Source: Macrostomum hystrix (lineage: Eukaryota > Animalia > Platyhelminthes). Taken from it: DNA of 64,000 bases. The stretch covers positions 930,001 through 994,000 of the forward strand of contig CATNEN010000035.1 in assembly GCA_950097015.1 (NCBI GenBank), read 5' to 3'. Positions 1 through 64,000 of this stretch are shown one piece after another; the stretch's first letter is position 1, and each line of letters opens with the position of its first letter. A program made the translations under genes and the position numbers. The notes under the pieces are model-generated. The model saw only the letters and a program-made list of their open reading frames with translations, did no database searches and had not been told where the DNA came from.

Positions 1-632
1 CATCGTTTTTTTGCTTGCAAATCTAGTTCCACCAGATTCCGATTGCCCTGCTAAAATCCGGCCAGATTCCGATGTCAATCCGATAACCCGTTTTTAGTGG
101 GGCGCTTCAGATCGAGTGACCGTCGCATCGCGTGCCTTAGGACAGGCGGCGTGGAAGACGACCGACCCGATGCTCGCAGCTGATCTGCGTTGATCGCCGG
201 GCTAGTTTCTGGCGTGGCAGCCGGTGGCTCGTCATTCGAAGGCTGCTCTACGTAGATGTGCAGCTTCGATAGCTGCTTTGCTTGTTTGCTGGAATTGTCG
301 CTTTGCTTGTAGCGATGCTCAACAGAAGCTCGCTGGTCGGTTCTCTTTGTAGGTGGAGCAGGAATTTTGCTCATTGCTATTAAAGAACAATAAACTAAAA
401 CACAAAGAAAAAATAAAACTAAAACTAAGTCTACTCTCACTACTGGTTAGTAGACTCTGGACGCGGGGTGGCAAACCGGTTAGACCGGCCTGCCAAACGG
501 TGTGGATAAAAAGAAACCTATAGGTCACAGGTGTTTTTGATTAAAGTACAATTTGTGAATACAGGCTGAGTTGGGCTGGGACACAGGTGCACGTGAGCAA
601 AGTACGCCTGAGATGTTATTCAATTATTAATA
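1..632 (-). mobile_element. 5' end (5' UTR plus ORF1 N-terminus) of a LINE-like element, copy A of the family at 5023-8051; runs off the window start
   Basis: Reverse complement of about 75-625 aligns with about 5053-5560. The peptide from ATG 374-372, MSKIPAPPTKRTDQRASVEHRYKQSD...SSSTPPVLRHAMRRSL, matches MS*LPAPQTKKCDQRPSIEHRYRQND...SSSTPPVLRHANRRSL of copy B. It begins directly after U2 nt 9-23 (633-647). Confidence 0.7.
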
Positions 633-647
633 AGCCAATAAGGCCGA
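633..647 (-). other. U2 snRNA nt 9-23 fragment (TCGGCCTTATTGGCT) at the 5' junction of LINE copy A
   Basis: 15/15 identity to nt 9-23 of the U2 gene at 1532-1715. Confidence 0.75.
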
Positions 648-1047
648 CGGGCCTCGGTGACCATCGACTGCTTTCGCCCGCTCGGCTTCGGTCTTTGGCC
701 TGCACCTGGCGGCGTGGATGTTGCGGGCGCGTCCTGTGGCGAATTCTGCGCCGCATCTATCGCATTTGTAGTCTCCGCCGAGGGGGCCTTCCTGCGCTAG
801 GCGGTTCTGCTGGCCAGGAGCAGCTGGGCAGGTGCTGATGTGTCTAGCCAGCCTGGCGAAGGTCGCTCTGCAGTGGGGACAACGATGCTGGCCGTCCATT
901 GCGCTAGCCGCCCGGTCGGCGCCAGTGATGTCTCCGGCTTGGAGGCGGCGCTCTCGACAGGCTTTGAGGTGGCGTGGTAATCCTTTGACGATGAGGAGCT
1001 TTCCACAGGCTGGGCAGGCGGTGCGCGTTGTTTGGCTGTTGGGTTGC
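648..1047 (-). pseudogene. Truncated ORF fragment with three tandem CxxC...HxxxC zinc fingers, resembling an R2/NeSL/Utopia-group N-terminus
   Basis: The frame is open from about 1047 to 627 and contains CPACGKLLIVKGLPRHLKAC, CPHCRATFARLARHISTC and CDRCGAEFATGRARNIHAARC. It is GC-rich like the Utopia fragments nearby. The family assignment is an inference. Confidence 0.55.
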
Positions 1048-1531
1048 TAGTCTCTCATACTATGTAAGATACACTCATACTCAGTTAAGTTCAGTACAGC
1101 TGTGAACTACCCTGCTAGTCTGTATGTATAAATATAATACAGATTCTGCAATATGTTTTTTGTCTTCGCATGTATTTTAGCATTGTTTATAATATTTAGT
1201 TTGCGTTTACCATATCATTTGAGTTTTTGTGATTAAATTAAGTTCTATTTTTATTATAATGATACATTTTTGTAAGTTTATTAATAGTTTTATTCATAAG
1301 TTGCGCAAGCAATTTTATTATTTTATATAATGTTCTACTTTTGTTCGCTGAATACTCGTATTTAATTTACTGCTCAGACAAGTAAACATATTTTACTAAT
1401 TAATGCGTAGGCTTGATTATAAGCGCACGGATTGCGTTTCGTGAGTGCGTGTAGCTTCTGAGTGAAATAAAGATAGGCGGTTGACAATAATTCTCTCACC
1501 TAGACTTATTTTTGCATTTCTTTTGATGCGC

Positions 1532-1715
1532 AGATCCTTGCTGTACTGCAGCGCAAGGCCTACGCGTGGACCAGGTCGTGTGAACACGATGCACTGGCCC
1601 GATTCCACAAAAACTGGATTAATAACGTAGTAGACCAATGGTCTACGTTTGAGGTATTAATCTCAAAAGAACAGAAACTACACTTTGATCTTAGCCAATA
1701 AGGCCGAGAAGCGAT
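1532..1715 (-). ncRNA. U2: U2 spliceosomal snRNA gene, full length (about 184 nt), variant
   Basis: Minus strand reads ATCGCTTCTCGGCCTTATTGGCTAAGATCAAAGTGTAGTTTCTGTTCTT, the conserved U2 5' end. Stem IIa is TTTGAG/CTCAAA, stem IIb is GTAGACC/GGTCTAC, the Sm-like site is AGTTTTTG, stem III is GGGCCAG/CTGGTCC, and stem IV is CCTTGC/GCAAGG with a CTGCAGTA loop. Confidence 0.93.
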
Positions 1716-2129
1716 AAAAATTGTGAAGCAGATTGATTATTTTACTAGACGTACCTAGCAACACTTTGCACTTCTACCCTACTTTTCGTGTTGCACAGCT
1801 ACAGATGCAGAAATTGGCATGAAAAGTGCTTATAATCTTGCTGATGCTACTGAAAAGTGTATTTTTGATAGTGAACAGCTTATTTAAAAGCTCTGAATTG
1901 AGATATCTAAGTTTGCATCTAAAAAATCGAAACTACACGTTATTCCTATGCGGGCAGAATTATTATGTGCAAATAGCGCTACTGTTAGTACTATAACAAA
2001 ATAATGACAACTCGAACACTTTAAATTCTTGCACGTAATAGAAATATGACGGTTTCGTTTATTTATGACTGGTTTAAAGAAAAAAATTATGCTGGTTATA
2101 CTAACTAACTTTTTGCGTTGCATGCGTGG

Positions 2130-2780
2130 CCTTGCGCACTTTCCTTGCGCGAGACTTGAATATTGCTTATCGTGTGTTAGAACGCATTTCTGAAGTAGTA
2201 TTCAAGGTACAGAAAGAGGAAGAAGGAGTCGTAGTAGGAAATTTGATGCTAGTACACCGCGATAATCTGACACCCGTGCCAAATTCAGTGAATGAGTTAG
2301 ATGAATTAGTTAAGGGAAGCCAGCCAGATGTCAATAACGTAAGAATGTAGAAGTATAAAATAAGGGAAGCGAACAGACCACCAAGAGAAAGACTAGGACA
2401 GAAGCAAGAATTAAGGGAAGCCAGTCCCGGAAGAAGAAGGAGCAACCATTAGTTGAGGAGTCATCATCTGAAGAGGAAAGAATAAGTTGGCATTGCAATG
2501 ATCGTCATGAGCAGAGTGTAATCCAAGGTGAGCAGCTCGATATTGGAGCAGAAGTAGAAATTGGAGCGAGTGAATCAGAGCCCAGCGAAAGCGAAAGCGA
2601 ATGCGAAGGAGAGAATGAGACCACAATCAATAGTGAGGAGGCATCCACCTCAGACGAAACCAGCGAAGAGGAGAACAATGAACAGAGGCCAGCTGAGCGC
2701 CCGTACAATACTAGAAGGCAAGTCAGACCCCCCGCCAGGTATCAAGGCTATTTACAGAGGCTTATCACTGTATTCAATCT
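2130..2780 (+). mobile_element. Degenerate Gypsy-type LTR retrotransposon integrase C-terminal remnant
   Basis: SEVVFKVQKEEEGVVVGNLMLVHRDNLTP resembles the integrase tail (VYKV...LHRN.L.P). It is followed by acidic low complexity and RPYNTRRQVRPPARYQGY, the typical R..R..PP.RY end. Broken by stops. Confidence 0.45.
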
Positions 2781-3739
2781 TTTGGGAACTATACAGATTT
2801 AAGAGAAGGGATGATTACGCAACAGGAATGAAAGCAAGCTCGCACGACGTCAAGGGATGACTATGGGAAATTCTCATAAGCCAATAGAAAACGAGAACCA
2901 AGGAATTGTAGGCAAGCCGAATACAAGAACTAAGGGTCTTCCAAAAGAGCCAGTAAGATTTCAAGAAGCCTCCAGCCAACCAATTGGGAGTCGACAGCCC
3001 CTAGTTTTGTCATCTATATAAACAAGAACAGCAGGTGGGCAAATGTCAACTGTCCGTTCGTCTTGAACCTCCCCTATTAATTGTGTGTATTACATTCCAA
3101 TTGCCGTCATGGCCGAGCAAGACATATTAGACCCCGACAAATTCGATAGATTGTTATAAGCAGTGACCATAGATCTATCCCCATTCAGCTCCAATGCTGA
3201 GAGTAACCCAGCAGAGCAAATTATAATAGTCTCTCAGGCAGAAGTCCCAGCAGAGAGTGAAATTGTGGAAATCATAGACGACCAAGAGAACGAAGCCCCA
3301 CTCCGGCAGCAAACGGCCCCCCGGCTAGCCAATGTAAGTAGCCGACTAGCTACTTACATCGGAGGACCGCACAAGAGGCCAGCATCGAGTTCGCGATTGC
3401 ACGTCCCGGTAGATCCCGGAAAACGCTGTAGGATCCTAGAGGACCAGGCGGAGATGGAGGTACCAACCTCTGAATCAGTGCTCAGCCGTCAACCGGTGGG
3501 CTCTAAACCCTCAATATCAATCGCCATCCCAGAGGCTTCAGTTCCGAAACACCGGTCAAATCGAACGTATTGTAGGCCTATAGCGCCAAAACCAGCACCA
3601 GCCCCGCAGCCGGCTGTTAAGGAAGGCAGACCGCGATATGCTCGCATTCAATCAAGACCGCCGCGGCAGCCCTCACAGCCGCAGCAATCACTGTCGCAAC
3701 CCTCGCAGACGAAGCTCGGCAACCCAAGGCGCAAACTGC

Positions 3740-4852
3740 AAGGGCATCAGAGAGCGGAGCTGGGCTACGACGAGCGCGCACGCCAAATCCTTCGCCGCAT
3801 TGTCTACCTTCCGACGCAGTCGTCGACAGACTACCTTTACGCCGACAGATGCCACGGCGGCCTTGGCTTGTCAACTGCGAAGGAGGAGGCAGCCGTCCAG
3901 AAGGTCACCGAGGCCGTCAGGCGACTCTGCTGCACTGACGCCGCGCTCAGAGAACTGGCCTGGGCCGAACTGCGCGGCCTCGTCCAACGCCGCCTACGGC
4001 TACGGGCTGCACCCGTCCGACCTCGCGACGTCGCCGACTTCCTAAATGGGGCACCACTTCCTCCCAGCGGGGAAACGGCCAGCTGGTGGTTCCAAGTCCG
4101 CCACGCCACCCGCGAAGTGCTCCACACGACCGGCTGCGCTTCACCATCAGCAACGACTGGATGGCCAGTCTGGAGTGGCGCGACCCGCTGTCAGGAACAA
4201 CTCAGCGTTGCGATGGAGCGGCAGCAACAACCCGAAGGCTTCACCAGGCGGTCAGGGCAGCGCACACAGCCGCCTGGCGGAGGTGCCACTCCGATTTGCC
4301 GATTTGCTACGACAGCCACGCACATCGGCAGCCACACCTGGCTGTTCAACAGCACCGGCATGCGCGCCTGTGACTGCGCGCTGCAGGCCTGCGCGAGCGT
4401 GACATCCGGCACCTCCAACGTCGACTGGCGCTTCACTGCATCCACTGGAGCCGCAACACGTGGGTGGAGCACTGCACCGGCGCGCCTCAAATCCACTGAT
4501 TTTGCGCCGAACTCCGCCAGACTCTGCAAATCTCAGCCCCCTCCGTTTTACTATTACCTCTTTTGTTTTTCCTCCAGTCTTCCTTTTTGATTATCTTCGC
4601 TTTTTTAGAAGTTCAGGCACTCTGTTAGCATTCTGTTTTAATAGCATTTAACTGTTTTAACTGCTTAACTGTTTTAATTGCATGCATCTCAATGCTTCAC
4701 TGTTTTACGCATCCTGCGAACCCGTTTTTAGCTACTCTCAGTAGCATCTTTGGGCTCCTGGCCAATTTTACCGCTTATGCCGCAATCGTGTTTTAATACT
4801 TCAATATATTGCCTGACCGTCAGATACTCGGCTGACGGGCAGGGACTTTCGC
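3740..4852 (+). mobile_element. Utopia-like (RLE, NeSL/R2 group) non-LTR retrotransposon 3' part, internally deleted, 3' end joined to U2 nt 41
   Basis: RT thumb region LPTQSSTDYLYADRCHGGLGL, then LHQAVRAAHTAAWRR. The C-terminus in a shifted frame is GLRERDIRHLQRRLALHCIHWSRNTWVEHCTGAPQIH* (stop about 4499). The 3' UTR ends in a stem-loop (4812-4843). The CCHC knuckle and PD..D nuclease motif are not seen. Confidence 0.8.
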
Positions 4853-4924
4853 TCTGTTCTTTTGAGATTCATACCTCAAACGTAGACCATTGGTCTATTA
4901 CGTTATTAATCCAGTTTTTGTGGA
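4853..4924 (+). pseudogene. U2: U2 snRNA nt 41-112 fragment (downstream half of a disrupted U2 target)
   Basis: 70/72 identity to the U2 gene at 1532-1715, starting exactly at TCTGTTCTT. Confidence 0.9.
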
Positions 4925-5000
4925 CACCCTAATTGATCTTAGCCAATAAGGCCAAGAAACGACACCCTAATTGATCTCAACCAATGAGACTAAAAAACGG
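4925..5000 (-). repeat. Two tandem 38-nt units derived from U2 nt 1-31
   Basis: Minus strand unit GTCGTTTCTTGGCCTTATTGGCTAAGATCAATTAGGGT; the second unit is more degenerate. Confidence 0.75.
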
Positions 5001-5022
5001 CACCTTTTCGGCCTGATTGGCT

Positions 5023-8000
5023 TCTCTGCACAGACCTCTGCCAGTTTTTTATCTGAATAGCGATCTCTCACGCGCACTTTGCTCACGTACATCTGAGCCC
5101 TAGCCCAACTCAACTCCTGCGTTCTCTAATAGCTATTTTATTCTCACACACCTGTGGCTTTTAGTTTAACTCCATACCCTTGTCCGGACTGTCTAACCGG
5201 TCTGCCACCCCGCGTGCAGAGACTACAAATCAGTAGTGAGCATAGATTTAGTTAGAGGTTTTATTTACATTTTTCTTTGTGATTTTGTTTATAGTTGTTT
5301 ATTAGCAATGAGCTAGCTACCTGCTCCTCAGACAAAGAAATGTGACCAACGCCCATCGATCGAGCACCGATATCGCCAAAATGACATCCAGGTAAACAAC
5401 TGCCTGTGAAACTCCAGGTGCAGACTGAACAACCTACTACGGAGGTCTTAACGACACCTGACTCAAGCCCTGCTCTGGCCTCTGGTCCATTCAGGCAGTC
5501 ATCTAGATCATCATCCACTCCTCCAGTTCTCCGACACGCCAACCGCAGATCATTGGAGCCAATTAAAGTAGACACTCCTGACGGTCTGGGAACTACCGAA
5601 AGACTGCTGCGTCCCGCTAGCAGCCAGATAGACGGTCCCTACAGCTGCCGGATCACCAAGCTGCCGAATCCGAAACGGATATGGAGGCGGATGCTAAAGC
5701 TATTGCTAGTTCAGCATATCCATAACTCACCTGTGACGTCACTGACGCGAAATTTAGCAACCACGAAGGTGACTGCCTAGTGAACTATTATCCTAAACTC
5801 CTAGCTGATCAAGCAGACCTACTGTACCAGCGACTAGTCCGTGATGTCCTGCCGCTCGCCTTTAGACATCGCCCACAAGAACAGCGGCTTGTCTACTGGA
5901 TTGGGCCACAATATACATACTCCAAAGTCCCACTTGTACAAAATGACCTTTGGCCTGAAGTGGTCAAGGACATCGCCAACAGTCTGAACAACGAAGCGAG
6001 GTTGAATCTACCGGATTTTAAAAGTTGCCTATTAAACTTATAGCAGTCTGCTGATGACAACATACCAATTATCATGCTGACAATGAGCCGGAGCTGGGCG
6101 AGGATCCGGTCATAACCACCATTTCACTTGGCGCACTCAGAAGCTTTATGATGAAGACCAAATCAGACCGTGTTCTATGGGGCTTCCCAGCACTGCCTGG
6201 ATCACTCATCGTCATGGCTGGTGCCTGCCAGCGTAAACTACTCCACTCGGTACCTGCAGTCACCGATCAGGAAGGTTTAAGAATCTCGCTGACCTTCAGG
6301 CGTACTGAAGCTATCACTAGGCCTCCAAAAGGACCGGCCATAAACAGCATGAGCCCAATCATCCAGCCAGCGACGACATCTGAGCGACCAGGCAGTGGTG
6401 GGGCGGACTCCGGCCCTGCCGCACCTGGCAGCTCTGGCAAGTCCAATCAACCAGCTCAGCAGCAACAGCGCCAAGTTCCGACGACCAAGCCCAAGACCTA
6501 TGCCAGCACTGCAGCCAGGCCGAGGAAGCCACCGGCTGCCGTCTGCCCAGCTGTTTTCGAGATGGACGGGCAAGGTGCACAAAACCACATTGGCTTCCTA
6601 CAATGGCTCTCCGCAAATTTTTCTGGCGCTGCCAGGGCCGTGAACACGAAGCCTCAGTCAGCCTAATATGGCTTCCTTAGTCTTTCCAGCCTCAGAGAGA
6701 GACCACAATGTCTTTCTCGATGGGCCTCTTCGCGAGCCGAACTTCCATGGCCTGCCAGTCAACCGTTGACAAGCCAGATCAAGGCAGCTAGATGCCAGGC
6801 GTGGTGTCGATGTGCCCATAATTGCCAGCAGGACTGCCACCGTCGTCGTCAAAGACGGTGACCTGGAAGTCAGACCTGCCGAGTTCTTGGACCTACTCAA
6901 AGCCGCATCGGCCTGAAGGTGTCAGTTGCCCAGAGAATTGTGTCCAAAACAACTGGCCAGCCTACAAGATTAATGCGCATTTTCGGCGATGACATCCAGA
7001 TTGCCACCAGCTGAAGCGAGATTAGCGCGCGTGCCAATGATTGCCGACCGAATTCGAGACCTCAACATCAGCTGGCTGGCCAAAGCTCGTGCTGCTCATC
7101 TGCACGACTTTGAGCTTGAACCGCCAATCCCAAGGGGGAACAAAAGACTTCCAATGCCGGTTTTAAATATCCTTTGGACCGTCCTAAAGCGAAGAGAAGC
7201 AAATAGGCAAGCCAATCCCTAGCGAATGGCAATGGGCATTGCTAATTTTTAATAAATCAATCTAATGATTATTGAACTCTTAACGTGATGCGGAATTGGA
7301 CTGGCAGGGTCTTGCAATGCTGAGCCAATACTGTCCCGTGCCCATAAACTAGCCAGAACCCTAAAAAATTTGTACTTTACCTTTCCAGTTCCGACCCATT
7401 GTTAGGTAAACTGCCAGACACCCACCACCCCGCCTATTTTCTATAGCCTACTCTTGCCAAAAAATGTGACCCCCCAGCGGCTCTAAGCCTATTCATTTTC
7501 TTTGTAAATCACTTAGAGAACCTCCTCCCCTGCCCTCTAAAGTGACAATTAGAACTGTACTTCAGACCCAATTATGATTCAGCAAAATAATAAATCAACA
7601 AGCCCAAGCCGATACACCAACCCTAATCTAGTTCAAACTTGAAATCTTTTCAAATTAAAACTAGAAAACTCTTCTCACCCCAATATCACCTACTTGCAGT
7701 AAGCTGGTAAGAAGCTTGCCAAATTTATAAATATTATAAATAAAAAATATTATAGCTTGATAAATGCATTTCTTTTTATTCTCAATGCCTACCAACACAT
7801 CCACATTGCATGCTTTTAGATTCTCCCTGTTTTATTTGATCCCTCTTTGTGACGGATCCCCTTCTTGATTTTATATTCCCATGCAATGCCAATATTTATT
7901 TTATTTTTAGATTCTCTAAATATTTTGTTACAATAAAATTCGCGAACTTAGCAAATAATGAATATTTTTAAATGCCGAAATAGACAAAGCAGCTGCGGTA

Positions 8001-8051
8001 GAGCACCTCACGCGGGGCAACTTTGCCCTATCGTGCAATCATCAATCATCA
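5023..8051 (+). mobile_element. Internally deleted LINE (Jockey/I-group-like) with an AlkB-containing ORF1, flanked by U2 nt 9-23 on both sides (copy B)
   Basis: ORF1 starts at ATG 5308 and is homologous to copy A. It contains AlkB at 5726-6303, a KTYASTAARP linker and Pre_C2HC-like TVVVKDGDLEVRPAEFLDLLK..GLKVSVAQRIVSKTTGQPTRLMRIF. An ORF2-end-like RLARVPMIADRIRDLNISWLAKAR runs to stop 7222. The 3' UTR ends in an (ATC)n-like tail. Flanks are TCGGCCTGATTGGCT (5008-5022) and TCGGCCTTAGTGGCTAAGATCA (8052-8073). Confidence 0.65.
5726..6303 (+). pseudogene. AlkB-family 2OG-Fe(II) dioxygenase domain (ALKBH2/ALKBH3-like), inactivated by a stop and a frameshift
   Basis: CLVNYYPKLLADQADLLYQRL...YTYS...FKSCLLNL*QSADDNIP[+2 nt]YHADNEPELGEDP...SLG...GSLIVMAG..Q..LLHSVP...RISLTFR, with HxD...H and RxxxxxR motifs. 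TAG at 6041-6043. Confidence 0.9.
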
Positions 8052-8189
8052 TCGGCCTTAGTGGCTAAGATCATGTGGTGCCTTTGCACACAAATACGAG
8101 AGTCTAAATCGTTGGTTGGTTGTTTGTAATTAGAACTAGTGAAAATGAGTATCACGCAGGTATCACGAGGCAGCTGGCCGAATCCATGC

Positions 8190-8460
8190 CCAACGCCCTA
8201 GCAACGATCTGTGTTGGCGCCCTCGGTGCCTGGTCGCCGCATAACAACACCATCCTGCGCGCCACCGGCCCACGCGAGAGCACCATCCGCGAGCTTCAAT
8301 GCCATCTGGCGCTCCATTGCATCCATTGCAGCCGCAACACCTGGGTGGAGCACTGCTCTGGCTCGCCTCAGGTTTTCTAACTGGTGCGACTTCAGCCAGT
8401 CTGGCCCGTTCTGCATTGAACTTCGGCCGCGACTGTGCTATTCAATGCCTACGCAATATA
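8190..8460 (+). mobile_element. Second, diverged Utopia-like C-terminal fragment plus partial 3' UTR
   Basis: ICVGALGAWSPHNNTILRATGPRESTIRELQCHLALHCIHCSRNTWVEHCSGSPQVF*, homologous to the C-terminus at 4380-4499. Confidence 0.8.
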
Positions 8461-8463
8461 GCC

Positions 8464-8517
8464 GATCTTAGCCAATAAGGCCGAGAAACGACACCCTAAT
8501 GCATCTCAGCCAATAAT
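8464..8517 (-). repeat. U2-5'-derived tandem block, homologous to 4933-4995
   Basis: GATCTTAGCCAATAAGGCCGAGAAACGACACCCTAATGCATCTCAGCCAATAA. Confidence 0.75.
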
Positions 8518-8521
8518 GCTG

Positions 8522-8966
8522 ATGACCTTTGGCCTGAAGTGGTCAAGGACATCGCCAACAGTCTGAACAACGAAGCCGAGGTTGAATCTACCGGATTTCA
8601 ACAGTTGCCTATTAAACCTTTACCAGTCTGCTGACGACAATATACCTTATCATGCTGACAATGAGCCGGAGCTAGGCGAGGATCCGGTCATAACCACCAT
8701 CTCACTTGGCGCACTCAGAAGCTTTATGATGAAGACCAAATCAGACCGTGTTCTATGGGGCTTCCCAGCACTGCCTGGATCACTCATCGTCATGGCTGGT
8801 GCCTGCCAGCGTAAACTACTCCACTCGGTACCTGCAGTCACCGATCAGGAAGGTTTAAGAATCTCGCTGACCTTCAGGCGTACTGAAGTCATCACAAGGC
8901 CTCCAAAAGGACCGGCCATAGACAGCATGAGCCCAGTCGTCCAGCCAGCGGCGACATCTGAGCGAC
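8522..8966 (+). pseudogene. Duplicated AlkB catalytic core (near-identical to 5943-6388), open frame, N-terminus missing
   Basis: FNSCLLNLYQSADDNIPYHADNEPELGEDP...LLHSVPAV...RISLTFRR. It lacks the stop and frameshift of the first copy. Confidence 0.88.
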
Positions 8967-9170
8967 GTCAGCTCGGCACCGGCAATCTGTCAGACGACGT
9001 CGGCATGACCAGGATGAAAATTGTAGCTCGGACCATCGTCTGGTGGCCAGGGATGGATGTCGACATCGAGAACGTCGCCAGCAGCTGCTAGGCCTGCCAG
9101 TCCGTGAAGCTGCAGCCGGTGCTGGCCCCACTGCGCCCATGGGTCTGGCCGGACCAACCCTGCGACCGCC
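8967..9170 (+). mobile_element. Gypsy integrase zinc-binding region fragment (left part)
   Basis: GMTRMKIVARTIVWWPGMDVDIENVASSC*ACQSVKLQPVLAPLRPWVWPDQPCDR. Confidence 0.85.
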
Positions 9171-9184
9171 CGCCTGACCGCCTT

Positions 9185-9252
9185 ACCCGTCAAACGGAGC
9201 TCACTTAACGCGGGGACGGGTGTCACAGACGCGGTCTGTGCCAAATGCTACG
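9185..9252 (+). ncRNA. Predicted HDV-like self-cleaving ribozyme (L1Tc/Ingi type) at the element 5' end
   Basis: P1 ACCCGTC/GACGGGT (9185-91/9215-21), P2 CGGAGC/GCTACG (5 of 6 pairs), P3 TCA/CGG (one mismatch) around loop CTTAACG, P4 CACAGAC/GTCTGTG, J4/2 CCAAAT. Folded by eye. Confidence 0.55.
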
Positions 9253-10503
9253 GTACCCCAGATGTCGCCCCGATGTCCGCACCCCCACCCGCCGGCGGGG
9301 TTTTGGGTGGGTGGCAGGCCAACCCCGACTGGTCTCGCCGCCGGCTTCTGTTGTCGGGGGATGTAGAGCCGAACCCTAGTCCGGTCCAAGCCGATATCCG
9401 CGTCCTGCAGTTGAATCTCAACGGGCTGCAGGCGCGACCGGCACTCGAACGGCTGCTGGAGGAGCACAAGATCGACATAGCCCTCCTGCAGGAGTCCAAC
9501 CTAACCTAGAATGAGTCCACACCGAAGTTCCGCGGCTACACAGACCATCGCTGCGACCGGGTCTGGTGCCAGCAGTATCACTTCGACCGCGAGGCCCTGC
9601 TGGTGAGTACCCACCCCGTTGAGAACACCGAGGCCTTCCGGAACACTGTTCAGCTCCAGGTCGGCGGGCAGACGATTAGTTGCCGGAAGGAGGTGCGCAT
9701 CCTGGGGGTGTCCGTTGACTCCCAGGTCACCTTCGCCGAGCAGGCCCGCCGCGCGCTGGCTGCCATGCGGAGCCGTCTCATCGCCCTGCGAGCCGTGGCT
9801 TCCCGCCGGTGGGGAGCCGACGCGGAAATGCTTCATCGGCTCTTCATCGCCAGGGCCGCCCTCCGTCGCCAGGGACGGGCTGCCGAATTGGCCGAGTAAA
9901 ACATTGGCCGAGGGAAACCATCACATAAAAGTAATGGTTTCCCGATGGATATTCAGATTGATATTCGATGAATCAAAATTCTATAAAATTAAACAAACTC
10001 GGAGTGTCGACACTTTATATTCTCCATACAGCAACCGAGATATGATACCGTGACAAATTTCTACCAAATTGGACTGGTAGTTTCGGAGATAATCACCTGT
10101 ACGTGGTGCTCGCCATCTCTGTAATGTACCGGCTGGTACCGGCGGACCACCCCATAGGCTTTGCGGCGGAGCACAGCTCATCCACCGGCCAGACTGGCCG
10201 CGGGCGGCCGAGGTGGCGCTGTACCAGCTTCGGGCGAACCGTGCGCCCTTCCTGCAGGCCACCCGGCATCGCTGGGGCCGCGCCCCAACCGTTGCCTGCC
10301 CGCACTGCAATGCCCCCAAAGAGGACACCTGGCACTTCCTGTTCGACTGCCCCAGGTGGGCGGAGGAGCGCCGGATTCACCTCCCAGGGGCCATCAACCG
10401 TTCTATGTCCCCGCTGCAGGAGGACCCAGAAGGGGTGCGGACCTTCGTCGAGGTGTCGGGTGCGCTGGCGCGCCCACCGTATGCCTAGCGAGGGATCCGA
10501 ACC

Positions 10504-10540
<37 letters not shown>
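9185..10540 (+). mobile_element. Ingi-like non-LTR retrotransposon, internally deleted, inserted into the Gypsy integrase
   Basis: 5' HDV-like fold, then LLLSGDVEPNPSP (2A-like) and the APE start IRVLQLNLNGL...IDIALLQES. RT domain 7 VRILGVSVDSQVTF...WGAD follows, then C-terminal LYQLRAN...CPHC...EDTWHFLFDCP* and a (CA)n tail. ACCGCC(T) occurs at both junctions (9177-9183, 10541-10547). Confidence 0.8.
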
Positions 10541-10543
<3 letters not shown>

Positions 10544-10737
10544 GCCTGCACGTGGATTTTTCCGGCCCTGTCCGAGGTCGCCAGTTCCTGTTGGTGGTCG
10601 ATGCCCACTCAAAGTGGCCGCACGTAGAGCCGGTGTCTTTGCTAGGGTCCGGTGAGCTCATCCGCAAGCTGAGAAGCCTGTTTTCACAGTGGGGCCTACC
10701 CAAGGAACTGGTGTCCGACGATGGTCCGGCGTTCAGC
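10541..10737 (+). mobile_element. Gypsy integrase catalytic-core fragment (right part, continues 8967-9170)
   Basis: RLHVDFSGPVRGRQFLLVVDAHSKWP...LRSLFSQWGLPKELVSDDGPAFS, truncated after the second Asp region. Confidence 0.88.
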
Positions 10738-12010
10738 ACATATATTGGCAAAATAAATATATTGGCAAAACTAACAGCCAAAAAATTATTAACTTACGTG
10801 GTTGCATTAAAATCTTGCCAATATATTTAGCTAATTTGTTAATTCAAACAACTTAGGCCAAATTAAGAATATTTAGCTATCATATTGTGAGCCATTAAAT
10901 GTGCTAGTCTATAGTCTATATAGATTCAAGACACTATTATATAATATATATATACGTGAAAATAAGACTTTTATAAACAAAGCTATATAAAAACAATGGA
11001 GCTTAATGTTGGGCATGCTGTACTAAGATAAACGGATTTGTACTTGCTCCAGATCAAAAGCAATAGTTGATTATGTGCTGAAAAAAATGACTTTTTCCTA
11101 TCTCCGCAGTGTATTTTTTTCCAGGAAATCGGCCTTCTAAAAATTTACACGATCTTTGAGTTTCCCGTCCTGTTATACTACAGTGGTCCTTGGTTCTATC
11201 ATCGAATAACACTTGCTGCTACACTCGAAAAAACTTAAACTCTTTTCTCACAGCATGAAAAGTAATAAGAATGCTTATCAAATATTAGCTTTGACAGTAG
11301 CTAATAAAAGCGCTTACTATTTATACTCGAGCCCACAAAGCCTGATAAAAAAAATAATAAACAGGAACTTACGTTTTCAACTGTTACTGATAAAATATTA
11401 CAAGAAATACAAGCAGTAACAAAACTGATGCTGAAATTTGACCTGCATGCATTCTGCAGAAATAATAAAAGTACTTTACTACGGAGCTAGATGAAAAGAA
11501 AGCGGCACAATGATCGAAATCAAGATAAGGTTTGACAATATATAGGCTGCAGTTTTCATGGACAGAAAGGAGGAGGAGAGATCTCGCTATAAGTGAGAAA
11601 TATAAGAGCCCAATCATTTAAATCTGCTGTATGTACGTTTTACCTATTGAAATCAAATCTCACTCAATCAGCTATGCGACCAGCTATAACTCACGTACGG
11701 TGCGGAAAGTCGTGACGCAATCCCATTCAATTGAGAGCATTGGCCCTCTGTACTACTAACGCACGCGCGGATGAGAAAAGCACCGATGCAATCTAATAAA
11801 ACTTAAATGTATAGTAGAAAATAACTGCTTTTTCAAATATTTACTGCCTTCAGAATGAAGCAATGCTAAGAAAATTAACGTGTACCATAATGTACCATTA
11901 TTCAAGAGAGCGAATCTTTTGGAGAAAGAATCGCGAAAATCGGACAACGCGTTCGCTAGAACAACGACAAGACCACTTTGTTTACATGGATCAGTGAATG
12001 GGCGCGTTGT

Positions 12011-12175
12011 TTTTCGGCCTAGTTGGCTAAGATGAATAGTTGGTGTCGCTTTTTCAGCCTTTGAAGTGTATACAGCTTACAGCTGAAAGGTTAGCCCACA
12101 GCATAATTCTCGTCAAGATTTGACTTGCGCTACTCGTCCTTAAGCTAGGATCAATGGTTGGTGTGGCTTTGTGGC
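12011..12175 (+). repeat. Degenerate U2-5'-derived units
   Basis: TTTTCGGCCTAGTTGGCTAAGATGAATAGTTGGTGTCGCTTTTTCAGCCTT and AAGCTAGGATCAATGGTTGGTGTGGCTTT. Confidence 0.6.
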
Positions 12176-12289
12176 ATTTTTCGTTCCGATTATTAGGTGG
12201 TTGTTGCTTTTTTGGACTTGTCGTGTGTTAGATTGCGTTGTCATTTCTTGGCAATTTTGGCTCAGAGCAATTGTGTGTGTGTAGTTTTT

Positions 12290-12835
12290 CGGCACTTATT
12301 GTCTTTGACTTACTTGACTTAGCTGCAGGGTGGTCCATGGACGCAGCGGGGAGGCGAGGGTCGCCCATACCGCTAACCCCTGTAGGCCCGCAGACAGGCA
12401 AGGGCGCGTGGCCGGTCAGGGTGGTCCGCCGGTCCGTCCTGCAGCGTTGTCTTCCGTAGGGAAGAAAGTGGCTCGTCTTGTTGCACGAAGGAACTGGACG
12501 AGCCGTGGAATGCTGTCGGGCTGGCAGATCTCGTCCATGGACGGGTTGGGCCCGAGGTAGCGTAGACGGTCTCTGTTAAAGAAAGGGCAGTGACACACAA
12601 AGTGCTCAGCATCTTCGATGTCATACTCACAGAATGGGCAGAGTTCGATCACTCTCAAGGTCGCCCCGGAGGAAACGCAGTGCCTAGCGAGGTAGCCGTA
12701 GCCCGTGAGGGTCATGGCGAGGGCGCGGATATCCTTCCGGTTTTGGTTCAAAAGGATGTTCCTGAGCCTGCGAGACGGGCGCGGAACTGGGCACTTATTG
12801 TCTCTGATTACAAGGTTAAGGACCACTACTTTAGT
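12290..12835 (-). mobile_element. 5'-truncated LINE 3' end (I/Loa/R1-group C-terminal CCHC zinc knuckle)
   Basis: LTGYGYLARH...CPFCEYDIEDAEHFVCHCPFFNRDRLRYLG, then a GC-rich 3' UTR ending in TAAGTCAAGTAAGTCAA. Confidence 0.75.
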
Positions 12836-12936
12836 AGCCTTTAGTAGCCTTAGCCTTCTCTGATCAAAGGGTGTTTTCGCTGCTTTGTCGCTTTGGTTCC
12901 TTTAATTTGACGATTGCGGCGAATCCATTACTGCAG

Positions 12937-15220
12937 CTGAAATGCCAGTCGCGCGGGCCACGGTCAGCGAAACGCTCATTGAAGTCATCCTTGATGTTGT
13001 TGATCAAGTGGTTCACTCGACCTCCTGCTCTTTTATCACCTACATGGCAGCCTGGCGGTTATTTCGCGTCCTTCGCAACCAGGCTCACATTGACTTGAAC
13101 TCGATGGCCGTGGCCGGCAACGCTTTTACTCTGCTCCGAGGTAGCAGACATTTGAATTCGTTCTTTGCCTAAAATCCACGCAGCTATATATGCTGCGTTT
13201 AACCAGCATCTACAGAGTCTGCGAACTTATCTGTTCGATTGTCTGCTTCAGTAGAAAAACGTGCCAGAAGCCTTTTGACTCAAGGACCAATAATATTATA
13301 TTGATATTCTGTTTCATAACTCTGGTTAGTCAGCACTTCAGGGTTATTAGCTTCAATAATATTTAACGATATGATGCAACACAAAGAGGCAATATTAAGC
13401 GGTGCACTTATAGAATTGAGCTACATAATTTTCTTTAAGAAGTTCTGCGGCACACTTTGAAGTCTTTTCTCCAGTGGCCGGCCAGTTTTTGTTTTTTTAT
13501 AGTGAGCGGAGGTGTAAATAGTTTACATTTTAAACCATCATTTTAGAGGAAACGAAAGTTTGATTCAAATCAACCAAGATCCATTGACATTGATTCTCAT
13601 GTGTTTCTAGTCTTGAAATTCTAGTCATTTTTTCACTTCTTTGTTTACTTACCTTCGTGGTAAAGTGCAGCTGATTTTATGTAGCTTGTGTAGCAATAAC
13701 TGGTATTTTGCATTTAGATTACTGAAGACATGGAAAGGCTATCTTTGGGATTCGCGGGATGGCTTCAAACTGGAGGTAGGACTTTTTCTGCTGGCTAAAG
13801 TCTAAATAATCGTTTTAATGAATTAGCGCCTATGCAGTTCTGTGTTAGTATTTTAAATTAAATATTGACTCATCATACTTTCTTTTATGGATTTTTCATA
13901 CAATACATATTTTTTAGAAATTCACTTTAAAGTGAAGATCACACAAGTTCTAACAACTGCAAGTAGCTATATGTAAATAAATGTATGAAAGGCCAACTAG
14001 AAAAATATGTATAGCTTCTAATCATCTATCTTTGAATTCTCATGCAAAGGCCTGAGGTTAAGTTCCAAGGGGCTTGTTCTTTATTTCTTAATATATTACT
14101 TCTTCACTTATTCCATATTTTTCTCTGGAAAATGATCACTGGCCCAGTTTTTATCTGGCTTTTTATTTTTTACTTTTTTTTGTAGTTGATGTAATATTTT
14201 TATTCTTTAGTCTGCAAGCATGCTCATAGTGCTAGGCTTAGCTATAGCTAGCTAATGAAATTATTTGGCTCATTTCTATAGGAAGATATTTTGTACTGTA
14301 TTTTTGCCATGCTCTAATGTATAAGTTCTTTGGTCTATAATTTTGCCAAATCCAATCTTAATAATAATGCATTTAAATATGAACTAGTTTCATTGCACCT
14401 TACTGGAAATATTGTAGGCCTAGTATTTGTGTTAAACAAAGTACTAAATTTCAGTACTAGAGAGGTTGTAGCCTAGTGGTTATGGCATCACACTCACAAC
14501 TTGAAGGTCGGGGGTTCGATTCCCAACACCACTGAAACAATTTGTGTCCTTTAGCAAGAAACTTAACTCTCCATTGCTTCAGTTCACCCAGCTGTTAAAT
14601 GGGTGCCAGCATTAGATGGGATAATTGAAGGTGGGTGTGGCGTTCCTCCAGTCCATAGACTGAACAGCTATATGCAGTCTTCAGATGCGCTGCGCAATAG
14701 CTGTGGGCTGTGGCTGTGCTGCTGGCTGCACATCTGACCCAATTGGGGCAGGTGTAATCATTTATTTATTTATCATTTATTACTAGTTAACTAACCTAGC
14801 AAATTAATAAAATGTAGGATATCAAAATATGCATCAATGCCATTAACAATTTTACTCCTATGCTATGCCCTGCCATAATGGGCTACAATGTGGTATTAGT
14901 ATACAGCATTAGCCTGCAAAAGTTTGTGTGACAGATTTCTAGGAAAATGTCACTTTTCTTATAAGGTTCTTATGTATTGGCCTATAAATCATAAAATATT
15001 ACTACTACTAAAGCATTTATTCTTTTTGACTTGTAGCTTTGATTAGTTTATAATTTATGCATAATTTGCTCTCTTTTGTAACTTCACTTTTTTAGAAATG
15101 GAAGCTGTCCTAGAGCAAACATTGTGCATCAACAGCTTACCCATAACACCCACCTGGAGACCACAGTTCTGCATTGTTCTTGTCAAATTTCGTCAATTCA
15201 TCTGTTTTCACACTGAGGAG
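12937..15220 (+). CDS. Possible exons of an unidentified host gene (12937-13140, 13718-13775, 15096-15220)
   Basis: Open, protein-like segments bounded by AG/GT. 13718-13775 and 15096-15220 join in phase (ITEDMERLSLGFAGWLQTG-EMEAVLEQTLCINSLP...FHTEE). No family recognised and other exons are unresolved. Confidence 0.3.
14461..14775 (+). mobile_element. tRNA-derived CORE-type SINE, copy 1
   Basis: A box TAGCCTAGTGG, B box GGTTCGATTCC (14513-14523), a central TGTGTCCTTTAGCAAGAAACTTAAC...CAGCTGTTAAATGGG resembling the MIR CORE, and a (TTTA)n tail. Confidence 0.8.
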
Positions 15221-15883
15221 GTAAGCAAAACCGATTTGTGTTCAATAAGAATATGAGATTACGAACTGTTTCTGAAAGAAAATAATTAATCAGAAGTTGT
15301 TTTAATTTGGGCAGGTCAATAGGCAAATATCTGCCTCTCTGTGCAGAGGCTATCTAAGCTAGTTGGGTCCATTGTAAAAACCACCAGTTACTAAGTTCAG
15401 TCTAGGTACAGGCAAACATTTTAATATTCTATTTAGAATTTAGATCACCACAATGGCTAAGTTTAAACAATAGTAGATTGGATTACTGTACAAAAGTTTA
15501 CACCAGTCTGTATTGTATCAGGAACCGAGTTTCGACATATTTACTGTCTGCTAGTATGTGTGACATGTTCGGAGATAATAAAGTAATATTTACTATTCAT
15601 ATTATACACAAAAACCAACTGTTCTGTTTAGACACATTGCTATGCATTCTTTACGAGCTCATCCAAGCTCTGTTTAGATGAAGGTTAGGCTAAATTTTAA
15701 TGAATAGCTATTATTTATAAGAACAGGATATGTTTCGATTAAATATGATTTTTTACGGAATAATCAGCAAACATCTACATTACCTTGCTAGGCCTAATAA
15801 AAGTCTATATTGTAGATCCATTCCGCTAACATTTATCAGCGGCCGTTATTTAAGGCCACACAGTCTTCTAACACCCTTGCATT

Positions 15884-16410
15884 CAGTCTATAGACCCAGT
15901 CTCTCAATCCAGTCTATAGACCCAGTCTCTCAATCCAGTCTATAGACCCAGTCTCTCAATCCAGTCTATAGACCCAGTCTCTCAATCCAGTCTATAGACC
16001 CAGTCTCTCAATCCAGTCTATAGACCCACACCCTTGCATTCAGTCTATAGACCCAGTCTCTCAATCCAGTCTATAGATCCACAGTCTCTCAATCCAGTCT
16101 ATAGACCCACACCCTTGCATTCAGTCTATAGACCCACAGTCTCTCAATCCAGTCTATAGACCCAGTCTCTCAATCCAGTCTATAGATCCACAGTCTCTCA
16201 ATCCAGTCTATAGATCCACAGCCTCTCAATCCAGTCTATAGAGCCACAGTCTCTCAATCCAGTCTATAGATCCACAGCCTCTCAATCCAGTCTATAGATC
16301 CACAGTCTCTCAATCCAGTCTATAGACCCACAGTCTCTCAATCTAGTCTATAGATCCACAGTCTCTCAATCCAGTCTATAGATCCACAGTCTCTCAATCC
16401 AGTCTATGGA
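15884..16410. repeat. 26/28-bp minisatellite (CAGTCTATAGACCCAGTCTCTCAATC)
   Basis: About 20 direct tandem copies. Confidence 0.92.
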
Positions 16411-17744
16411 CTCACAGTCCTAGATTATGTTAGCCTAGATTAGTTCTTTAGGAGTGTGTTTAGGATTGTGTTAGGAGCACACAATAGGCCTTTGACTTGG
16501 CTTTTCCCAATTTGTGCAATGCTAGGCGGCCGAGCACTTCCTGGCCCGCCTGTCTCCGGCCCTGTCTCTCAGCTGGCTGGCCAGAATGGACGGCGGGGCG
16601 CTAGGATTTTTTAGATTTTGGCGATCGCCAGCTATGGGCACGTATGGCACTGATGATGGGCATCGGCTGGGCTGGCTGGAGCCATTCGGTGAGGCCAATA
16701 TTATCCATTGTTATTTTTTGCTGTCTATATGTACTATGGAATGCTTGGTTTTTTAAGGAAATAAAAGCACACGGTAGCACCTTATTAACAGTAGGACTAC
16801 CAAACCATTTCGCCGCCCGTTTCTATACCAAGCGCCTGAATGCTAACAGCGTTGGGTGGTGACTGATTGGTTGACGGACTAGGCGATGGTGTCCTGTGGT
16901 TGAGCTAAGCCTAATATTTAGGCTTGATCAGTGAAATTTGAGAAATTCGCGTCAGGGTGTCCATAGTGGCCTATTTCCACCTGTTGTAGCCCTTGAAGGT
17001 CCAGCAGTCCGTCTAGATAAAGGTAGATGACCGCGAAAGATGGAGATGATGCAGGCACATTCGGGTGACATGCTGATCAATTTTGAAGGCCTGGCAGCCG
17101 CACTGAGGCGCAGTGCTAATTCGTGTATAGGTGTATGAAATACACTAGCGCTAATGGGAAAAATCCGACCTTCGGCCAGAACCATTGAATATCTCGATGA
17201 TCTAAAGAGCTGACCACTTGATTATTGTTTTAGAAGATGCGCAACAAAAAGTTGGCCTGTGCTCTTGAGTTTCGTGTGCTTGCGTTGCTCTGTTCGGGTG
17301 CAGCACTAGAAATTGTCAGGGAGTCTATTTGGTAGTTCTACTGTTAAGCAATAAGTTATCAGTGCATGTACAGTTTCAATTAAGGCTTTTGCGAATTCCA
17401 GCAAAATATATTTCTTTATAGATAACTTCGTACAATAATAGAAACAAAAACTATGACTTCACTGCGACTTTTATTTATGCGCAGTTTACTTATTTTAGAC
17501 TATATTTTATTTCAAGAAATGGGCGTGTTTTCTACGTCTGTGTTTCCTTAGGACATTTTAGCCTAAAATATCGACAACCCGTTTTATCGTCTCCAAGGAA
17601 TCCATTCTTTAGTTTAGAGAAAATATATTTCATTTTGTTTCTTATAAATCTATGGTTTTCGTAAAAAGTATTTATTTCGTTGAATTCAATTTACTTTACT
17701 TACTGTTAAATTGTGTATTTAAGAGGTATATTTAGTTTCTAAGA

Positions 17745-17980
17745 AAAGAAATACGTTTCTAAGAAATCAATTTAGTTTCTAAGAAATCAATTTAGTTTTT
17801 AAGCAATCAGTTTAGTTTCAAAGAAATCTATTTAGTTTTAGTAAATCCATTTAGTTTCTAAGAAATCAATTTAGTTTCTGAGAAATCAATTAGTTTCTAA
17901 GAAATCAATTTAGTTTCTGAGAAATCAATTTCGTTTCTGAGAAATCAAATTAGTTTCTAAGACATGAATTCTATTTTCTA
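17745..17980. repeat. 20-bp AT-rich tandem repeat (ATCAATTTAGTTTCTAAGAA)
   Basis: About 11 degenerate copies. Confidence 0.85.
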
Positions 17981-19395
17981 AGAAACATAGCTCTTACTTC
18001 CCACTTTCGAAAAAGGATTTTTTGTCCATAAAACAGGTTCTATGACGTAATTGTCGAGTTTCTTATACGCTTGTATACTAATTTGTGCATTAAGATATAG
18101 CTGTTCTTAGCTGACTACTACCACGAATTTTTCTTTCATGTACTTACTTTAACAATTTTATTATTCATAAAAAGCATCGCAGTTTTTTGGTTTAAACAGT
18201 AATCGTTAAAAGCTTTTCGCATATTTATTTTCTTTCTGTGCTACTCACATTTGTCGGTTAGTAGTAGTTATGTAATTTTTCAAGATTGTAAATAATTGTG
18301 CCGCTTTTATCACTTTCCTTAATAGTTCGCTTGTAAGTTGTAGTTAAGTTCGAGAAATTCTGCTTCTGTTATTTTATGAAATTTTTCGATATGACAAGTA
18401 TTATGGCGCTGCCCATGTTTGCTATCTGAAAAGCAATCTTTCATTCTTCCAGTCTAATATCTTGCCTGCATAGATAGAATCTTGCTAGTTGGGCAAGTCA
18501 ACATAGACTGATAAGATAGCTTTCATATTTTACCCGCTTTTATAGGGTGACAATTGACCACCGTGCGAACCCACCCCACTCCCCTGGGAGAGATCTCAAA
18601 TCGTGAGGGTCATGTTGACACTTTTGAGTCTAAAGTCTGCTCAAAAGGCTGACGGCCTCACACTCCAAGCTACCCCTTAGCCCCTTATCCGGAAGCGTGA
18701 GCTCTGGAGGCAATAAAAAATCTGGCCGTTCTGGACCTGTCGCGTTGCGTAACTGATCCTAAAACTGCGCATTTGAGAAGCAGCAAAGTTGTGTTGATTC
18801 TTCTGGTTTCGTAGCCGCTTTTATTAAATCGGTCTTTGTTCGCAGCTTTTTTTGCTCAATTCACACCTGGAGTCTGCGGACATAAGACAAAAAATCTTCA
18901 CAGATCTTTTATAGGCTGGGAATGAACAGTCGGTGCCTGCTGCTGCTGCTGCTGCTGGTCGCGTGTCACTTCATTTGCCTTTCGGGGAAGTGAAAAAAAA
19001 CGCATATCTCATTTAAAAACGGCAAGTTGAAGCTGGTTTATCATTTGAATGGAACTGGAACGAATCCTGAGCCTAGGGGATAGGTCAGGCATTCTCTTTT
19101 TCCCCAACTACTCTGGGCGTTGTGTTGACTTAAAAATGACTCAAAATAAATGGAAGTAAAATATGGCCTGCCCTGTTGACAGCATTGGGTTGTAATATAT
19201 ATTATAGTTGAGAAACCCTTAAAAAATACTGCACATCCAAACGATTTATCGTTCTAAACACAGTTGATTCATCATTATCGGCTACATCGTCAGCTTCTTC
19301 TAGGAAGCAATGTATTTTTCAGACACCTATGTGGCCAGGTGTCCTCAACTTTCCCCTCAACTCATCTCTCTTTCTCTGCACTCTCTCCCTTTCTC

Positions 19396-20960
19396 CTTCC
19401 ACTTCATTTTCTCTCTCATCTCTCCCCTCCACTTCATTTCCTCCCCCATCTCTCCCCTCCACTTCATTTACTCTCTCATCTCTCCCATCCACTTCATTTC
19501 CTCCCCCATCTCTCCCATCCACTTCATTTCCTCTCTCATCTCTCCCATCCACTTCATTTCCTCTCTCATCTCTCCCATCCACTTCATTTCCTCCCCCATC
19601 TCTCCCATCCACTTCATTTCCTCCCCCATCTCTCCCATCCACTTCATTTCCTCCCTCATCTCTCCCATCCACTTCATTTCCTCTCTCATCTCTCGACTCT
19701 CCCATCCACTTCATTTCCTCTCTCATCTCTCCCATCCACTTCATTTCCTCTCTCATCTCTCCCATCCACTTCATTTCCTCTCTCATCTCTCCCATCCACT
19801 TCATTTCCTCTCTCATCTCTCCCATCCACTTCATTTCCTCTCTCATCTCTCCCCTCCACTTCATTTCCTCCCCCATCTCTCCCCTCCACTTCATTTACTC
19901 TCTCATCTCTCCCCTCCAAGCTTCATTTCCTCCCCCATCTCTCCCCTCCACTTCATTTCCTCCCCCATCTCTCCCCTCCACTTCATTTCCTCTCTCATCT
20001 CTCCCCTCCAAGCTTCATTTCCTCCCCCATCTCTCCCCTCCACTTCATTTCCTCTCTCATCTCTCCCCTCCACTTGATTTCCTCTCTCATCTCTCCCCTC
20101 CACTTCATTTCTTCTCCCATCTCTCCCCTCCACTTCATTTCCTCCTCCATCTCTCCCCTCCACTTCATTCCCTCCCCCATCTCTCCCCTCCACTTCATTT
20201 CCTCTCTCATCTCTCCCCTCCACTTCATTTCCTCCCCCATCTCTCCCCTTCACTTCATTTCCTCCCCCATCTCTCCCCTCCACTTCATTTACTCTCTCAT
20301 CTCTCCCCTCCACTTCATTTCCTCCCCCATCTCTCCCCTCCACTTCATTTCCTCCCCCATCTCTCCCCTCCACTTCATTTCCTCCCCCATCTCTCCCCTC
20401 CACTTCATTTACTCTCTCATCTCTCCCCTCCACTTCATTTCCTCTCTCATCTCTCCCCTCCACTTCATTTCCTCCCCCATCTCTCCCCTCCACTTCATTT
20501 CCTCCCCCATCTCTCCCCTCCACTTCATTTCCTCTCTCATCTCTCCCCTCCACTTCATTTCCTCCTCCATCTCTCCCCTCCACTTCATTTCCTCCCCCAT
20601 CTCTCCCCTCCACTTCATTTCTTCTCCCATCTCTCCCCTCCACTTCATTTCCTCTCTCATCTCTCCCCTCCACTTCATTTCCTCCCCCATCTCTCCCCTC
20701 CACTTCATTTCCTCCCCCATCTCTCCCCTCCACTTCATTTACTCTCTCATCTCTCCCCTCCACTTCATTTCCTCCTCCATCTCTCCCCTCCACTTCATTT
20801 CCTCCCCCATCTCTCCCCTCCACTTCATTTCTTCTCCCATCTCTCCCCTCCACTTCATTTCCTCTCTCATCTCTCCCCTCCACTTCATTTCCTCCCCCAT
20901 CTCTCCCCTCCACTTCATTTCCTCCCCCATCTCTCCCCTCCACTTCATTTCTTCTCCCAT
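19396..20960. repeat. 30-bp pyrimidine-rich satellite (CTCTCCCCTCCACTTCATTTCCTCCCCCAT)
   Basis: About 50 tandem copies. Confidence 0.95.
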
Positions 20961-21374
20961 CTATCTGTTAGAAGACACGTCAATTCTTTCTACCTCAATC
21001 AATAACGCACAACTAAAAATTCGCAATCTATATATCTTCATAAAAATCGTATTCATAATTGCTCAAGTTATTCCTGTAAAATTACGCACCGACACAATGA
21101 CGCCTAGGTAGGCGGACTCGTGAAAAAAACCTGTCTCGAGTGCAACTCTAGTGTTTCATTTTATTATCTTTATCGCGCCGCCTTTATCGTTTTGTTAAAA
21201 CGCGGTTAGCGAGTGCAGACACTCTTGATTCGGGTGCAATTTTTAGTTTTATAAGTGCCAGAGAGCAAGCTAAATGTGTACTCAGTCAGCTAATTGAACT
21301 AGCACTGTTGCGGGCTGCGGCAAGATATGCTTCTTTGAAGAAAATGAACCATGAATCATCATGACGCTCTGTTT

Positions 21375-21890
21375 TCAAGAATTTGTGGTGTCAGGAAACT
21401 GTTTCAGGAATCTGTGTTGTCCGAAAGCAGTGGTGTCAGGAAGCTGTGGTGTCAGGAAACTGTAGTGTCAGGAAGCTGTGGTGTCAGGAAACTGTGGTGT
21501 CATGCTGTGGTGTCAGGAAACTGTTTCAGGAATCTGTGTTGTCAGAAAGCAGTGGTGTCAGGAAGCTGTGGTGTCAGGAAACTGTGGTGTCATGCAGTGG
21601 TGTCAGGAAACTGTTTCAGGAATCTGTGTTGTCAGAAAGCAGTTGTGTCAGGAAGCTGTGGTGTCAGGAAACTGTAGTGTCATGCTGTGGTGTCATGCTG
21701 TGGTGTCAAGAAGCTGTGTTGTCAGGAAACTGAGGTGTCGAGAAGCTGTGGTGCCAGGAAGCTGTGGTGTCAGGTAGCTGTGGTATCAGGAAACTGTGGT
21801 GCCAGGAAGCTGTGGTGTCAAGACGCTGTGGTGTCAGGTAGCTGTGGTGTCAAGACGCTGTGGTGTCAGGTAGCTGTGGTGTCAGGAAGA
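21375..21890. repeat. About 16-bp degenerate satellite (GCTGTGGTGTCAGGAA)
   Basis: Tandem copies with larger internal duplications. Confidence 0.88.
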
Positions 21891-22984
21891 CATGCAGTTA
21901 AATTGTATTCGTAAAACTTTAAAAGCTGGTATAGCACGGATCCAAAATACCCAATATCGTTATTATCCATAAATTTTTACCCACCATTTTTATGACACTC
22001 TTGTTCAAGCAAACAAAGAGGAAATAGGAAACTGAGATTAGTTTTCTCTTTAGCAATGTTCTTGGATCGGTTGTGGGGTGCAGGATCATAAAACTTGAAT
22101 TGTTTTCAGTCAGACATAATTTAAATATTCAACTATGCTGCCGTCCGTATTAAAACTAGCAATTTTCAAATATCTTTCAGCTGATTAACTGTCACCATGG
22201 AGAATAATCTTTGTGCTGATGTTAATACCCGACCGCAAACAATAGGAAAATAAAATTATTGCTTTTATTGTCTGGCTTCTTGAAAGGTTAAAGAGAATAC
22301 TTGTGTCTCTCTATTTCTCTCTGCTTGTTTCTTCTAAAAGCAGATGGAGCAGAACTAGATAAGTTGGAGAAATGAAATCAATTTATTACAATAGGAGCAT
22401 AAGTTATAGTCTTGTCTTGCTTACATCAGCAACTTATAGGCATGGATGACTTCTCATAGTGACATTTGCATCCTCACAGGATCTGTGTAACCGGGTGGCA
22501 ACACGCGGCTTGGCCTACGCAACCAGGCACAGACATTTATTATTGATTTGATTTGAAACACTCGCTCGGAAAAGCATGCCCAGTCACCGGGCTGGGCCCC
22601 GCTTAGAAATAAATAAGGAATTCAAATTAGCGGTTTCAACAATAACTGCTTGCTTTGATAGCTGAACAATCAGATTAGATTTTGATTTATGATTCTCTTT
22701 TAGTTTCACTTTGGCGTGGTCTAATGCGGCCATTGTTCCTGTTTCGCTTTGATTATGCTCTTATTTTTCTTTTTTCTTTTTTTTAACTATGCGTTATACC
22801 TGTAATTAGGCTTACGTTTTAAGATTCGTTGTTCTATAATTTTTTAAGTAGAACTTTATTAACTTCTGAATTCAAAAGCTGATAATTTGTCTAATCCTTA
22901 TACTGTCGTGAATCTGAGTACCGCTTTACCTATTACCTTTCTGTTCTACCTCTCACTCCCTCTCTCCCCTCGCATTCTCTTCCC

Positions 22985-23145
22985 CCTCGCATTGTCTCTC
23001 TCTTCCTCGCATTGTCTCTCTCTTCCTCGCATTGTCTCTCTCTTCCTCGCATTGTCTCTCTCTTCCTCGCATTGTCTCTCTCTTCCTCGCATTGTCTCTC
23101 TCTTCCTCGCATTGTCTCTCTCTTCCTCGCATTGTCTCTCTTCCT
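22985..23145. repeat. 20-bp tandem repeat (TCTTCCTCGCATTGTCTCTC)
   Basis: About 8 copies. Confidence 0.9.
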
Positions 23146-24109
23146 CTCATTGTTTTTTCTCCCGCCTCTACCTCTACCTCTAACTTGCTCTCTCTCCTCA
23201 ATGTCAGTCTTAAATATACTATTCGGTTACTCTCTAGTATTCGCGAGTCTTTGTCTTGGCGATTCAGTTTCCATAGGCAGAATTTAATCAATCCAACTAC
23301 GCAGATCAAATTTCTACTATAGTCTCATTTTAATGCCTTCACCAAGTTATTTTGTTGAAATGTACCGCCTACCATATCACTATTCTTTCTACATTCATTT
23401 GTGACGTGTGTGTGTGTTTTTTAAAGCTACCTGCATCCAGCTGGCCGCACCACCTGTCCATGCGTATTGTTCAGCTCGTGTTTGACATGCAATTTGGCGT
23501 GCCTCACAATGTGCCGACTATCTAAGGTTTTCCCCCTTGGCTCACACACACACTCTCTCTCACATTCTCTACTTCTCCTTTCTTGGCCTATTTCCTGAGT
23601 CGGTTGTGAAGTTGGGCATGTCTTTTGTGCTCGTATAAATTCACTCTCTCTCCATGACACTTGGGGGGCCTATATAGCTTCCTGTTCTCTGGGCCGACCC
23701 TAAATTCAATTGAAATGAAGGGGGTAGGTAGGAGAATTTCTCCCCTTCTCCTTTGCATTTGACACGATTCCCATGCGTATAGCATTACGTCATCGATGTC
23801 AGAGCATCTCGTTCACCCCCGTTCAGGTCGGGGCAGAGGGTCGTAAAGGAGGGCTTGGATTGCAGCGAATATGTTGTATTGTTGTATTTATATTCATCTA
23901 GCCATCCATATAAGTTTGACATGCTTTCAAATCCAATGCTGACCGATGATTGCAATGCTGTGGCAATATTCGACAACTCTTAGGGATTGTGTATCTTGGG
24001 GTCTGAGTTTTGGCCTTAGTAACTAAAAGCAGACCATTTTCCATCTTCTTTTAATTAGTCTACACAGAGTTGTGGATCACATCCGGCCAGCTTGAAATCT
24101 CGTGTAGTC

Positions 24110-24195
24110 AGGGCGATAAGTGGCAGATCGGTCTAACGCGTTTGCCTCTCGCACCAAGGTCCCTGAGCTCGATTCCGCGGCGAGGCCGACATCCT
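24110..24195 (+). mobile_element. Head of a second tRNA-like SINE family (related copy at about 38280-38490)
   Basis: A-box-like TGGCAGATCGG. CCTGAGCTCGATTC..GCGGCGAGGCC is shared with 38323-38350. Confidence 0.5.
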
Positions 24196-24200
24196 TTGAA

Positions 24201-24509
24201 GAGGAGGGTTAGCCTAGTGGTTAGAACGTCGGACTAAAAGCTTGAAGGTCGGGGGTTCGATTCCTGACCCCACTGATACAGTTTGTGTCCTTTAGCAAGG
24301 CACTTAACTGTGCATTGCTTCAGTTCACCCAGCTGTTAAATGGGTTCCAGCATCAGCTGGGGTAATTTAGGGTGGGTGTGGCATCTCCCCAGTCCATGGA
24401 CTGAACAGCCGTACGCAGCCTTCAGATGCGCCGCGCAATAGCTGCGGCTGTGCTGTCGGCTGCACGCCTGGCTTTATTGGGGCAGGTGTAATCAATTATT
24501 ATTATTATT
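24201..24509 (+). mobile_element. tRNA-derived CORE-type SINE, copy 2 (3' fragment also at about 27825-27900)
   Basis: Collinear with 14461-14775; A/B boxes, CORE-like segment and (ATT)n tail. Confidence 0.8.
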
Positions 24510-24950
24510 TGCTTTGTACTAGTCTTCGGTGAGGGCATAAGCTAAGGGTTACGTGATAGATGAATTCCCATAACGAGTATTAGAAGTTTAAAGCGCCGAC
24601 AAACAGTTGTGAACAATGGCCAGGCCTAGGACAACTCTGATTGGCCCTGCCTGACCATTGGACCTCGGCTTGGTCGTCTTGGGTGGGGGTTGGGGGGCAA
24701 TCAGTTTTCTAGACCTCTGCCGCCTCTCTCCTGTGCAATAGCCAGTGTTGTTGGCACACAGAGCCTTGCTATACTGACACATTATTCACTGAGGAAGAAG
24801 AACCTTTGACGCACACTGAAGCTAGAGCTGTCCATTGTTCAGTCGTCAAAACAATGGGATAGACACAGATATTTTATTTCATTTGACAACTGTAAGTTTC
24901 AATATTGATAAACGGATTAATTAGCTGATCTGTGAGCAGTGCTCATTGCT

Positions 24951-56442
<31,492 letters not shown>

Positions 56443-56551
56443 GCAGCACACGGAATTCGCCCTAGCAGCTGCTAGCTGTGCGACATGCGCCATCTGTCAC
56501 TTAAACCGCCGCGTTCTACTATTCTGTTGATATCTAGTGCACAGTTCCTAT

Positions 56552-56990
56552 TGACACTCCACTGCCACTCCTGACACCCCACGTCCCTTCTGACACTCCA
56601 CTGCCACTCCTGACACCCCATGTCCCTTCTGACACTCCACTGCCTCTCCTGACACCCCATGTCCCTTCTGACACTCCACTGCCTCTCCTGACACCCCATG
56701 TCCCTTCTGACACTCCACTGCCTCTTCTGACACCCCATGTCCCTTCTGACACTCCACTGCCACTCCTGACACCCCATGTCCCTTCTGACACTCCACTGCC
56801 TCTCCTGACACCCCATGTCCCTTCTGACACTCCACTGCCTCTCCTGACACCCCATGTCCCTTCTGACACTCCACTGCCTCTCCTGACACCCCATGTCCCT
56901 TCTGACACTCCACTGCTTCTCCTGACACCCCATGTCCCTTCTGACACTCCACTGCCTCTCCTGACACCCCACGTCACTCCTGACACCCTG
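56552..56990. repeat. 39-bp minisatellite (TGACACTCCACTGCCTCTCCTGACACCCCATGTCCCTTC)
   Basis: About 11 copies. Confidence 0.93.
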
Positions 56991-59938
56991 CCTGATACTC
57001 CAGTATCTCCCCTTACATTCTTTTTATCTCACCGTCTTCCCGGATCATGCCGCATTCGACACGCATAATTTTCAAGCCTTGCAAGACATTGACTCCTTAC
57101 TGCTTGGGCTGCCTTGGTTCGCCATCGAAGTCCGAAGTTGTTTTAGTCCCTCGATTGGCAGTTTAGTTTCTTAAATGATCTAGGTCGTGAGTTCGACTTC
57201 CGAACTCAGCCAGTGAGATGTTCGCTGCTGATCTCATCCAATTTTATTCTATTTTCACGACGCTTTTATTGTCTCCGGAACTGCAGGTTAAATCTGACCG
57301 CCAAGTTCCGCTAGTCCCCATCTTGACTTGCTGCAAAGTGAAAGCATTTTGAAATTCAAGGAAAATTTCCTTTTTTAATCAGCATCCGCGATTTCTGTAG
57401 TGAGAAACCGAATGCAAAAAAGGTAGCACTTGCGCCCTCCTTGTCGCTTCTGTCGCTTGTGTCCTACGCTCTCTAAGAAATGTAACTAACTCCTGTTTAA
57501 CTAGTCTTTGCAATTTTAAACTGGCGCCAAGATTGCTCTCGTGCATTGGCGCGATTTCAAATTTCAAATATTAACAGTGTTTGCTAATAAACTATCTTTG
57601 AAAATAGGCTATCGAACGATGTTGAGTTTTTGGAGTTGTGATAGAATTGATGTCTTATATAAATGCATAGAATGACTGTATCTTTTTAATATTCGCTTCG
57701 ATAATATTTTGCTTTTAGTCAAATTTGCTTAAACTTCTGTTTTTTATTCTTTCTTAAATCTTTCGCGGCAATTCATAATTCGCTTTTGGGGCATTGCGAG
57801 AGTACATTCTCGCCCTGGTCAGTTTTTTTCCTTTTAAAGTCTTATTAATTTTGAGCAATGTTTCACCCAGCTGTCTCATTATTTGCCTCTATTTTCCATA
57901 ATCAATTGCCACATCCTGCGCTTTGCTTGTGGTTGCCTAGCACATACTGCAATCGCCTTAAATATTGAATACGATTGCCTACATGATGATATATATCTGA
58001 GCTATATTTATCTACTTGCATGTTAAATGTGTATTTCCTACGAGTACAACTTAGACTTGTGACTGTCTATAACACACACAAATATAAACCGAAGACTATG
58101 AAATATTGCTTACTTTCTCTTGTTGCCAGATGATCGCTTAGTGCAGTTGTTGCACAGTTAAATTCACAGTCCAAAGTTGCAGTTTAATGCGATCTGCTAC
58201 GGTTGCACTACTTGTTAGTAGAACGTTTGATGGTTTTACTACCTACTTCATTGTTTCTTTAAAACCTGTTTCAGTGAAGCACGTGGCTTTATTTTAGATT
58301 TTATTTAATAGAGGTATTTTTAGGCTCGTGCGATACTACTGACCTATTTCATCAGTAGCGAGTCGGCCAACGGTTGTCAAGGCGGTGTTTCTTGTTTCTA
58401 CGCCCCCTCTCTCACCATAGGGCGGGCTAGATCTCTCTTTCTCTCCTCATTGCCCTTCAACCCTCGGTGAGCAGGAATTTGTACGAAGGTTGTAAAAAAA
58501 GAAAATGCTTTCATCTCACTGCTCACTTCTCTCGTGTACAGCGTGTTGTCCTTGGTTACCCCCAGTTTAACTACTATTGCGGCTGAGGCGGAGGGTAGGG
58601 TTGGAATTACCTCCTAATATTTAAGCAACCGCACAGCATATGTACATGCGCATGCGTGTCTTTAGCTGCCCTCGAAACAGGCGGTTGCTGTATGCTGTGT
58701 TTTGTAAGCAAACTTGTCCCCGCCACCCATGGAAACCGTGGCTTCCCCCAACAGCAACTTTCACGTGATTGAACTATCGTGTAAAATAAGGGGATTCGAA
58801 GCTCATTATCTCGCTCCAATATATGTATCTTTCGTTTTCTAAAACAAAGTAAGATGGTACAGCAATCAAGGATGTCCCTTTTCTGAATTAAGAAAATTAC
58901 CGTTCAACTTGGAAGCTTCTCGCGCACAATGGAACTAAATTTAGAATGTGTTCATTATAACACATTTAGAGTGTTTGAGTTAATTGATATATATATATAT
59001 ATATCATATTGTCTATTGGACAATATATATTAGCCTAGTATAGAAAGAATTTGCTAAATGAGCTGATTTAATTAGATACCAAATTTCTGTCTGTTTTCCC
59101 GGGAAGGGGCTAAAATAGCTAGTTAGTATACTAACAATTCAGTGAATGTAATGTAAATTCCTCTAATAATAATATTAAGGTTAGAGCAATAGTATATTTT
59201 GAAGTTTGTCATATCAGTAGTACATTTTTTCATAAAAAATATAGCGGTATTCAAACACGAGAGGCGAATGAAGCAACAAAAGAACAGAACAAGAACCCAA
59301 TTAATATCATGCTTAGAATAAAATTCTCATAGTTGCCCTGAAACCCGATTCCATCAGACAATTCTAATCCGCTCGCTGGCGTTATTTCAAAATTAAACAA
59401 TTATACGACAACAGATTAACAAAGCAATTCACGAATACAACTTTTGTGAGTAAGTTTGCGGCAATCGAAATCGAAAAATAATAATTTTGTGGCCGCAAAT
59501 TTTCATGGAGACAGGAAAGGATTAAAGGATCAGGGACAAGAGAGTGGACAGAGCGAGCAGAAGAGGTACGAAAGAGCTCAGTCGTTCGTCTCCTCACGAA
59601 AATGGTTCATCTTTCGTGATTTCTGTTATAAACTAGAATTGATATCAACATTCCTGATTTGCAGTGAAATCGCTCATCGAAAAGGTAGCAGATTTTATAG
59701 GCTTGTAGATAGAATAGTCAGTTTGTGAATGCATGGTTGACAGGCGATCGATCTTAACAATAGCACGACTGGCTTCTTCAAACTCGGGACTATGGGCGAT
59801 GGCGAAGGCTGCTAGCTGCTGCTGCTGCTGCTGCTGCTGCTGTTTCGACTAAGAGAGCGGGATAGACTTATCAGTAGAACGGACAATGGGGAGTCGTAGA
59901 GGGGAACGCCGGGAGGTCGGGCAGGGGCTGGGCGAGTT

Positions 59939-61219
59939 TCAGACATTCGGCTGCACTGCGGACTTGTCACCGGCCTTCTGGCTGACGGGCAAGTAGAGCT
60001 TGAACTCGGCTGGCAGCTCGTCCTCGCTATAGAGGCGGTCGCAGAAGTACACCCGCCTGATGCGGCAGTTGGCGTGGATCTGTTCGGGTGAGGCGATGTA
60101 AAGTTTTAGGCAAGTTCCAATAGACTTGGCTTGTGCTGTTGATACTTAAAACAAAACAGCACTAGCTCTCACCTGGATTCTCAGTGTCTCAATGTAGTTC
60201 GTGCCGTAGGCTCGCCTAGTGAAGTCTGACAGGTTGAACTGGATCTGATTCCAGCCCTCGTCCAGGCGCATTGGCATGGTGCAGATAAACGGCTTCACTC
60301 GCGTTGTGCTCTGATAGTTGGAGGCTCGGAAACGGCGTCTGACGTTCTTGTCGTCCAGGATCTGCGAGTCGAAATTGAAGCGGAATTTAGAACTTTGTAT
60401 AAAAACAGATCGACCGTTTTATACGTGATTTTATGCTTTGATTAATAATATGCATTTTTGTTATAAGCATCCGGTGCTAAGGGTTTTCTGGTGCACATTT
60501 GATAGCTTCAGTGTATTTAATTACCTGCACTTCAAAGGTGAAGTACTTCTTCAGATTCTTGATGATCATCACCAGGAACGGCAGCTTGATGCCGAGAGTC
60601 TTTTTTGGATCAGCGGGGCATGTGATGAAGGTTGTGCTGACGTTGGTGCCGACTATCTCCAAGACAAGCGATTGGATGTCATTGTCTGTGATCCGCTTGA
60701 TGTGCCCATTTCTGACCTGCGGGAGTTAAAAACAAACGGTGTGTTCACAGATCTTCGAGTCGGGAGTTAAAACAGCCAGATATATAAAAATCATTGGATA
60801 AACACATTAAAGTAATTTCTAAATTAAAATAATAAAATAACTGTATATTATTGATATTAAACATTTATTTCCATCTTCTCCTTATGACTAATATAAGGAA
60901 TTAAAAACAAGTATATGCCTCTAAAAAGAAAGGCAAAAGAAATGTGAAAACTTTCAAAAATCATAACTCTTCTCTAGTTAATTTATTACTTAAGTTTCCA
61001 GTTATGGTACAATTGTATACTTCCTATTTAAAGCAATACTATTAAGCTAGTCCGTAGTCTAGAAACAAATTCGTTTCCATTTCAAGAGTTTTACTTATAA
61101 GTAACGGAAACAAACTAAAAAAATACTTTAATTACCTTCTTGTCCCATATCATCAATGGCTTACTTCCGATACTGTATAATACTGAGAGAAATCCGCTCT
61201 GGAAGGTGTTCTTGAACAT
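59939..61219 (-). CDS. CFAP20: Cilia- and flagella-associated protein 20 (BUG22); exons 61219-61136, 60716-60525, 60361-60173, 60079-59939; 201 aa
   Basis: [22 protein letters not shown]...[64 protein letters not shown]...[32 protein letters not shown]. Three phase-0 GT-AG introns. Confidence 0.98.
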
Positions 61220-62138
61220 TTTAAACTTAATGTGCTATCCACGCTCAAGTCACAAAAGTTAGCAGCTCCGATATTATTGTATATTCGATTTTGTCGTCAA
61301 TTAGAGTTAAAGAAAGAGCTATGTTGGGAAGGAGAATTTTTTTTAATCTACCACTGTAGAGAATTTAAAATATCGCCTTCGTCGTCAATGGTTTCAAAGA
61401 CTGCAAACAGTGCAAGAATACTCGTTGCCATACAAAGTAGTTCCAGTCTGCATCGATTACTTTTCGTTCTATATTAGATTACTTATTTAATTGTTCTTAT
61501 CAAAATTATAATAATTTTATAGATTTGTAGTATTTAAACTTTTTTAATTAAAAGAAGAGTTACAATTAATATAAAGTCACTATTTTATTTACCTGTTAAA
61601 AGCCGTAAAAACGTGAATAAGTTCTTGTCTTGTCTTGTCTAAGTCAAATCGCGTATCTACTAAGCCAATGATAAATAGAAAAAAGTGAGGATTCATGAAT
61701 AATGCGTTCTAATATTCGTTGAAGGAACATGTTTAGCAAGACATATTAAAAGAACAGCATTGGATCTGCTTCCAAAAAGTGTTATCAACATATGAATGTG
61801 AAGCTGAACGTGAAAAATTTCAATCTCGCTAGTGCATTTTTCTGTGAAAATCTGCCTTTAATAAATTTTACAAGAAACGAAGTCTCCCCGTCCCTGTTCT
61901 TCTAGAGGTCCTTGGATCAAAGTTCCATTCTTGCTCAAAAGGTCAAAAGCTCAAAGGTCAAAATTAATTATCACTTCTTGTTGGCTAAAATGAAAGTTTT
62001 CTACTCACTTCGTTGCCTTTTTGGCCAACATCAAAGCAAGGACCTCTGTTAGTAAAACATAACTTAGTTAGGCTACAGTGGTCCTTGAATCAAAGTCACT
62101 GAACTCTCACTTCTCCGAGAAGTAACATGAACTAAAAA

Positions 62139-62310
62139 TGATCTTAAACAATAATACTGAGAAGAGGCATGATCTTTATCCACTAAGGCTTAGAAACAAC
62201 ATGACCTAATGATCTTAAACAATAATGCCGAGAAGCGAGATAACAAGATGTTTTTAGCTAGTCGAGAAAGAAGAGAAGCGACACCAACCATTGATCTTAA
62301 TAACTACTAA
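62139..62310 (-). repeat. Cluster of degenerate U2-5'-derived units
   Basis: Minus strand has TCGCTTCTCGGCATTATTGTTTAAGATCA, GTTTCTAAGCCTTAGTGGATAAAGATCA, CTTCTCAGTATTATTGTTTAAGATCA and TAAGATCAATGGTTGGTGTCGCTTCTC. Confidence 0.65.
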
Positions 62311-62394
62311 GGACAAAATTGGCAATTCATTACCTAATGATCCCAGCCACTAATTAAGGACTATACCTATACTTTGTCGAAAATACAGAGACGC

Positions 62395-62577
62395 GTAATC
62401 AGTAGCTGTAATCAGTAGCTGTAATCAGTAGCTGTAATCAGTAGCTGTAATCAGTAGCTGTAATCAGTAGCTGTAATCAGTAGCTGTAATCAGTAGCTGT
62501 AATCAGTAGCTGTAATCAGTAGCTGTAATCAGTAGCTGTAATCAGTAGCTGTAATCAGTAGCTGTAATCAGTAGCTG
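62395..62577. repeat. 13-bp perfect tandem repeat (GTAATCAGTAGCT)
   Basis: About 14 identical copies. Confidence 0.95.
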
Positions 62578-62712
62578 AAAATCGACACCCCATATGAGTT
62601 TATTAGCTAAAACGACGCCCCTCTTTAGTTTTATCGAGTAAGGCTTAGAGGCGACACGGCCAATAAATTTAGAGACACTTCGAGGTCTTTGCTCGAAATG
62701 CCAAGAATGTTT

Positions 62713-64000
62713 TGAGCTACCCTGCAGCTGTGAGCTACCCTGCAGCTGTGAGCTACCCTGCAGCTGTGAGCTACCCTGCAGCTGTGAGCTACCCTGCAGC
62801 TGTGAGCTACCCTGCAGCTGTGAGCTACCCTGCAGCTGTGAGCTACCCTGCAGCTGTGAGCTACCCTGCAGCTGTGAGCTACCCTGCAGCTGTGAGCTAC
62901 CCTGCAGCTGTGAGCTACCCTGCAGCTGTGAGCTACCCTGCAGCTGTGAGCTACATTGCAGCTGTGAGCTACCCTGCAGCTGTGAGCTACCCTGCAGCTG
63001 TGAGCTACATTGCAGCTGTGAGCTACCCTGCAGCTGTGAGCTACCCTGCAGCTGTGAGCTACCCTGCAGCTGTGAGCTACCCTGCAGCTGTGAGCTACCC
63101 TGCAGCTGTGAGCTACCCTGCAGCTGTGAGCTACATTGCAGCTGTGAGCTACATTGCAGCTGTGAGCTACATTGCAGCTGTGAGCTACATTGCAGCTGTG
63201 AGCTACATTGCAGCTGTGAGCTACCCTGCAGCTGTGAGCTACATTGCAGCTGTGAGCTACATTGCAGCTGTGAGCTACCCTGCAGCTGTGAGCTACCCTG
63301 CAGCTGTGAGCTACCCTGCAGCTGTGAGCTACCCTGCAGCTGTGAGCTACCCTGCAGCTGTGAGCTACCCTGCAGCTGTGAGCTACCCTGCAGCTGTGAG
63401 CTACCCTGCAGCTGTGAGCTACCCTGCAGCTGTGAGCTACCCTGCAGCTGTGAGCTACATTGCAGCTGTGAGCTACCCTGCAGCTGTGAGCTACCCTGCA
63501 GCTGTGAGCTACCCTGCAGCTGTGAGCTACCCTGCAGCTGTGAGCTACCCTGCAGCTGTGAGCTACCCTGCAGCTGTGAGCTACCCTGCAGCTGTGAGCT
63601 ACCCTGCAGCTGTGAGCTACATTGCAGCTGTGAGCTACATTGCAGCTGTGAGCTACATTGCAGCTGTGAGCTACATTGCAGCTGTGAGCTACATTGCAGC
63701 TGTGAGCTACCCTGCAGCTGTGAGCTACCCTGCAGCTGTGAGCTACCCTGCAGCTGTGAGCTACCCTGCAGCTGTGAGCTACCCTGCAGCTGTGAGCTAC
63801 CCTGCAGCTGTGAGCTACCCTGCAGCTGTGAGCTACCCTGCAGCTGTGAGCTACCCTGCAGCTGTGAGCTACCCTGCAGCTGTGAGCTACCCTGCAGCTG
63901 TCAGCTACCCTGCAGCTGTGAGCTACCCTGCAGCTGTGAGCTACCCTGCAGCTGTGAGCTACCCTGCAGCTGTGAGCTACCCTGCAGCTGTGAGCTACAT
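62713..64000. repeat. 18-bp satellite (GAGCTACCCTGCAGCTGT, variant GAGCTACATTGCAGCTGT), runs off the window end
   Basis: About 70 copies with two variants in blocks. Confidence 0.95.

Follow-up and report, generated by a model that had tools for sequence, protein, structure and literature searches.

The question raised by this locus is whether a LINE lying between stretches of U2 snRNA sequence came there through recognition of U2 by its endonuclease or by accident. The window is the whole stretch of DNA analyzed, 64,000 nucleotides (nt) from Macrostomum hystrix, and it contains two elements of interest, copy A and copy B. From sequence comparisons, we lean toward reading copy B as an APE-type LINE with an AlkB domain in ORF1, for which stem-loop I of U2 would be a site recognized by the endonuclease of its lineage and not a chance landing place. 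The features of copy B are as follows.

5008–5022 (+): 5′ copy of a 15-bp target duplication (U2 nt 9–23, 14/15), adjoining the start of copy B
5023–5307 (+): 5′ UTR of copy B, with the first ~22 nt extra relative to copy A
5308–6990 (+): ORF1 of copy B, decayed, with several stops and frame shifts (65%–86% to ORF1 of copy A by tblastn)
about 5780–6300 (+): AlkB (2OG-FeII_Oxy_2) domain of ORF1, followed by a C-terminal part common to copy A
7019–7222 (+): remnant of ORF2, last ~67 codons (91% amino acid identity to the RT ORF of a relative on C1)
7223–8051 (+): 3′ UTR, with a AATCATCA-type tail at its end
8052–8085 (+): 3′ copy of the duplication (8052–8066, 14/15) and the adjoining U2-derived unit

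Copy B (5023–8051, +) is a dead, stop-ridden and internally deleted LINE. It lacks the CCHC knuckles, the endonuclease and the greater part of the RT, so that about 4 kb must have been deleted internally, and the Pfam match of its ORF1 to PF13532 is weak. Its identity as a LINE, asserted in the initial annotation, holds and can be narrowed to the APE/RT type through its full-length relatives, the ORF2 of which contains, in Pfam domain content, Exo_endo_phos_2 and RVT_1 together with CCHC knuckles. For ORF1 with its internal AlkB (2OG-Fe(II) oxygenase) domain, the genome contains 84 related stretches. The AlkB stretch is thus neither a host gene nor a retrocopy of a gene on C3, since the C3 stretch is itself a decayed copy and the 84 related stretches are LINE ORF1s. 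The 5′ and 3′ parts, both present in copy B, are distributed differently across the genome. These different distributions and the internal deletion rule out copy B as one uniform repeat. A repeat of ~510 bp at 7216–7724 has 12 partial or full matches elsewhere (86%–93%).

In M. hystrix, U2 nt 9–23 read TCGGCCTTATTGGCT. As claimed initially, both elements begin right after this 15-mer, copy A (from 632 down to 1 and on past the window edge, −) with a 15/15 match and copy B with a 14/15 match adjoining. The tail of copy B runs, as also claimed, into U2 nt 9–30, with 21 of 22 positions matched, a score reached in none of 5000 shuffles. Since the tail meets U2 nt 9–30 on the 3′ side, copy B is flanked by a 15-bp target duplication; as claimed, its two halves disagree with each other in two of the 15 bases, each being 14/15 to U2. 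Relatives of copy B have target duplications of their own, 14 bp long on C1 and 10 bp long on C5, so that 15 bp is in range. Copy B would have entered by target-primed reverse transcription, with a bottom-strand nick probably between U2 nt 8 and 9, pairing of an ATC-type RNA tail with the TC of the target, and a top-strand cut, presumably after nt 23, yielding the 15-bp duplication. The endonuclease would recognize U2 sequence, and U2 may be either the principal target of the lineage or just one among several sites that look alike.

The surroundings contain real U2 as well as U2-derived sequence, together with the second element and a further fragment.

1–632 (−): 5′ part of copy A (5′ UTR and start of ORF1), running on beyond the window edge
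633–647 (−): U2 nt 9–23 (15/15), directly 5′ of copy A
1521–1715 (−): intact U2 snRNA gene (Rfam, 147 bits), with a PSE-like box upstream
4925–5004 (−): a pair of inverted minisatellite units derived from U2 (nt 2–39, approximately)
8464–8522 (−): two further inverted U2-derived units
8522–8966 (+): copy D, a piece of the AlkB region (PF13532, 2.4e-16), 96% to positions 5943–6388 of copy B and a local duplicate of it

The PSE-like box is common to this and other U2 and U5 genes. The minisatellite units of 4925–5004 recur at 8464–8522, at 12014–12060 and in C3. If up to three mismatches are allowed, the window contains nine occurrences of the 15-mer of U2 nt 9–23, where 1.4 would be expected, and none of 100 shuffles has as many. 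The target that was hit is a unit of the U2-derived minisatellite beside real U2 genes, and not an intact U2 gene, so that the caveat made at the outset, that U2-derived repeats may be the target, is borne out. All four full U2 genes found are uninterrupted at nt 23, and around the U2 loci at C35:994641 and C1:22007041 there are no LINE protein matches.

Kojima and Jurka (2015, PMC4640811) describe Utopia, a set of RLE-type non-LTR retrotransposons for which U2 snRNA genes are the target; these elements have a restriction-like endonuclease and N-terminal zinc fingers, and their 3′ flank is U2 from about nt 39 onward. Keno is a Tx1-clade APE LINE that targets U2 at the site of Utopia, according to the accounts of Kojima and Fujiwara (2004) given in PMC4640811 and PMC4494074. 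Elements of the Utopia kind are present in the window.

662–1054 (−): 5′ fragment of a Utopia-like RLE element with a C2H2 zinc-finger ORF, 92% to a copy on C3
3750 (approximate)–4852 (+): 3′ half of a Utopia-like RLE element (C terminus of the RT, RLE, 3′ UTR)
4853–4924 (+): U2 nt 41–112, the canonical 3′ flank of Utopia (97% to U2)
8145–8463 (+): second Utopia-like 3′ fragment (C terminus of the RLE, short 3′ UTR)

The zinc-finger and RLE fragments of the window belong to an element separate from copy B, and the Utopia-like copy on C3 has U2 nt 5–39 at its own 5′ junction. The canonical nt 39/41 site is occupied, in the same U2 clusters, by a genuine Utopia-like RLE element, while the stem-loop I position (nt 8/9 and 23/24) is a new U2 site, other than that of Utopia and Keno; the distinction drawn initially between the two sites is upheld, with the probable nick at 8/9 and the junction at 23/24. 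The A/B lineage shares with Utopia its residence in U2 sequence, its few copies, and a U2-derived satellite as target: low copy number has been discussed for Utopia, and some of its families sit on U2-derived satellites and not on genes (YURE, and U2_sat in Ciona) (PMC4640811). It differs in its junctions, the 3′ flank of copy B beginning at U2 nt 9 and not at about nt 39, and in that the relatives of copy B carry Exo_endo_phos_2 and RVT_1 and no RLE. With Keno the lineage has in common the APE type and a U2 target, but its junctions lie in stem-loop I and not at the Keno/Utopia site, and, in a comparison by domain content only, AlkB in ORF1 and three CCHC knuckles in its relatives set it apart.

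Upstream of the window, past a foreign insert of ~7 kb, copy A has an intact AlkB ORF1 of 583 amino acids (C35:921153–922901; PF13532, 2.8e-20). The two sequences are unlike from the first base after the shared junction and alignable from about 8 to 28 nt past it, through the 5′ UTR and the start of ORF1, with 74% identity over 5′ UTR positions 44–377. Over ORF1 codons 1–260, pS is 0.69–0.75 and dN/dS 0.05–0.11, the silent sites being saturated. This saturation excludes that A and B are local duplicates of one another; with the low dN/dS, it means that they diverged under selection as replicating lineages, and that the same U2 position was entered twice, independently. The ancient divergence of copy A, combined with the identical 5′ junction, is why stem-loop I is read as a site recognized by the endonuclease. 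Sequence-directed use of the new site is likely.

On the contrary view there was no targeting: an ordinary LINE happened to insert into a U2 cluster full of repeats, and local duplication and rearrangement now mimic recurrence. The region is indeed a mosaic of nested, rearranged fragments, of which copy D is an example; the copy on C3, 5′-truncated and decayed in a U2 cluster, shows units and element in the same succession; and over ORF1 codons 260–450 A and B have diverged little, with a dS of about 0.2, a hint of exchange between them. Yet the 5′ halves are saturated under purifying selection, the junction is identical to the nucleotide, and the exact 15-mer occurs just seven times in 220 Mb. 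An absence of any targeting is extremely improbable.

The 5′ junction directly after U2 nt 23 is common to the independent copies A and B, a sample of two; for the whole A/B lineage at U2, there are two 5′ junctions (A, B) and one 3′ junction (B). Copy A's own 3′ end was sought downstream and not found. The RT and 3′ UTR located there are a fragment of the U5 family described below (93.5%), and the sequence flanking them does not resemble U2 (p = 0.34). An Rfam search of the 3′ flank of copy A and of one U5-family array gave no match.

Upstream of the 15-mer of copy A lie 17 nt of unassigned filler (648–664) and then the Utopia-like fragment, without U2 nt 1–8. Such a 15-mer without U2 upstream would be accounted for if the 15 bases were an RNA-borne leader, a source copy in a U2 gene being transcribed from the U2 start and leaving U2 bases at the 5′ ends of its daughters. 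A parallel exists in the sister U5 family, where dispersed copies that have no snRNA promoter box carry a whole U5 head and start within about 3 nt of U5 +1. A transcript from the U2 start should, however, open at nt 1, and both copies open at nt 9; the 3′ flank of copy B opens precisely at nt 9, which is what a staggered cut would produce; and the relatives have ordinary duplications of 10–14 bp of unrelated sequence. We regard an origin of the 15 bases in a leader as very unlikely.

For the recognition of stem-loop I that we favor, the distribution of copies genome-wide is informative. Among 30 sites with at most one mismatch to the 15-mer, the element follows only at copies A and B. All matches to the 5′-most 578 bases, namely A, B and the 5′-truncated C3 copy, fall inside the U2 clusters of two contigs, C35 and C3. 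A genome-wide search with the whole element adds only copy D in the clusters and, elsewhere, relatives of the 3′ kilobase of B and of the 3′ UTR repeat. The 5′ part is seen only in U2 clusters; relatives of the 3′ part lie elsewhere, the two closest at a 5S-spacer-like and at an unrelated site. A tree of AlkB domains unites (A, E) with (B, D, C3) in a single clade (support 92/93), sister to a LINE of the 5S-rDNA spacer. Member E, on C39, is outside any U2 cluster, and its 5′ end is uninformative.

A dedicated U2-targeting family is plausible; of what had been proposed, the junction at a new site in two independent copies is secured, and specificity at the level of the family, with two 5′ junctions and one 3′ junction, is not. 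In its strict form, the proposal would make nt 8/9 to 23/24 the sole natural target, with the C1 and C5 copies belonging to other families and the 3′ end of B acquired by recombination. The confinement to U2 clusters, on two contigs, of every copy with the 5′ part of the lineage agrees with it, as do the junction common to two old lineages and the few copies, which suit a target of only about four genes (compare Utopia; PMC4640811). Against it are member E, the lack of any interrupted gene among the four full U2 genes, and the 3′ part of copy B: its tail and 3′ UTR are 83%–89% identical to C1 and C5 copies that have their own non-U2 duplications, and are nearer to them than A is to B. The small number of junctions, a target that is a minisatellite and not a whole gene, and the lack of U2 sequence before nt 9 in copy A also count against a dedicated U2 family. 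This strict form we consider rather doubtful.

The closest relatives of the 3′ kilobase of copy B are those on C1 (89%), at a 5S-spacer-like site, and on C5 (85%), at an unrelated site. The C1 flank seemed U2-like at a borderline level (p = 0.055) and proved to be 5S-spacer sequence; the 10-mer match of the C5 flank to U2 nt 127–136 is the target duplication of C5 itself. One family of the AlkB group resides in the 5S-rDNA spacer (C39:12.72 Mb). By ORF1 it is the sister clade of A and B; unlike theirs, its target is a spacer and not RNA-coding sequence, and its 5′ UTR is different. LINEs specific for 5S are known, for example Mutsu.

The spacer might then be the true home and U2 an off-target look-alike (sharing TCGG, a pyrimidine-rich stretch, TTA, TG, AAGA and TC). 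Both the C1 relative and the LINE upstream of it have their ends on 61 nt that copy the 5S-spacer site; the 3′ junctions of B in U2 and of the C1 relative in the spacer copy lie 1–3 nt before CGG. The best forward-strand match of U2 nt 5–34 in the 926-bp 5S unit falls exactly at the insertion site of the spacer LINE, a point in favor of recognition of stem-loop I as well, but this similarity is statistically weak, with 73% of shuffles equaling the score. Moreover, none of the copies seen of the A/B ORF1 lineage lies at a 5S array, and two insertions at one rare U2 position are many for off-targets. A 5S home appears unlikely, although the sister relationship of the A/B clade also speaks for it.

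In the same group, a Macrostomum LINE homes to U5. It resembles the A/B lineage in sequence (46%–47% identity in ORF1, about 65% in RT) and in using one fixed position in an snRNA gene; it differs in its target, U5 with a junction at about nt 48/49, and in having its copies in head-to-tail arrays. The U5-family copies bring the 3′ part of U5 with them, leaving the upstream gene whole, whereas the U2 insertions duplicate 15 bp and would break a gene. Tentatively, copies A and B may represent a third independent origin of U2 targeting, by an AlkB APE LINE at stem-loop I, through target hopping within a group at small-RNA loci (U5, 5S spacer, U2), perhaps via look-alike motifs.

Site-specific LINEs are studied as natural safe-harbor integrators. 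A set of families within one genus (U5, 5S spacer, new U2 position) would be a compact system for target change by an APE endonuclease, and would permit a direct comparison of unrelated RLE and APE retroelements on the same few U2 genes. Even if the U2 insertions were merely look-alike off-targets, they would still reveal the sequence that the endonuclease recognizes.

Related families are clearly bound to their sites, which favors recognition of stem-loop I by the A/B lineage. Downstream of seven of eight U5 genes, at a distance of up to about 5 kb, there is an ORF1 match of the AlkB LINE group, and the LINE begins directly after the U5 gene in the six of these loci for which the flank was read. 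A protein search for relatives in M. lignano returned the U5 family only, with no U2 nearby. The 3′ junction of the U5 family, AACAACA followed by AAGATTTCC, is identical in M. lignano.

The U2 snRNA positions 9–23, at stem-loop I, read TCGGCCTTATTGGCT in M. hystrix, and this exact 15-mer occurs seven times in the 220 Mb of genome searched. With at most one mismatch, 30 sites are found, and at only two of them is the 15-mer followed by the element, a LINE with an AlkB domain in ORF1, present as copy B (5023–8051) and as a diverged copy A (632 to 1 and upstream, minus strand). The junctions of both copies at U2 nt 9–23, noted in the initial annotation, are right in every detail. No description of a LINE at this U2 position was found in the literature searched.

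U2 sites and LINE parts in the window (C35:930001–994000)
633–647, minus strand: U2 nt 9–23 15-mer, in front of and adjoining copy A
1521–1715, minus strand: complete U2 snRNA gene
5008–5022, plus strand: 15-mer, in front of and adjoining copy B
5023–5307: copy B 5′UTR
5308 to about 6990: copy B ORF1, stop-ridden, with the AlkB (2OG-FeII_Oxy_2) domain
from 7019: copy B ORF2 remnant, reduced to the final ~67 codons, with 91% identity to the RT ORF of a C1 relative; the 3′UTR has 830 bp
8052–8066, plus strand: 15-mer directly after the short ATC-type tail of copy B, the U2 match extending to nt 30
8522–8966: copy D, duplicated locally from part of copy B (96%)

Copy B is not a uniform repeat; it lacks most of the RT as well as its endonuclease and CCHC knuckles. 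In full-length relatives, ORF1 comprises AlkB, a C-terminal part, and CCHC knuckles, and ORF2 comprises Exo_endo_phos_2 and RVT_1; the element is therefore an APE-type LINE, in line with the first guess of a Jockey/I-group-like LINE. The ORF1 protein has database relatives in Macrostomum lignano only. In the second U2 cluster, that of contig C3, there is one more fragment. Within the 3′UTR of copy B, a stretch of ~510 bp (7216–7724) is matched elsewhere in the genome 12 times, partially or in full (86–93%), without the last 330 bp of the LINE; the stretch may derive from the LINE as a non-autonomous element, or the 3′UTR may have captured an element. Copy D continues straight into the integrase H2C2 zinc-finger motif of an LTR retrotransposon fragment (8966–9091, plus strand).

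The relatives of the 3′ kilobase of copy B on contigs C1 (89%, with the same AATCATCA tail at the end) and C5 (85%) are flanked by duplications of 14 bp and 10 bp, respectively; a 15-bp duplication is therefore the product expected of such elements, in agreement with the target-site duplication originally proposed. The sequence around the two 15-mer halves of copy B fits one U2-derived minisatellite unit (about U2 nt 2–39), and thus the target was a U2-derived repeat and not a working gene, a caveat already raised in the initial annotation that holds for copy B.

U2-derived minisatellite units (both orientations, beside U2 genes)
window: 4925–5004, 8464–8522, 12014–12060, and about 62140–62300 (near 62.2 kb)
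outside the window: C3 cluster; genome stretch L030, 4436–4517

The minisatellite span ends at the Utopia site, and Utopia activity may therefore have produced the repeat as a by-product. Similar repeats, U2_sat, are mentioned for Ciona in PMC4640811.

A Utopia-like RLE element is present at the published U2 site both in the window and in the C3 cluster, so that two unrelated retroelements share the U2 clusters. In C3, U2 nt 5–39 stand in front of its 5′ end and, in the window, U2 nt 41–112 stand behind its 3′ end, at 4853. For Utopia, the downstream U2 is placed at nt 39 (PMC4640811), whereas the 3′ flank of copy B starts from nt 9. Stem-loop I is therefore a truly different site, as had been claimed.

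Utopia-like RLE pieces
window: 662–1054 (minus), 3750–4852 (plus), 8145–8463 (plus)
other stretches: L030, 2795–3700; L029, 9027–9569

Except for one weak match (contig C33), every piece seen is in a U2 cluster, and none is a full-length copy. A 475-aa ORF is a fusion of two parts: its first ~190 codons, at 3163–3730 (plus strand), have 71% matches in 523-aa open frames of C39 and C2 and bear no relation to the RT/RLE part after them. At 9273–9509 (plus strand), the 2A-like motif GDVEPNPSP occurs in an ORF, just ahead of the apparent start of the APE endonuclease domain of another LINE.

Copies A and B are independent. Copy A has an intact ORF1 of 583 aa, located immediately upstream of the window. 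Between the two copies, silent sites in codons 1–260 are saturated (pS 0.69–0.75), with dN/dS of 0.05–0.11; codons 260–450 are close (dS about 0.2), which suggests a later exchange in one segment. Having diverged under purifying selection, A and B evolved as separate replicating lineages, and therefore two separate insertions have the same U2 position, exact to the nucleotide. From the first post-junction base the copies are unlike, with about 22 extra bases in B. The favoured reading, more likely than not by a small margin, is that the endonuclease of this lineage recognizes the U2 stem-loop I sequence and has used it at least twice. The Utopia-like element and the site-bound relatives raise, as context, the prior for U2 targeting. 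Less likely than the other readings are a U2 leader borne on the RNA, which is improbable, and pure chance with local duplication, which is hardly credible.

That U2 is the dedicated target of the lineage is a stricter form, and an unlikely one. In copy A, nt 9 is preceded not by U2 nt 1–8 but by 17 unassigned bases, beyond which is a piece of a different element. The 3′ end of copy A itself is lost; ORF1 is followed by an antisense piece of the RLE element and then a 93.5% fragment of a U5-homing family, with a flank that does not resemble U2. Of the relatives of B, the one on C1 adjoins a 61-nt copy of 5S-rDNA spacer and the one on C5 is at an unrelated site. Four full U2 genes were found, all of them uninterrupted at the stem-loop I position. 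The ~7-kb insert splitting copy A holds an intact 636-aa ORF (C35:927102–929012; L033 6102–8012, minus strand) with no Pfam match, which looks transposase-like by eye.

In an unrooted AlkB-domain tree (rows extracted with A as query), (A,E) and (B,D,C3) group in a single clade (support 92/93), with a 5S-spacer family as sister. Member E, from contig C39, is not part of any U2 cluster, again at odds with a dedicated U2 family, and its 5′ end is uninformative.

AlkB-ORF1 LINE in the 5S-rDNA spacer (926-bp 5S-rDNA repeat)
L081 (G000:C39:12719500-12726500): 674–792, 1600–1718, 2206 onward

Its 5′ junction follows GAAGACTCTCT. The 61-nt copy beside the C1 relative starts exactly at the insertion point of another family in the real 5S array; two LINEs at C1:16.04 Mb both end on this copy, with no 5S array there. 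A lineage homing to the 5S spacer, with U2 among several look-alike sites, we regard as quite unlikely. On the forward strand of the 926-bp unit, U2 nt 5–34 match best at the LINE insertion site, and the 3′ junctions of both kinds (U2 and 5S spacer) lie 1–3 nt before CGG; the match score is not significant, and the likeness is therefore a lead only.

The AlkB-ORF1 LINE group clearly contains site-bound families. In M. lignano, a head-to-tail array of such a LINE is headed by a U5 gene. In M. hystrix (the U5 observations cover its U5 loci L072–L079, with L070 and L071), an ORF1 match of the group lies within about 5 kb downstream of seven of eight U5 genes, and the LINE starts directly after the gene in all six such loci read for flank. 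Arrays are headed by three U5 genes that have a promoter-like box (CACTACGAAAA.TAGG, about 70–80 nt upstream), and four copies have no such box but nevertheless a whole U5 head. The 3′ junction of the U5 family is identical in both species.
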